A program made the position numbers and the translations under genes. A DNA stretch of 63,401 nucleotides, filler included, from Pseudobdellovibrionaceae bacterium (GTDB lineage Bacteria; Bdellovibrionota; Bdellovibrionia; Bdellovibrionales; UBA1609), in assembly GCA_030591685.1 (NCBI GenBank). It is 11 parts of 11 records of this genome, joined end to end, with 100 filler letters (N's around TTAATTAATTAA, not from the genome) between each part and the next. Parts side by side here need not be neighbours in the genome. Positions count along the whole stretch, not along the records: positions 29,377 to 34,677 come from JAUVAX010000079.1; 10 more parts are not named here. The stretch is one strand, 5' to 3'. The notes beneath the pieces are model-generated. The model saw nothing but the letters and a program-made list of their open reading frames with translations, ran no database searches and was not told the DNA's origin. Positions 1 through 63,401 of this stretch are shown in pieces. Numbering within the stretch: position 1 is the stretch's first letter; every line of letters starts with the position of its first letter.

Positions 1-165
1 CCACGCCCCCCACCCCGACTCCATTTCCCTAAAAAATCACAGTTAACGCACTCTGCCCCAAGGCCTTGTTACTCTTTTTGATACGTTTCTAATTGTAGAA
101 CTTTATGGCAAATTCTCATTATTCAACAATAAAGAGCTTCTAAATCAAAAGGGCCCTCCTTCGCC

Positions 166-181
166 TGGCACATGGTTTGCT
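166..181 (+). promoter_or_regulatory. sigma-54 (-24/-12) promoter
   Basis: TGGCAC-ATGGT-TTGCT is an exact TGGCAC-N5-TTGC match, 50 bp upstream of the ATG at 232. Confidence 0.8.
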
Positions 182-231
182 CTTAATAGTATGAAGTGGG
201 TCTTCTCCCCTCCAACCATGAAGGGTAAAAA

Positions 232-1191
232 ATGGGCAGAATAAGTGCTAAACAAATAATTGTTCTCTTTGCAGTGACATCCCTCATGATTCCTTTTCAT
301 AATTGCACTCAAGATGTTGAGTTTGATGGCATTGCAAGCCAGAGTTCACTTGGAAATACCCCTGATGAAGGCATCATTGATGAAGTCAATAATGGGGAGA
401 CCACTCAAATCACAGAGCGATTTAATGAAACGGTTTCTAAGTCTGAAGGGCAAGTAGACTTAATATGGATTGTCGATAACTCTGGCTCTATGGGGACAGA
501 GGCTGCCATTGTAAGAAATAATTTGGCAAGTTTTCTCAATTTTATAAAAGATGCGTCTGATTTTAAATTTAAATTAATTTCTAAACGAGGCAATGATGAC
601 AACAATGTGAGTCTCCCCTTTCCTTCCTCAGAACAATTTTCGCAAATAGATCAAGAAATAGGTAGTCATGACAGTATTAAACAATTACGTAATATTGTAA
701 ATTCTGGTGATTTAGATGATTTCTTTAGGCCTGGTGCACTTAAATATATTGTCTTTGTAACTGATGATAATTCTGATCTCAGCAAGGGGCACCTCCTTGA
801 TCTGTTCAGTGAGGAGTTTCCTGAAGAAATACTTAAAGTATCAGGCTTTATTGGCCTCGGGGGAGTAATATCTCCGTGCCAAAAACGCACGGGTCTTGTT
901 TACAGTGCTTTAGCACTTAAAACGGGTGGCTATATGTTTAATATATGTAAAGAGGATTGGTCAGAAAATTTTGATAAATTAGCCAACCACATTGTTGAAT
1001 CCGCTAATAATAAATTTAAGCTGTCTTACACGAACATAAAATCTATAGATAAAGTCACCGTCAATGGTAATGACATTGACTTGAGTAAAGTTGACCTCAG
1101 TGGATACAATGTTTTTATTAATACCGATATTAAATCATATGCCGTAGACGATAAGTTAAGCATCGAAATTACGTACACCATAAATAATTAA
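232..1191 (+). CDS. vWA-domain lipoprotein
   Basis: Signal peptide ending FHNC; MIDAS motif DLIWIVDNSGSM; later VFVTDD. Confidence 0.75.
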   Translation: MGRISAKQIIVLFAVTSLMIPFHNCTQDVEFDGIASQSSLGNTPDEGIIDEVNNGETTQITERFNETVSKSEGQVDLIWIVDNSGSMGTEAAIVRNNLASFLNFIKDASDFKFKLISKRGNDDNNVSLPFPSSEQFSQIDQEIGSHDSIKQLRNIVNSGDLDDFFRPGALKYIVFVTDDNSDLSKGHLLDLFSEEFPEEILKVSGFIGLGGVISPCQKRTGLVYSALALKTGGYMFNICKEDWSENFDKLANHIVESANNKFKLSYTNIKSIDKVTVNGNDIDLSKVDLSGYNVFINTDIKSYAVDDKLSIEITYTINN

Positions 1192-1224
1192 TCATTTATT
1201 GTATCTTCAAAAAAATTAAAACTG

Positions 1225-1926
1225 CTACTGCTGACCTTTCCAAAAAAGTAAAACTGTATCAGCCACTATTGCAGGGTCAGCAAGTTGAGCATCTGTAAGA
1301 CCAACAAGCGCTGAACTTAATGTTTGGCATTCTGTGCTTTCGGTATTAGCACCACTGCAATAAACCTCATTCATGACAATAACTGTTTCACCAATTTCAT
1401 CTTTATCAGCCTGTGAACAATTATTTAACGTAGCACAATCATCTAAAAGGGTATTAACAGCAGCAGGACTAGCATTGGAACATGTTAAGGCTCCTTTACA
1501 TAAAAGGGTCCCAATACTTGAAAATGATGATATCCCAATAAGCCCCTTCTCACCTGAAAGCTTACAAATATCGCGAGCCTCTGTCGCCTTTGTCTTATTT
1601 TCAGTCGGCGTAGGGTATTTGTTAAATGAAAAGTCTGTCATCATTGAACTCTCACTACCCGAGTCTTGTTGCTTGAAGGCATTGACCATGCGAGCTGTTG
1701 TTATGCCTCCGGCTGTTAATAAGATAGAGCACTTAATCGCATTAGCCTCTGGGGAGTTTAAATTTTGAACCCCATTTAAACAAGCTAGTACATCTGCTTG
1801 AACATTTTCGTCGACTCTGTTTAAACAGGCCTGAGCATCAAACAAGCTCTCCTCTTTACAAGCGAGTGTTGATAAAAGAACTGCTGCTAATAAAACTTTT
1901 AATATATTGTTCATCTGTAACCTCAT
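1225..1926 (-). CDS. Cys-rich lipoprotein, hypothetical (start may be 1914)
   Basis: Lipobox-like TLAC after a hydrophobic stretch; many Cys. Confidence 0.65.
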   Translation of the reverse strand: MRLQMNNILKVLLAAVLLSTLACKEESLFDAQACLNRVDENVQADVLACLNGVQNLNSPEANAIKCSILLTAGGITTARMVNAFKQQDSGSESSMMTDFSFNKYPTPTENKTKATEARDICKLSGEKGLIGISSFSSIGTLLCKGALTCSNASPAAVNTLLDDCATLNNCSQADKDEIGETVIVMNEVYCSGANTESTECQTLSSALVGLTDAQLADPAIVADTVLLFWKGQQ

Positions 1927-1985
1927 TGTTTTTTTAATTTTACCTTAAACCTTTATATATAGTAAATCCAGTGTCTCAAAAAAGA

Positions 1986-3182
1986 CTAAAAATCTAAACT
2001 CATCTCGAACATATACCTTCTGCTCTCAACGGGATTGGCACTGGACCCTAACTCTTCACCGTAAGATACTAAGTCCATTTGAAACCACGAAAATCGAGCC
2101 CCCACACCATAGGTTAAGTAACCTTGGTTAAGCCCTAGGGCCCAAGACCCCTTCCACCAATCAAAAATTCTCCAGTACAATTCGGCCCCTAAATGAAAAC
2201 CCTTTTTAAAAGTCCACTGGTCGTGAAGGATATCCTTTATATCTACCGCTAAGTGAGGGTCAAAAACCCAAAAATCAGGTAAGTCCCACACCGAGCCTAA
2301 ATCTAATCGCCGCTGCAGCTTGGGCGGCTCTCCGGAGGTTTCACTCACAGTATTTAGGTTTGTCGTAAATCCGTAGTCCGCAACGTTACGCAGTACAGCC
2401 GAAAAGGTGGGCTTGGCAGCTCTAAACCAGCTCCTTACACCAGTATCAGGAAGCTTCGGAGTGAACATGACCCCTAAATCAGCATCTAAAGTTAAACCCT
2501 CATCGGCATCGTCTTTATTAAAAAAATCACCATTATTTGAAACCGCTTTGGCTACAGAAATAACCTCACCAACAAATATTCTATTTATAAGCTTAGCTGT
2601 GACTCCGACAGAAAGTGTACCGTCCCAAGAAAACCACTTTTTAAACCAATCCACATTACGCCCATAACCGTAGGCAATGGTGGTATCATTGGTTAAATTG
2701 ATGTTTATTGCGGGCCCGCCGCCGCTTCTGTTAACCACCATGTCTAAGTTAACGTCCATGGGTATAAAGGCTACGCCCCAGTTAGGGCGAACCCACGTAC
2801 CCGCAAGTTTTGGAAACCGAGCATGAAAGTTCTTACCAAAATTTTTGTTTAAAACCGCCGTCATGGCGTCAATTTCAGTTCCGGGAGTCGCCTCGGCCGC
2901 GGTGCTGACATCATCGGCAAAAGTTGAAAAATCATCCGAGATCCCACCGCCTAAACTACCATGCATAGCTGCCGTTTTTCGCCGAGCCAATGCGGCAGGG
3001 TTATAAAGTATCGCGTTGTAATCATCGACAACAGCAGTAAAGGCATTACCCATGGCTAAAGCCCTTAAGCTCAAATATGGCTGATGAATACCGTTAAATG
3101 AAGAGTAGGTCGCTGGCTCTGATTGAGCTACTACTGATAGCATTGATATGATCCCTATGATCGTGATTCCTCTTTTAAGCAT
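1986..3182 (-). CDS. outer-membrane beta-barrel, TraF/FadL/PorV-like
   Basis: RALAMGNAFTAVVDDYNAILYNPAALA N-terminal motif; signal peptide; C-terminal Phe. Confidence 0.7.
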   Translation of the reverse strand: MLKRGITIIGIISMLSVVAQSEPATYSSFNGIHQPYLSLRALAMGNAFTAVVDDYNAILYNPAALARRKTAAMHGSLGGGISDDFSTFADDVSTAAEATPGTEIDAMTAVLNKNFGKNFHARFPKLAGTWVRPNWGVAFIPMDVNLDMVVNRSGGGPAININLTNDTTIAYGYGRNVDWFKKWFSWDGTLSVGVTAKLINRIFVGEVISVAKAVSNNGDFFNKDDADEGLTLDADLGVMFTPKLPDTGVRSWFRAAKPTFSAVLRNVADYGFTTNLNTVSETSGEPPKLQRRLDLGSVWDLPDFWVFDPHLAVDIKDILHDQWTFKKGFHLGAELYWRIFDWWKGSWALGLNQGYLTYGVGARFSWFQMDLVSYGEELGSSANPVESRRYMFEMSLDF

Positions 3183-3249
3183 TTTTTTTAGCTCCTAGAA
3201 TTATTTATTTTTATATACAAACAAGCCTGAGTTGGTACATACTTTTTTA

Positions 3250-3840
3250 ATGAACACCTCTAGACTAATCGTTTTTCTTTCAATGGTCACAGCAACTCTG
3301 ACCAGTTTTGCAAATCCCAACTTAGAGCCAGAACATAACTCTAAAAACAACAAATCACTAGAGTCTTTTGAAGTCACGACCCCTCTACCTATTAAAAAAC
3401 AGCAGGAGGTCTCCTATCACTATCCCTTTTTACAGTCCAGCTCACCTAGACTTGGCCTGTTGATCAACCCCAGTGATTCACTCAATGCCGATTTTACTTT
3501 TGGGTTCACCTACTTATTCCCTGAATACAATTCACCCCACTGGGAAATAGGGTTTGATATGACAACCGACGCTACGGCTTTTATTCACCTTGCAAAAAGA
3601 CATATATTTTATGAACGAAAACCTTTTAGGCCCTTTTATAAATACGGCTTAGGACTTCTTCTAGAGCCTAAAAAAAATATGGCAGGGCTCGTAGAGCTCC
3701 AAAATTATCATGCCAGAGTATCCATTGGCCTAGAAGACTCGCTTGATGCGCCAATGAGTGCTCGTGTCGAGCTGGAAGTCATTGCCGCTCAGCCGAATCT
3801 GTTAGTATCTTTAAATATTGGGTTTTCGTGGGGCTGGTAG
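3250..3840 (+). CDS. hypothetical outer-membrane beta-barrel protein
   Basis: Signal peptide from the ATG at 3250; amphipathic strands; ends GFSWGW. Confidence 0.6.
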   Translation: MNTSRLIVFLSMVTATLTSFANPNLEPEHNSKNNKSLESFEVTTPLPIKKQQEVSYHYPFLQSSSPRLGLLINPSDSLNADFTFGFTYLFPEYNSPHWEIGFDMTTDATAFIHLAKRHIFYERKPFRPFYKYGLGLLLEPKKNMAGLVELQNYHARVSIGLEDSLDAPMSARVELEVIAAQPNLLVSLNIGFSWGW

Positions 3841-3868
3841 GGGCTAAAAAAATAATCTAAAAGTACCA

Positions 3869-4465
3869 TTAACTTTTTATTAATTGCTGTACTACTAATT
3901 TTACTTTTTCCTCTAGCTCAACTAAACTACCGTTATTATTAATTATAAAATCTGCGAGTTTTTCTTTTTCACACAGCGGTAATTGATTTTTTATTCGAGC
4001 TAAAATATCTTTTTCAGAAATCCCACTTCTTTTCTGGGTTCGGCTCACCTGTAGCTCCTGAGTACTAGATATTAAAATTACGCTATCAAAATTTTCTTGC
4101 ATTTTTTTTTCATACAACAAGGGCACGTCATAAAAAGATAGAGCAACACCCTCTGCTATAAGTTCACTTTTTTTGTCGGCAATATAAGACTGAACCAGAG
4201 GGTGCACAATTTGCTCCAAATGATATAACCTTTTACTATCATTAAAAACAATTTTACCTAATTTTAAACGATCAATATTTCCTTTTAAATCTAATATTGA
4301 GTCACCAAAGTCATCTAGAACACTATTGTATCCGGGTGTTCCTTTTTGTAACGATTTTGTTGCGACCTTGTCTGCGTCTAGTACTGAGTAATTTAAGGAC
4401 CTTAGTATGTCTGATGCCGTAGACTTACCTGTACCTATACCACCAGTGAGCCCTACCCATAACAT
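3869..4465 (-). CDS. coaE: dephospho-CoA kinase
   Basis: VGLTGGIGTGKST P-loop, DAD, IVHP, DVPLLYE. Confidence 0.95.
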   Translation of the reverse strand: MLWVGLTGGIGTGKSTASDILRSLNYSVLDADKVATKSLQKGTPGYNSVLDDFGDSILDLKGNIDRLKLGKIVFNDSKRLYHLEQIVHPLVQSYIADKKSELIAEGVALSFYDVPLLYEKKMQENFDSVILISSTQELQVSRTQKRSGISEKDILARIKNQLPLCEKEKLADFIINNNGSLVELEEKVKLVVQQLIKS

Positions 4466-4552
4466 TACTAGACCTTTGTAAAGTTGATGTATTTAAATTA
4501 ACTATAAGGTACCCGATTTCCGATAAAAATAAAAGAACAAAGGGATCGGTGA

Positions 4553-6520
4553 GTGTCAAAACAACCAGAACAGTTTGGTAAATTTATTTTGCTCGATAAA
4601 ATCGCGGCCGGTGGTATGGCTGAGATTTTCTTAGCAAAAGCACCTGGTGTGAGTGGCATTAGTAAGTTTCTTGCGATAAAACGAATCCTACCCCAATACT
4701 CTGACAATGAAGACTTTATCCGCATGTTCAAGGATGAGGCGAAAATAGTTATTAATTTATCTCATAGAAATATCGTGGCCATGTATGAGTTCGGTGTGGA
4801 AGAAAAGCAATTTTATATCATCATGGATTATGTTGAGGGTAAAAACTTACGTCAGATCCTTAATAAAATGAAAAAAAAGGACACCTACTTAACCACCGCA
4901 CAAATTGTATATATTATTAAAGAAGTCGCCGGAGGGCTTGATCATGCCCACAGGTGCTTAGACAGCGCCACCGGAAAACCTCTTAATATTACCCACAGAG
5001 ACATCAGCCCGCAAAATATTATGGTCAGTTATGATGGCGATGTTCGAATTGTTGATTTTGGTATTGCTAAAGCAGAAAGCCAACTTGAAAATACAAAAGC
5101 GGGCACTCTAAAGGGCAAGTTCGGGTATATGAGCCCAGAACAGTCTGAAGGTCAGCCCGTTGACTTAAGAACAGATATCTTTTCATTAGGTACAGTATTG
5201 TGGGAGCTTATAGCTAACGATCGCTTGTTTATCTCTAATAATGAAATAAACACCCTTAGAAAAATCAGGGAATGTAAAATACCTGATTTAAAAAAATATG
5301 ACCCAAATATTCATCCTGAATTAGAGCGAATCATTAAAAAATCACTCGCAAAAGATCGTAATCATCGGTATCAAACAGCCTCTGCGATGAATAAAGACCT
5401 CAACAGATTTTTAAACAGGCAGTACCCTGACTTTAGTGTTCATGACCTTTCTGTATCAATTAAAACAATTTCGGCTGACGAAATTTTAAAACATAGAAAA
5501 AAACTAGTCGAGTATTCAAACTTACAGTTTAATGATCCACAACCAATGCCTGAACCCACAATAACAAAAACTTTTGATGGTGCGTCACACGTATCAACGA
5601 CTAGTGAAAATGCGGATGTTTCTGAGATAAAAACTCGCGTGGGTGTAGTAAATCAAAATGTTGACCTTGATATACACTCAATTAATAATTCTTTAAATAA
5701 TGACTCTGCTTATTCGGGCCAACGTAGCTCGCTGAGAAATGACTACTATAAGAGCATCGGGAAAGACGACTCCTCTAGAAAGAGAAGGAAAAATAAAGGC
5801 TTAAACTCTTCAGACTTACTTTATAAGAAAAACTCAAAATCATCCACTTTAAAGACTTTTTTAAGTGTTGGGCTCGCGGGACTACTTATAGTATATGGTG
5901 TATTTTCGTTTAATGGGTATGACCTGTCTTGTGAAGGTGGGTCTTGTATAATACTTAGGGGCAATATTACAAACCCCTCTACGGGGAGCAACCATGTTTT
6001 ACCCACAGCTCAACCCAGTAATACCAAAGATGACCCAATTATAATTAAAAATAATGATGTTCGGCCCTCAAAAACTTTTGGTTACTTAATGATCCAAAGA
6101 AAACCCTCAGGAGCTATAATATATATCAATAACAGAACAAGTGGAGACGTCACCCCCTCAAAGGTTATCGTCCCTGACCACGAAAAATTCAGCTTAAAAC
6201 TGAAAAGAGGCAACTACTTAGACTATACTAAAGAGGACATACAGCTCTCAAAAATAACCACCAAAAAAATGTCTATCACTCTCATTGAGGCTAAGGTGGC
6301 TTACATTGACATCGATGTAAGGCCCCCAGGTGGCGCTCAGGTGATTATTAATAACAAAATATTACGTGGTCACCGTTTGCCAATTCGAGGTTTTGCTGTC
6401 CCCTCCGGAAAGGCTGTTAAGATAGAGGCTCGAAGCCCCTACTCTAAAGAGAGCACCATTAAGACTGTCACTTTAAAAAATAGAGAACATGTTTCTTTAA
6501 TATTAAAGCTTAAAAAATAA
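4553..6520 (+). CDS. Hanks-type Ser/Thr kinase with a TM helix and C-terminal PEGA-like domains
   Basis: GGMAEIF, HRDISPQN, DFGIAK, YMSPEQ; TM segment; PSGAIIYIN and PGGAQVIIN repeats. Confidence 0.9.
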   Translation: MSKQPEQFGKFILLDKIAAGGMAEIFLAKAPGVSGISKFLAIKRILPQYSDNEDFIRMFKDEAKIVINLSHRNIVAMYEFGVEEKQFYIIMDYVEGKNLRQILNKMKKKDTYLTTAQIVYIIKEVAGGLDHAHRCLDSATGKPLNITHRDISPQNIMVSYDGDVRIVDFGIAKAESQLENTKAGTLKGKFGYMSPEQSEGQPVDLRTDIFSLGTVLWELIANDRLFISNNEINTLRKIRECKIPDLKKYDPNIHPELERIIKKSLAKDRNHRYQTASAMNKDLNRFLNRQYPDFSVHDLSVSIKTISADEILKHRKKLVEYSNLQFNDPQPMPEPTITKTFDGASHVSTTSENADVSEIKTRVGVVNQNVDLDIHSINNSLNNDSAYSGQRSSLRNDYYKSIGKDDSSRKRRKNKGLNSSDLLYKKNSKSSTLKTFLSVGLAGLLIVYGVFSFNGYDLSCEGGSCIILRGNITNPSTGSNHVLPTAQPSNTKDDPIIIKNNDVRPSKTFGYLMIQRKPSGAIIYINNRTSGDVTPSKVIVPDHEKFSLKLKRGNYLDYTKEDIQLSKITTKKMSITLIEAKVAYIDIDVRPPGGAQVIINNKILRGHRLPIRGFAVPSGKAVKIEARSPYSKESTIKTVTLKNREHVSLILKLKK

Positions 6521-6524
6521 TTTG

Positions 6525-7334
6525 TTAATTTCTTGTATCGATATAGAACCTAAAACCAACCCCTATATATGCCCCACTCATACTTAATGTTAAAGGCGAA
6601 CTTGAGTTGTCATTAAGAATACTTCCACTTGTTACAGCACCATTTATACTCTCACCTGTATAGTCATTATTTACACTTAGTGCATCTAAAAATCGATACC
6701 CTAATGTTGCATAGAAGGTGACATTATCAGTGAATAAATCTTCATACCCCAGGCCAAAGTGATAGTTAATAAAACTCGACTTAGCCTCCCCCATATAATC
6801 GGCTGATACATTTGTAAAATCAGTCAACCCTGTTGGTGTAAATACATATGTGTTTTTAAGGGTCATTTGCCCCCACCCTGCCCCCATATAAAAATAAGTT
6901 CTTGAGACCTCATCATGCTTAAAGTTGAACTCCATTGTAAAGTGAGGGTTAAACACTTCAAGTTCACTTTTTAAAGTAAACCGTTCTGTCACTCCATCGG
7001 CCCTGAACCCCTTGATACCCTCTTTCGTTGGGACCTTTATCAGCTCTGCTGCAAACTTTAAACTTAGTTTTCGACGAATGGTCATTAAAAACCCAAACTC
7101 AACAGCCTGAGTGTACGATGGAGCTGAACCTGAACTGAAGGTCGTATCAGCACCACTTAATTTTGAAAAATAATTGTCGCTAATACCTGAGGCGTCGCCT
7201 AAATTACCTGCAAAGTAGGCTGATACGTTTTCCATAGAAAACTTGAAAACTCTTGCGTGAGAGTTTAAAGACACAAGTAGAAATACAAAAAAAACTATAG
7301 TCCTCAAAAAAAAGCCCCTTAAAATTAATACCAC
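6525..7334 (-). CDS. outer-membrane beta-barrel protein
   Basis: Signal peptide SHA; ends GAYIGVGFRFY. Confidence 0.65.
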   Translation of the reverse strand: MVLILRGFFLRTIVFFVFLLVSLNSHARVFKFSMENVSAYFAGNLGDASGISDNYFSKLSGADTTFSSGSAPSYTQAVEFGFLMTIRRKLSLKFAAELIKVPTKEGIKGFRADGVTERFTLKSELEVFNPHFTMEFNFKHDEVSRTYFYMGAGWGQMTLKNTYVFTPTGLTDFTNVSADYMGEAKSSFINYHFGLGYEDLFTDNVTFYATLGYRFLDALSVNNDYTGESINGAVTSGSILNDNSSSPLTLSMSGAYIGVGFRFYIDTRN

Positions 7335-7481
7335 TGACTAGGGGTTATTATAATCAATTAAAAGAGTGCAACATACTGGACTTCAGTCGATTTTATATTA
7401 AGACATCGGCTCAGCATAGACCAAAGCAAACAATGTGCTGTTTTTACACCTTAAAAAACAACACATTATTTAACAGATGGC

Positions 7482-10400
7482 TTAATGAGAAAACAAAACC
7501 CGGCAAGAGTTTTGACTTGATTGCCCCCTTGAGGGCCTTGAAAAGGTTTTCACTTTGGCTTTTTTAATACCTGATCTTATTTTATCGAAGGGCTTAAGGT
7601 AATAATTCTCCCACATATACTTACTCATTGTTGTGTATAAAATGCCATAAAAAGCGAGGCTAAAAGCCCCCCATTTAGCTATTGTTTCAATATTTAGGTT
7701 TTCGGGTTCATAACTGTCATAACTCAGCTCAATACCCAGGTACGTTGTTAATAAGGCACCTAAACCAAAAGTGGTTACGTTAGCTACAGTACTGTTTGGA
7801 GTATTAAATACCGGCGAGTGCATTAAACTATAATCGGCCAGGTTTTTTGCAAACGAACTGTCTTGACGGATCAACTGCCTTGCATCGAGCTGCTTATATA
7901 CCACGGCCTCTAACTGTTCATAAGAAGCTCTTAACCCCTTATCATCATTCGCTTCAAGGGCTTTATACATTTTACCAGCAACACCTAAAATTTCTTTTCG
8001 GGCCGGGTCCATAAGGGCCTTGATGATATCTTTTCTATTTAAACGATCCTCATTAATATTTAGTCCCTTTTCTGATTGCCGGATCATATTATAAACTGGG
8101 GTCAGAGCCATGCGGCCAGATTTTTGATAAAGCCTTGTTAAATCATCAAAAGATTTTTCAACAAGAGCCTCATCGTGATCTCTAAACCCTTTTAAAATAT
8201 TTTGTATAATAGTTTCGTGTTGACCTCTATATACACCAACACGCCCCTCTTCACTGGAGTTTCCGACGTCTATTATCATCCACGGCCAAGCAAAATAAAG
8301 CTCTGCAGCGACCCATGAAAACCAACCAGCCATCCACGCGGCCTCCATAGACTGCCCCCCTAAAGACCATCTCATTAAAACGGCCAATGTGATACCTGCT
8401 TGTACTGTGTTGAAGCGTCTTACAAACCCCTTTAAGTAATACCCACCAAGGTTTGTTTTGTGAAACTTTAAAACATTAGCCGTCCAGCTATAAGCGCCCT
8501 TAAAGAAACCCTCTGTTCGGTTAGCCGCACTTATTTGTTGCTGTTCAATAGGGGTGTAATTGCCCTCACTTACTGGTACAGTTTTTTGCATAACGAGCAT
8601 TCGTCTTGGGCCAGCCATAACTAAGTGAATTAATGTATTGTTTGTTACATCTGTTAAATGAGGTGGCGGAGTGTCTAAAAAGAAATCCGGATTATGCACT
8701 ATTTGATGTGGCTTATTTTCGGCTAATAATTTACCCACCTCAGACCGCACGCCCCCAAGTATTGGGACACCTACGACCATTGTGTGATCTTGCCAAAACT
8801 CCCTAAATGTTTGATCTGCAACATATTTATTTGCAGTTTTGCTCCTTAGAAAATTATTTTCCTCAACCCCAAAATAACCCCATGCTTTTGCTGTGTTTGA
8901 ACCCAAAAGTGTAAATTTATTTTTAAGGTCTAAAATAATATTTTTTAGTTTAGGGTTACTCTGAACCTGCTCAGCCTTTTGTTTAGCAATTTCATAGAAG
9001 CTCTCTAAATCATTAATGTCTAATTTATCAATATCTTTACCTTGAGAATTAATAATTCTTTGAATCTCGTGCCTAACGGCAAAAGCCGTACGGCGCCATT
9101 TTTTTTGTAACTCGGGGGACTTTTGTATCTCCTGCAGCTGTTTTAAACTCATCTCGTTTGTAACAAGTGCGAAAAGTGTGGCCGGGTCAATATTGTTTTC
9201 ATAGTAAACAGCAAAGGCAGCTAATTTAAAAGCTAATGACCTTGTAATTGTTTTTTCATTTGTAGACACCCTTAGAGCTTTATCTTTGAGTGCTAACTCA
9301 TTTATTTTAATTGATTTATCTTTACTGTAAACTTTTAGTAAGTTTGTAAATCCTAAATAAGTCGACTGGCCTGGTTGCAGGTTTAACTTTTGACCTATAA
9401 CAGAGTTTGCCTTAATGTTTTTAAACGGATTGAGCCCCGCCTTCCATACCCTTACAGTGGGTTGACTTAAAAATGTCTCTAAAGCTGTATTCATATATGG
9501 CTTTATTAAAACCGCATAGGGAAACGCTGAAATAGTAATGATTCTTTGCATAACACTGATGTCTTCATATTTATTTATGATTCTTTTTAATGAGTTGTGA
9601 ATTTTTTGACTTAAAGGCCCCGACACTTGTTTGTTTATAACGGCCAGGTCATACATGTTTTGTACTCTTTTTAATATAGGTACAATAGCGTAGCCATATA
9701 ACATCGTTAATGGGATGAGGGCCATAAGGTAAGTCCCACCTCGTATAGCGGCCCATCTAAACTCTGAGTCTTTAAGAACCTCAGAGGCATATGTGTCCCA
9801 TAAATTATTAATCGTAAAATAATACTCATGAGCAATGGTTGGTGAAAACCCCTCTAAAGCCCGACCCCCGGCCCATGCCGTTAAACCCGCTGCTGAGAGG
9901 GCTAAAACAACTTTGCCAAAAGTTTTAACGCTGCGACTTCTTAATTTATCAAGCAATGTACCTGAGAGTTGGTGAAACCCTGTGTTACCTGTAATATAAG
10001 ATTTTAAAATTTCACTGTAATCTTGTCGGTAGTCTTCACTGGTTTGCTGGGCTTTTATACCATTTATGTCTTGCTGAATGCGTTCAGCGTCTTGAATGTC
10101 TGCGGCCTTAGCGCGGCTTTCTAACTCTGAAATTATAGACTTAGATTGAGAGTTGATTTTTTCATAAGTCCCTGCCCACTGAAGCAAAGTAAACTGGTCA
10201 TGTTTTGATTGTTTTTGCCCTTCAAATTTTTTAACACGACTGACCAGGTCTCTCATTTTTTTTTGATCAAAAGAGGCAAAAAACCTTTTAACTAGCAAAT
10301 CTTCATCCATAGTCATTTTATTAACTTGTGATTGCAGCCTTTGCACCTCAGCCTCGGCATTGGCATAGGATTCAATAAAAGCTAAAATATCATGAATAGG

Positions 10401-11447
10401 CTCATTTAATTGACCTTCAAAATCTACCTGCAAATAAGACTGCAACTTTTCAGGAAAAGTGTTTTTTAAGCCCTCAATGCTAAACAAAGTACCTGCTGTG
10501 GCAAGCACTGTGTGGCCCATCGTTAATACATCTAAAATTGCTTTTTGATTCAAAATAGCCACAAGGCTTCTTTTACCATTTACCTTTTCGTATAGGACTA
10601 CATCTCCGGCTGTGAACTCTGGGTGCCCCTCTTTATCTCTTGGGATCAAAATATCTTTATTTAATGCCGGCTTATTATAAATATCTGCAGACTCAATTTC
10701 TGATTCAATAAAAGGCCTCAAACCTCGTGTTAAAAAAGTCCCCTCAAGAGCGTTTCGGTTTTCAAACACGGGGGTCCTAGCGCTTGCTTTATAAGCGTTA
10801 AAAAGTGGGATGGGCTCTTTAAACGCGTACTCAATAATGAAGGCCATATCTATCACCTCAATATCCCCAGATTTTGTAACGACTATTGCCTTTTCTTTAT
10901 CTGTAATAATTGCCTGTGGGTCTATTGATGAAATCGTTTGAACAGCAACCGCCTGTCCGTGCTTAAAGCCAATGATTTTAAGGGCATTATCTTTACTCAC
11001 AAGCTCTACACTGTCTACCACCACTGAGGGCAGGGTTACTGTAGGGTCCCCTAACTCAACTGTTTTTGCACCCACAGTCAAACTTTGCCCTTTTATGTTG
11101 AAGGGGTCGACTATTTCGCTGGGTAATAAATCAATTTGTTTTTCATATATCTGATCCGCTATTTTTTGATGATCTCTGAGAGACTCTCTAACAGCAGGGT
11201 CAGTAATGTGCTCTGCAGATAATACTTTATCGATTGTTGCTATGCTTGCGTGGGCCTTTGGCCACTGAAGGGTTTGAACCCCAAAGGCTATTTGAAAACT
11301 TAAAATTATAGGTGTAGTTTTTTTTAATAACAACTTGAGAGTGTTCTTCAGCGGGGTAAATTTTAGCAACTTCGAGCTCCTTATAAAACTTAAAAGTGCC
11401 CCCCTATTGACGTCTAAACATTTAACCTTAATTGCCTCTGCGCTCAA
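7482..11447 (-). CDS. large hypothetical exported/membrane protein (true start probably about 30-40 codons downstream)
   Basis: 1321-aa ORF; signal-like segment ending KAHA; several TM segments; C-terminus SCRVLFSH. Confidence 0.75.
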   Translation of the reverse strand: MSAEAIKVKCLDVNRGALLSFIRSSKLLKFTPLKNTLKLLLKKTTPIILSFQIAFGVQTLQWPKAHASIATIDKVLSAEHITDPAVRESLRDHQKIADQIYEKQIDLLPSEIVDPFNIKGQSLTVGAKTVELGDPTVTLPSVVVDSVELVSKDNALKIIGFKHGQAVAVQTISSIDPQAIITDKEKAIVVTKSGDIEVIDMAFIIEYAFKEPIPLFNAYKASARTPVFENRNALEGTFLTRGLRPFIESEIESADIYNKPALNKDILIPRDKEGHPEFTAGDVVLYEKVNGKRSLVAILNQKAILDVLTMGHTVLATAGTLFSIEGLKNTFPEKLQSYLQVDFEGQLNEPIHDILAFIESYANAEAEVQRLQSQVNKMTMDEDLLVKRFFASFDQKKMRDLVSRVKKFEGQKQSKHDQFTLLQWAGTYEKINSQSKSIISELESRAKAADIQDAERIQQDINGIKAQQTSEDYRQDYSEILKSYITGNTGFHQLSGTLLDKLRSRSVKTFGKVVLALSAAGLTAWAGGRALEGFSPTIAHEYYFTINNLWDTYASEVLKDSEFRWAAIRGGTYLMALIPLTMLYGYAIVPILKRVQNMYDLAVINKQVSGPLSQKIHNSLKRIINKYEDISVMQRIITISAFPYAVLIKPYMNTALETFLSQPTVRVWKAGLNPFKNIKANSVIGQKLNLQPGQSTYLGFTNLLKVYSKDKSIKINELALKDKALRVSTNEKTITRSLAFKLAAFAVYYENNIDPATLFALVTNEMSLKQLQEIQKSPELQKKWRRTAFAVRHEIQRIINSQGKDIDKLDINDLESFYEIAKQKAEQVQSNPKLKNIILDLKNKFTLLGSNTAKAWGYFGVEENNFLRSKTANKYVADQTFREFWQDHTMVVGVPILGGVRSEVGKLLAENKPHQIVHNPDFFLDTPPPHLTDVTNNTLIHLVMAGPRRMLVMQKTVPVSEGNYTPIEQQQISAANRTEGFFKGAYSWTANVLKFHKTNLGGYYLKGFVRRFNTVQAGITLAVLMRWSLGGQSMEAAWMAGWFSWVAAELYFAWPWMIIDVGNSSEEGRVGVYRGQHETIIQNILKGFRDHDEALVEKSFDDLTRLYQKSGRMALTPVYNMIRQSEKGLNINEDRLNRKDIIKALMDPARKEILGVAGKMYKALEANDDKGLRASYEQLEAVVYKQLDARQLIRQDSSFAKNLADYSLMHSPVFNTPNSTVANVTTFGLGALLTTYLGIELSYDSYEPENLNIETIAKWGAFSLAFYGILYTTMSKYMWENYYLKPFDKIRSGIKKAKVKTFSRPSRGQSSQNSCRVLFSH

Positions 11448-11472
11448 GAATAAATGCTCTTTTGAAATTTAA

Positions 11473-11503
11473 ACCACAAAAGGGCTCTCCGAGCCCCGTT
11501 TTG
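11473..11503 (-). terminator. intrinsic terminator downstream of the putative 6S RNA
   Basis: Minus strand GGGCTC-GGA-GAGCCC followed by TTTT. Confidence 0.55.
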
Positions 11504-11505
11504 GG

Positions 11506-11729
11506 ACCTGTAGGTGTATGGCGCTTAAAAAAAATGGCCTCTGGCCCCTGAACTGGCATGGTTGCACGTGTACACGAGAACCCCCTGCAATGACCGGCCC
11601 CCCGTGATCGGTAAGCATTACGCTGTACTCACCAAGCACAGCCCCCCCCATCAGGCCGTACTATCTTATTGAATTTAATAAGTATTTTTAATTTTTCAGG
11701 AGGCTAAGGCACTCAACACCCCCTTAGGT
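11506..11729 (-). ncRNA. ssrS: putative 6S RNA
   Basis: 5' and 3' ends pair (ACCT/AGGT, GGTGT/ACACC, CTCCTGAA/TTCAGGGG); A-rich bubble; -10-like TATCTT just upstream; terminator downstream. Confidence 0.5.
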
Positions 11730-11814
11730 GGGTAAGATAAAAGGGGGCTTTTACTCAAAATAACCCCTAGCTCCTTGGCTTCTAAATACAACAGACCTGT
11801 GCTAGGTTGTTGCT

Positions 11815-13863
11815 ATGAAAAATACTAGTAATACCAACCCACTCATTGATGTTCCGCCCACAAAGCTAGGTGCTGTGAGCTTTGACTTAATCAAACCGGA
11901 TCACTACGTACCAGCGCTTGAAAAGGCTATAGAGCAGGCCAAGGAGAGGTTGAGTGATATTAAAAGCTCTACTGACACTCCAGACTTTGAGAATACAATT
12001 TTAGCCCTTGAAACCTCAGGACAACATGTTAACTGGATTGCAGGGATATATTTTAACCTGCTTGTTGCTGAAACAACAGAAGAGCTGCAAGCCCTCGCCC
12101 AAACAATTGGGCCACTACTTTCAAAATTTAGTAACGACACTGACTTAGATGCTGAGCTTTTCAAAAAGGTAGATCACGTTTTTAAGGGGCAAAACCGTTT
12201 AGATTTAAACTCAGAGCAAATTCAACTTCTGACCGAAACCCACTCTGCTTTTGTGAGAAATGGAGCCCTACTCAGTGAAAGCGACAAACAAACTCTAAGA
12301 ACTATTGACGAAGAGCTCTCTAAGCTGTCCCCTCAGTTTTCAGAAAACGTACTCAAAGCAACAAATAAATACGAACTCCATGTGACTGATGATAAAGATG
12401 TTGAGGGCTTACCAAAAAGTGCACTCGCCGTTGCCAAAGAGCTGGCTTTAAAAAGTGAAAAGCCAGGTTGGATTTTTACGCTCCACGGCCCCAGCCTTAC
12501 CCCCTTTATAACTTATTGTAAAAACAGAGAACTCCGCAAGCAAATTTTAACAGCTTACAACTCAAGGTCTTTTAATGATGATTTTGACAACCAAGAAAAT
12601 ATTAAAAAAATTACTCAGTTAAATTTTAAACGAGCCAATCTTTTAGGTTTTAGCACTTATGCTGAGTACGTTTTACAAAAAAGAATGGCCGAAAACCCAA
12701 AAACCGTTTACGGGTTTTTAGATGAGCTTTTAACGTATGCAAAACCGGCTGCCGAACGAGAGATTAAAGAGCTTACAGCGTTTGCAAAAAAAACTGACAA
12801 CATTGATCAATTACAAAATTGGGATACAAAATTTTATATTGAAAAACTAAAAAAAGAAAAGTTTAGTTTTGATGACGAGGACTTACGCCCCTACTTTAAA
12901 CTTGAAAATGTTATTCAGGGGGCCTTTGACCATGCTAGTAAACTTTATGGGGTTGAATTTCGACCATCCAATGATTACCCCCTTTACCATAAAGATGTGA
13001 ACACCTATGAGGTTTATAAAGTAAATTCTGACGAACTTGTCGGCTTATTTTATACGGACTTCTTTCCAAGGGCCAGCAAACAAGGCGGGGCTTGGATGAC
13101 CGTATACTTAGAGCAGGGGATTTATAATGACAGCGTACAACGCCCACATGTTTCAATTGTGTGTAACTTTACGCCCTCAACAACTGATAGCCCATCTCTT
13201 TTAACTTACCTTGAGGTAAGAACATTATTTCATGAGTTTGGCCACGCCCTACATGGGTTGCTCTCTGACTGCACTTATCAAAGTATTGCTGGCACCAACG
13301 TGTATTGGGATTTTGTAGAGCTCCCCTCACAAATCATGGAAAACTGGACCCTTGAAAAAGAGAGCCTTATGTTGTTTGCTAAACACCACCAAACAGGAGA
13401 ACTCATACCTGATAATTTAATTAAAAAACTTAAAAGTAGTTCACAGTTTATGGCGGGCCTACATAACATGAGGCAGTTAAAGTTGTGTGCCCTTGATATG
13501 GGATGGTTTGAAAACAACTCACCTGATGATATTACAAATGTAGACGACTTTGAGTCTGCAGCCACTAAAAACCTAGAGGTCCTTCCCAGCACAAAGGGTA
13601 CAAATATATCGTGTAGCTTTTCTCATATTTTTGGCGGTGGGTATGCCGCTGGCTACTATAGCTATAAATGGGCTGAAGTTTTAGATGCTGACGCCTTTGA
13701 GTACTTTCAAGAAAAAGGTGTTTTTAACAAAGAAGTTTCAGAAAAATTTAAAGAAAATATATTAACTAAGGGGGGCTCGAGACACCCCTTAAAGCTCTAT
13801 GAAAATTTTAGAGGGCGAAAACCTGACCCCAAGGCACTTCTTAGAAGAGATGGTTTAATTTAA
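11815..13863 (+). CDS. M3 family metallopeptidase (peptidyl-dipeptidase Dcp / oligopeptidase A)
   Basis: FHEFGHALH, DFVELPSQ, GYYSYKWAEVLDAD. Confidence 0.95.
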   Translation: MKNTSNTNPLIDVPPTKLGAVSFDLIKPDHYVPALEKAIEQAKERLSDIKSSTDTPDFENTILALETSGQHVNWIAGIYFNLLVAETTEELQALAQTIGPLLSKFSNDTDLDAELFKKVDHVFKGQNRLDLNSEQIQLLTETHSAFVRNGALLSESDKQTLRTIDEELSKLSPQFSENVLKATNKYELHVTDDKDVEGLPKSALAVAKELALKSEKPGWIFTLHGPSLTPFITYCKNRELRKQILTAYNSRSFNDDFDNQENIKKITQLNFKRANLLGFSTYAEYVLQKRMAENPKTVYGFLDELLTYAKPAAEREIKELTAFAKKTDNIDQLQNWDTKFYIEKLKKEKFSFDDEDLRPYFKLENVIQGAFDHASKLYGVEFRPSNDYPLYHKDVNTYEVYKVNSDELVGLFYTDFFPRASKQGGAWMTVYLEQGIYNDSVQRPHVSIVCNFTPSTTDSPSLLTYLEVRTLFHEFGHALHGLLSDCTYQSIAGTNVYWDFVELPSQIMENWTLEKESLMLFAKHHQTGELIPDNLIKKLKSSSQFMAGLHNMRQLKLCALDMGWFENNSPDDITNVDDFESAATKNLEVLPSTKGTNISCSFSHIFGGGYAAGYYSYKWAEVLDADAFEYFQEKGVFNKEVSEKFKENILTKGGSRHPLKLYENFRGRKPDPKALLRRDGLI

Positions 13864-13884
13864 AATTAATATTAAGGATATACT

Positions 13885-14760
13885 TTGAATCAAAAAAAGT
13901 TCAAAAAAAAGATTACAAATGTAGCCATTGTCTACAGGCCCGCAAAACCAGAGGCTTTAGAGCTGGCCTGCGAACTGGGCGCTTGGCTTACAGGACGTGG
14001 CATAAAAGTTTACTCACACCCTGAGAGAAAATTTAAACTCAAAAATAAATTTGCCCCTGTAGTCAAAGAGCTCAACACTTTAGACCTAGTTATAGTCCTT
14101 GGTGGTGACGGCACATACCTTGAGGCCGTGCGCCTGCTAAATGGTAAAAAAGCCCCTATACTGGGTATTAACCTTGGATCCTTAGGTTTTTTAACAGAAA
14201 CCCCTAGCGAGGATCTATACCCTGTTATGAACATGACCCTTGATGGGCATATGGAGATGCGACCCAGATCACTATTAAAAGTCAGTGTTAAAAATAAGGG
14301 CAAAGTCGTTTCAAAAGCCAGTGCGCTGAACGATATTGTTATTGAGCGCGGCTCACGAAGCCAGTTAATTAGCCTGCAAACACTTTGCGGTAACTTACCC
14401 GTGAGTGAGGTTAAAGCTGACGGAGTAATTATTGCCACCCCCACGGGGTCAACAGCATATAATTTAGCCGCCGGAGGGCCTATTTTACACCCTGATGTTG
14501 CCGGGTTTGTACTCACCCCCATTTGCCCACACAGCTTAACAAACCGCCCTATTATATTTCATGACAATCAAAAGCTAAAACTAAAGCTCACATACTCTCA
14601 CCAGGCGACCCTTACTGTTGACGGCAAAGTGTTGTGTAATGTGTCCGACAAAGAAGACCTCATCATTGAAAAGTGTAAGACTTCACATTATGTATTAAAA
14701 AAGCCAACGCATAATTATTTTGATTTATTAAATAAAAAATTAAGTTTTGGTAAAAGGTAA
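13885..14760 (+). CDS. nadK: NAD+ kinase
   Basis: GGDGT, ND, TPTGSTAYNLAAGGP; directly upstream of recN. Confidence 0.95.
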   Translation: MNQKKFKKKITNVAIVYRPAKPEALELACELGAWLTGRGIKVYSHPERKFKLKNKFAPVVKELNTLDLVIVLGGDGTYLEAVRLLNGKKAPILGINLGSLGFLTETPSEDLYPVMNMTLDGHMEMRPRSLLKVSVKNKGKVVSKASALNDIVIERGSRSQLISLQTLCGNLPVSEVKADGVIIATPTGSTAYNLAAGGPILHPDVAGFVLTPICPHSLTNRPIIFHDNQKLKLKLTYSHQATLTVDGKVLCNVSDKEDLIIEKCKTSHYVLKKPTHNYFDLLNKKLSFGKR

Positions 14761-14783
14761 TTTTTTTATAATTGGGGGTAAAA

Positions 14784-16334
14784 ATGTTAGTCGAGCTTAA
14801 TGTTTCAGATTTTGCAATTATTGAAAACATAAATATACATTTTCAAGCGGGGCTCAATATTATTAGCGGTGAAACAGGGGCCGGAAAATCTATTTTACTT
14901 AAAAGCCTTGGTTTATTAATGGGCCAAAAGGCCTCGACAGATACAGTTCGATGCGGCTGCAAACAGGCCTCTATTGAGGGTCTTTTTGATCTCTCTAAAA
15001 GACCTGACATTGTCAGCAAGCTATTAAGCTTCGACATAGAGTGTGAAGACGATATGCTTGTTGTCAGGCGCATTGTCTCAAAGCAAAGTAAGTCTCGTAT
15101 TTATTTAAATGGCTCTTTAGTGTCACTTCATAATTTACGCGATGTTGTTTCGCCATTACTAGAGGTTACGGGTCAAAGCTCACCCCTTATTGAGATGACC
15201 GGTCAGCACGAAAACAAAAATTTGCTCTCTAAAAGCTATCATTTAGAGGTGTTGGATCAATACGCCGGAGCCCTGGAGTTAAGAGAGAGCTTTCACATAG
15301 ATTATAAAGAGTATTTACTTGTTAAAAAACAAATACTAAAAATAGAGTCTGATGCCCTTGTACAAGAGCAGAGAATTGATTTTTTAAAGTTTCAAAAAAA
15401 TGAAATAGAAAAGTTAGACCTCAAACCTGGCGACGAAGCGCTCATCGAAGACCGTATTAAAAAAATAAGAAACTCCGATAGAATCATTAGTTTTATAAAA
15501 AATACTGATAGCGCCCTATACTCCAGCCCTGATTCGGCACTCACCCGTATTCATAGTGTTCTAAAACAGCTTAATGATGTCAAAACCTTAGACCCATCAT
15601 TTATTGAAAAATCTAAAAATTTAGAGCAGGCTCAGTCCTTAATTGAAGACAGTTTATTTGAAATGAACAAGCACCTCAGTGAAATCAGTTGTGACAGTGA
15701 GGATTTATCTAAATTAGAGAGCCGGCTTAATGACATCAGACAACTACAAAAAAAGTTTGGCCCCACTGTTGAGGATATTTTAGAGGCCCAAGAAGTGATC
15801 AACAGTGAGCTCCAAGTTATTAGTACTGCCGATCAAACCCTTAAAAACCTACAAAGTAAAAATAGTCGACTTGAAAAAGAGCTTCACCTAAAAAGTGAAA
15901 ACCTACATAAAGTTAGAGTGAGTGCGGCAGCTCTTTTAACTAAAGGCATTAATGATGAGCTTATAGACCTCAACATGAAGGGGCTCACTTTTGATATTCG
16001 AATCGAAAAACTCGAGCAACTCACCCTCACCGGCTCATCAGACGTAGAGTTTTTAACTAAAACCTCTAAGGCTGATGAGCTCAGACCCTTAGCTAAATTT
16101 GCCAGCGGCGGGGAGTTAAGCCGCATTCTGCTCTCTATAAAGCGCATTGTTGGGACCTCCACTAAGCCACGAACCTATCTTTTTGACGAAGTTGATGCGG
16201 GCGTAAGTGGCGAGACCGCACAAAAAGTCGGCCGAAAATTACAGTCTATTTCAATCGGCGGACAGGTGATATGTGTAACACATTTACCCCAGGTTGCTAG
16301 TTTTGCTAATTCTCATTTTTTAATTCAAAAGTCC
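14784..16334 (+). CDS. recN: DNA repair protein RecN (3' end cut by contig end)
   Basis: GETGAGKS, ASGGELSR, FDEVDAG, VTHLPQVA. Confidence 0.95.
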
Positions 16335-16434
16335 NNNNNNNNNNNNNNNNNNNNNNNNNNNNNNNNNNNNNNNNNNNNTTAATTAATTAANNNNNNNNNN
16401 NNNNNNNNNNNNNNNNNNNNNNNNNNNNNNNNNN
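16335..16434. other. artificial contig linker; identical linkers at 24595-24694, 29277-29376, 34678-34777, 36964-37063, 45311-45410, 47864-47963, 52102-52201, 55118-55217 and 60175-60274
   Basis: 100-bp N44-TTAATTAATTAA-N44 spacer with stops in all frames, present ten times. Confidence 0.98.
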
Positions 16435-16864
16435 AATCGAATACATGGCTCATTAAAAATGATGTCACCCAATGATTTCACACAGAAATATGAAAAAAAT
16501 GAGGTGCAAATACTAGACGTTTTTCTATAATAAAAATTCCGGAATTAGGGGGTTGACCCGGTAATATTGCACTCGTTATTTTCCATTGCATCCTTAATGG
16601 TTTCATTGCTAACAGCAAAGGATAAAGATGATGCCAGAAGAGCTAGTCCTGTTAATATTATCTTCATAAAGTTCTCCGTATTTTAAACTAATCGTTTTAA
16701 TTTAACCGTTGCCCACAAATTACTTGCCTTAATATACACACAAAAAGGAGGTATTGACCTCAACAATCACGAGCATTTACTTTTTTTCAAAAAGAGTCTA
16801 AAGGTGCAATGATTATTTTTTTAATAAATTCTTAATTATTATTATATTCTTCTTAAAAACGTGG

Positions 16865-18082
16865 CTAATACACCCATGAGTACCGAGCCCATAGTTCAGT
16901 GCCTGCGTCGGCTGAGTCGGATAGGTTGCTAGCGGATCTCTCACCCATAAGGGTATCGCTTTCATAGTAGTTATAACCAACGGTAAAAATCCCCTGCCCT
17001 AATTGACGATCTGCTGAAAGCTCAAGGCCATACGAACTGTTTGTATTATAAAGCAGTCGAACATCAAAGGCCCCGCTTCTCTTAAATGTAAACTTGTGGG
17101 GCATGTGGTAGCCGACTGTGATCTCTGTCGCCTCTTCGCCCTTGTAGATTTTCTCTACAGAAAACGGCACCGAGTAATTTGTGGCTCTATAGCTTGATGA
17201 AATTTTATAGGACAGCCCATTTCGATTTAAAAAGTGTGACACATCGGGGAGTTTAAACCCACCCACTTCAAAGGCTTTTACCCCTGGGTCTCCGTTAACA
17301 ATATAATTATAAACACCCCACGCATAGGCCCAGTAAGTGAAACTAAAAATTCTCGAGTTATTACTCCCTGATTTTATATCATCCAAAGTAATAGCGTAGG
17401 CTTTAGCGTTATAAATAGTAATGAGCTGGTCGATGTCACCTATATTACTACCAAGCACGGTAATTCTGGCGTAATCATAGGCATCCATTTTGCCCCTCAT
17501 ATAGGCCCGCATTTGATTAATGTGTCCGGTATTATAATAGACTTCCTTTTCTAAAAATTCTGAAAACATGGCGGAGTTATTTACACCTGCCGTGAGCACA
17601 ACCGTAGAAGTCCACTCCGTTGGCAAGGCATGAAATGTAAGGGTGATCGCCGTGGTCGCCCCTTTGTTAAAGCGACCAAACCCTTCTAAAAAAAATGAAA
17701 ATATATCTTTATGACCGGTAGCTCCACCAACGGTCCAAGTATAAGTGGGTGTTGAGTCTATCGCCAAGGCCCGGGTGCCGTGGCCAAGCTCATGGTTAGA
17801 AACAAAAAAGGCATACTGAGGTTTCTCCCAAGCCATCGCCATGGCCCCGGTCCACAGTAATCGACCTAATATGTTTTCACCAATAAAGGGGGCTCTCGCA
17901 ACGTAGTCAAAAATACTCGAACCCAAGTACTCAAACTCTAAACCAAACTGCCAAAAGCCTCGTGTTGAATTAGAGCTGGCGGGGTAGCTAGTGTCTAAAG
18001 AAAATGTATAATCGAGCTCATGACTTTTACTAAAACCCTGCCATGAAAACATAAGTATAGTAATTGTTAATAAATATTTCAT
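16865..18082 (-). CDS. hypothetical exported protein with an HExxH motif and a beta-barrel-like C-terminus
   Basis: Signal peptide; NHELGHG; ends ELWARYSWVY. Confidence 0.65.
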   Translation of the reverse strand: MKYLLTITILMFSWQGFSKSHELDYTFSLDTSYPASSNSTRGFWQFGLEFEYLGSSIFDYVARAPFIGENILGRLLWTGAMAMAWEKPQYAFFVSNHELGHGTRALAIDSTPTYTWTVGGATGHKDIFSFFLEGFGRFNKGATTAITLTFHALPTEWTSTVVLTAGVNNSAMFSEFLEKEVYYNTGHINQMRAYMRGKMDAYDYARITVLGSNIGDIDQLITIYNAKAYAITLDDIKSGSNNSRIFSFTYWAYAWGVYNYIVNGDPGVKAFEVGGFKLPDVSHFLNRNGLSYKISSSYRATNYSVPFSVEKIYKGEEATEITVGYHMPHKFTFKRSGAFDVRLLYNTNSSYGLELSADRQLGQGIFTVGYNYYESDTLMGERSASNLSDSADAGTELWARYSWVY

Positions 18083-18374
18083 ACCCCTATGCTAGCTACT
18101 CGCTCAAATAGCAGCAACTGTTTTTTAAACCCTTCTCTATATAAATACGCTGACAGAAATAAAATCATCATCACCTCCAACAGCCACTTGGTAAAATTAA
18201 CTTTTCTCAAAAATAACGCTCTTCAATGCCTCTGACTAAATCCCAGAGGGTAAGCGATAAAACTTGCCAAAGTGACCCTGCTCCTGCCTATGGACATAAA
18301 ATACTGTCGAGCCCTTTTATTTTAAGCCTAATAAAACTCTGGCCCCTGTGGGCAAATTCAGATACTGTTCACCT

Positions 18375-20036
18375 ATGGATACAGAGAGAAGTAAAAATTT
18401 TATTGAGCAAATCATCCAATCTGACATTGATTCTGGTAAACACCAAAAGGTGATCACCCGATTTCCGCCTGAACCCAATGGATATTTACATATTGGGCAT
18501 GCAAAATCGTTTTGTTTAAACTTTGGTCTGGCTGTGTCCTTTAAAGGCCAGTGTCATTTACGATTTGACGACACGAACCCCTTAACAGAAGACTCTGAGT
18601 TTATTGACGGCATCAAACAAGACTTATCTTGGATGGGTTTTGACTGGGGTAATAATTTATTTTTTGCCTCTGATTATTTTGAGGCCCTTTATGGTTTTGC
18701 TGTACAGCTGATTAAGGCTGATAAAGCATATGTTGATGACCTCCCTGTTGAAGAGATCAGAAACCTTCGCGGCTCTTTAACAAAGCCCGGGCAAGCGAGC
18801 CCAGGCCGAGCCAACTGTGTTGAAAAAAACTTAGATCTTTTTACACGCATGCGCGCAGGTGAGTTTAGTGATGGAGCCATGGTACTCAGAGCTAAAATTG
18901 ATATGAGCTCACCTAACATGAACATGCGTGACCCCTTGATTTATCGCATTCGTAAAGCCACTCATCATAGGCAGGGCGATAAATGGTGTATTTACCCTTT
19001 ATATGATTTTACTCACCCCCTCTCTGATATGATCGAGGGGGTCACACACTCTGTGTGTACCCTTGAGTTTGCCGACCACAGACCACTTTATGACTGGTTA
19101 CTTGATGAGCTTAAAACCCCCTGCCACCCGCAACAAATTGAGTTCGCGCGCTTAAATATCGACTACACTATAATGAGTAAACGTAACTTACTTGAACTTG
19201 TTAACGAGAAACTCGTTAATGGTTGGGACGACCCCCGAATGCCCACCATTAAAGGCCTTCGAAGGCGAGGTTACACCCCGACAGCTATAAAAAACTTTGC
19301 AGAAGCCATTGGAGTCACTAAAAAAGACTCTATCATCGCGCTAAGCACCCTTGAACATTACATACGTGAAGACCTTAACGAAAAGGCCCCCAGGGCTATG
19401 TGTGTCGTTGACCCTATAAAAGTTGTCATTGAAAACTACGAAGCCGAAGAAGAATGGCTAGAGGCCAAGATACACCCTAAAAAACCCGAGCTCGGCACTC
19501 GTAAAATACCCTTTAGTAAAGAACTCTACATTGATGCAAACGATTTTAACGAAAACCCGCCACCTAAATACTTTAGACTGACCCCCGGCGGCCGAGTTCG
19601 CCTGCGAAACGCCTACGTTATTGAGTGCCATAAGGTCATTAAAAATGATCAAGGGCAAGTGATCGAACTAAGGTGCACCTACGACGTCGAAACAAAATCA
19701 GGTAAAACCCCCGAGGGTCAAAAAAAGGTTAAGGGCATTATACATTGGGTAAGTAAACCTCATGCCCTTAACTGTGAGGTCCGAATTTATGACCGCTTAT
19801 TTACCGACCCCAACCCCGGCGGACACAAAGATACAAACTTTAAAGAATTTTTAAACCCTGACTCATTAACGATTATTAAAAGTGCGTATGTTGAACCCAG
19901 CATTGGTACCCCTAAAACAGAAGACCACTTTCAGTTTGAACGATTAGGGTATTTTTGTGCCGACAAGGACTCTACAGAGAATGCGCTCGTATTTAACAGA
20001 ACTGTCACCCTCAAAGATACTTGGGCAAAAAAATAA
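18375..20036 (+). CDS. glnS: glutamine--tRNA ligase
   Basis: TRFPPEPNGYLHIGHAK, MSKR, FQFERLGYF; ATG at 18375 preferred. Confidence 0.95.
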   Translation: MDTERSKNFIEQIIQSDIDSGKHQKVITRFPPEPNGYLHIGHAKSFCLNFGLAVSFKGQCHLRFDDTNPLTEDSEFIDGIKQDLSWMGFDWGNNLFFASDYFEALYGFAVQLIKADKAYVDDLPVEEIRNLRGSLTKPGQASPGRANCVEKNLDLFTRMRAGEFSDGAMVLRAKIDMSSPNMNMRDPLIYRIRKATHHRQGDKWCIYPLYDFTHPLSDMIEGVTHSVCTLEFADHRPLYDWLLDELKTPCHPQQIEFARLNIDYTIMSKRNLLELVNEKLVNGWDDPRMPTIKGLRRRGYTPTAIKNFAEAIGVTKKDSIIALSTLEHYIREDLNEKAPRAMCVVDPIKVVIENYEAEEEWLEAKIHPKKPELGTRKIPFSKELYIDANDFNENPPPKYFRLTPGGRVRLRNAYVIECHKVIKNDQGQVIELRCTYDVETKSGKTPEGQKKVKGIIHWVSKPHALNCEVRIYDRLFTDPNPGGHKDTNFKEFLNPDSLTIIKSAYVEPSIGTPKTEDHFQFERLGYFCADKDSTENALVFNRTVTLKDTWAKK

Positions 20037-20073
20037 CTTATCCGTTTTTATACGAAGTTATTTTCAAAGAAAC

Positions 20074-20946
20074 TCATTTAAAAAAAATATAAAGCCACTT
20101 ATCAATCACGGGCACCATAACAAACACAAGCATACTGCCGTTGACCCATAAAAAAAACTTAAGCCAGCCCTTTTCACCTTGGGACTTATTATATTTTAAA
20201 AATTCATATAAAACTTTTAAGGCAAACGGTAAAACTAAAATAAAATAAAACACATGAGCTCTAACAAACCAAGGTGATACAATGGCTATGGCAATGTAAA
20301 TATACGTATAAAGCCCCATATGAAAGAGCGTTCTTGGGACCCCTAAGGCCACTGGCAGGGTGGGTATGCTCCCTAAAGCGTAATCTTCTTTATACCGAAC
20401 CGCTAAGCACCAAAAATGGGGCATTTGCCATAAAAACATAATTAAAAATACATATATCGCCTCGGGCTCTAAAAATTGAGCCGAGCTTACTGAGTACCCG
20501 ACAAGTACAGGCATAGCGCCAGGTATTGCCCCTGGCACGGCGGCAAAGGCCCATCTTTTTTTCCACCACATGGTGTAAAGGGCGTTATACATAATCACCG
20601 TAGAAAGCCCTAAGTAACAGGTAACGGGATTAATCATATATAAAAGAAACGAGCCTAGCGTAATAAAAAGCGTTGAAAAAACATATACTGCCCAAGGCTT
20701 AAACACCCCTTTAGGTAAAGGGCGGTTTTTAGTGCGAGGCATTTTAGCGTCAATCTCTACCTCTTGAGCCTCGTTTAAAGCAAAGCTCCCTGAGCTTAAA
20801 AAATAAAGCCCCAGTAAAAACACAATGACATTAGTAAAAGCAAACCCCTCTCTGGGGTAATAGCTCAAAGCAAACCCGGCCGCCCCAGTGAGCAGCACAA
20901 AAACAACAATCCCAAATTTTGTTAAATCTAGATAAGCCTTTATCAA
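20074..20946 (-). CDS. ctaB: protoheme IX farnesyltransferase (heme O synthase)
   Basis: DAKMPRTKNRPLP, FLWQMPHFW. Confidence 0.93.
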   Translation of the reverse strand: MIKAYLDLTKFGIVVFVLLTGAAGFALSYYPREGFAFTNVIVFLLGLYFLSSGSFALNEAQEVEIDAKMPRTKNRPLPKGVFKPWAVYVFSTLFITLGSFLLYMINPVTCYLGLSTVIMYNALYTMWWKKRWAFAAVPGAIPGAMPVLVGYSVSSAQFLEPEAIYVFLIMFLWQMPHFWCLAVRYKEDYALGSIPTLPVALGVPRTLFHMGLYTYIYIAIAIVSPWFVRAHVFYFILVLPFALKVLYEFLKYNKSQGEKGWLKFFLWVNGSMLVFVMVPVIDKWLYIFFK

Positions 20947-21188
20947 CAGTAAAATCCTTAATACGAAAGGGTTTAAATGAGTGGTTTAACCTCAAGCGTT
21001 AAACGAGTCAATTTCTACCTTGTGTAATGAATAGTCTATATTAATAGCTAAATAAATAATGCAGGGCGCATATTTAAGCTCTAGTTTAAAAATGAAAATT
21101 AACGCCACAACCTCAATAGTACTTATAACTGACTGTTAACCCCTGCGGAGATCATCGGTCACACATACAAGGCCTACAGTCTTAAGTT

Positions 21189-21497
21189 CTAAAGCGTATT
21201 AACGTGCTCTACTCGAGTTATAATATCAATGGCTGCAAGCCCGTAAAGTAAAAGTAAAAAGAACACTGCAGAGCCCAGGCACATCCAGTGCAGCTTAGAG
21301 TCGTTTCTTAAGTTCATAAATACAGCAAAAACAAAGGCTGCTTTTATAGTTGCAATAAAAAGCGCAATAATTGTATTGGCGGCCCCAAAATCAAATTGAG
21401 CAGCGACCACCGTAAGAATGGTCAGTACTAAAAGTGTCAATAATACATTAAAGTATGTCTTTGCTGGGATAACTTGATGTTCATGTGACTCACTCAT
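21189..21497 (-). CDS. ctaF: cytochrome c oxidase subunit IV
   Basis: Three TM segments; IATIKA...FMNL; operon position. Confidence 0.85.
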   Translation of the reverse strand: MSESHEHQVIPAKTYFNVLLTLLVLTILTVVAAQFDFGAANTIIALFIATIKAAFVFAVFMNLRNDSKLHWMCLGSAVFFLLLLYGLAAIDIITRVEHVNTL

Positions 21498-21507
21498 TTA
21501 AAACTCC

Positions 21508-22158
21508 TTAAATTAAATATAACATTGGGAATAGATAGATCCAAATCACATCAACTAAATGCCAAAAAAGCCCAACACCCTCAACAGGCGTATAGTACTC
21601 AGAGTTAAACTCATTCTTTTTAGCCCTCAATAATACCCATATAATCAGTAGTATACCGATTATTACGTGCAAACCATGCATGCCCGTTAGGCAAAAATAA
21701 AACGAAAAGTACAAAGCTAGGTTTGAGGCTTCGCCGCCAGTAAAACTAAATAACTCTCCGGGGTACAAACCTAAATGAAATTTATGAGTGTACTCATAGT
21801 ACTTAATACCCATAAAAATGGCCCCAAAAACTATGGTGGCCAAAAGGTACTTTACACAAAGCTTATTGTTATTAGTTTGGGCACTTCGAACGCCCATCAC
21901 CATGGTCCACGAGCTTAAGAGTAAAACAATTGTGTTTGTAGCCCCTAAACGCCAATCTAAAAACTTAGCCCCTTCAGCAAACACCTCTGGGTACATACTA
22001 TTATAAATAATATAAGCGACAATTAAGCCCCCAAACATTAAAATCTCAGTGGCTAAAAAAAGCCAAACCCCTAGCATGCTAGACTGAAACTCATGTTGCC
22101 CATCTTTAAAATGGTGAGCGTGTTTATGTGTGTTTACTACTTTACTATCTGTACTCAT
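21508..22158 (-). CDS. ctaE: cytochrome c oxidase subunit III
   Basis: [24 protein letters not shown]. Confidence 0.95.
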
Positions 22159-23734
22159 AAGGACCTGCCGTTACTTCGGGTTCTGTTACAAAATTTTCGT
22201 GAATTGGAGGAGACGCTGTTTCCCACTCCAGTGTTTTACCACCCCATGGGTTCGCCGGAGCTTTTTCACCACTTCTAAGACCTTTAATTATAACTATTAA
22301 TGCTACAACAAACCCTGCTGCAATGATACCTGAGCCAATGGTTGAAACTCTATTTAAAGGCTCGTACACCTCAAGGTAGTCAAAGTATCGCCTTGGCATA
22401 CCCATGGCCCCTAAAATAAATTGAGGGAAAAACGTGACATTAAACCCACAAAAAATTAACACAAAACTAATTGCAGCGCCTGTTTCGTTGTACATCTTGC
22501 CAAACATTTTAGGGAACCAGTAAAAAATCCCTGCCATCAATGCCATTAACACACCCCCCACCATAACGTAGTGAAAGTGTGCGACAACAAAGTACGTATC
22601 ATGAAAATGAACATCTACAGCTATGGTGGCCAACATAATCCCCGTGACCCCACCAATAGTGAATAAAAATAAAAACCCTAAAGCAAACAGCATGGGTGAT
22701 TGAAACTGTATAGAGCCCTTATAAAGAGTCGCCACCCAGTTAAAGGTTTTTATGGCAGTGGGTACGCCCACTAACATTGTTAAAAATGAAAAGATAACAG
22801 CCGCCACCTCTGACTGACCACTGACAAACAAATGATGGCCCCAAACAAAAAAGCTCACCACAGCGATACCAATACTCGAAAAGGCAATAGCCTTATAACC
22901 AAAAATAGTCTTTCTTGAAAAAGTTGTAATCACCTCACTGATAATACCCATGGCTGGTAGAATCATAATATAAACAGCCGGGTGAGAGTAAAACCAAAAA
23001 AAATGTTGAAATAAAATTGGGTCCCCACCAAGCTTTGGATCAAAAATACCAACGCCCACAATACGCTCCATAATTAACAAGAGCAAAGTGATCGCTAGTA
23101 CAGGAGTCGCTAAAACTTGTAAAACAGCCGTCGAATACAAGCCCCAAACAAAAAGAGGCATTCTAAAAAAGCTCATCCCCTTACAACGAAGTTTATGTGT
23201 TGTTGCAATAAAGTTTACGCCCGTTAAAATAGATGAAAACCCCATTATAAAGGCCCCTAAAACAACCCACGTTGTGCCATTATCAGTATGAATACTGTAC
23301 GGGGTATAAAACGTCCAACCCGTATCAACACCATTATAAATTAATGACACTAGCGATACACAAGCGCCAACAACTAAGCAATACCAACTTAATAAATTTA
23401 GCCTCGGAAAGGCCACATCTTTAGCGCCTATATGTAGAGGTAAAATAAAGTTACCCATAAACGCCGGAATCCCTGGGATAACAACCATAAAGATCATTAA
23501 AGCCCCATGTAGAGTCATGGCCTGGTTAAAATTACTGGCTGTCCCTAAAATACCTGGGCCCACTGAAAAAAGCTCGGCTCTAACAAGGAGGGCAAAAATC
23601 CCACCCACAGCAAAAAAGGTCATCACAGTAATCATGTAAAGTATGCCTATACGCTTATGGTCCAAAGTTGTTAACCACGACCAGAGGCCTTTTTCATGAT
23701 TTATATAGTTGTGCTCAGTTGATGCGCTCGACAT
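22145..23734 (-). CDS. ctaD: cytochrome c oxidase subunit I, A2-type
   Basis: DHKRIG, YSHPAVY, WGHH, HFHY. Confidence 0.97.
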
Positions 23735-23746
23735 TATAGTTTCTCC

Positions 23747-24594
23747 CTACTTCAACGACTTTAAGTATTCAATAAGTGATGATAGCTCTTCTTCGCTCAA
23801 TTGACCCTGAAACGGGGTCATTGCCGGAGGATAGCCTTTTACAATTTTAACAGCTGGGTTCAAAATAGACTCACGAAGGTAGTTTTCATCCGCCACCTGA
23901 GCTGGCCCAACTTCAAAATTTCTTTGAGATCCAAAAATACCTTTTAACCCCGGGCCAATTTTTCGTGAAGAATCTGTGTTGTGACAAACAGTACACTTAC
24001 CTTCAAAAATCTTTTGGCCCATTTTAATAGGCGTTATATCTTCAGGAGCGGCCGAGATCCACTCTTCGTACTCTTTTTTAGGGACTACTTTAAGCTTTGC
24101 TAACATACTTGAGTGAAGCTCACCGCAAAACTCTGTACAAAAAACTTGAAAGGTCCCCAGTTTATTAGCTTTAAAACCAAGGGCAGTATAACGACCGGGG
24201 ACAACATCTTGTTTAATTCGCATAGCTGGTACGAAAAAACTATGAATGACATCCCTTGAGGTCATAATAAGTTTAATGGGGGTGTCTATCGGGACAACAA
24301 AAATATTATTCTCTTTGCGTCCACTTTTATATTGAAACTCCCAGGACCACTTTTGACCAAACACATGAACTTCAAGTGAATCTTCAGGGAAGGTCTTCAT
24401 GTCATGGTAAACATCCCATCCCCAGGCGAAAACAACTATAAATATAACAAAGGGTATAAAGCTCCACAAAAATTCTAAAAAATTATTATGCGAGATATAC
24501 GCTGTTTTATCGTTATCACTTTTTCTCTTATACTTAAGGGCAAAGTAAACAAGCCCTCCAATAACAAGTACAAATGAGATCCCACTGACGATAA
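23747..24594 (-). CDS. ctaC: cytochrome c oxidase subunit II with fused cytochrome c (3' part; 5' part at 37064-37305)
   Basis: DVIHSF, CTEFCGELHSSM CuA motif, CTVCH; frame open to the contig edge. Confidence 0.95.
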
Positions 24595-24694
24595 NNNNNN
24601 NNNNNNNNNNNNNNNNNNNNNNNNNNNNNNNNNNNNNNTTAATTAATTAANNNNNNNNNNNNNNNNNNNNNNNNNNNNNNNNNNNNNNNNNNNN

Positions 24695-25498
24695 AAGGTC
24701 TCTGAAGTCGTGATCGCCGTGAACCCTAAAATGGTAGATTTTTATCGCTCAATACTTTTATTTAAACCAACAAAAGCTTTGTCTATAAAAAACTACGGGT
24801 TTGCAAACGGGGCTCCGGCAGCAATATTAACTTTAAACTTTGAACAGGCCTATCATGATAACTATACTTATTATCATCGCCAGGAAGCAAAAAAAAATCT
24901 ATTTGCATATATGTACTCAAAAGAGGCCAAAGAGCAATTTTATAACTTAAAAAACTATAGAGCTCCTGTTCGTCGTTATAACACCACTTCTTATTTACCA
25001 ATGAGCCCTGAGTTTATAAAATATTTTTTTATTGAAAAAACAAATATTTTTAACTCTTTAAAGCCAGAGGCTCGCCGTGAATTGCAACTTTTACTAAATG
25101 ATGATGCCCTAAAAGGGCAAACAGTCGTCCCCCTTGGAGTCAAACAAAGAGCGTCGCTAAAGCGTCGCGAAAGACGGCATGGGGTTAATTGCAGGGTCAG
25201 GGTTCACCTGCCTAATGAAGAATTTATGGAAGGGTACATGCTCAATTTATCAAGCCAGGGGGCCTGCATGTACCTTAACTCACACAAAACCCTGTCTGTA
25301 GAAATAGGTGAGAAGTACACTGTGGACGTCCAAGTTTCGGACTTTGAAGTGGCTCAAATAATTTTTCATCCCCGTAGAGGGTTAAAAAATTATTTATCAG
25401 GTCAAGCCCTAGAAACTGACAAAACTTGGCAAAAGCTCATCAAATACCTAGATTCAATTTACTTCAGCATCGATGGTGAGCGCAAGAAGGCCAGTTAG
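24695..25498 (+). CDS. FeeM-like N-acyl amino acid synthase C-terminal part fused to PilZ (5' truncated)
   Basis: IAVNPKMVDFYRSILLF and NGAPA motifs; PilZ RRERR and NLSSQG. Confidence 0.7.
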   Translation, partial: KVSEVVIAVNPKMVDFYRSILLFKPTKALSIKNYGFANGAPAAILTLNFEQAYHDNYTYYHRQEAKKNLFAYMYSKEAKEQFYNLKNYRAPVRRYNTTSYLPMSPEFIKYFFIEKTNIFNSLKPEARRELQLLLNDDALKGQTVVPLGVKQRASLKRRERRHGVNCRVRVHLPNEEFMEGYMLNLSSQGACMYLNSHKTLSVEIGEKYTVDVQVSDFEVAQIIFHPRRGLKNYLSGQALETDKTWQKLIKYLDSIYFSIDGERKKAS

Positions 25499-25759
25499 CC
25501 CTTTAAAGCCATAATTTATAGTATTTCACTACATTATATATAAATTTTAGGCGCTATTTTTTAAAAGGCTAAGTATGCGTTTCTCCCCCCCCCTGAGGGT
25601 CTGTGAAAAGGTGGCTCATAAAAAATAGAAAGCAAAATAGGGCACTTAGAGGCTGATGCGCAGCGATATTTTGACTCGAAAGCTTGATTTTTTAGCCTTA
25701 AAGGTAGAGAAATACCCACTAAGAGTTTAACCGTGATTTCATAAAGGATTGCTAACCAT

Positions 25760-26065
25760 ATGGCAAAAAAGAGTTCAGTTGTAAAAAACGATAAAAGAAA
25801 GGCCCTCGCAGACCGTTACTATAAATACAGATGTGAGCTTAGAGCCAAAGTTTCAAATTTAGAGATCGATGAAGAAGAGCGCTATGAGGCTCACTTAAAG
25901 TTGCAAAAATTAAAGCGAAACACATCTCCCCATAGAGTGGTTCGTCGTTGCCATATAACTGGTCGCCCAAGGGGGCATGTTAGAAAGTTTGGTCTCTCAC
26001 GTATAGCCGTGCGTGAAATGGCAAATCTAGGGCTTTTGCCAGGGGTTACTAAATCAAGCTGGTAA
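25760..26065 (+). CDS. rpsN: 30S ribosomal protein S14, long Zn-independent form
   Basis: MAKKS...[11 protein letters not shown]...LPGVTKSSW; 101 aa; no CxxC pairs. Confidence 0.97.
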
Positions 26066-26109
26066 ATATTTTAAACTCTACTTTTAATGAAAAGATAGAG
26101 TTTTCAATA

Positions 26110-26140
26110 AAAAAAAGCCCTCTATGAAAGGGCTTTTTTT
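26110..26140 (+). terminator. intrinsic (bidirectional) terminator after rpsN
   Basis: A-tract, AGCCCT-ctatgaa-AGGGCT, T-tract. Confidence 0.85.
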
Positions 26141-26230
26141 ATACTGGACAGCGGATTTATCTTAATTTGCTAAGGGGCATAAGTAACTATATTTACGGGG
26201 CGTCTCAGTTATCAGAAAAAATAGACTCTT

Positions 26231-26246
26231 TGGCTTAGAATTTGCT
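26231..26246 (+). promoter_or_regulatory. sigma-54 promoter
   Basis: TGGCTT-AGAAT-TTGCT with correct GG-N10-GC spacing. Confidence 0.6.
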
Positions 26247-26301
26247 GAATATATGTTTAAAGTCGCTACTTTAAACCCTTTAAACCAAGGTATTGCATAC
26301 T

Positions 26302-27081
26302 ATGAGCAAAAATTGTCATTATGACTTAAATATTTCCAATCTTAGCCTCTCAGTTCTGTTGATTTGTTTTACAGTTGTGCCACTTAAGGGTCATTCTGCT
26401 CCTTTAGAGAGTACCCCCAAGGCTTCATCTAAGACTCCGGTGCACTGGAATAGCCTTTCTACTGAAGAGTTTATCATCGAGACTAAATACCATAAGTTAC
26501 GAGTTGAATTAATCAGCAGCCTTATAGCTCGACGACTGGGGTTTGACACAACGATTACTATTGCCCTTTCAAAAGTTCATGATGATTCTAAATTTGATTC
26601 AGACCTTATAAAAGAACTTAGTAAAAACTATGGGAGATCTTTAAGCGATAAAGATGAGGGCGCATTTAAAATTATTAAAACACACAACCAAAGGGATCAT
26701 GAGCTGACTTTTAATAAACTTAAAGAGTTAGATCTCTTTGATGGTCAGGCTATAAACCCACGTGCTTTAGAGGCACTTTTTGCTATTGATATGGCCGATA
26801 AGTTTGACAGATATTTATTCCCTAAAGTCCTAGCTGAACAATTATATAAAATCCGAGGAGAGCCTGTTAATTCGCCTGAGTTTGGAAAGATAATGACGTC
26901 CATAGATGATTACTATGACTTAAAGTCCTACGCAGCCTCATTTTTGTATGAAGATGTCGAAAAAATTGAGGAATTAATGAGTTCAGTTGAAAAGAATTAC
27001 AAAAAATGGATAGTGAATCGTAGACTCATCCCTTACAGCCTTTACAAAAACTATTCGTGTAATCAGTTATTTGCGAACTGA
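26302..27081 (+). CDS. exported HD-domain-like protein
   Basis: Signal-like N-terminus; HKLRV...VHDDSK...ADKFD pattern; C-terminus SCNQLFAN. Confidence 0.6.
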   Translation: MSKNCHYDLNISNLSLSVLLICFTVVPLKGHSAPLESTPKASSKTPVHWNSLSTEEFIIETKYHKLRVELISSLIARRLGFDTTITIALSKVHDDSKFDSDLIKELSKNYGRSLSDKDEGAFKIIKTHNQRDHELTFNKLKELDLFDGQAINPRALEALFAIDMADKFDRYLFPKVLAEQLYKIRGEPVNSPEFGKIMTSIDDYYDLKSYAASFLYEDVEKIEELMSSVEKNYKKWIVNRRLIPYSLYKNYSCNQLFAN

Positions 27082-27225
27082 GTCGAGTAACCAGTTACGA
27101 GTATGTGTTTAAGCCTTTTATAAGTGAGCTTAGGTTCATGGTCTCAAAGTAAAATACCGGGCAGGGGCTATAGCCTTTGTCCTTCAATATTTCCGGCAGA
27201 ACAACCCTTTTGAAGGCATCCGCAT

Positions 27226-27241
27226 AGGCACATTTTTTGCA
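27226..27241 (+). promoter_or_regulatory. sigma-54 promoter
   Basis: AGGCAC-ATTTT-TTGCA, 12 bp before the ATG at 27254. Confidence 0.65.
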
Positions 27242-27253
27242 AATTAATTATCT

Positions 27254-27955
27254 ATGAGAACTTTGATATTCCTATTACTTACCACTTGCATTTCAGCCCA
27301 ATATACATATGCCTCGCTGTTTAGGACTAACAGGTGTACTACAATTTTTGCGCCTAAATCAAAGGGGTGGCTAAAAGCTCATCCTATTTTTGATAATTTA
27401 GATTTTACCAGTAAAAAACCACGCTCTTATGGCATCTCAAAGATGAGCAATGTTTTCACCGATCAGGAGGTTTCTAAAATCATAAAATTGCTACCGAAAC
27501 ACAATCGGCTAGGACAATTTGGCACTATTGATTTTTCACACTTTAACACCTTATATTACATAAAAGTAAGAAGATTATTAGGTAAATCTATTGCCAATAA
27601 GCTCTTTCAATTTGTAAAAGAATTTGATTCTGAAATTAAAAAAAGATCTGATGATTCTTATTTTATTCGTGTTTACTTAAGGGCCGGAAAAAACATGGTT
27701 AACATTACTGGCAACGGGCACGTACACTTTGCTAATTCAATTACATTAACAAAATCAGAAAGTGGCGAGGGTAGCTGGATAAAACCCGAGGGTCCTTATG
27801 GTGAAGCTTATCAAGCTACCAGCAATGAGGTCGTTCTGTTTACTCGTCAATTGCACGGCTCTGGAGAAGTGAATAATGAAAGAGTTTTAATCATTGTAGA
27901 GGCCATTTATAAAAATCCAATTATTCACTATCTTGGTGATAAACTCTATAACTAA
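27254..27955 (+). CDS. exported hypothetical protein, possibly cupin/2OG-Fe(II) oxygenase-like
   Basis: Signal peptide TYA; RCTTIF; HVH...LHGS...ERV pattern. Confidence 0.55.
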   Translation: MRTLIFLLLTTCISAQYTYASLFRTNRCTTIFAPKSKGWLKAHPIFDNLDFTSKKPRSYGISKMSNVFTDQEVSKIIKLLPKHNRLGQFGTIDFSHFNTLYYIKVRRLLGKSIANKLFQFVKEFDSEIKKRSDDSYFIRVYLRAGKNMVNITGNGHVHFANSITLTKSESGEGSWIKPEGPYGEAYQATSNEVVLFTRQLHGSGEVNNERVLIIVEAIYKNPIIHYLGDKLYN

Positions 27956-28145
27956 GAAAGAACTTCGGTAACAAGCTGAATTAAAATTTATTTAGCCCTG
28001 CTAATAATTCACATTACATTTATGGCGAAGAAAATGAATTGCGATAAACACAAACTGTAGTAATTGTAATCGTTTGTGTTGTTTTTCACGAAGCCTGTCA
28101 CCTTTAATTTTTATTTAAACTGTCCTGAGCGATAAAAATAGACTA

Positions 28146-28174
28146 TTGACAAGTACCCACATATGGGGTACTAT
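28146..28174 (+). promoter_or_regulatory. sigma-70 promoter with overlapping palindromic TA operator
   Basis: TTGACA-N17-TACTAT; inverted repeat AGTACCC-acatatg-GGGTACT. Confidence 0.8.
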
Positions 28175-28181
28175 GGATTTC

Positions 28182-28457
28182 ATGGACGTCGTTGATTTAA
28201 CACCTGTGAAGAAACAACTTAAGAAGCTCCCAATTGAGGCCATTAGGCGCCTTCAGCGGTGGGCTAAGTACGTAGAATTAAATGGACTCATGGAGACCAG
28301 GAAAACACCTGGATTTCACGATGAGCCACTAAAGGGCAAATGGAAAGGGTTTCGGTCTGTTCGTTTAGGTCTAAAATGGAGAGCTATCTATAAGCACAAA
28401 AAAGATGGCACTGTTAACATAGCAACTGTGGAGGAGGTAACACCTCATGAGTACTAA
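28182..28457 (+). CDS. RelE/HigB-superfamily mRNA interferase toxin
   Basis: HDEPLKGKWKGFRSVRL...WRAIY...EEVTPHEY; ATG about 7 nt after the -10 box. Confidence 0.85.
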   Translation: MDVVDLTPVKKQLKKLPIEAIRRLQRWAKYVELNGLMETRKTPGFHDEPLKGKWKGFRSVRLGLKWRAIYKHKKDGTVNIATVEEVTPHEY

Positions 28458-28755
28458 AAATAAAAAATATACGACTAAAAATTTAGAAAATGACTTTGGG
28501 CAACTCTCTTTTGCTGATCTAATCTTAATGCAAAGAGAAGATCTCGAACTCACTCAGGTTGAGATGGCCAAGAAACTAAAAATATCAAAGCAAAAGCTAT
28601 GCGATTTTGAAAAAGGAAGAAGAATACCTTCCGCAAAGCTTGCTGCTGGTTGGTCAAAAAAACTAAGACTTCCCCCTGAGGTTTGGATCCAGGCGGTTTT
28701 ACAAGATCAGCTCAAAAGAGACAATATTCACCTTAAAGTACACATAGCTTCTTAA
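28447..28755 (+). CDS. XRE-HTH antitoxin (HigA-like)
   Basis: LTQVEMAKKLKISKQKLCDFEKGRRIPS; overlaps the toxin gene. Confidence 0.85.
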   Translation: MSTKNKKYTTKNLENDFGQLSFADLILMQREDLELTQVEMAKKLKISKQKLCDFEKGRRIPSAKLAAGWSKKLRLPPEVWIQAVLQDQLKRDNIHLKVHIAS

Positions 28756-29276
28756 GCTACTTTTTTTCTCTTACAAGTTTTCGGTAACTGTATTGGCTTA
28801 CCTGTAACTTTATGTTTCCATACTGCCCCCGATAAATTAGAAGCAATTTTATGCATGTTTGTATAAAGCTGTCGTTCGGATATTTTAAAGTTGACCACTT
28901 CATTTCTCTTCAGCTGGCGGGTAGTGATCAGTTCAATACTTACTTCCTGCTCCATTACAAAGACCTTTAACTCGCCTTCAAGAGTGGTTCTAAATACCGC
29001 CATATAACCTGCCACAGAGCCTACTTGTGGGTTTACGATATACTTTTGACCTTGGTAACTAACGGTATGATCAGACCCAATAACTCGATCCTCTTCAATG
29101 CAAAGAATTTCATCAAGCTTTAACCATGGATCAAGGGGCTCATATGCTGAGATAGGGTCTAATGGAGCTACAATTTTTTCTTGATTCCAGTACTTAGTTA
29201 AGAATACCTCATTTAGGTATTTATTCGCATTTTCCATAGTATTGATTTTGTGATGCCTAAGTTCCGGAATTAATCG
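28752..29276 (-). mobile_element. ISNCY-like transposase C-terminal part (5' truncated by contig edge)
   Basis: Frame reads RLIPELRHHKINTMENANKYLNEVFL...EEDRVIGSDHTVSYQG. Confidence 0.7.
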
Positions 29277-29470
29277 NNNNNNNNNNNNNNNNNNNNNNNN
29301 NNNNNNNNNNNNNNNNNNNNTTAATTAATTAANNNNNNNNNNNNNNNNNNNNNNNNNNNNNNNNNNNNNNNNNNNNAAAATCATGCTCCTCATGTTTGAC
29401 TCCTGTTGTAATTTTAGTCTAACCTTATATTAAAGTAAAAGGTAAGATTAACAATTTTAAAAATAATATT

Positions 29471-30142
29471 ATGAATCTAGTCAAATTAGAATCAATAAAA
29501 AAAGCCTATAAAATGGGCGCGGGCAGTTTTCAGTGCCTTAATGGAGTGTCTTTGTCTTTTGAAAGGGGCGAATTCACAGCTATTGTTGGCCCTTCAGGTA
29601 GCGGAAAAACAACACTTTTAAACATTATTGGCTGCATTGATACTCCGACGACAGGGCAGGTTTATATTGAGGGCAGTAATGTTGCCAATTATAAATCTAA
29701 CCAACTTGCTGACCTAAGAGCTCAAACTCTTGGGTTTATTTTTCAAAGTTTCAATCTGCTACCCGCACTTACGTCTAAAGAAAATACAGAATACCCTCTG
29801 TCAAATATACCGAACATAAGTCGTGAGGAGCGCCAAAAACGCGTGGCACACTACATAGACCGTGTTGGGCTCAGCGCGCACGCCAATCATCGACCCTCTC
29901 AGCTGAGTGGTGGTCAAAAGCAAAGAGTGGCTATTGCAAGAGCATTGGTTTGTAAGCCAAAAATCATACTGGCCGATGAACCCACAGCTAACTTAGATCA
30001 CAAAACGGGCAGCGAGATATTAGAGCTTATGTCTGAAATAAATAAAGAAGAAGGTGTGACCTTTATTTTTTCAACACATGACCCAAAGGTTATGAAACTA
30101 GCCCGTCGTGAAATCCACATTGAAGATGGTCGAATTTTATAA
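29471..30142 (+). CDS. ABC transporter ATP-binding protein, LolD/MacB-like
   Basis: GPSGSGKT, LSGGQKQRVAIARAL, ADEPTANLD. Confidence 0.93.
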   Translation: MNLVKLESIKKAYKMGAGSFQCLNGVSLSFERGEFTAIVGPSGSGKTTLLNIIGCIDTPTTGQVYIEGSNVANYKSNQLADLRAQTLGFIFQSFNLLPALTSKENTEYPLSNIPNISREERQKRVAHYIDRVGLSAHANHRPSQLSGGQKQRVAIARALVCKPKIILADEPTANLDHKTGSEILELMSEINKEEGVTFIFSTHDPKVMKLARREIHIEDGRIL

Positions 30143-31731
30143 TGTCCCTTAAGGCTCTTTATTTGAGAGCACAAACTATTATAGCCCTATTGCTTACAGT
30201 TTCTTTTTTAAATGTGCCCATGGCGTACAGTAAGTCGGGTAAGGCCTATTATTTTTTAATCTCCCAACCTCAAAAAAGCCTCGTTAAAATTAGAAAAATC
30301 CGAAAGCAATTAAAATCAAAAGGTATTTCTAGTAAAATCATAAAACTAAGATCTCAGTATTATTTGAGATTTGCCTATTCAAAAAACTTGAAAAAAATGA
30401 AAAATGCCAAGCGGGCCTTTAAAAAAAAGAACTTAAAAGGTTTAAGAATATTAAAATTAAATAAAAAAATCTTGTCTAAAAAACTTAAACGTTCTGATTC
30501 CTCTCATTGGTTTTTAAAATCATTGCGCTCTTACCGGTGGACGGGGTCTTATCAGCTTGAAGTGCGTAAAATTACTTCTGACCCCTCACATATATCTACT
30601 TTAAAGCAAAGAGCTTTGCTGTCAGCTAATAGTTCATTTACCCCAGATATTCGGTGGAAAGCCTCGGCCCGACTTTTTTATGATCATGTGTTTGACATCA
30701 ACGCTGTCTACAGCTCAAGAGTAAAGAACTCTCAGAGTTATGAAATTGAGGCTGCAGAGACTTATCTAGATATTGGATTTGAAAATATTGATTTTCGCAT
30801 AGGTCGACAAAATATTGTATGGGGGGAGCTCATAGGTGCTTTTGTTGCTGACATTATCTCTGCACGGGACTTTAGGAGCTTTATTCTCCCAGACCTAGAG
30901 GTCCTTAGAATACCTCAGTGGTCTGTTTTAGCAGAGTCCAGTGTTGATAATTTTAGTTACCAACTCGTCTGGATCCCATTACCAAGCTTTGATAATTATG
31001 GCACTATAGGTAGTGATTTTCATTTTTTTAATGCATTTAATGTTCCGGATATCACTGTAAACGACCCCGAACGCCCTAGCATTAAGCTTGAAAATTCATC
31101 TTTTGGGGGTCGATTTTCATATCTACTTGCGGGTTGGGATGTTTCAGCTCTCATTTTTCAAGGCCTTAACCGTGAGCAAAGCCCTGAAAGAACCCTTCTC
31201 CCCGGCCCCTCAGTTGTAATCACCCCAAAACACTTTAAAATTACCCAGTATGGAGTGACCTTTTCAAAAGCATACCCTAGTACTGTTATTAAAGGGGAGG
31301 TTGTTTACACAAAAGACTCTCGAGTTATAACAACAGATATAGCTGACCCTGACGGCCTTATTAAGCAAGACAAACTCAGCCTTGGCCTGAGTTATGAGCC
31401 TCATCTGATCGATAATGGCCAATTTATGTTGCAGTATGTAGGCACACTACTGCCGGGAGCTCCCAATGAACTCTATGATGAAAAGCTTGAGAGCCGAGTG
31501 ACTCTATTAGTTAATAAAAGCTTTAAAAATAACAAGCATAAGCCTCAACTTATTATTATTTACGGAATTAACGACGGAGACTCTTTAATGAGGCTTAGTT
31601 ACAACTACTTAATATCACAAAATTGGAGCAGCACCTTTGGAGCTGATTTTTTTAACGGCCCTCCAGATTCTTTTTTAGGTCAGTTTGATGCAAAAGACCA
31701 ACTCCATTTTGAGTTAAAATATACGTTCTAG
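30142..31731 (+). CDS. outer-membrane beta-barrel (DUF1302-like) with a basic N-terminal domain
   Basis: ETYLD...RIGRQNIVWGE; ends GQF...ELKYTF; Lys/Arg-rich N-domain. Confidence 0.7.
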   Translation: MSLKALYLRAQTIIALLLTVSFLNVPMAYSKSGKAYYFLISQPQKSLVKIRKIRKQLKSKGISSKIIKLRSQYYLRFAYSKNLKKMKNAKRAFKKKNLKGLRILKLNKKILSKKLKRSDSSHWFLKSLRSYRWTGSYQLEVRKITSDPSHISTLKQRALLSANSSFTPDIRWKASARLFYDHVFDINAVYSSRVKNSQSYEIEAAETYLDIGFENIDFRIGRQNIVWGELIGAFVADIISARDFRSFILPDLEVLRIPQWSVLAESSVDNFSYQLVWIPLPSFDNYGTIGSDFHFFNAFNVPDITVNDPERPSIKLENSSFGGRFSYLLAGWDVSALIFQGLNREQSPERTLLPGPSVVITPKHFKITQYGVTFSKAYPSTVIKGEVVYTKDSRVITTDIADPDGLIKQDKLSLGLSYEPHLIDNGQFMLQYVGTLLPGAPNELYDEKLESRVTLLVNKSFKNNKHKPQLIIIYGINDGDSLMRLSYNYLISQNWSSTFGADFFNGPPDSFLGQFDAKDQLHFELKYTF

Positions 31732-31930
31732 CTCACTGTACAGGGCAAAAAAAGACTACCTTAAGCTTATCCTTCTGGCTCCGGTAATTTGTGACCTTTA
31801 CTGTCTCTCATTTTTTAATATAGACCTAAGTGAAGCTCTGACTTAAAAAACTTAAAGTTCTAATGAATACTTTTATAAAGCATTATAAATTATATGTTGA
31901 TTAGTTTCTACAGACGAAGAGTTGTAAACA

Positions 31931-33007
31931 GTGGATTTAGAAATTCTCAAAAAAATCATTCAAAAAGCCTCGTGGGCCCCTAGTGGGGACAACTGTCAGC
32001 CATGGCGCTTTAACTGGAACGGCAAACAACTTAAAATCTACCATATTGAAGTCCGAGCTCATCACTCCCTAAATTTTAATAACCAGGTCTCTCTTTTTAC
32101 GCTCGGTGGACTTATAGAGTACCTACATATTGCTAGCTTACATTATGGGTATGAGCCCACTTTTACCTTACCGGATCCAACGAATTTAGACCCTAACTTT
32201 CTCACACAGGTCCACTTTAAAAAAACAACACCTCAACCTCAGCCACTGTTTGAGGCCCTCAGCCTTCGTGCCACCGATCGACGCCCCTTTAAAAACACCC
32301 CCTTAGATGAAAAAATAGTCAATAACCTCCTCTCCGTGTCAAAGGATTTTAAACAGGCCAATGCTTATGTTTGTACTGCCCCAAGTGAGGAGCTTAAAAA
32401 ATACCTTGTCGCCTCTGAGGTGTTATTATTCAGCAACAAAGCCTTTCTTTTTGATATAATAAAATGGGTGAGGTTTAGAAACAAAGAGACTATAGACTCT
32501 AAAGATGGCTTGCCTTGGAGAAACCTGGGAGTGGGCCTCCGTGAGACTATTGTTCTATGGCTTATAAAAAGATATCCAAAATTATACGATCTATTTAAAC
32601 ACATGGGTATGTACAACCAAGTATCATTGGCCGCCCAAAAATTAGTAAAAAGTCATACAACTTTTATTTGCTTTACAGTGAAGTCAAATGAAAACCACCT
32701 CATTGAAAGCGGCCGGCTTGCTTTACGCTCTTGGCTGTTACTCGCAAAGCATGGGGTTTCAGCACAGCCTATGAGCTCTGGGGCGATGCTTCTTTATAAA
32801 CAAATTGTGTACCCTAAAGATAATTTTAGTACAAAAGCTATGACAACACACTTTAATAACGGGCGACTCATTTTACAAAGCTCCTTTGGCTTCTCTGAAA
32901 GTGAAAGGCCTATTTGGTTGTTAAGAGTTGGATTAAGTGATCCACTTAATAACAACATGAAAACCTATAGACGCTCTGTTGATCAGATATTTGAAGTAGA
33001 GGCATAA
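31931..33007 (+). CDS. nitroreductase-fold (Acg-like) FMN oxidoreductase
   Basis: APSGDNCQPWRF, RATDRRPF, SGR...W...GVSAQPM, LLRVG. Confidence 0.85.
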   Translation: MDLEILKKIIQKASWAPSGDNCQPWRFNWNGKQLKIYHIEVRAHHSLNFNNQVSLFTLGGLIEYLHIASLHYGYEPTFTLPDPTNLDPNFLTQVHFKKTTPQPQPLFEALSLRATDRRPFKNTPLDEKIVNNLLSVSKDFKQANAYVCTAPSEELKKYLVASEVLLFSNKAFLFDIIKWVRFRNKETIDSKDGLPWRNLGVGLRETIVLWLIKRYPKLYDLFKHMGMYNQVSLAAQKLVKSHTTFICFTVKSNENHLIESGRLALRSWLLLAKHGVSAQPMSSGAMLLYKQIVYPKDNFSTKAMTTHFNNGRLILQSSFGFSESERPIWLLRVGLSDPLNNNMKTYRRSVDQIFEVEA

Positions 33008-33032
33008 TTTATTTTTTAAAAAGGAGTTATTT

Positions 33033-33896
33033 ATGAATTTTGACTACAAAAAAGCTTTCTCTCGAAATTTAGGTTGGGTCACAGAGGCCGAACAGGAAAC
33101 ATTGAAAAATAAAACCGTTGCCATCGCTGGACTAGGAGGAGTAGGGGGGGCTCACTTATTAACTCTCACTCGACTAGGTATAGGAAACTTTAACCTTGCT
33201 GATTATGATCACTTTGAAGTCGAAAACTTTAATCGTCAAGCAGGGGCTATGATATCGACCCTAGAACAACCTAAATTAGAAACCATGGCTAATATGGCTT
33301 TAGACATTAACCCTCATTTGATTATTAATCATTTTAAAAAAGGAGTGAGTGAGGGCAACTTGCACTCCTTTTTTAAGGATACAGATGTTTATGTAGATAG
33401 CCTGGACTTTTTTTGCTTTCAAATCAGACAACAGGTCTTTCAATACCTGTATGAGAATAAAATTCCAGCTGTAACCGCTGCGCCACTGGGCCTCTCTGCA
33501 GCTAACCTTAATTTTTTGCCCGGGCATATGTCCTTTGAAGATTATTTTGGCCTTGATACTGTTGATACAGATTTTGACAAGGGGCTTTTGTTTTTATTAG
33601 GCCTATCTCCCTCAATGCCACACTCAAAATACCTTGTTGCCGAAGAGTATGTAGATTTCAAAAATAAGCGTGGACCCTCTACAGGCATTGCCTGTCAGCT
33701 CTGCAGTGGCACCATTGGCGCTGAGGTTTTAAAGTTATTACTCAAAAGGGGACGGGTATTAGCAGCACCTCATTCAATACAGATAGATGCTTATTTAAAT
33801 AAATCCGTGGCACGATGGGTACCTTTTGGGTACAAAAACCCCATTCAAAGGCTGAAGTTTTTTATCGCTAAAAGGAAATACTCTAGTCTGCTTTAA
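33033..33896 (+). CDS. ThiF family adenylyltransferase
   Basis: AFSRNLG, GLGGVGG, DYDHFEVENFNRQ, PST..ACQLC. Confidence 0.9.
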   Translation: MNFDYKKAFSRNLGWVTEAEQETLKNKTVAIAGLGGVGGAHLLTLTRLGIGNFNLADYDHFEVENFNRQAGAMISTLEQPKLETMANMALDINPHLIINHFKKGVSEGNLHSFFKDTDVYVDSLDFFCFQIRQQVFQYLYENKIPAVTAAPLGLSAANLNFLPGHMSFEDYFGLDTVDTDFDKGLLFLLGLSPSMPHSKYLVAEEYVDFKNKRGPSTGIACQLCSGTIGAEVLKLLLKRGRVLAAPHSIQIDAYLNKSVARWVPFGYKNPIQRLKFFIAKRKYSSLL

Positions 33897-33900
33897 TTCA

Positions 33901-34677
33901 TCAGCTGATTCGTCTTTGTATTTCGGCTCTATTTGAGTAAGCTGACTCAAGATATGCGATTAGCTTCTCCCAAACAGGGTCTGATTTTAAAATTTGACCT
34001 ACCATATAATTGCTACTCTGCCCCTTCAACGGATCAATTGTAATTTGTGACACTTCAAACTCTGAAACACATACGTCAACTTTATACTCATGTTCTAAAT
34101 CCGTTAGCACGTTAGTGTACAGGTAAACTCCATTTAAGGAGGCTCTTACCATGCGTCCTTCTGCAAAGCCGCCTTCGGGGAGGTGTATCCGTACCTTACA
34201 GTCCAGTTCGTGTCGGCGGTCTTTTCGTCGGCTTTTTTGCCTAAATGGAAGCACATTAAGATATTTTCCATAAGAAAATAAATTTAAAATCACATGAAGA
34301 CTGTTACCCGTTAAATTTTGAAATATTTGTGATTTTTCTACAAAAAAGTAATTAATTAAATCTGGGCACATCGTTAAATAAGATGTTGTTTGATAAGACC
34401 TCTCAGGCACTCTGTAGTTATCGTTTTGATAAAAAGTATGCCTTTTTGATTTTGAATAGTAGTACATAAATAAATTTTTATTTTCAGGCTTGTTGTTATA
34501 AACAATATGGTTATCATGATAGGCCTGTTCAAAGTTTAAAGTTAATATTTCTGCCGGAGCCCCGTTTGCAAACCCGTAGTTTTTTATAGACAAAGCTTTT
34601 GTTGGTTTAAATAAAAGTATTGAGCGATAAAAATCTACCATTTTAGGGTTCACGGCGATCACGACTTCAGAGACCTT
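33901..34677 (-). CDS. FeeM-like N-acyl amino acid synthase C-terminal part fused to a degenerate PilZ (5' truncated)
   Basis: Same IAVNP...NGAPA segment as 24695; RKDRR and RASLNG. Confidence 0.7.
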   Translation of the reverse strand, partial: KVSEVVIAVNPKMVDFYRSILLFKPTKALSIKNYGFANGAPAEILTLNFEQAYHDNHIVYNNKPENKNLFMYYYSKSKRHTFYQNDNYRVPERSYQTTSYLTMCPDLINYFFVEKSQIFQNLTGNSLHVILNLFSYGKYLNVLPFRQKSRRKDRRHELDCKVRIHLPEGGFAEGRMVRASLNGVYLYTNVLTDLEHEYKVDVCVSEFEVSQITIDPLKGQSSNYMVGQILKSDPVWEKLIAYLESAYSNRAEIQRRIS

Positions 34678-34777
34678 NNNNNNNNNNNNNNNNNNNNNNN
34701 NNNNNNNNNNNNNNNNNNNNNTTAATTAATTAANNNNNNNNNNNNNNNNNNNNNNNNNNNNNNNNNNNNNNNNNNNN

Positions 34778-35189
34778 AGGAGCGAATATTTTTTTGTTTG
34801 AGTTGACTCACAACCTCAATGAGCTGACCTTTGCATTTAACAAGGTCCCAGCCCGCGTTAGAGGTGATCACGTCCGGAGGGTCAGGGACAAGGGTGCACT
34901 GGTCAGGGTTTGAGTTAAAAATTAAATCTAAAAAACCTGAAGAGGGATAGCCCTCAATGTTAAACTCGACTTTTTTTTCAAGGGGTGAGTTGTGTTTATA
35001 AAGAAGCTCTTTAAGGTCATAAACATCAGATTGTTTAATGTGTCTTTCGTCAGGCCTTGGGTGAATGGTGATGCCTTGGGCTCCAAATTTAAGTAGATCC
35101 TTTGTGCACTCTAAGAGGTTAGGTAAGTCACCTCCCCGAGCGTTTCTAAGAGTTGCAAGTTTATTGATATTTATACTTAACATTGTCAT
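34778..35189 (-). CDS. pdxJ: pyridoxine 5'-phosphate synthase (3' truncated)
   Basis: LSININKLATLRNAR, ITIHPRPDERHI, EFNIEG, QCTLVPD. Confidence 0.93.
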
Positions 35190-35253
35190 AGCCAAGATTT
35201 ACACTAAAAATAATAGACCGTAAAGTGTTGTTGTACGTGGAGGGGGGCTAAAA

Positions 35254-35697
35254 ATGAGTCAAAAACTGATTGATATACAAATAGGCTCAGCTGAGAGCTA
35301 TGAGCTTCATTTAGAGTGCACTATTAGTGCTCAAGGAGAGGTTGAAAACTCTAAACTTTATGTAGTTGGAGGGCCTGATCTGCTTGAGTTGGCTTGTGTT
35401 TTGCGCCAGCAGCTGACGGGCCCGCTTACGGAGTTAGTTTTACCAAAAGGTCAGAGCACTGCCGCTATAGTTATTAGAGAGCTAATCTTAAAGGCTCAAG
35501 GTCAGTGGGTGGACCCCTTTGAGGGGGACGAGCTATGCCACTGCCGAGCGGTTGCGACCCGTCTGGTTGACGAGGCTGTTATTTATGGGGCTCATACTAC
35601 TGATGTTGTTAGTGAAAAAACGTCTGCGGGTACTTCTTGTGGCTCTTGCAGGGAGGATATAGAGAGCATTATTAACTACCGACTAAAAATAAATTAG
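35254..35697 (+). CDS. BFD-like [2Fe-2S]-binding protein
   Basis: LCHC...AGTSCGSCR. Confidence 0.8.
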   Translation: MSQKLIDIQIGSAESYELHLECTISAQGEVENSKLYVVGGPDLLELACVLRQQLTGPLTELVLPKGQSTAAIVIRELILKAQGQWVDPFEGDELCHCRAVATRLVDEAVIYGAHTTDVVSEKTSAGTSCGSCREDIESIINYRLKIN

Positions 35698-35941
35698 CAC
35701 TTTTTTTTATTTTTTTCAGTATTTAGCTTAGGGAACTCACCTGTTTTGATGTAAGACTTTAAAAGTTTACTAATATCTGGTCGGCATGACCCCCCACAGG
35801 CACCAACGCCTGCATTTGTAAGATCAAAAATATCATCAGATGTTTTAGCTCCGTTAATAATAGCTTGCTCAATTTTTTTTTGTGAAACACTGTTGCAAAA
35901 GCAGATTATCTTGTCGCGACTTTTTTTTTATGTCGACTCAT
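35694..35941 (-). pseudogene. BFD-like ferredoxin, frameshifted at an A9 tract (not in the ORF track)
   Basis: ATG 35941 overlaps the upstream TGA; after A9 the shifted frame gives SRDKIICFCNSV...AGVGACGGSCRPDI...KKKC-stop. Confidence 0.75.
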
Positions 35942-36936
35942 GGCTTAAGGCCTTTAATTCGGGCAGAGAGCTTTTGTACAAGCTGTTTTTTAAGGTCTTC
36001 AATGGGGCTCTTGAGCAGTGCTCCTGCCGCGTAGGGGTGACCGCCGCCATCAAAAGTTTCGGCAATGTCAACGACTTCAAAGTTGCCCTTTGATCGCAGG
36101 CTCATCTTGTATGTCCCGGGAGCTTCCTCGCGAAGCAAAACGGCCGCTTCAAGTGAGTTTATATTCATGACCATATCAATGATGTCTCTAGATTCATCGG
36201 GGTCGAGTTTAAATCTATTGAGCTGCTCTAATTGCACGATAATAACAGCAATTTTGTTTTGCAGGCTAAATTCGATAGAGCCCAAGACCTCACTTAAAAA
36301 TTTTGTTTTGCTCACCGTGTAAGTAGAAAACAAATGTTGATGAATCAGCTCAGGGTTAGGGATGTGTTGTAAGAGCTCGGCAGCAATAAGGTGTGAAGTC
36401 GCCGATGATTTTACAAACCTGAATAATTGCGTGTCAAAGCAAATGCTCGTGTAAATCGCCTTAGCGGCTGGCTCGTTAAGTTGAAGGTCTAAGAGTTTAA
36501 TAATTTTAAAGGCCATTTCTCCGGTGCTGGCAGCAGTAGTATCAATAACAGAACCATTAGTCGGAAGTGGGCCTGAAGTTAAAATCGGGTGGTGGTCGAT
36601 AAAGAGTATTTCAGTGTTCTTTTTTTGAAGTTCTGAAAATAAGGGCTCAACAAGGCGTTTGTCATTAGTGTCAAAAATGAGGCAAAGGTCGTAGTTATCG
36701 AGAGGAGCAGAGAGTGTTTCAAAATTTTTAGTATGTTGATGGCCATTCAAAAAGGCATATTTTTTGGGTATCCCATCGATAGTCATTACTTTCACATGGG
36801 CTTTTGTATCTTTTAGTGAGTGGTAAAGTCCTAAGATTGCGCCGAGGCCATCCCCGTCGCATTGAAGATGAGTTGTGAGTAGCAACTTCTCACAGGATTT
36901 AATTTTTTCAATTATGTTTTCAAGTTTTTCAATCAC
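35938..36936 (-). CDS. DHH/DHHA1 phosphoesterase (NrnA-like)
   Basis: H..DGDG, IDHH, SLRS, GGGH. Confidence 0.9.
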   Translation of the reverse strand: MIEKLENIIEKIKSCEKLLLTTHLQCDGDGLGAILGLYHSLKDTKAHVKVMTIDGIPKKYAFLNGHQHTKNFETLSAPLDNYDLCLIFDTNDKRLVEPLFSELQKKNTEILFIDHHPILTSGPLPTNGSVIDTTAASTGEMAFKIIKLLDLQLNEPAAKAIYTSICFDTQLFRFVKSSATSHLIAAELLQHIPNPELIHQHLFSTYTVSKTKFLSEVLGSIEFSLQNKIAVIIVQLEQLNRFKLDPDESRDIIDMVMNINSLEAAVLLREEAPGTYKMSLRSKGNFEVVDIAETFDGGGHPYAAGALLKSPIEDLKKQLVQKLSARIKGLKP

Positions 36937-37063
36937 TAATTTTCACCACACTATAGTTAATACNNNNNNNNNNNNNNNNNNNNNNNNNNNNNNNNNNNNN
37001 NNNNNNNTTAATTAATTAANNNNNNNNNNNNNNNNNNNNNNNNNNNNNNNNNNNNNNNNNNNN

Positions 37064-37305
37064 AAAAATTCTAAAAAATTATTATGCGAGATATACGCTG
37101 TTTTATCGTTATCACTTTTTCTCTTATACTTAAGGGCAAAGTAAACAAGCCCTCCAATAACAAGTACAAATGAGATCCCACTGACGATAAGTAAAAACTC
37201 GTATAATTTGTCCACATCGGCTGCAACAGCAGAGCCGGCGACCGGCATAAAAGTACTCGGACTCGCAATTGCCTTTTGACTTAATAATTGCCACAACGCT
37301 AACAT
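37064..37305 (-). CDS. ctaC: cytochrome c oxidase subunit II, 5' part
   Basis: 37064-37190 is identical to 24468-24594; signal peptide and TM segment. Confidence 0.92.
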
Positions 37306-37320
37306 TTTAATTTCTCTCCT

Positions 37321-38169
37321 TTAAGCAGGGGTCTGGCCGTTACGGTTTTTCATCCAGATAGGGACAAATATCCCTATCATAACAAGTACTGTAAACGCGG
37401 CTGCAACCCTCATAATATTAAAAGCATATAATGAATATTTTTTAGTCGTTGGATCAAATTGAAAACAGTATAAAACAAGTTGATCCATAATATTACCAAT
37501 TTTACCTCTAGAACCTTCAAGTAACGCTAGTTTAAAAGTTTTTTGATCAAAAGCAATGCCGTGAAGGTATCTTGAAATTTTACCCTCAGGGGTCACTATG
37601 ATTGCCGCAGAGGCATGGGAGTACTGCTTTGTAGACTCAACCCACTTAAAACTAAAGCCTACATTGTCGGCCACTTTTTTAATGTTTTCTTTTGTGCCTG
37701 TTAAAAAATGCCAGCCCTCTTTAGACCCAGGGCGCCCATAGGCCGCCACATAAGCATCCCTTTTATCTGAAGCTATTTCAGGGCCCTCGTTATGGTCCAT
37801 ACTTAAAGCAACAATCTGAAAGTCCCTGCCCACGGTAAGGTCTATTTTTCTTAAAACCTCTATAACTCCGTTTAAATGGTAGTTACATAAACTGGGACAG
37901 TCGTAATAAACAATAGAAAACACAACCGGAAGGCCTGAGTTAAAATACTTGCCTAAACTTACAGTGGAACCGGATTCATCAAAAAATTTTAAATCTAAAT
38001 TAAGGTTTTGCCCTAAGTTCTCTTTAATGCCTACGCCCTTAATTTCATTGGGTACTTCTGTAGATGGCTTTGTGACCTTTTTAGGGTCATAGGCGCTGGC
38101 TGATTGCAGTAACAGCAAAGAAAGAACAGTCCCCTTTATAAAATTTAATGCTAAGGATTTTAACAGCAT
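37321..38169 (-). CDS. SCO family copper chaperone
   Basis: YYDCPSLCN, WHFLTG, YSH; directly upstream of ctaC. Confidence 0.9.
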   Translation of the reverse strand: MLLKSLALNFIKGTVLSLLLLQSASAYDPKKVTKPSTEVPNEIKGVGIKENLGQNLNLDLKFFDESGSTVSLGKYFNSGLPVVFSIVYYDCPSLCNYHLNGVIEVLRKIDLTVGRDFQIVALSMDHNEGPEIASDKRDAYVAAYGRPGSKEGWHFLTGTKENIKKVADNVGFSFKWVESTKQYSHASAAIIVTPEGKISRYLHGIAFDQKTFKLALLEGSRGKIGNIMDQLVLYCFQFDPTTKKYSLYAFNIMRVAAAFTVLVMIGIFVPIWMKNRNGQTPA

Positions 38170-38184
38170 ACTTAAAGAATCCCT

Positions 38185-38727
38185 TTACTTTGCCGACTGA
38201 GCAAAGCTCTTTAACTTTTCATCATTATTTTTAGGCTTATTTTTAGTTATTGACCTAATAAAGTGCACCATAGCCCAACGGTCGATCACCTTAATACTTG
38301 AAAAACCAGCCATCGAAGTGCCTTTGATGCCATCTGTAACGGTTTTAAATAACGCCTTAGATGTGCCGCCGGCTACCCATTGACCCTCTACAAGGTCTCT
38401 GGCCCCTATGGCTTTGCCTGCAGGGCCGTCACCTTTTCCTGAAGATCCATGGCAAGCCGCACAATTAGATTGGTAAACACTTTTACCGTGACTCACTAAA
38501 TCTGGGGTAGAGACCCAGGCTTCTTTAACAGAACTTGAGTCAAAACTCGGAGCTTCAGTCCCTGAAGAGGCCGCCTCATCTGCGGCCTTTGCCTGCGCTC
38601 GGACCTCATCTAAATCAATCCCCTTATAAACAAAGGACAATACAAATATAAAGACAATGGAAAAGATAAATGAAAACAAAAAGGCTATTAATCCGCCCTT
38701 ATTATACGAGCTATTATCTACAGACAT
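38185..38727 (-). CDS. membrane-anchored monoheme cytochrome c
   Basis: N-terminal TM; CAACHG; GTSM. Confidence 0.9.
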   Translation of the reverse strand: MSVDNSSYNKGGLIAFLFSFIFSIVFIFVLSFVYKGIDLDEVRAQAKAADEAASSGTEAPSFDSSSVKEAWVSTPDLVSHGKSVYQSNCAACHGSSGKGDGPAGKAIGARDLVEGQWVAGGTSKALFKTVTDGIKGTSMAGFSSIKVIDRWAMVHFIRSITKNKPKNNDEKLKSFAQSAK

Positions 38728-38950
38728 AAAAAAATACCACCAAGGTAATGATTAATTAAACGATTATGAGTGATAACAAAACTTACCACCTAAGACAACC
38801 AGCTGTTTTATAAAAAGACAGGGGGACACTAAGCCCCATTTTAGTAAAGCCACTCAGCATACGGAGCCTTCTATTTCTCTGGATTTTTTACAAAAACAAT
38901 TCATTGATCCATGGTGTGGCGCGCCGCGCAAGGGCGGCTCTGTTACGTTT

Positions 38951-39502
38951 TTATTTTTCTAAACGTATGCGCTTCTTTTTAGGTTTACTCGTTCTTTCTT
39001 GTTCAATGATTTTAGCTTTGTATTTCAGCGCTTGTTTTTTAGGCACAAAGGGGGCGTATTTTTTCTCCATTTTTTTTCTTACACGAGTAAGGTCAATATC
39101 TACGCCCACGCCATCTTCTATGTCTTCAAGGGTGTCCACCCTCATGGGTAAGTATTGACGGCTTGTGGTGTCGCCCTTTTCAGGAAACCGATACTTTACG
39201 CTTCGAAGATAAGTATTATACTCTTTTATTGTTGTTTTTAAACGCTCATGGATCTGAACAATTTGTTTTATCGCCGCCTTCTTTACCCTGACAGAGCGTG
39301 TTTTCTTTTTTTCAATAATAACTTGGCGCAACTCTTGCCTTAATTGCTTTATACGGTCTTCACGCAAGTTCATTTTTGAAAGCACCTTTGTCCAATCTTC
39401 ATCTGCGGACATCATTTTTTTTGACTGACCTTGTTCTGGTAAAATACTAATAGTGGCAACTAGGCCAATACAAATGATGACCCTAAGGCTGTTGTAAAAC
39501 AT
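38951..39502 (-). CDS. hypothetical basic coiled-coil exported protein
   Basis: ORF overlapping the upstream gene in the secA run; signal-like N-terminus. Confidence 0.6.
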   Translation of the reverse strand: MFYNSLRVIICIGLVATISILPEQGQSKKMMSADEDWTKVLSKMNLREDRIKQLRQELRQVIIEKKKTRSVRVKKAAIKQIVQIHERLKTTIKEYNTYLRSVKYRFPEKGDTTSRQYLPMRVDTLEDIEDGVGVDIDLTRVRKKMEKKYAPFVPKKQALKYKAKIIEQERTSKPKKKRIRLEK

Positions 39503-40166
39503 ACTGCTCCCACCTTACGCCTACAGAAAGTGGCCTCAGTCGCTTAACCAAAACACTAGCCTTCACCGCACTGATGTCATTTAAAATAAGCTCTCCTGCT
39601 TTTATTGACGACATTAAAGCGAAGTGGTCCCACATAAAACGAGGCTCTGAAAGTATTAACTTTAACTCTAGCTTTAGCTCTGCACTGTCTACCCCTGAAA
39701 TTATAACCTTGTATTTAATGTTCCCTTCGGTCCATTGGTTACTATCTGAGTTGGCAAAACTAACCACATCACCAAACGAAGCGTCTGTCTCTGGGGGAGG
39801 CACGGCCTCCTTGAGGTCACCCCCTAGAGGGTCCTCTTCAAAAGGTGCCGGGTCCACATGGCTAGGGATTTCTGGCAATACCGCCTCTTCTTCGTAGGAG
39901 TCTTGGGCTAACTCTAAGGCTTGCACCTCAGAGTCCGGGCCGAGGGGTTGCTCTGGCAAAGGTTCTGAAGGGTAATCTTCTTCAAATTCCTCTCCCCCAA
40001 CCTCACCGGACGAAAGATCTTGCGCATCGCCTGGATCAACGCCTGAAGGGTCGATTTTTTGAATATGACCATCAATACTAATCATAATGCTCTGCCCGCA
40101 GCTTTTGCAGGTCACTAAACCAAAGTCATCTGAAATCTCTGACTGACAATAAGGGCACTGAGACAT
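39483..40166 (-). CDS. zinc-ribbon protein with acidic linker
   Basis: CPYC...CKSC; starts immediately after the secA stop. Confidence 0.7.
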   Translation of the reverse strand: MSQCPYCQSEISDDFGLVTCKSCGQSIMISIDGHIQKIDPSGVDPGDAQDLSSGEVGGEEFEEDYPSEPLPEQPLGPDSEVQALELAQDSYEEEAVLPEIPSHVDPAPFEEDPLGGDLKEAVPPPETDASFGDVVSFANSDSNQWTEGNIKYKVIISGVDSAELKLELKLILSEPRFMWDHFALMSSIKAGELILNDISAVKASVLVKRLRPLSVGVRWEQYVLQQP

Positions 40167-42860
40167 TTATTGTCTTCTTTTTTTGTTCATTTTCTCTTGT
40201 CTTCGCCGGTCCGCTCGATTGAGTTTTGCTCCATCAGGGCCCTCAGACTCATTCGAACTCGAGTACGATAACTGCTGCTGGTTGCCCTGTTGAGGCATAG
40301 CCCCCATAGGCATTCCAGCAAAGGGCTTTTGGTTTTCGTCAGGGCTCTCATACTGCAACCGAGAGTCATTCAATTGTCGCTTGGGCGCCAGCTCTAGCTC
40401 TGCGTTTTCTGGAGCTACAATTTGAATTTTAAGGAGCTTCTCTATGGTGTCTTCTTTAATTTGAAGGTTGGTTTCTTCAAAGCGGGCAAAGGCCTCTTTT
40501 TTGTACTCAATTAATGGGTCTTTTTGAGCATAAGCTCTTAAGTTAATGCCCTCTTTTAATTGATCTATACCCTGCAGGTGGTCTTTCCACTGACCGTCAA
40601 TGACTTGTAAAAAAATCATTTGAGACACTTCTAAAAAATGCTCTCCTAGGTGTTCTTTTTGAATATCAAACACAGACTTCACCGCATCAGAAACTAGCTG
40701 TGTAATGCCATCACTTGTTAGTGAGTGGCGGTCATCGAATTTAATATTAATGCCAAATTGCTTTCCAAGGGCCGTGTTCATACCGTCTAAGTCCCAGTCC
40801 TGAGGCTTTGCGTTTTCATTTACAAAAATGTCTAAAATATGCGAGGTCACGTCCCCTAAAATGTCTAAAATAGTGCGGTCCACCCCGTCACCCTCAAGAA
40901 CTTTTCGTCTCATGCCGTAAATTTGGTGCCGCTGCTGGTTCATAACATCATCATACTCAAGTAAATGTTTTCGAATATCAAAGTTATGCCCTTCGACCTT
41001 TCTTTGGGCTCCCTCAATAGCACGGCTCACCATGCCTGCCATAATGGGCTCATCATCAGGCACCTTTAGGGTGGTCATTATTTTTTGAATGCGCTCCCCG
41101 TTAAAAATCCTCATGAGGTTGTCCTCTAAAGAAAGGTAAAAACGAGACTCTCCAGGATCCCCTTGTCGACCCGAACGTCCGCGAAGCTGGTTATCAATTC
41201 GCCGAGAATCATGTCGCTCAGTCCCCATGATGTACAGGCCACCAGCCTCTATGACTTTTAACTTTTCAGCTGCACAAATTTTTGTATATTTATCTAGGCT
41301 CTGTTTATATTTTTCATCCTCTTGTTCACCATGAACCTCGCTTTTAGCTAAGGCCTCCGCATTACCGCCAAGAACTATATCCGTCCCTCTACCCGCCATG
41401 TTTGTGGCTATGGTCACCGAACCAAAGCGCCCCGCCTGAGACACAATGTCGGCTTCTCTCTCATGATGTTTTGCGTTGAGCACGTTGTGTTTAACGCCCT
41501 TTTTTGCCAAAGATTGTCCAATAAACTCTGATTTTTCAATGCTCACAGTACCCACTAAAATAGGCTGCCCCGTTTTAGCTCGTTCTTTAATTTCTTCAAC
41601 CATAGCGTTGACTTTAGCGGCCTCAGTTTTATAAACAATATCCTCTTCATCGTTCCTTTTAATAGGGCGATTTGTAGGGATCACCATAACGTTTAGTTTG
41701 TAGATTTTTTTAAATTCAATGGCTTCTGTTTCTGCCGTCCCGGTCATCCCAGCAATTTTATTGTACATTCTGAAAAAGTTTTGAAATGTAATAGAGGCCA
41801 AAGTTTGGTTCTCGCTTTTAATCTCAACGCCCTCTTTAGCCTCAATGGCTTGGTGCAGCCCATCACTCCACCGGCGCCCCGGCATTAATCGACCCGTAAA
41901 CTCATCAACAATGACGATTTCGTTATCTTTAATCATATAGTCGACATCGAGTTTAAATAAATAATGGGCCTTGAGAGCTTGGTAAATAAAATGAACCGTA
42001 TCTATGTGCTGGGGCTCATATACATTTGTTATACCTAAAAGCTCCTCAACTTTAGTGTTACCTTCTTCGGTGAGAGAGGCTGTTTTTGTTTTTTCTTCCA
42101 TTGTAAAGTGCACATCTGGCACAAGATCAGGGATTATTTTATTAATTTCATAGTATTTTTCGGTAGATTCCTCAGAGGGGCCGGAAATAATTAAAGGTGT
42201 TCTGGCCTCGTCGACTAAAATCGAGTCGCACTCATCTATGATGCAATAATTGAGCTCTCTTTGTACGTAGTCCTCAAGATCATACTTCATGTTGTCGCGC
42301 AAATAATCAAAACCAAGTTCGTTATTTGTCGCATATGTAATGTCAGCTCGATAAGCGACTTTACGTTGTTCATCGCTGAGATCATGGTAAATCGTACCGG
42401 TTGTTAACCCTAGCCAGTTATAAAGCTGTCCCATCCACTCGCAATCACGCTTAGCAAGGTAATCGTTAACCGTTACAACATGCACGCCTCGACCACTCAG
42501 GGCGTTTAAATAAACAGCCAAGGTGGCAACAAGGGTTTTGCCCTCTCCGGTGCGCATTTCGGCCACTGTTCCACGGTGCAAAATTATGCCGCCAATAAGC
42601 TGCACATCATAATGCCTCATGCCCAATGTACGCATCGAAGCCTCTCTACATACAGCAAAGGCATCGGGTAAAATGTCGTCTAAGCTCTCCCCTTTTTCTA
42701 AACGAGCCCTAAGCTCCGGGGTTTTTGCTTTTAACTGCTCATCAGTGAGTTTTTGAATATCAGGCTCTAAACTATTAATATGATCAACAATAGGTTGTAG
42801 AGTTTTTAATTCACGCTCGTGACTGGTTCCAAAGAATTTTTTAACAATAGGTCCAAACAT
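40167..42860 (-). CDS. secA: preprotein translocase subunit SecA
   Basis: MRTGEGKT, TNMAGRGTDI, QLRGRSGRQGDPG. Confidence 0.98.
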   Translation of the reverse strand: MFGPIVKKFFGTSHERELKTLQPIVDHINSLEPDIQKLTDEQLKAKTPELRARLEKGESLDDILPDAFAVCREASMRTLGMRHYDVQLIGGIILHRGTVAEMRTGEGKTLVATLAVYLNALSGRGVHVVTVNDYLAKRDCEWMGQLYNWLGLTTGTIYHDLSDEQRKVAYRADITYATNNELGFDYLRDNMKYDLEDYVQRELNYCIIDECDSILVDEARTPLIISGPSEESTEKYYEINKIIPDLVPDVHFTMEEKTKTASLTEEGNTKVEELLGITNVYEPQHIDTVHFIYQALKAHYLFKLDVDYMIKDNEIVIVDEFTGRLMPGRRWSDGLHQAIEAKEGVEIKSENQTLASITFQNFFRMYNKIAGMTGTAETEAIEFKKIYKLNVMVIPTNRPIKRNDEEDIVYKTEAAKVNAMVEEIKERAKTGQPILVGTVSIEKSEFIGQSLAKKGVKHNVLNAKHHEREADIVSQAGRFGSVTIATNMAGRGTDIVLGGNAEALAKSEVHGEQEDEKYKQSLDKYTKICAAEKLKVIEAGGLYIMGTERHDSRRIDNQLRGRSGRQGDPGESRFYLSLEDNLMRIFNGERIQKIMTTLKVPDDEPIMAGMVSRAIEGAQRKVEGHNFDIRKHLLEYDDVMNQQRHQIYGMRRKVLEGDGVDRTILDILGDVTSHILDIFVNENAKPQDWDLDGMNTALGKQFGINIKFDDRHSLTSDGITQLVSDAVKSVFDIQKEHLGEHFLEVSQMIFLQVIDGQWKDHLQGIDQLKEGINLRAYAQKDPLIEYKKEAFARFEETNLQIKEDTIEKLLKIQIVAPENAELELAPKRQLNDSRLQYESPDENQKPFAGMPMGAMPQQGNQQQLSYSSSNESEGPDGAKLNRADRRRQEKMNKKRRQ

Positions 42861-42916
42861 AAAAAAGAGGATATAATGATCAGGGCTAAGTGTCTAGATA
42901 CACCGAAGAAAACTCT

Positions 42917-43414
42917 TCACTCTTTGAGGGTTAATTGACGCATCCCCTCCCCAAGTGCCATTGCCACAGTGTTTGATAAATTATAGCTCCTCACCGGGCC
43001 CGGAAAAGGAATCGTCACGACTTGCTCTGAATATTTTTTAAGCACTTCTTCTCTGATCCCCTTAGTTTCTTTGCCAAAAACCAGCCAATCTCCGGGCTGG
43101 TATTGTGGCTTATAATAGGGCGCTTGCCCCTTTGTCGAAAAAAAGAAGACTCTTTTTATATCGGGTACTTGGGCTAACCACTGCTCAAAATTTTCATGGT
43201 ACAGCAGCTCCAAATGGCCCCAGTAGTCTAAGCCGGCCCTTTTAAGCCTCTTATCTGTAATCTCAAACCCTAAAGGCTTAACTAGGTGGAGTCGTGAATA
43301 CGTCCCCACACAGGTGCGGCCTATATTGCCGGTGTTCGCGGGGATCTCAGGCTCAACTAAGACAACATTAAAATTTAATTTAGGATACTTACTCTTAATA
43401 CTCATTTCGCTCAC
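42917..43414 (-). CDS. trmL: tRNA (cytidine(34)-2'-O)-methyltransferase
   Basis: PEIPANTGNIGR, RAGLDYW, FGKETKG, RSYNLSN. Confidence 0.93.
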   Translation of the reverse strand: MSEMSIKSKYPKLNFNVVLVEPEIPANTGNIGRTCVGTYSRLHLVKPLGFEITDKRLKRAGLDYWGHLELLYHENFEQWLAQVPDIKRVFFFSTKGQAPYYKPQYQPGDWLVFGKETKGIREEVLKKYSEQVVTIPFPGPVRSYNLSNTVAMALGEGMRQLTLKE

Positions 43415-43575
43415 AAAGATAGGTTTAAAAGCCCCTCATAGCAAACCTAAGAGGCCTCATTAACGTATTTTCAAAAGGCCCCGAGCCCTCGCCGGATAAA
43501 AAAGTAGCTGCAAGACACCAAAAAAAGATTATATATGAGAAACATTGACTGTTTTTAAGCATTTGCTATGACTGA

Positions 43576-43923
<348 letters not shown>

Positions 43924-43961
43924 AAAAATAACCCCGTAACGGGATTTACAAAGGAGAAGTA

Positions 43962-45310
43962 ATGACACCACAAGAGGTCATAGCAATGGCGAAAGAGTCG
44001 GGCGCCAAAATGGTGGACATAAAGTTCACAGACTTACCCGGTCAGTGGCAACATTTCTCAATCCCCCCTTATGAGCTAACCGCTGATGTTTTTGAAAACG
44101 GCCTTGGCTTTGATGGCAGCTCTGTTCGAGGCTGGAGAAGTATTGAAGACTCTGACATGATTGTTATCCCTGATCCCACGACGGCCAAAATGGACCCTTT
44201 CATGGACGTCCCCACACTGAGCTTAACCTGTGATGTTGTTAAGCCCGACACTGGGGAAGCCTATGAAAGAGACCCACGACAGGTTGCCAGAAAGGCTCTT
44301 AACTATTTAAAATCCACAGGCATAGCCGACACCGCAAACTTTGGACCCGAAGCTGAGTTTTTTATTTTTGACGACGTTCGCTTTGATCAAAACATGTATG
44401 GTGGTTTTTACCAGGTGGACTCTGAAGAGGCCCCTTGGAACATGGGCCGTGACGAAGGGGGCGCTAACCTCGGGTATAAATTTAAACCCAAAGGCGGATA
44501 CTTCCCCGCCCTACCGTCTGATAAAACACATAACTTAAGAACTGAAATGTGCCTAGAGCTTGAAGCCGCCGGTATGCATGTCGAAAGGCAGCACCACGAA
44601 GTCGGCGCTGCTGGTCAGGGCGAAATTGATATTCGTTACGACTCGCTTTTAAATATGGCTGATAAAATGATGTGGTTTAAGTATATTGTTAAAAATGTCG
44701 CCAATCGAAACAATAAATCGGCCACTTTTATGCCCAAACCTGTCTATGGTGATAACGGCTCTGGCATGCATGTGCACATGTCTTTATGGAAAGACGGCGT
44801 ACCCCTTTTTGCCGGCGACAACTACGCAGGACTTAGCGAAACCGCTTTATTTTTTATTGGTGGCATTTTAAAACACGCTCCCAGCCTTTGCGCCTTTACA
44901 AACCCAACAACAAACTCATACAAAAGACTTGTGCCTGGCTTTGAGGCCCCAATTAAGTTAGCTTATTCTTATAAAAATCGCTCTGCGGCAATAAGAATAC
45001 CTAACTCAGGCCCCAACCCAAAGGCCAAAAGAATTGAGTTTAGAACTCCAGACCCAAGTGCCAACATGTACCTGGCGTTTTCAGCCCTTTTAATGGCCGG
45101 CATTGATGGGGTTCAAAATAAAATTCACCCCGGAGACCCGCTTGAAAAGGACATCTACGGGCTCAGCCCTGAAGAGGCCGCTCAAGTCCCCTCTATACCA
45201 AGTACTTTAAATGAGACCCTTATTAACCTTGCTCGCAGCAATGAGTACTTAAGAAAGGGAGACGTCTTTAGTAAAGACCTTATCGATACTTGGATTGATT
45301 GGAAGATGAA
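43962..45310 (+). CDS. glnA: glutamine synthetase type I (3' truncated)
   Basis: FDGSS, HHEV, FMPKP...[23 protein letters not shown]. Confidence 0.97.
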
Positions 45311-45545
45311 NNNNNNNNNNNNNNNNNNNNNNNNNNNNNNNNNNNNNNNNNNNNTTAATTAATTAANNNNNNNNNNNNNNNNNNNNNNNNNNNNNNNNNN
45401 NNNNNNNNNNAAATAGTTCCTGAAATCCCTGCTGCTGCGAGTGAGCTTAATAGTGCTATCAATCCGTCTAATGAAATGAAAGTATCGCCTCCTTGTATAT
45501 TGTTTGTTTATTAAATCCTCACAAGATTTTAGTGGCTAGTCAAAT

Positions 45546-45576
45546 CATAAGGTGACCAACATAAGGTGACGGAGTC
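45546..45576 (+). repeat. left flank motif of the RAYT gene
   Basis: CATAAGGTGAC twice; GTGACGGAGTC is inverted relative to 46626-46636 (10/11). Confidence 0.5.
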
Positions 45577-45655
45577 CGCCCCCCGGACACCCATCCCACC
45601 CTCGTACACCTCCACACCCCTCGCACATGCCCCCCATCTTGCATAGCTAAACCCC

Positions 45656-46375
45656 ATGCGTATCCCACGATCCACCCAACTCCACCCCGAACAGGGCTTT
45701 ATCCATAAGTTTTGGCGCTGCCAAAACCGCGAATTCCTATTAAAGGCCTCTGCCACTAAAGACCTCTACATGAAGTGCACTGAATACGCTCTGAAACACA
45801 TGAGTGTTTCCTCTAAAGTAAAACTCTACACCTACTGCTTAATGGATAACCATGCCCATATGCAGATGAGCTACGAGGATGACTCTAGTTACCTCTCAAG
45901 CTTTATGAGAGTCTCTCATGCACGGTTCGGGCATACTTTTAATAAAATCTTTAGTCGAAGTGGTAAGGTCGCTAATGAGCGCCCTAAAACCCCTCTCATT
46001 GAAAATTCTGAGCACTGCATGAGGGTTCACTTTTACATCGAAGCCAACCCCGTAAGAGCTAATATGGTAACTTTAGAGAAGCTAAAGTTTTACAAGCATT
46101 CCAGTTACAGATTTTTTGCTCATGGTATAAAAGACAACTGGTCAAAGTTACTAACTTTGCCGGAGTGGTATGTATCTTTAGGTAAAACCCCTCGATCAAG
46201 ACAGTCTAAGTACAGAAAATTGTTTTTAAAGTATTTAACAAGTGAGCTATTTGGCTCAAAGTGGATGTATGCAAAATACATCGGTAGCCCCATGTGGCAG
46301 GATCAAATGATTGGTTGGGCTAAAAATTTATTAGACCAAGCGTTGTTATCAATCACTAGCCCTAATACGACCTAG
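45656..46375 (+). mobile_element. REP-associated tyrosine (Y1/HUH) transposase, RAYT-like
   Basis: YCLMDNHAHM HUH motif; YIEANPVRA; YKHSSY. Confidence 0.85.
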
Positions 46376-46625
46376 TAAATAATATTTAACACATTAATGT
46401 TCTTTAAAAAGGTGTTCTTGAGTTACATCAATGGACGGGTTTGTTTCAAATCAGCATTAATGTTCATTTTTTGGCTCTTAAAATAATCTGTTAAAGGTAA
46501 AATGACTTGTGAGCTCTGTGTTTGAGAGTACAGACCTCTCTTTAGAGGAGATTTACGAATAAGTTTAAATATTTGAGTTAAACCTTAAGTTTGAGCCGGT
46601 AAGGGGTTGAGTTGACTTAAGATAT

Positions 46626-46651
46626 GATTCCGTCACTGTTTGTCACTGTTT
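46626..46651 (-). repeat. right flank motif of the RAYT gene
   Basis: GATTCCGTCAC plus tandem GTCACTGTTT x2. Confidence 0.5.
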
Positions 46652-46723
46652 GGTTGTAATTATTTTTTCTAAATTGTTTCTTGGGTTTTTTGATCTTCCA
46701 TCTCCTTAGTGATTTCAAGAAGA

Positions 46724-46799
46724 TGGTAGGGCCTACCGGGTTCGAACCGATGACATCTACCTTGTAAGGGTAGCGCTCTACCAACTGAGCTAAGGCCCT
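46724..46799 (-). tRNA. tRNA-Val(TAC)
   Basis: 76-nt cloverleaf: AGGGCCT acceptor stem, CTACC-CTTACAA-GGTAG anticodon arm, TTCGAA, encoded CCA. Confidence 0.96.
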
Positions 46800-46852
46800 A
46801 TAAACGCGTTAATTAATAGGTGCTTGAACTTAATTAATATCCCCCTGTAAGT

Positions 46853-47410
46853 CTAGTTTTTTTTAGCCTTAGGGGCTATTTTTTTAAACACAAACTTACT
46901 TGAGTTTCCAGTTTTGTCATTAACATACTCAATGACCGTTTGGCGCTCAAAACTATCAACAGCACACAAAGAATGAATATAAACCCAGCTCCAAACCCTC
47001 TCAAGACCCTTTTTGTAGGTACTCACCATGACAGCGACAACCGTAGAGCCGTCTTCAGATATAAAGCCAGTCCCACTGCCTGTCTGAATGTATCCATCCG
47101 CTTTAGCTAGGGAAGGTTCAAGTTGGCGCAGTACTATCTGAACACCCTCATCCGTCTCAACTGTGGAGATATGAACGTAAAGCAAGGTTCTGTCCTGTGG
47201 GTCGACGGCTCGCCAGTAACCAGTTAAATCAACAACTGAGGCCCCACAAGGCTCTGTATTGGCCCACGGAAAAGGCGGCAAAGTGTCTCCACCTGCTTTT
47301 CGGACAAGATAATTGTTATTTAGAGAATGATTTGCTTCAAGCACAGACCCCAAGGCCAATGCCGAAGCCATAAAAACAAACCCTGTAAATAATAATTTAA
47401 CGATTTTCAT
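46853..47410 (-). CDS. hypothetical secreted protein
   Basis: Signal peptide ASALA; GGDTLPPFPW; beta-rich. Confidence 0.7.
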   Translation of the reverse strand: MKIVKLLFTGFVFMASALALGSVLEANHSLNNNYLVRKAGGDTLPPFPWANTEPCGASVVDLTGYWRAVDPQDRTLLYVHISTVETDEGVQIVLRQLEPSLAKADGYIQTGSGTGFISEDGSTVVAVMVSTYKKGLERVWSWVYIHSLCAVDSFERQTVIEYVNDKTGNSSKFVFKKIAPKAKKN

Positions 47411-47426
47411 TTTGCCCCCAAATCCC

Positions 47427-47863
47427 TCAGTCCACCATGACTCGTGTTGCTTTATTTAAGAAATAACCGTTTTTAGATCTAAATATATATTTTGGCTTAT
47501 CATAATCGGGTTCAACCAATTTTCTTAACCGTTTGATCGTTACGTATACCTTGTTGTCATGAACAGATGGGTCGTAACTTTGCTTCCACACCCTCTCTAC
47601 TAAAAGTTCTTTAGAGTAGACATGCCCTGGGTTTTGCATAAATAGTCTTAATAAATCTAATAAAATAAATTGGTTTTTAAAATCAACTCGGCCCTTTTTA
47701 CGCTCTGTCAAAAGATGTGACGATGAATCTAAAATTAGATCATAATCGGATGTGTCCGCATCCCCAATTTCATCTAACCTTTTATTGATTCTATTAACGA
47801 GGGCCGCGTGGTTATTTGGATCGATAGATCTTTTAGCCAGGCTCAGGTACATCCTGCCCATGT
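47427..47863 (-). CDS. OmpR/PhoB-type winged-helix regulator C-terminus (5' truncated)
   Basis: NPGHVYSKELLVERVW...VYVTIKRLRKLVE...GY. Confidence 0.85.
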
Positions 47864-48073
47864 NNNNNNNNNNNNNNNNNNNNNNNNNNNNNNNNNNNNN
47901 NNNNNNNTTAATTAATTAANNNNNNNNNNNNNNNNNNNNNNNNNNNNNNNNNNNNNNNNNNNNGGCTTTAAAATTGAAAAGGTATTTTGAGACAAAAGTA
48001 CCTTGCGCAGAAATAGAGCGAATGATCGGTCACTTTTTTAGTATTACAACGCATTTAAATGGCCTGAGAGGCG

Positions 48074-48286
48074 CTAAAATTTAAATTTCTTTTTAAGGTC
48101 GTTAAGTATTTTTTGGCCCTCTTTTTCAAGTTTTTTCTTTACCTTTTTCTTTTCTTTGTTCTCAGCGGCCTTGGCTTGAGTTTTCGCTGAGTTGCCTTTT
48201 GATTGTATCGACTTTTTAGACTTTTCAAGGTCCGATTTAACAGCGCCTATTTGCTTGTCTGCATCGGTTTTAATTTTTTTATACTG
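48074..48286 (-). repeat. 213-bp duplicate of the 3' end of the TIGR03545-family gene (partner 49281-49493)
   Basis: 208/213 identical; all five differences are synonymous. Confidence 0.95.
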
Positions 48287-48435
48287 AATTTGGTGACGGA
48301 GCAACAAACAGTAGGCCCCTCGCAAATCATAAAAGTAATTTAACACCCTGTTTTTATTGAAAAATATCACGCTTATACGGGGGAAGTGCCAATTAAAAAT
48401 AATGGCTCCGTCCCCTAGTTTCTGTCTAATCTAGG

Positions 48436-48449
48436 AGTTAAGTGCCAGT
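48436..48449 (+). repeat. 14-bp direct repeat AGTTAAGTGCCAGT (partner 49257-49270; 11-bp core also at 56081-56091)
   Basis: Exact copies on both sides of the TA pair. Confidence 0.75.
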
Positions 48450-48474
48450 CCAGCGAGGGAGCAAAGTATAAAGC

Positions 48475-48503
48475 TTGACAATTCGTACCGAATTCGATAC
48501 ACT
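48475..48503 (+). promoter_or_regulatory. sigma-70 promoter with near-palindromic operator
   Basis: TTGACA-N17-TACACT; GTACCGAATTCGATAC. Confidence 0.8.
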
Positions 48504-48513
48504 TTGTTCAGTT

Positions 48514-48852
48514 ATGCATCAAGTAATATGGCACCCTAAAGCAAAGGCAGAAATTAGATCTTTCCCTAAAGAGGTTAAGGATAAACTGGGCTATTTAATC
48601 TTCAGAGTTCAGTTAGGTGAAGTTTTAACTATGCCATTATCTCGTGGCATGGGCCAGGTGGCAAATGGCGTAAGAGAGCTTAGAGTAAAAGGAAAAGACG
48701 GTATTTACAGAAGCTTTTACATGAGAATGGATGGAGATAAAATTATTGTTTTTCATGCATTTAAGAAAAAAACACAAAAAACGTCTTCAAAAGATATTAA
48801 TCAAGGTACTAAAAATTTAAAAGAGGTGATGGAATGGCAAAACCAAAAATAA
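48514..48852 (+). CDS. RelE/ParE-superfamily toxin (Gp49-like)
   Basis: MPLSR.M...GVRELRV...YRSFY...VFHAFKKKTQKT. Confidence 0.88.
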   Translation: MHQVIWHPKAKAEIRSFPKEVKDKLGYLIFRVQLGEVLTMPLSRGMGQVANGVRELRVKGKDGIYRSFYMRMDGDKIIVFHAFKKKTQKTSSKDINQGTKNLKEVMEWQNQK

Positions 48853-49133
48853 CTGTTTCTAAAAATCCAAAAGAATTAGCCGAGGCAATGGGGTTAGCGC
48901 CCTCTAAGGTCTTAGAGTGGCAAGTGAGACACCAGCTTACAAAAAGGATTGGCAAAATAATAGAAAAAGAAAAATGGACAGTTTCAGCCGTTGCAAAAAA
49001 AGCTGGAACATCTAGAGCTAGGGTTACTGATATAGTTAAAGGTAACACCGAGGGGATCTCCATTGATGTGCTTTTAAGAGTTTTAGGCGCTTTAGGGGCT
49101 TCAGTAAAAATTAGCTTCGGCAAAGCTTCATAA
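48834..49133 (+). CDS. XRE-HTH antitoxin
   Basis: VAKKAGTSRARVTDIVKG...ISIDVLLRVL; overlaps the toxin gene. Confidence 0.85.
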   Translation: MAKPKITVSKNPKELAEAMGLAPSKVLEWQVRHQLTKRIGKIIEKEKWTVSAVAKKAGTSRARVTDIVKGNTEGISIDVLLRVLGALGASVKISFGKAS

Positions 49134-49280
49134 TCAAGACATGAGGTGTAACGGTCCAGACCTGGTCGTACAGTTGCCCTTTTAGCCAGTAGTTAGCTTT
49201 AGACCTCTTCGGGTACGATTTTGTAAAATTTAAGCCTGTTATGCCCCATCGGGTATAGTTAAGTGCCAGTTACCGGAGTA

Positions 49281-51212
49281 CTAAAATTTAAATTTCTTTT
49301 TAAGGTCGTTAAGTATTTTTTGCCCCTCTTTTTCGAGCTTTTTCTTTACCTTTTTCTTTTCTTTGTTCTCAGCGGCCTTGGCTTGAGTTTTCGCTGAGTT
49401 GCCTTTTGATTGTATCGACTTTTTAGACTTTTCAAGGTCCGATTTAACAGCACCTATTTGCTTGTCTGCATCGGTTTTGATTTTTTTATACTGGCTCTCA
49501 AGCTCTTTACGGTGCTTGCCAATAAGCACCTCTATTTGTGCTTTGATTTTGGCTCTGGCGGCATCTATACGGGCTTGTATTTGTTTTTTTATCCCATCCC
49601 TTAGTACATCCCCCAAATTAGAGCTGATGTTCCATTTAATATCAGCCCATTTGCCAGACGCATTGGCCTTTAAGTTAATTAATCGCACATCTTTAACAGC
49701 GGCTTTAAAAATTTGCTCAACATCTTTGTTGTTTGATTTAATTAAGTAATCAACTCGATTAAAATTATTATGAATGTTTACATTAAATAAACCCTCTCTA
49801 AAAAGTCCGTTAAACCGTGACGAGCCTACAGATTTATCTAAGTAAAATTTTAAACTATCGCTGTCGGTTAATATAACTCGGCCCACTTCAAAAGACTTTA
49901 CTTGCCCTGTGATCTTTTCAAAAGGCTTACTCGTGGTGTGGTCGATTATAATTTTAGAGGTAATGCCGAGTACTTTTTGTGCCGGAAAGTCCGCTTTAAA
50001 GTTAATCAACGTGGGTTTTTTTAAATAAACAGGGTTTGAGGTTAAATCTGTCATAACCCCCTCAACGTTACCACTAAAACCCTTCTCAGTAGCCTTAGAG
50101 CTAATTTTAGCCACCTTTAACCAAAACACCGGGTACGATACCGTAATGGGGTACTTAAAGGTTTTACCGGTAAATCTTTTTTTAGGGGCTATTAACAGTG
50201 CCTCAGTTTTTTTGTTGGGGTCTTTTTTAGGCGGCATGTAGGTTTGAGCTAAGTCTAAATACTTTTTATAAGGCGCTAACTTGTCGTTAAATAATTTGCC
50301 AAATATATCTTTTGAAAAGTCCTTAATATCAAGGCTTGGTATTTTAAGGCGCTTTTCAAGCCCCTTTATATCCTGCTGTACGTACCCATCTATAGATTTA
50401 ATGTCAGAGTTTATTTTTTTTAAGTCCTTATCTAAGTCCTGAGCGGTGGTTTTAACTAGCTTAATTTGAGCGTCAGCACTTTTAAGTATTTTATCAAGCT
50501 CTTTAAGGTCCCTGATAAACTCAAGGGGTTTTTTAGTGTTAAATTTTAGTTTTTTAAATCGCCCCTCAAGCTCTGCGAGGTTTTTTTTGTTCGGCAACCC
50601 GTCGATGCGCTTTTTCCAGTAGGTTTGTTTGGCTTTGAGGTTGTCCTCTATTTCTTTGATTTTCTTTTTAGAGCTAAGCTCGCCCTCAATATTTTTTAAC
50701 TGGCTTGACGGGTCGACCCCGCCGAGTATGTGGGCCACATCCCCCAGCACGTTGCTGTTGAACTTTTCTTTACTCTGGTCAAGTACGGCCTGTTCGGCCG
50801 TTCTTAAGGCCTTAGACCCCTCATCACTGGCCGGTACAATATACCCAGCCCGCTTACGGGGCGAAAATATAGATATATTTTCAATACTCGCGTGGTTCAC
50901 CACAAACTTAGCCCTTAATAAGGCATCCCATAGTAACTCAAACTTTACAGACCCCACTTGTATTAAGTTTTGCTTAGGGTTTGATTTATCTGTGACCTGA
51001 ACATTGTAAACATGCAAGTAACCACCAAAAACACTGCTTTTAATTTTACCTATATTGACCTCGGCCCCGTGTACACGTGTGCCCATCCACTGGGCGGCCC
51101 ACCTGATGTTGTGGTCAAAAAGAAAGTGAAAGTAACCGCCAATAAGGGCGAACAAAATAACCGTTGGTATTATGGCCTCAAATCTAAATAAGCCTTTTTT
51201 TGCTTTTGCCAT
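49281..51212 (-). CDS. TIGR03545 family protein
   Basis: N-terminal TM; GAEVNIG; long coiled coils; paired with a TIGR03546-like gene. Confidence 0.75.
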   Translation of the reverse strand: MAKAKKGLFRFEAIIPTVILFALIGGYFHFLFDHNIRWAAQWMGTRVHGAEVNIGKIKSSVFGGYLHVYNVQVTDKSNPKQNLIQVGSVKFELLWDALLRAKFVVNHASIENISIFSPRKRAGYIVPASDEGSKALRTAEQAVLDQSKEKFNSNVLGDVAHILGGVDPSSQLKNIEGELSSKKKIKEIEDNLKAKQTYWKKRIDGLPNKKNLAELEGRFKKLKFNTKKPLEFIRDLKELDKILKSADAQIKLVKTTAQDLDKDLKKINSDIKSIDGYVQQDIKGLEKRLKIPSLDIKDFSKDIFGKLFNDKLAPYKKYLDLAQTYMPPKKDPNKKTEALLIAPKKRFTGKTFKYPITVSYPVFWLKVAKISSKATEKGFSGNVEGVMTDLTSNPVYLKKPTLINFKADFPAQKVLGITSKIIIDHTTSKPFEKITGQVKSFEVGRVILTDSDSLKFYLDKSVGSSRFNGLFREGLFNVNIHNNFNRVDYLIKSNNKDVEQIFKAAVKDVRLINLKANASGKWADIKWNISSNLGDVLRDGIKKQIQARIDAARAKIKAQIEVLIGKHRKELESQYKKIKTDADKQIGAVKSDLEKSKKSIQSKGNSAKTQAKAAENKEKKKVKKKLEKEGQKILNDLKKKFKF

Positions 51213-51229
51213 GGATGTGTCCTTTTAAC

Positions 51230-51754
51230 TTAGTTGTAGAGCTCGTTATATTTGTAGTACCACTTGTAAATAGAGGTGGCCTTGATCGCCCGCCATAGCT
51301 TTGTCTTTTTAATCCTATCGACCACAGTGACTCGGTATTTTTTAACAAGTTTAAGGCTTAAAAAATAAATAAATGGGCTTAAAACAATAGCCACCACACC
51401 AGAGCCCATAACCACAGAGTTATTAAACTGAGTCATAGGCACGATGGGCATATTGTACATAGTCGTAAAAGCACTTTTTAACTGAGGGGCATTAAGCACT
51501 AAAACCCCCACCTTATGAAAGATAGGGTCTAATATATGGGCTGTGAGGGCAAAAAAAGCAGCACTTATAAAAGCTGCCCCCCCCTGAATACGAAATACAA
51601 AGATACAAATAAAAATCAAAAGGGTCTGTATAGACAGCCCAGGGCTCATACCTAATATAAACCCCACCGCAATGCCTGAGGCGATTTGGCTTGTGCCGGT
51701 CTCAGAGTTAAGGATTTTTAAAAACCCAAAGATTTGTTTTATTAAAAAACCCAT
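51230..51754 (-). CDS. TIGR03546 family membrane protein
   Basis: LNSE...QIA.G...G, DP.FH.VG, FNNSVVMGS. Confidence 0.8.
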   Translation of the reverse strand: MGFLIKQIFGFLKILNSETGTSQIASGIAVGFILGMSPGLSIQTLLIFICIFVFRIQGGAAFISAAFFALTAHILDPIFHKVGVLVLNAPQLKSAFTTMYNMPIVPMTQFNNSVVMGSGVVAIVLSPFIYFLSLKLVKKYRVTVVDRIKKTKLWRAIKATSIYKWYYKYNELYN

Positions 51755-51854
51755 AAAAGCGCCTCTTTTCAGCAAGTTAGTAACCCTAATAGTCTACGGG
51801 TACAACTTTAAGAGTCAACGCTCAAAAGCTTAAAGAGGCCTAGTTTAAACCCTA

Positions 51855-52101
51855 CTAATTAATCGGTCGGCAACGGGCAGGGTCTGATGTAAAAGATTGC
51901 TCTTTATTGATCGAAAGCGGCACAGTGTGTTGGTAGATCATATAAATCGAAAACACACAGGCGATAGTTTGCGCCCGGTCTTCAAATATAAATTTATGCT
52001 TCATGCCGCTGTTTAATGCGGGGTCTAAGCCTAAATCTTCTCGTATACCCACCTCAGTAGAGGTGACCCATACAAGCTTTGCGGCCCCGGCAGATAACTC
52101 A
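51855..52101 (-). CDS. hypothetical protein C-terminal fragment
   Basis: Frame open from the contig edge (ELSAGAAKLVWVTSTEVGIRED...). Confidence 0.45.
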
Positions 52102-52467
52102 NNNNNNNNNNNNNNNNNNNNNNNNNNNNNNNNNNNNNNNNNNNNTTAATTAATTAANNNNNNNNNNNNNNNNNNNNNNNNNNNNNNNNNNNNNNNNNNN
52201 NAATACCTTGGTTTCATTTGCTTGATCTTTCCCGCCCTCGGAGCCTGCGTTGCTCTCCATAACTATGTGAGATTGCAGATGATTAATTCTTTTAAGTCCG
52301 ACACGTCAACATTCCTGAAACCGGGGGCAAGTGCCTGGGTCCTGTTATCAAGTCCTGGCCCCTGTCATCGAGTGCCTGGCACTATGTCAAATTTACTAAA
52401 AGGGTTGTTTTTTCGGGGGCTTGACGCGTTGCGTGGTATATTGTGGGCACTAAAAAAGGAGTGCCCC

Positions 52468-53100
52468 ATGAAGGCCGTTATATTAGTTGGTTTACTGTTT
52501 TCAAGCCCTGTTTTTGCCACACTAGGCAGTATGCCTGCCCCTGCGGTACACAAGCACCTACCGTTGACTATAAACGTTCACTATACGGTTCATGAGTGTA
52601 AGAACGCTACTGGGAACATGGGTGTTGTCACCCAGTTAGTGGATGAGGACTTAACCTTTGAAACTAAAGATTTTTCATCCCAATATCTTAATAATGTTGA
52701 GAGGCTAGAGAGTCGCATTCAACATGACGCGAATATTGTTATTGATAACACTATGACTATCGTATCTAAAAAACAGGGAGTTACACTTTCCCTAATTACT
52801 TTACTTGAGGACTCGGAGAGTGAAAAAGGATTAAGAGACCTTACACTTAGATTACCCCTCGAAAAGGACAGTCGCGCAGAGGCCAGCTCAGGGCGCTGCA
52901 AAGATGAAAAAACGGATATAGGTAAACTGAGCCTTCACGTGAAGGTGTCTATAAAAGAAAATGCTCAAGCCGCTGCTAAGCCTAAGGCTAAAGAAGCCCC
53001 TACAGCGAAGATCGCTACAGTCGACCCTGTAGCAAGTGTTAAACCTACAAAAAACGATCAACCCCTAGTGATCGACAAAAAAGCCCCGGAAAAAAATTAA
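52468..53100 (+). CDS. hypothetical secreted protein
   Basis: AAGGAG RBS before ATG 52468; MKAVILVGLLFSSPVFA signal peptide; Ala/Lys/Pro tail. Confidence 0.7.
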   Translation: MKAVILVGLLFSSPVFATLGSMPAPAVHKHLPLTINVHYTVHECKNATGNMGVVTQLVDEDLTFETKDFSSQYLNNVERLESRIQHDANIVIDNTMTIVSKKQGVTLSLITLLEDSESEKGLRDLTLRLPLEKDSRAEASSGRCKDEKTDIGKLSLHVKVSIKENAQAAAKPKAKEAPTAKIATVDPVASVKPTKNDQPLVIDKKAPEKN

Positions 53101-53410
53101 ACTTAAAAGTTTAAACTAATAGTCAGTTTGGGGCTTAAACAAACACCCCTGAAAATCACCCCTCGCCCCCAAAGAGCCCTTGAAAACCTAAAGCTAAAAA
53201 GGCTTTTTTGTTATAAGACCTTACTTTTTATAGTGACGTTGTCACCCGGCTCAACTTAAGTGATTTACTTTTTTATGAAAGTATTTCAGCCTATGAGGCC
53301 ATAGAGACTATTTAGACCCTGAACATCATACAAAATACCTAAACTTAGCCCCTTTGATGGGTAAAACCTCCAAAAAGCCCTACAGTGCCCCTTATCCGGG
53401 GGGGTAATTT

Positions 53411-54202
53411 ATGGGGTTTATTTATGGTTTTTTATTGGCATTTTTTATAAGCCCATTGAGTGACGCCACCATGGCCCACCAACAAGTACTCGGTGGCGTA
53501 AATGTACCCCAAGGGGAGCATTTAAATGTTGTAGCCCTTACTGTGACCGGCAACGGTATTTACTGCACAGGTACACTTATAAAAGATAACATCATACTCA
53601 CCGCCGCCCACTGCCTGGATCAACCCATGGAGTACTACAGAATTTATGTTGGCTCTGGCAAAAGAATGATTTTTTTTAATGAGGACCGTAACTTTAAAGG
53701 CCAACACGAAGTTAAAAGCATACACCCCTACCCAAAGTACTTTGGTGACGACGGTGAAATACCACCGATTGATGACGAGCTCAATCGCTTTGATGTAGGC
53801 ATTATAGTGCTTAAAAAACCCATTTTAAATATTAAACCTATGAATGCTCTTATTAGTAAACAACTCGTAGCCCCCCTGATTGATGAGGAGAGTAACACCA
53901 CCATCATTGGGTTTGGGTTTCAAGAGCCTTACTTTTCTGTGGATGACATCCCCTTTGGAGAAAAAAAACGCATTGAACGACAAATTATAAAATATGAAAA
54001 CCCCTATATTTATGTCGACGGGCATATCATAGACACCTGCCAAATAGATAGTGGCGGTCCTTTAATGATCGAAACAAACGGTGAGTTTAGTGTTATTGGA
54101 GTGGTTTCGACCAAAGTGGATGGGGACTGTGGCGCGCCACCAGCAAGCCTCTACGCCCCACTTTTTGAGGTCGAAGAGTGGATCAGTCAGTTTTTAATTT
54201 AA
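53411..54202 (+). CDS. secreted trypsin-like (S1) serine protease
   Basis: CTGTLI, LTAAHC, DVGII, DSGGP. Confidence 0.9.
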   Translation: MGFIYGFLLAFFISPLSDATMAHQQVLGGVNVPQGEHLNVVALTVTGNGIYCTGTLIKDNIILTAAHCLDQPMEYYRIYVGSGKRMIFFNEDRNFKGQHEVKSIHPYPKYFGDDGEIPPIDDELNRFDVGIIVLKKPILNIKPMNALISKQLVAPLIDEESNTTIIGFGFQEPYFSVDDIPFGEKKRIERQIIKYENPYIYVDGHIIDTCQIDSGGPLMIETNGEFSVIGVVSTKVDGDCGAPPASLYAPLFEVEEWISQFLI

Positions 54203-54229
54203 AATTTTTATTCTTAAAAAACAGATTTT

Positions 54230-55009
54230 TTAAGCTTCGCTAAACTCTAGATCTTCAAAAAATTGATTTAACTTAGCTCTAAGGCGCGTAATGGCCTGGG
54301 CGTGCAATTGTGAAACCCGCGACTCTGTCACTCGCAACACTTTACCGATTTCTTTTAAGTTTAAATCTTCGTAATAATATAACGACAGCACGAGGCGCTG
54401 GCGTTCTGGTAAGTCCTCAATAGAGGTTGTGATGGTGTCTTTAACCGACTTTAAATTTAACTGACTAAATGGGTTACTGATTTTTGTACCATCGAGAATA
54501 CTCATAATAGATTTTTTATCCATCGTCGAGTAGGTCGCCTGCTCGTCTATAGATAAAACACTCACTGGGCGCACTTGGTTAACCAGATCATGAAACTCTT
54601 CAATAGACATGTTTAGTTTTTCGGCCACCTCTTCGTCTTTAGCATTACGCCCTAACTCGGCCTCTAGCTTAACAACAGCGCGGTCAAGCATTTTAGCCTT
54701 ATCGCGCACACTACGAGGGACCCAATCTTGAGCGCGTAGCTCATCTAATATAGACCCTCTAATACGAAATTCTGCATAGGTTTTAAATTTATTATCACGT
54801 GTGGGGTCGTACTTATCAATGGCATCCATAAGGCCAATAACACCACTTGAGATTAAATCATCTAACTCAATATTTGACGGCAAACGAATTGCAATTTTTT
54901 GTGCAATAAATTTAATTAAAGGCGCATACTCCATAATTAAACGATCCTTTTGATCGGTCGTTAATGTGTTGGGTTGCTCTTTGTATTTTTTTAGTAACGC
55001 ATTTGACAT
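54230..55009 (-). CDS. fliA: RNA polymerase sigma-28 factor (FliA/WhiG)
   Basis: FKTYAEFRIRGSILDELRAQDW, EIGKVLRVTESRVSQLH. Confidence 0.93.
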   Translation of the reverse strand: MSNALLKKYKEQPNTLTTDQKDRLIMEYAPLIKFIAQKIAIRLPSNIELDDLISSGVIGLMDAIDKYDPTRDNKFKTYAEFRIRGSILDELRAQDWVPRSVRDKAKMLDRAVVKLEAELGRNAKDEEVAEKLNMSIEEFHDLVNQVRPVSVLSIDEQATYSTMDKKSIMSILDGTKISNPFSQLNLKSVKDTITTSIEDLPERQRLVLSLYYYEDLNLKEIGKVLRVTESRVSQLHAQAITRLRAKLNQFFEDLEFSEA

Positions 55010-55243
55010 CTGTTCTCCACCCTCAACCTTAATTTTATCAAAATGAGATGTTAATTAAAAGTCCTGAATTTATCATGCCACCCCAACAACGTTTTGCCAA
55101 AAAAGCTGTACACCGCTNNNNNNNNNNNNNNNNNNNNNNNNNNNNNNNNNNNNNNNNNNNNTTAATTAATTAANNNNNNNNNNNNNNNNNNNNNNNNNNN
55201 NNNNNNNNNNNNNNNNNAGAAATTTAAATTTTAGCGCCTCTCA

Positions 55244-55280
55244 GGCCATTTAAATGCGTTGTAATACTAAAAAAGTGACC
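55244..55280 (+). repeat. ~36-bp direct repeat flanking hicAB (partner 56119-56154)
   Basis: GGCYATTTAAATGCGTTGTAATACTAAAAA(A)GTGACC at both sites. Confidence 0.9.
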
Positions 55281-55317
55281 GATCATTCGCTCTATTTCTG
55301 CGCAAGGTACTTTTGTC

Positions 55318-55737
55318 TCAAAATACCTTTTCAATTTTAAAGCCCGGGAACTTTTCTTTCACCAATGAGATCATTTTTAAATTTGGATTTGCTCCGATTT
55401 TTTCTAACCTCTGATATTGAAAAACATTTTTAAACCCAAGTGCTTTTTGGTAATCGTGCTGCCGCTTTTTATCACTCAACCTCATACTTTTTAAAAGAAT
55501 AGGGAAGGCCACCTCAGGCCTGACTTTAATCTTTTCAACAGCGGCTCGAATATTCTCACGAGGCTCCGGAAAAATGAAGTCACTGGCAACGGGCTCAGAT
55601 AAATGAGAGTTTAATGCTTCAGCCATATTCTCACGAAGTTTTTTCTTATTAGCTGCTTGAGTAAAGCACCCTTCGAGTTCAACACATTCAGCCCAATAAC
55701 CATCACTCTCTTTATGAACTTTAAAATGATAATACAT
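55318..55737 (-). CDS. hicB: HicB antitoxin with C-terminal HTH
   Basis: YWAECVELEGCFTQ...EAL; YQRLE...ANP. Confidence 0.88.
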   Translation of the reverse strand: MYYHFKVHKESDGYWAECVELEGCFTQAANKKKLRENMAEALNSHLSEPVASDFIFPEPRENIRAAVEKIKVRPEVAFPILLKSMRLSDKKRQHDYQKALGFKNVFQYQRLEKIGANPNLKMISLVKEKFPGFKIEKVF

Positions 55738-55740
55738 TAT

Positions 55741-55920
55741 TTATCCTTTTTTAAGTTTTTTCTCTAGGGCTTTTTCAAGCCCCTTTTTTAATTCTTTGTG
55801 CATTGGAATAGTAACTCTCATTTTACCTTTGCCAACTGTCACATGGGACCCTTTTTGCCTAAGCTTTTCCCAGCCCTCTCCAAGGTATTGCTTTAACATA
55901 TCCTTACCACTTCTCGGCAT
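55741..55920 (-). CDS. hicA: HicA toxin, 59 aa (not in the ORF track)
   Basis: Manual translation MPRSGKDMLKQYLGEGWEKLRQKGSHVTVGKGKMRVTIPMHKELKKGLEKALEKKLKKG. Confidence 0.9.
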   Translation of the reverse strand: MPRSGKDMLKQYLGEGWEKLRQKGSHVTVGKGKMRVTIPMHKELKKGLEKALEKKLKKG

Positions 55921-55932
55921 ATACCCCCCTTT

Positions 55933-55961
55933 ATCTTACCAAATATAGTTGGTAAGGTCAA
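55933..55961 (-). promoter_or_regulatory. sigma-70 promoter with palindromic operator for hicAB
   Basis: TTGACC-N17-TAAGAT; CTTACCAA-N6-TTGGTAAG. Confidence 0.8.
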
Positions 55962-56238
55962 CTGCGCCAAAAAACAGACACTTAGACAGCTTATAACGTT
56001 TCAAGCTGAGATAATCAATGAATTGAGTTCGGACTTCTATACACCACTCACCCATTAATCATCATAAACTTTTCTCATAATTAAGTGCCAGACAGCTAAC
56101 TACCTAGCTAAAACCATCGGCTATTTAAATGCGTTGTAATACTAAAAAGTGACCTATTACTTTACAGTGATGGGTAGAATTTTCATTGTTATGGTGGGGG
56201 TATGGAGAGCTTAAAGGGGCTGTGTTATACGTTAATAC

Positions 56239-57222
56239 ATGCGTTTTTGTTTTGTTTTTTTAGTGTTATTTTCGGTGTCAGCTCAAGCGAGTTATATAGG
56301 CCTTAAAGACCCTCGTACACCGACGCCCTCTAAAAGAGCTATGCAATTGTACAATGCCACGGGACTTGTGCTTAGCCACACCCCTGCCCTAAAAGGCACA
56401 AGGAGGCATACGGCCTTTATTTGTGAGCACCCTAAACTTATGTGTGCGAGTTATCATAGTATTTGTGACTCAATAAACCCTGACCCGAAACCAGACAGAG
56501 AGTTTACTGATTTTGTACCCCATTGGCCCGCTAAATCTACAGAGGCCATAAGTGTTGATTTAAATAAATCTTGGTTTGGTAAAAGAGATGCTAATGGCAA
56601 CAAGATTTACGGCGTTTGCCCAGTGGGTGATAAAGTCGACATGAATAGGCCTGTTTTATTACGACTTAAAAATTCTGTAACTAAAAAACACCCCCATATA
56701 AAGCCTGTAAAACTAATGGCCTTGGACCTAAAAAAGCTAAGAAGGCCTGCTTGGTTATCAGATGTCAGGTCTCCAGAGATAGAAAACTATTATAAGAGTT
56801 TAAATAAAAACGCCATCGCCATTGGTTACCACAATGAAATAGAAATTGACTCAGTCCCCGTGCATTTAAAACGAGACCGTAATGTAAAATACGTTCAAGA
56901 GACAGGGTTTAAATTAGTCACGCAGACAAATAAACATATTTATAATTTTGATGAGTATGTCAATAATGCAGCTTCTCTAGTGACCACGGGTTACTTTATA
57001 GATGAGTCTTCGGGCTCGCCCCAAGGGCAATGCCTTGATAACGGTCAGTGCCATGTTTATGCTATTCATGTAGGTCAGTTAGTTGATAGTTCTACAAATT
57101 GCTTGGCCTATCAGAAGTTGACTGAAAGCTCATCAAAGTGTCTCAATATGAGTCATGCCATTACCCCTAGCTTTAAAAGAGCTGTCGTAGATGAAGCTCA
57201 AAAGATCAATAGAGGGTATTGA
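56239..57222 (+). CDS. secreted protein, possible divergent trypsin-fold protease
   Basis: Signal peptide AQA; TAF...CASYHS; ESSGSP; YAIH. Confidence 0.55.
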   Translation: MRFCFVFLVLFSVSAQASYIGLKDPRTPTPSKRAMQLYNATGLVLSHTPALKGTRRHTAFICEHPKLMCASYHSICDSINPDPKPDREFTDFVPHWPAKSTEAISVDLNKSWFGKRDANGNKIYGVCPVGDKVDMNRPVLLRLKNSVTKKHPHIKPVKLMALDLKKLRRPAWLSDVRSPEIENYYKSLNKNAIAIGYHNEIEIDSVPVHLKRDRNVKYVQETGFKLVTQTNKHIYNFDEYVNNAASLVTTGYFIDESSGSPQGQCLDNGQCHVYAIHVGQLVDSSTNCLAYQKLTESSSKCLNMSHAITPSFKRAVVDEAQKINRGY

Positions 57223-57389
57223 CCTTTATTAGCCCGTTAAAGACAAACCTAATCAAGTTAAACCACTTTATTTTTTATAGAGACGAAGATTTAGTGGCCC
57301 ACATTAATTAAAGCCCTTGATTATTAAATTTAAAGCTTTTTAATGATTTTTTACTTATCTAAAGCCTAGACGGCCCCGATAAGCTCATT

Positions 57390-59297
57390 ATGAGATTTTT
57401 TGTTTTTATATTAGCAATGTGTACTTTTTTGGCCTATTCAGGCGCTGAAATGACCCCACAAGAGATAAATACTTTTTGCATGGAGAACAAGGGCTACCTA
57501 GCTAAGCATTATAACGATGATCGAGTCGCCTGCATTATTACTGATAAAACAGGTAAAACAGCCTATGCTATTGATGAGTTCGCCACTTTTAATATCACAG
57601 ATGATGAGGGGTTAAACTGGGGGATTGTTGTTGATTACACCTCCAATGATAGCGGAAACAGACACCAGTCTAAACTTAATGAAACCAATGATGCCTACAC
57701 CGACGCTGAACCACAACATGCCAATACCAACACCACTCAAACCAATAATACTTACTCCGACCAATCAACCCCCACTTCAAATAACCGTGCCCCTGCAGAG
57801 CAGATAAATGCGCTGGCGGCACCATATGAACCCCAACTGAGTGCGTACAAGGTGGATGATTTAACTTATACTTATGAGTCGCAGTGTCGGAGCTACCAGG
57901 TGTTTTCGTACAACTGTTGTACGAACCCTAAGTCTTGTTTAGAGCAAAATATGGTGGATGATGAATTTATGGTTTCAGGCACCTACTTAGCGCGTGAACT
58001 GTTGAAGTTTCAAAATACGGCCAGTCAGTTTAGTACTGCCGGAGGCAGTATTAGCAACAGCTGTGGGGCTATAAAAAACCTACTTATTATGGGCGCTGCT
58101 GTGGGTACGAGCATTGGGGTGATGTGCAATAAAGGCCGAGGCAAGTGCACAAAAACCTGTGGAGAAGTAAAAGACAAGGCTTTAGAGCTCGCTCGCTCCA
58201 GCGGGGTGAGTACCCTGGGAGGGCGTATTAATTGTGACTCAGCAAGCTCTGGCAGTAAGACCACGTGTTTAAAATTAAAAGCACTTATCAGAAATTCGCA
58301 AAGTAAACAAAACTACTGCCAAAACAACTTAGGGCAAGCCAGTGCCATGATCACCTCGCAAAATTTACTCACAGGGGTTATCGCGCAAAAATACGCCCTA
58401 TGTGAAGACAGTATAGAAGTTAAGGGCGCCGGGCTTACAGCAAACACACAGAGACCCTCGCTGAGCCGAGCGGACTGCTCAACTGGTACCAATGCCTCAC
58501 ACCCCATATGCATAAAGTGCAATGCCAACCCTAAGCTACAAGAGTGCGCGGGGGTTACTACTGGGAGCAATCAAGCCCGTAATGGGCCGAACCCAACAGG
58601 GCACCAAAGCCCCTCACTTATGGACTCTTCGCAGAGTGCCCTGAGTGAACAGCCCCCTGAAATAAGCCTAGGGGTTATTGATATTGAAGACCTACCTGAA
58701 GAGCCGAGCCTACAACCCACACCGGTTAAAAAAATAAATGCTCGAAGCATTAGTAAAGGCAACTCTCGTGGGCCTAAAAGGTTAGATGGCTTAAAGCCAC
58801 TAGGTGCTGTGAGTGGCACCCATACTCGGGCCAGGGCTGTGCCTGGTACTCGAGCTCAACGTGGGCACGTGCTCAGTGGGTTTTCAAATTACTCGACCTC
58901 TCGAGCCAGAGACATGAAGGCCCGTGCGCAGAGGTACATAGCCAGCCTCACCCCCGGGCAAAGAAGAGTGTTTAATAAAAGAGCCGACCGCGAGCTGCAG
59001 GCTTGGAAAAACAGAAAAATCGAAAAACTCACTTTTGCAAAACGATTTAAGGCTGCTGTAGCAAGCACATCAAAAGCGTTAAAAATAAACAAGGCCATTA
59101 AATCAGCGGGGCTTTTTAAAAGAAGACCAACGGGCCCTTACGGGCAAAGGCTAAGTGTACTTAGTAATTATGACGAAGTCAGTGTTCGTCAGCTGGCCTT
59201 TAATATTACAGTACTCGGAGGCGTTGCCTTAGTGCTTTTAAGCCTAGGGGTGCTGGTGTTTATAGTGCTCAAGAAAAAGGGAATATGGGAGAACTAA
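57390..59297 (+). CDS. Cys-rich exported protein with a C-terminal TM anchor
   Basis: Signal peptide; many Cys in the central region; basic region; TM followed by KKK. Confidence 0.7.
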   Translation: MRFFVFILAMCTFLAYSGAEMTPQEINTFCMENKGYLAKHYNDDRVACIITDKTGKTAYAIDEFATFNITDDEGLNWGIVVDYTSNDSGNRHQSKLNETNDAYTDAEPQHANTNTTQTNNTYSDQSTPTSNNRAPAEQINALAAPYEPQLSAYKVDDLTYTYESQCRSYQVFSYNCCTNPKSCLEQNMVDDEFMVSGTYLARELLKFQNTASQFSTAGGSISNSCGAIKNLLIMGAAVGTSIGVMCNKGRGKCTKTCGEVKDKALELARSSGVSTLGGRINCDSASSGSKTTCLKLKALIRNSQSKQNYCQNNLGQASAMITSQNLLTGVIAQKYALCEDSIEVKGAGLTANTQRPSLSRADCSTGTNASHPICIKCNANPKLQECAGVTTGSNQARNGPNPTGHQSPSLMDSSQSALSEQPPEISLGVIDIEDLPEEPSLQPTPVKKINARSISKGNSRGPKRLDGLKPLGAVSGTHTRARAVPGTRAQRGHVLSGFSNYSTSRARDMKARAQRYIASLTPGQRRVFNKRADRELQAWKNRKIEKLTFAKRFKAAVASTSKALKINKAIKSAGLFKRRPTGPYGQRLSVLSNYDEVSVRQLAFNITVLGGVALVLLSLGVLVFIVLKKKGIWEN

Positions 59298-59311
59298 AAG
59301 TTTCTTTTTGA

Positions 59312-59414
59312 TTATTACTTATTACTTATTACTTATTACTTATTACTTATTACTTATTACTTATTACTTATTACTTATTACTTATTACTTATTACTTATT
59401 ACTTATTACTTATT
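59312..59414. repeat. perfect 7-bp tandem repeat (TTATTAC) x14.7
   Basis: Directly visible; lies between convergent genes. Confidence 0.97.
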
Positions 59415-59461
59415 TAAAGCTCACCCTGGGGGGCTTTAAATGCTAAGGATTTATTATTATT

Positions 59462-60049
59462 TTACTCAGGCTCAGAGACTTCGATTTCATTACGGCGCCA
59501 AGAGGTTGAAGGGTAATCAATATCAATGGGGAAGTGAAACATTAGTGACATCATCGACATCTCAATAGTATCAAACTTTAAAGACTCTGTACTAATTGAA
59601 ACCAAAGTGTTGGGGCTAAAATAATAAGCGACTTCAAGAATGGTGCCGCTTTCAAATTGAGGAAAACCAACTTCCTCTGTAAAAAAGCCCATAATGGCCC
59701 CAAAATATATGCGCATAGGGATGTCCCACTCTATACCAAAACCAAGACCTGTTTTAGTGTACGTCTGAGTGGTGCTTGCGACCTTGTCTGATAAAAACGA
59801 CCCACGTAATTGTAATACCAAACTTAAATATCGCTCGCGAATGCCAAAACGATAATCAAGGTTACCAACATAAGCGCCCTCGTCTGAACTTGCGATGTCG
59901 TCTAACCCTAAGCCAATACCTAGTTCGTTATACAAGGTGAACTTTTCAAACTCAGCGGCCCTAACGCCATCAATACTCATAAAAAAACTGAGCGTAAAAA
60001 CACCAACAATTAAAGCTCGAAAAAGTCTCGACATACGACCCCCATACAT
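59462..60049 (-). CDS. hypothetical outer-membrane beta-barrel-like protein
   Basis: Signal peptide; amphipathic strands. Confidence 0.55.
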   Translation of the reverse strand: MYGGRMSRLFRALIVGVFTLSFFMSIDGVRAAEFEKFTLYNELGIGLGLDDIASSDEGAYVGNLDYRFGIRERYLSLVLQLRGSFLSDKVASTTQTYTKTGLGFGIEWDIPMRIYFGAIMGFFTEEVGFPQFESGTILEVAYYFSPNTLVSISTESLKFDTIEMSMMSLMFHFPIDIDYPSTSWRRNEIEVSEPE

Positions 60050-60274
60050 AGGTAAATTATGCCTAGCATAAAGGTCTGTTGCAAGTGTTAACTAGGACTA
60101 GGCTAGAGCAGCGCCGAAGTTACTTTTATAAATCAAATTCATTAGACAAAAGTCTTGCTTAAAAAGAGGGGGAGNNNNNNNNNNNNNNNNNNNNNNNNNN
60201 NNNNNNNNNNNNNNNNNNTTAATTAATTAANNNNNNNNNNNNNNNNNNNNNNNNNNNNNNNNNNNNNNNNNNNN

Positions 60275-62582
60275 CGAGGTTATAGACGCCAGACTTTTCT
60301 TTTACTAATTTACCCTCTTTAAGCTTAGTCGGTAGGTGGAGTTGGCTTTGCTTCATGGCAAAGACCTCGTAGGGGTCTTTATCTAAAAGCCCAACAAGTA
60401 CAACCCATTTTTCACCATTTGAGACCAGTTGATGAATATGACAATCTAACTGTTCTGGCCTTTGAGGGGCTTTAGTTCGGGGTATGCCCTCGTTAGACTC
60501 ACCTAAACTAGTGCCCTCAACAGATAAAACAGACGCCATCGTGCCATCACGGTACGAAGTACACCCTTTAATGGTCCTTGTATTGTAAACATCTCTATAG
60601 AGACGTTTGAAGTCTTCATAAGGGTAGTCTTTTGGTATGTTGACAGTCTTTGACATGGCGGCATCGACGTAGCGTGAAAAAACCTCCATGGTTTTAACAT
60701 GGTCATCAATAGTTAAGTTAAAAGCCGTTGAGGCCCAGTCTTTATCAGGCTCCCAAGTGTTTTGCTCTTGGTGAAAGCGCACTCCGTAGTCTTTTACATG
60801 GGACTCTTTTAACAACCCTCGGGATTGATCAAACTTCCAGACTTCATCTTTAAATTTTGTGACAAGCATGTTTTCGTCGCCCTCGGCAGTCCACTCCCAA
60901 TTTGTTTCAGGGCCGTTGATAGTATAGGACTTACCTTGCCAGTTTATGTCTTTAGGTACACCTAAGCCCTCAGGTGAGTAGGGCTGCATAGAGGTCCTCG
61001 TGTACTCAGTCATAAACAGAGGCTCTAGGCCGCCAGAAACATTGTTGGCAAAAACAGAGCTATTGCCTGTGGGTTGTATAGATAAAAGATGACTATTACG
61101 TATACCGTATTTTTTTATTTTTAATTTTGTTTCAGGGCTTAATTTTTTAACAAACTGACCCTCTAAATATTTACCTTCATCGTATAGGGGAAAGCAGCCC
61201 TTTTCTTTAGCTAAATCGGCAGAGGTTTGATAGGCGGTGTTCATTATAAACGCTCCCAATTTGCTCGTGAGTTTTAATGCCTCATCAGAGCCATAGCGAA
61301 CCTTAAGCATCATTAACGCTGACCCGTAACCTAAAATACCTAAACCGATGCGGCGTTTTTGTTGGAGGCTTTCTTTTTGCTCTGGCAAAGGGACTAGGGT
61401 TTTATCATTTACGTTGTCCATAAACCGCACAGCAGAGGTGATGGTTTCGGCGAGTTTATCAAACTGCCAAGTTGTGTTTTTTGTATCTACAAACTGAGTT
61501 AAATTGAGTGAGCCCAGTAAGCAACACCCACCCACAGGTAATACTTGTTCACCACAAGGGTTAGTGGCGTTAATGTGCTCAGCGTAGTAAAGGTTATTAA
61601 GGTTATTAATAGTGTCGTTAAATAAAATCCCCGGCTCGTTGCGGTTATAAGTAGACTTCATGATTAAGTCCCATAGCTCACTAGCACTTTCGTAGGTTTT
61701 ATAAACTACTACAGGTAGGCCCTTTGCCTTCCATGAGGTTAAGTTACCGTCCCAGTGGGTTTTATAGTCAGGCTTAGCGGTTTCATAGTCGGGGAACTCT
61801 AGGTGCCAGGGCTTATTGGCCTCAACAGCGGCCATAAACTCATCCGATACAAGTACAGACATATTAAATTTAGTCAGTCGGCCAGGGGTTTGTTTGGCTG
61901 TAATGTATTCTTCAATGTCGGGGTGAAACACGGACATTGTCACCATCTGTGCGCCTTTTCGGATTTTCTTTTTACCTTTTTGATTTGTTTTTTTAATCCC
62001 ACTGCCAGCAGTAATAACGGCACTTTGGGAGTCCCACATTTCTAGTAACTTAACGGCCCCGGGGGAGTCCCCACCAATGCCTTCAACAAAGGCCCCTCGG
62101 GGCCTCATGACGTCCGCACAAAAACCGTACCCGCCTTCGGATTTTAAAATAAGCGCCTGTCTGCGGAGTTCATCCATGATGCTCTCCATAGAGTCCTGGT
62201 TTTCGCCCCTAAAACCACTCACAAAACAATTTATATATGTTGTACCCTTTAACCCTGTACCGGCGTTAGAGGTGATTCGACCGCCGGGGACAAATTTAAA
62301 GTCCTCTAATATATCTAAAAATTTATCCTGCCATAAAGCTTGCAGCTCTGGTTTTTCTACTGAGGCTAAATCTTTAGCCATAGCCATGTGGCGATCGTTA
62401 ATATCGTTTTCGCCGACGTACTTGTAAGTGAGTTCAAAGACCTCTTTTGAAAAGTCATCAGTGAATTGAGTGTTTCGCTTACGAGCGGACGACTTTACAG
62501 CAGGGGTAGCTGAGTTTTGAGGATTTTTGTTAAAAGAGGGCTCACGCTGAGAGGGGTTACTGTTGTTATATTCTAATTCCAT
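60275..62582 (-). CDS. nrdJ: class II (B12-dependent) ribonucleotide reductase (3' truncated)
   Basis: FVPGGRI, NCFV, FNMSV, EPG, TNPCGEQ, RRIGLG, IQPTG, SKTVN. Confidence 0.9.
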
Positions 62583-63401
62583 GAATGTGCCTTTTTTTGA
62601 CTGAACTGTTATGAGTTTGTTTTTTTAAAAACTATAGCTTTTAAAATTTGATGGATTAACTATTCCAAGCACTGAGTAAGACTTCAAGTGGAATTTAAAA
62701 GTTTTTAAAACCCCCAAATCTTTGCTTAAAGAAATTGCAATTGAGCTGTTTTTACTCAAAGATCTAAAGCTAAATTAGACCTGGTTTTTAGAGGTTTTTT
62801 TGAGGTGTGCTTTAGTTGTTTGATAAAGAAATCAAGTATTTAACACGGCTTGTTCAAAGAGCCCTTAAGCCCTCAATAGGCTTAGGCGGTGGGGGAGGGA
62901 GGGGTATAAATATAACTCGGCGCTGAATTTAATAAAAGACTTTGTTTACAGGACATCTGGTGACTAAATTTTGCGCAGCTCAGGTTTTAGACATATTGCA
63001 GCTTTAGTAATATTTAAAGCTCTTTTTTAAAAAATTACAAAATAGTAACAAAAAGAGACATAGTAGTAAGTCTACGGGTGCCACCTATGCGTTTAGTGTA
63101 AATAGGGGGGGCGCTAGTAAAAAGAGGGTCAAAAACTACGGTACTAAAGGGCTTAATTTAGTGTGAAGTTTTATGGTTTTAAAATTTCTTTCTTATGAAG
63201 GCTATTGTTTCAACCGAAAAGTTAGGGGTGAAACATCTTTTTAAAACTATTACTAATATGGGAGTTCATAGGGGCCTTACGCCAGTCTTTTCTAAGAGAG
63301 TCGCCTATGCAAATCAATATGCTTTTATATTGGGATTTACAATTTTACTTTATAGTTGCATATATTTTTACTTGGAAATGTACATTATTTCTTTATACTT
63401 A

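Follow-up and report, generated by a model that had tools for sequence, protein, structure and literature searches.

A predicted acyl-oxazolone-type lipid pathway with a PilZ-tailed, FeeM-type synthase in a Pseudobdellovibrionaceae bacterium

Main finding

One contig of a Pseudobdellovibrionaceae genome carries an N-acyltransferase gene of the GNAT/LuxI/FeeM fold beside genes for a ThiF adenylyltransferase and an FDO-type nitroreductase, which is the gene set of an acyl-oxazolone pathway, and with high confidence this is taken to be the identity of the locus. As proposed, the FeeM-type synthase, which bears a PilZ tail, would acylate an amino acid, by analogy an aromatic one and most likely tyrosine. 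ThiF would then cyclise the acyl amino acid with ATP, and the FDO nitroreductase would desaturate it, giving an acyl-oxazolone or instead its ring-opened dehydro form. The adjacent ABC/LolA-like/DUF1302 cassette probably exports the product. Cyclic di-GMP (c-di-GMP) would have weak or no action on the synthase copy found here (copy A), with action on its paralog (copy B) more likely. The three reactions, along with their O2/FMN dependence, are modelled on OxzAB, TyzACB, TrzAS, and Nas354. Gene identities, folds, ThiF family membership, repeated co-location, and motif states are direct observations; the explanation taken whole, i.e., pathway, export, and c-di-GMP acting on copy B rather than copy A, has about even chances of being right.

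The contig and its genes

The window, i.e., the whole 63,401-nucleotide stretch that was analysed, consists of contigs chained by N spacers, and the stretch of interest is one entire contig (positions 29377-34677; G000:C17). All five of its genes are real (Table 1). Profile searches and the sequence itself thus bear out the gene calls of the initial annotation, that is, an ABC ATPase, a DUF1302-like barrel, a nitroreductase, a ThiF protein, and a convergent, 5'-truncated synthase. The Bdellovibrionales lineage is borne out too, by all lineage-named SecA matches.

The stop codon of the ABC ATPase gene overlaps the start of the DUF1302 gene (30142). The nitroreductase gene precedes that of ThiF, at a spacing of 25 bp, which is the reverse of the order seen in OxzB-type fusions, and the ThiF and copy A genes are convergent, with stop codons 4 bp apart (33897-33900). 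A scan for promoters and terminators returned 21 sites versus 13.8 +/- 4.0 in shuffles, and 8 versus 3.7 +/- 1.9, respectively, with no site between the convergent ThiF and copy A genes, and was given no weight. The DUF1302 protein's N-terminal domain is basic and possibly SPOR-like (SPOR E 0.024, below cut-off; Atlas score 0.82), which is a lead only.

Table 1. Positions, in window coordinates, of the genes and smaller features discussed.
Feature	Position	Strand	Basis
Putative beginning of a divergent gene, candidate LolA-like start	29377..29393	-	short frame still open at the contig edge; unproven
ABC ATPase, LolD/MacB type, 223 aa	29471..30142	+	PF00005 5.6e-37
DUF1302 outer-membrane barrel-like protein, 529 aa	30142..31731	+	PF06980 7.6e-15, above cut-off
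Two-lobed FDO/Acg-type flavin nitroreductase, 358 aa	31931..33007	+	PF00881 24.8 bits (cut-off 23.5)
Stand-alone ThiF adenylyltransferase, 287 aa	33033..33896	+	PF00899 4e-36; PRK08223 398.5 bits (cut-off 266)
Copy A, the 258-aa 3' portion of a FeeM-type synthase-linker-PilZ protein	33901..34677	-	frame open from contig end
PilZ motif 2 of copy A, Arg178 replacing D/N	34129..34146	-	sequence
Intact RxxxR (R151-R155) of copy A, PilZ motif 1	34213..34227	-	sequence, alignments
168-nt segment common to copies A and B	34510..34677	-	one mismatch, after base 127
Copy B, 5'-truncated paralog, contig C16	24695..25498	+	PF07238 above cut-off; both PilZ motifs canonical

The synthase and its PilZ tail

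Over its first 48 residues copy A resembles the final third of FeeM, the match to PF21926 positions 115-158 (E 1.2e-4) falling below cut-off. Full-length relatives score far above that cut-off (146.7 bits for P0001) and match the FeeM structure 2G0B, together supporting the FeeM-type synthase of the initial annotation. Approximately 170 N-terminal residues of copy A, the catalytic Glu among them, fall past the end of the contig; a public contig shows 10 further codons upstream, through which the frame continues. That Glu (E95 of FeeM, E103 of Nas354) is found in 88 of 88 full-length relatives as aligned to FeeM, and falls outside of the contig in both window copies. Neither tblastn with full-length relatives, nor an unfiltered N-terminal profile, nor a look through all contig-end open frames found a synthase 5' half in the assembly, and with the catalytic halves of A and B both missing from it, neither copy is shown intact.

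A Pfam search does not detect PilZ in copy A. Its AlphaFold model (pLDDT 88.7) nevertheless best matches c-di-GMP-bound PilZ structures, i.e., BcsA, MapZ, Alg44, and YcgR (E about 1e-4), so that the PilZ fold of the tail, and with it the PilZ-like domain first proposed, is confirmed at the level of the predicted structure. A FeeM domain, a linker of about 80-90 residues, and a C-terminal PilZ fold is the architecture of Nas343 and Nas354.

Of the two motifs typical of PilZ domains that bind c-di-GMP, RxxxR is present in both copies and D/N-x-S-x-x-G in copy B only. Copy A instead reads R-A-S-L-N-G at the second motif, with Ser and Gly retained. No other sequence compared has Arg there: it stands at the D/N column in 0 of 145 relatives and, in a second alignment, in copy A alone among 90 rows. 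According to a PilZ survey, the Asp at this position in MapZ binds c-di-GMP. Both this Arg and the existence of copy B had been overlooked in the initial annotation.

Among the 145 relatives the second Arg of RxxxR is conserved in 144, D/N/E in 129, Ser in 133, and Gly in 141, and the first Arg in only 99. Both motifs are found in strict form in 57. The genome as a whole has 6 GGDEF and 10 PilZ matches. From its motifs, the PilZ tail of the synthase family probably binds c-di-GMP, and gating is likely for the family. For copy A gating is doubtful, and at normal c-di-GMP levels would seem unlikely. The suggested wiring of this synthase to c-di-GMP is weakened in copy A because Arg occupies the D/N position while the paralog's motif is canonical.

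A single substituted residue, however, need not abolish binding of c-di-GMP. Copy A, acting within the same pathway, might itself therefore be switched, with RxxxR plus S-x-x-G sufficing and Arg178 making another contact. The PilZ fold and the retained residues speak for this, a full-length relative is predicted as a single compact unit (pTM 0.92), as an allosteric enzyme might be, and trzAS is described as adjoining c-di-GMP turnover genes (PMC12856293). Against this, the substitution reverses charge at a ligand-binding position where no relative has Arg, PF07238 detects copy B but not copy A, and PMC4897644, in the portion available, reports no c-di-GMP effect for Nas343/Nas354. A switched copy A is the best placed of the alternatives, if still rather unlikely.

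Less probable again, and by a clear step, is that the lipid pathway is correctly identified while the PilZ tail is, family-wide, structural or partner-binding, with synthesis not under c-di-GMP control. PilZ domains that do not bind c-di-GMP exist in the literature, Nas354 is reported to have given product in E. coli without c-di-GMP manipulation (PMC4897644), and the poorly kept first Arg and low count of strict motifs fit as well. The best-conserved positions of the tail are nevertheless the ligand-binding ones, which favors instead a tail that, in the family, binds c-di-GMP.

The paralog and the shared repeat

Copies A and B are identical over their first 127 bases, and the 168-nt shared segment is a collapsed repeat, where the two contigs are broken off. 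Identical residues number 55 of 56 at the start, then 39 of 88 and 48 of 112. Copy B has no tailoring genes downstream.

With both contigs breaking inside the same repeat, and with no contig end in the assembly having the 5' half or offering any evident second path into that repeat, copy A could conceivably be no separate working gene. It would then be a partial duplicate or a strain variant, or else one of two 3' ends that alternate on a single 5' half, the substrate being supplied by copy B. This is improbable. Copy A retains 258 open codons and approximately 43% identity to copy B in linker and tail, with no frame-shifting indel, and genomes of the order commonly have several copies. In addition, in run X1, which is possibly the source sample, depth is 8.05 on the shared contig versus 5.8 and 4.9 on the two branches, with the frame continuing. 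Among public runs X1 is the one DNA run that contains the sequence, none of RNA is listed as containing it, and two RNA runs yielded no usable coverage.

The ThiF-nitroreductase pair

The ThiF protein is a predicted cyclodehydratase, the counterpart of TyzB or of the N-terminal half of OxzB, and the nitroreductase a predicted desaturase, the counterpart of TyzC or of the C-terminal half. ThiF shares 56% identity, across 280 aa, with the ThiF half of the Undibacterium pigrum ThiF-nitroreductase fusion P0067, and U. pigrum oxzAB is reported to have yielded oxazolones in E. coli (bioRxiv 10.1101/2020.06.11.147165). The adenylation motifs, GxGGxG, NRQ, and DxLD, are all intact. In a ThiF tree the protein falls within an OxzB-related, 52-member group (support 0.91) that includes 34 fused forms along with that of U. 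pigrum, apart from MoeB/TcdA-like rows. The synthase fragment, ThiF, and the nitroreductase moreover align to consecutive stretches, 155-262, 313-588, and 612-749, of PRK14852, a fusion family of 989 aa. The two-gene OxzB equivalent that had been suggested is supported.

Of the best 120 long relatives of ThiF, all but one (119) have a nitroreductase Pfam domain, and the contig's nitroreductase matches the C-terminal half of all 120, at a median identity of 24%, as well as the C-terminal halves of PRK14851, PRK07877, and PRK14852. Its FDO fold and its adjacency to ThiF fit FDO subgroup A. Profile scores, at 129 bits for the Acg/Rv3131 model versus 122 bits for PRK14851, do not separate subgroups A and B, and FDO-B enzymes are described as not being oxazolone enzymes (PMC10404671).

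As ThiF and nitroreductase are here two polypeptides, and OxzB and TrzS each one, the pair would work like OxzB while not being an OxzB proper. That ThiF is instead a housekeeping enzyme (of thiamine, molybdopterin, or tRNA ct6A) with unrelated neighbors is scarcely credible: its best solved-structure matches are indeed MoeB and TcdA (E 2.5e-14 and 4e-9, spanning some 130 residues), but it scores far below the cut-offs for ThiF (86 vs 159), MoeB (73 vs 266), and TcdA (50 vs 304), scores far above that for PRK08223, is separate in the tree, and has no sulfur-carrier-sized partner noted among the contig genes.

A second nitroreductase, on contig C91, was considered along with a 622-aa protein having a weak FeeM match, 8 kb away, as a possible second cluster, and was rejected as C91 has no ThiF homolog.

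Spread among relatives

Synthase-PilZ genes are found in 60 of 251 Bdellovibrionales genomes, with several copies per genome common. Of 60 sampled, synthase-centered loci, 24 have ThiF, 13 an export cassette, and 5 all three genes of the triad, two of the latter with fused ThiF-nitroreductase. Neither ThiF nor nitroreductase lies within about 5.5 kb in 33 of the 60, contig ends curtailing 19 of the 60. In fetched loci, which were covered by six-frame profile searches, synthase-PilZ, ThiF, and nitroreductase recur together in L009, L037, and L038, and in one 949-aa protein (P0166) a methyltransferase, ThiF, and the synthase family make up a single chain. Co-occurrence of the three gene types, for which a neighborhood survey had been proposed, is thus seen elsewhere.

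Considered from the side of the nitroreductase, 14 of 43 matches have a synthase-PilZ gene no more than 5 kb away, and 30 of 32 nitroreductase-bearing genomes have such a gene versus 59 of 250 overall, these being related genomes and hence not independent samples. PEP-CTERM/exosortase genes adjoin loci L009 and L010, with none among the contig's own five genes. A subfamily of HTH-DUF4423 regulators also adjoins tailoring genes, and contig C91 of the present genome carries an HTH-DUF4423 protein.

Exporter and neighboring contig

The linking of an exporter to the pathway, as initially proposed, is strengthened in that 10 of the 13 loci with an export cassette also have ThiF. From gene context, the exporter somewhat probably handles the pathway product. 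Among fetched loci the ABC ATPase best matches that of L007 (59%), which also carries FeeM, ThiF, and nitroreductase genes, and L007 is the best match for the barrel (36%) and for a LolA-like protein of contig C61 (55%) as well, the genes being in divergent order. C61 contains that LolA-like protein, two permeases, and a GT1 glycosyltransferase, and ends in the 3' part of the LolA-like gene. C61 and C17 share no overlap, and run X1 leaves the left end of C17 uncovered; the divergent order in L007 is the same, and gene context suggests that C61 probably joins the left end of C17, thereby supplying the rest of the exporter along with the glycosyltransferase. Glycosylation of the product is a tentative suggestion, somewhat less probable than its absence, with 15 of 20 GT1 neighborhoods having no pathway or export gene. 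Oxazolones are reported mainly from cell pellets, not supernatants (PMC12856293, PMC10404671).

Comparison with known systems

The closest parallel in layout is TyzA/TyzB/TyzC (PMC10404671), likewise three separate genes, with the N-acyltransferase on the strand opposite to a ThiF plus FDO pair and with a transporter nearby. As judged from that description rather than from sequence comparison, the acyltransferase here differs from TyzA in being FeeM-type with linker and PilZ tail, the nitroreductase precedes ThiF, and the exporter is ABC/LolA-like/DUF1302 rather than MmpL. Relative to OxzB and TrzS (bioRxiv 10.1101/2020.06.11.147165; PMC12856293), ThiF and nitroreductase are unfused, and identity between the nitroreductase and the C-terminal half of the U. 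pigrum fusion amounts to only 23%. TrzS and the contig's nitroreductase nonetheless have the same FDO fold, with Acg 2YMV the nearest solved structure for both. OxzA and TrzA use acyl-CoA and, in those same sources so far as available, no PilZ tail is described, whereas FeeM-type enzymes use acyl-ACP.

Nas343 and Nas354 are described as NAS-linker-PilZ N-acyltyrosine synthases for which c-di-GMP control was proposed in 2016, untested there (PMC4897644). They are likened to the copy A family by three-part architecture, not by sequence, with the distance from catalytic Glu to PilZ start about 176 residues versus about 180 in P0001. Their genes were judged to lie outside of a biosynthetic operon (PMC4897644), whereas the fusion here sits with predicted cyclase, desaturase, and exporter genes. 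NasY clusters, with ThiF and nitroreductase, are associated with thalassotalic and kyonggic acids as well as stieleriacines; in Thalassotalea, Massilia, and Stieleria these three kinds of separate gene lead to dehydrotyrosines, with no oxazolone seen, sometimes with several synthases per genome, and with PilZ unmentioned (PMC12479983).

The chemistry itself, as an already described route, is probably not new. The split form (as TyzB/TyzC) and the synthase-PilZ fusion (as Nas343/Nas354) are both in print separately; the combination of split cyclase/desaturase with synthase-PilZ, and its spread, were not found in print, and a term search of two PilZ surveys met with no acyl, GNAT, or acetyltransf wording.

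Biological meaning

The role of acyl-oxazolones has been called a major unresolved question, with a link to c-di-GMP hinted at only by gene position (PMC12856293). As the initial annotation had it, the lipid made here might serve as a signal or an antimicrobial, in a lineage that may be predatory. A broader if speculative possibility, distinctly improbable as a whole, is that Bdellovibrionales have c-di-GMP-controlled lipid signaling, with export by ABC-LolA-like-DUF1302 or MMPL-LolA-like-barrel systems, and with copies A and B sharing one gene-converted catalytic domain while differing in tails, ungated and gated, respectively. PilZ-tailed synthases would then make the signal, ThiF/FDO/GT1 enzymes would tailor it, and the HTH-DUF4423 subfamily would sense it, with the ungated copy A feeding the cluster.

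Copies A and B differ naturally in their tails, only one of which is canonical, and so furnish a built-in control, and complete triads exist within single relatives (L037, L009). The oxazolone thread and the NAS-PilZ/c-di-GMP thread, that is, meet in one locus type, and one which is common in a predatory order.

Gene Content and Probably Known Chemistry

The flagged stretch is a whole contig, C17, of 5301 bp, divided by N spacers from other contigs of the window and belonging to a 2.66 Mb genome of 98 contigs. Gene calls and domain profile searches recovered the five genes which the initial annotation had described, and its guess as to lineage was right at the level of order, i.e., lineage-named matches among the best 120 SecA homologs all are Bdellovibrionales. 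The host organism may be predatory. The locus is real, and its chemistry most likely is known chemistry whose regulatory and export setting is new.

TyzACB (PMC10404671) already provides an example of separate cyclase and desaturase genes next to an acyltransferase gene on the opposite strand, thousands of similar ThiF neighbourhoods were reported in 2025 (PMC12856293), and the same gene set yields dehydrotyrosines in other genera (PMC12479983). Thies et al. 2016 (PMC4897644) described a synthase-linker-PilZ architecture with an N-acyltyrosine product, for which control by c-di-GMP was proposed, that is, by analogy with NasP and cAMP. Those synthase-PilZ genes were judged by the authors to lie outside of any biosynthetic operon. 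Among top matches in the open-access literature, no report linked ThiF and nitroreductase genes with a synthase bearing a PilZ tail, or placed such a synthase in Bdellovibrionota.

Features of the locus and of related stretches (bare positions are those of the window)
Feature	Position	Contig or locus	Remarks
ABC ATPase + DUF1302 protein		C17	1-base overlap between the two genes
SPOR-like (peptidoglycan-binding) domain	30229-30480	C17	Lys-rich N-terminus of DUF1302 protein; E 0.024, below cut-off; Atlas 0.82
Nitroreductase		C17	199-bp gap after DUF1302 gene
ThiF		C17	25-bp gap after nitroreductase
Copy A, PilZ-tailed FeeM-type synthase fragment	33901-34677 (-)	C17	Convergent; stop 4 bp past ThiF; open up to contig end
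Copy B, paralog of copy A	24695-25498 (+)	C16
HigB-like toxin + HTH antitoxin pair	28146-28755	C16	Downstream of copy B
161-aa frame	28752-29237	C16	After HigB-like/HTH pair, at contig end
C61 right end	L054:7842-12038	C61	5'-truncated LolA-like gene at contig end, then two FtsX/MacB permeases, convergent GT1 glycosyltransferase
HTH + DUF4423 regulator	L004:1262-2302	C91	Sole match in genome; convergent with second FDO (flavin group) nitroreductase
HTH + DUF4423 subfamily, fetched loci		L040-L043, L045, L046, L049, L070, L071, L076, L089, L094, L097, L109; L115-L124
622-aa secreted-looking protein	L004:11786-13654	C91	C-terminus weakly similar to FeeM/GNAT (E 5e-5); second nitroreductase 8 kb away
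GT1 relatives fused to AMP-binding (adenylation) domain or NAD-dependent epimerase	L128:6891-9947, L129:6992-9187

ThiF and Nitroreductase

The ThiF protein scores above the curated cut-off for PRK08223 and below those for ThiF, MoeB, and TcdA. Its longer relatives (504-2000 aa, E <= 1e-40) number 1051, and 119 of the best 120 of these, taken for comparison, carry a nitroreductase Pfam domain. Included is a 675-aa fusion from Undibacterium pigrum (WP_110255068.1), to which the window's ThiF is 56% identical over 280 residues. A U. pigrum oxzAB pair gave rise to oxazolones in E. coli (bioRxiv 10.1101/2020.06.11.147165), and the fusion presumably is the OxzB tested there, going by species and architecture. 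The window's synthase, ThiF, and nitroreductase also align to successive parts of the fusion family PRK14852.

In a midpoint-rooted FastTree phylogeny, built from 99 ThiF domains (one in four of the 120 fusions, that of U. pigrum, and the domains of fetched loci), the window's ThiF clusters with five stand-alone relatives (support 0.91), and a wider group of 52 (also 0.91) includes 34 fused forms, U. pigrum's among them. Nodes between these two groups are weak (0.10 and 0.53), giving no order of fusion versus fission.

The nitroreductase is a weaker link to the oxazolone pathway than is ThiF. It aligns to the C-terminal half of all of the best 120 of the 1051 long ThiF relatives, at a median identity of 24%, and to that of U. 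pigrum at 23% over 294 residues. Acg is its best solved relative, as is likewise stated for TrzS in PMC12856293, and its profile scores fail to separate the oxazolone-making FDO subgroup A from subgroup B.

The Synthase and Its Two Copies

A set of 16 synthase relatives of 391-448 aa all possess a FeeM domain, three of them PilZ as well, and FeeM (2G0B) is the sole solved-structure match to the profile of this set. The AlphaFold prediction for one full-length relative (pLDDT 93.8, pTM 0.92) has FeeM as its top structure match (TM 0.79 on target). The model of copy A, a fragment, matches PilZ domains with bound c-di-GMP. The catalytic Glu is kept in 88 of 88 full-length relatives.

In copy A, approximately 170 residues, that Glu included, are absent from the assembly, as searched across the genome's contigs and contig ends. 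This 5' part is missing because of a collapsed repeat that is common to C17 and C16. Contig C16, that is, opens (window 24695) with 127 bases shared with C17, followed by one mismatch and then 40 identical bases. As 127 also is the length shared by five further contig-end pairs of this genome, the overlap likely reflects the assembler's word length. A 361-nt contig from a public sequencing run, which may be the source sample and thus is not independent support, spans the segment common to both copies and extends 193 nt beyond, with 30 letters of that extension, read by hand, supplying ten in-frame codons with the family's Met and Cys there. Past the shared segment the copies are only approximately 43% identical. 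These paralogs, i.e., near-identical in catalytic-end DNA and diverged in linker and PilZ tail, are candidates for a recent exchange of tails or for gene conversion.

Distribution and Gene Neighbourhoods

Of the order's 251 genomes, 60 have synthase-PilZ matches in profile searches, with as many as seven in one genome; the synthase profile matches 1528 clusters of a general library (E <= 1e-30), a count which may take in synthases without the tail. Neighbourhoods of approximately 5.5 kb to each side were sampled for 60 high-scoring matches from 37 genomes, 19 of these loci falling short of 11 kb because contig ends cut them. ThiF is found in 24, nitroreductase in eight, both in five, and neither in 33. 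Genes for an export cassette, of LolA-like, FtsX permease, barrel or MMPL type, occur in 13 loci, and ThiF accompanies them in ten. Of 43 nitroreductase matches, 14 have a synthase-PilZ gene no more than 5 kb away and 18 no more than 25 kb away, and the synthase is present in 30 of 32 nitroreductase-bearing genomes versus 59 of 250 overall, though as the genomes and loci are related rather than independent these are counts, not statistical tests.

Searches based on ThiF supplied further triads of synthase, ThiF, and nitroreductase in L009 (Betaproteobacteria), L037, and L038, the last with its synthase interrupted by a stop, along with a synthase-ThiF-exporter arrangement in a Bdellovibrionaceae locus (L013). 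An MMPL/RND, LolA-like, and barrel cassette replaces the ABC cassette near ThiF or synthase genes in L038, L049, L065, L006, and L016. One 949-aa protein (P0166) combines methyltransferase, ThiF, and synthase-family domains, which could be gene-calling read-through.

A Bdellovibrionota-type subfamily of HTH + DUF4423 regulators directly adjoins ThiF, synthase-PilZ, or FDO genes. Among ten copies from outside of the profile-building set, four adjoin a ThiF or FDO gene, two a GMC oxidoreductase, and one a methyltransferase. Within the open-access literature searched, DUF4423 is named by a single paper, one time. The regulator is a candidate receptor for the lipid.

Possible Export and Glycosylation

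C17 is without a permease gene, and the right end of contig C61 probably is the missing left part of the locus. A Thiobacillus locus (L007) bearing FeeM, ThiF, and nitroreductase provides the best matches among fetched loci to three genes, namely the ATPase and barrel of C17 and the LolA-like gene of C61. Its own LolA-like gene is divergent from ATPase and barrel, the same order as expected from joining C61 to C17. Because comparison of contig ends found no overlap between the two, we only infer this join.

All 24 other genomes carrying the C61 glycosyltransferase (GT1) possess a synthase-PilZ gene, and the two best GT1 matches adjoin synthase and ThiF (L085, L104). Among the 20 matches ranked next, out of 26 hits, only five are near a pathway or export gene; fusion to another enzyme is seen in two. 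Glycosylation of the product is a lead. Counting against export of that product are the Tyz and Trz oxazolones, which mostly are retained in cells, with N-acyl amino acids instead found in the medium (PMC10404671, PMC12856293).

Possible PilZ Gating

Canonical c-di-GMP-associated PilZ motifs are RxxxR and D/N-x-S-x-x-G, the Asp of the latter touching the ligand in MapZ. Of 151 aligned rows, drawn from 149 new proteins, 145 family members span both motifs; among these 145, the first Arg is present in 99, the second in 144, D/N in 102 with Glu in 27 more, Ser in 133, and Gly in 141, with both motifs strict in 57. A second alignment of 90 rows, which overlaps in part with the first and includes some duplicates, agrees with this. 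Because these positions are conserved, the family is predicted to bind c-di-GMP, as its sequences suggest. The genome encodes six GGDEF domains.

Copy B possesses both motifs and scores above the PF07238 cut-off. Copy A falls below PF07238 detection and has Arg at the D/N position, as seen in none of the 145 relatives (one has Lys). The c-di-GMP gating which had been proposed for the clustered copy A therefore is a poorer fit for copy A itself than for copy B and the family. Predicted PilZ gating of the synthase is the strongest question raised by this locus, one for which copies A and B form a natural pair.
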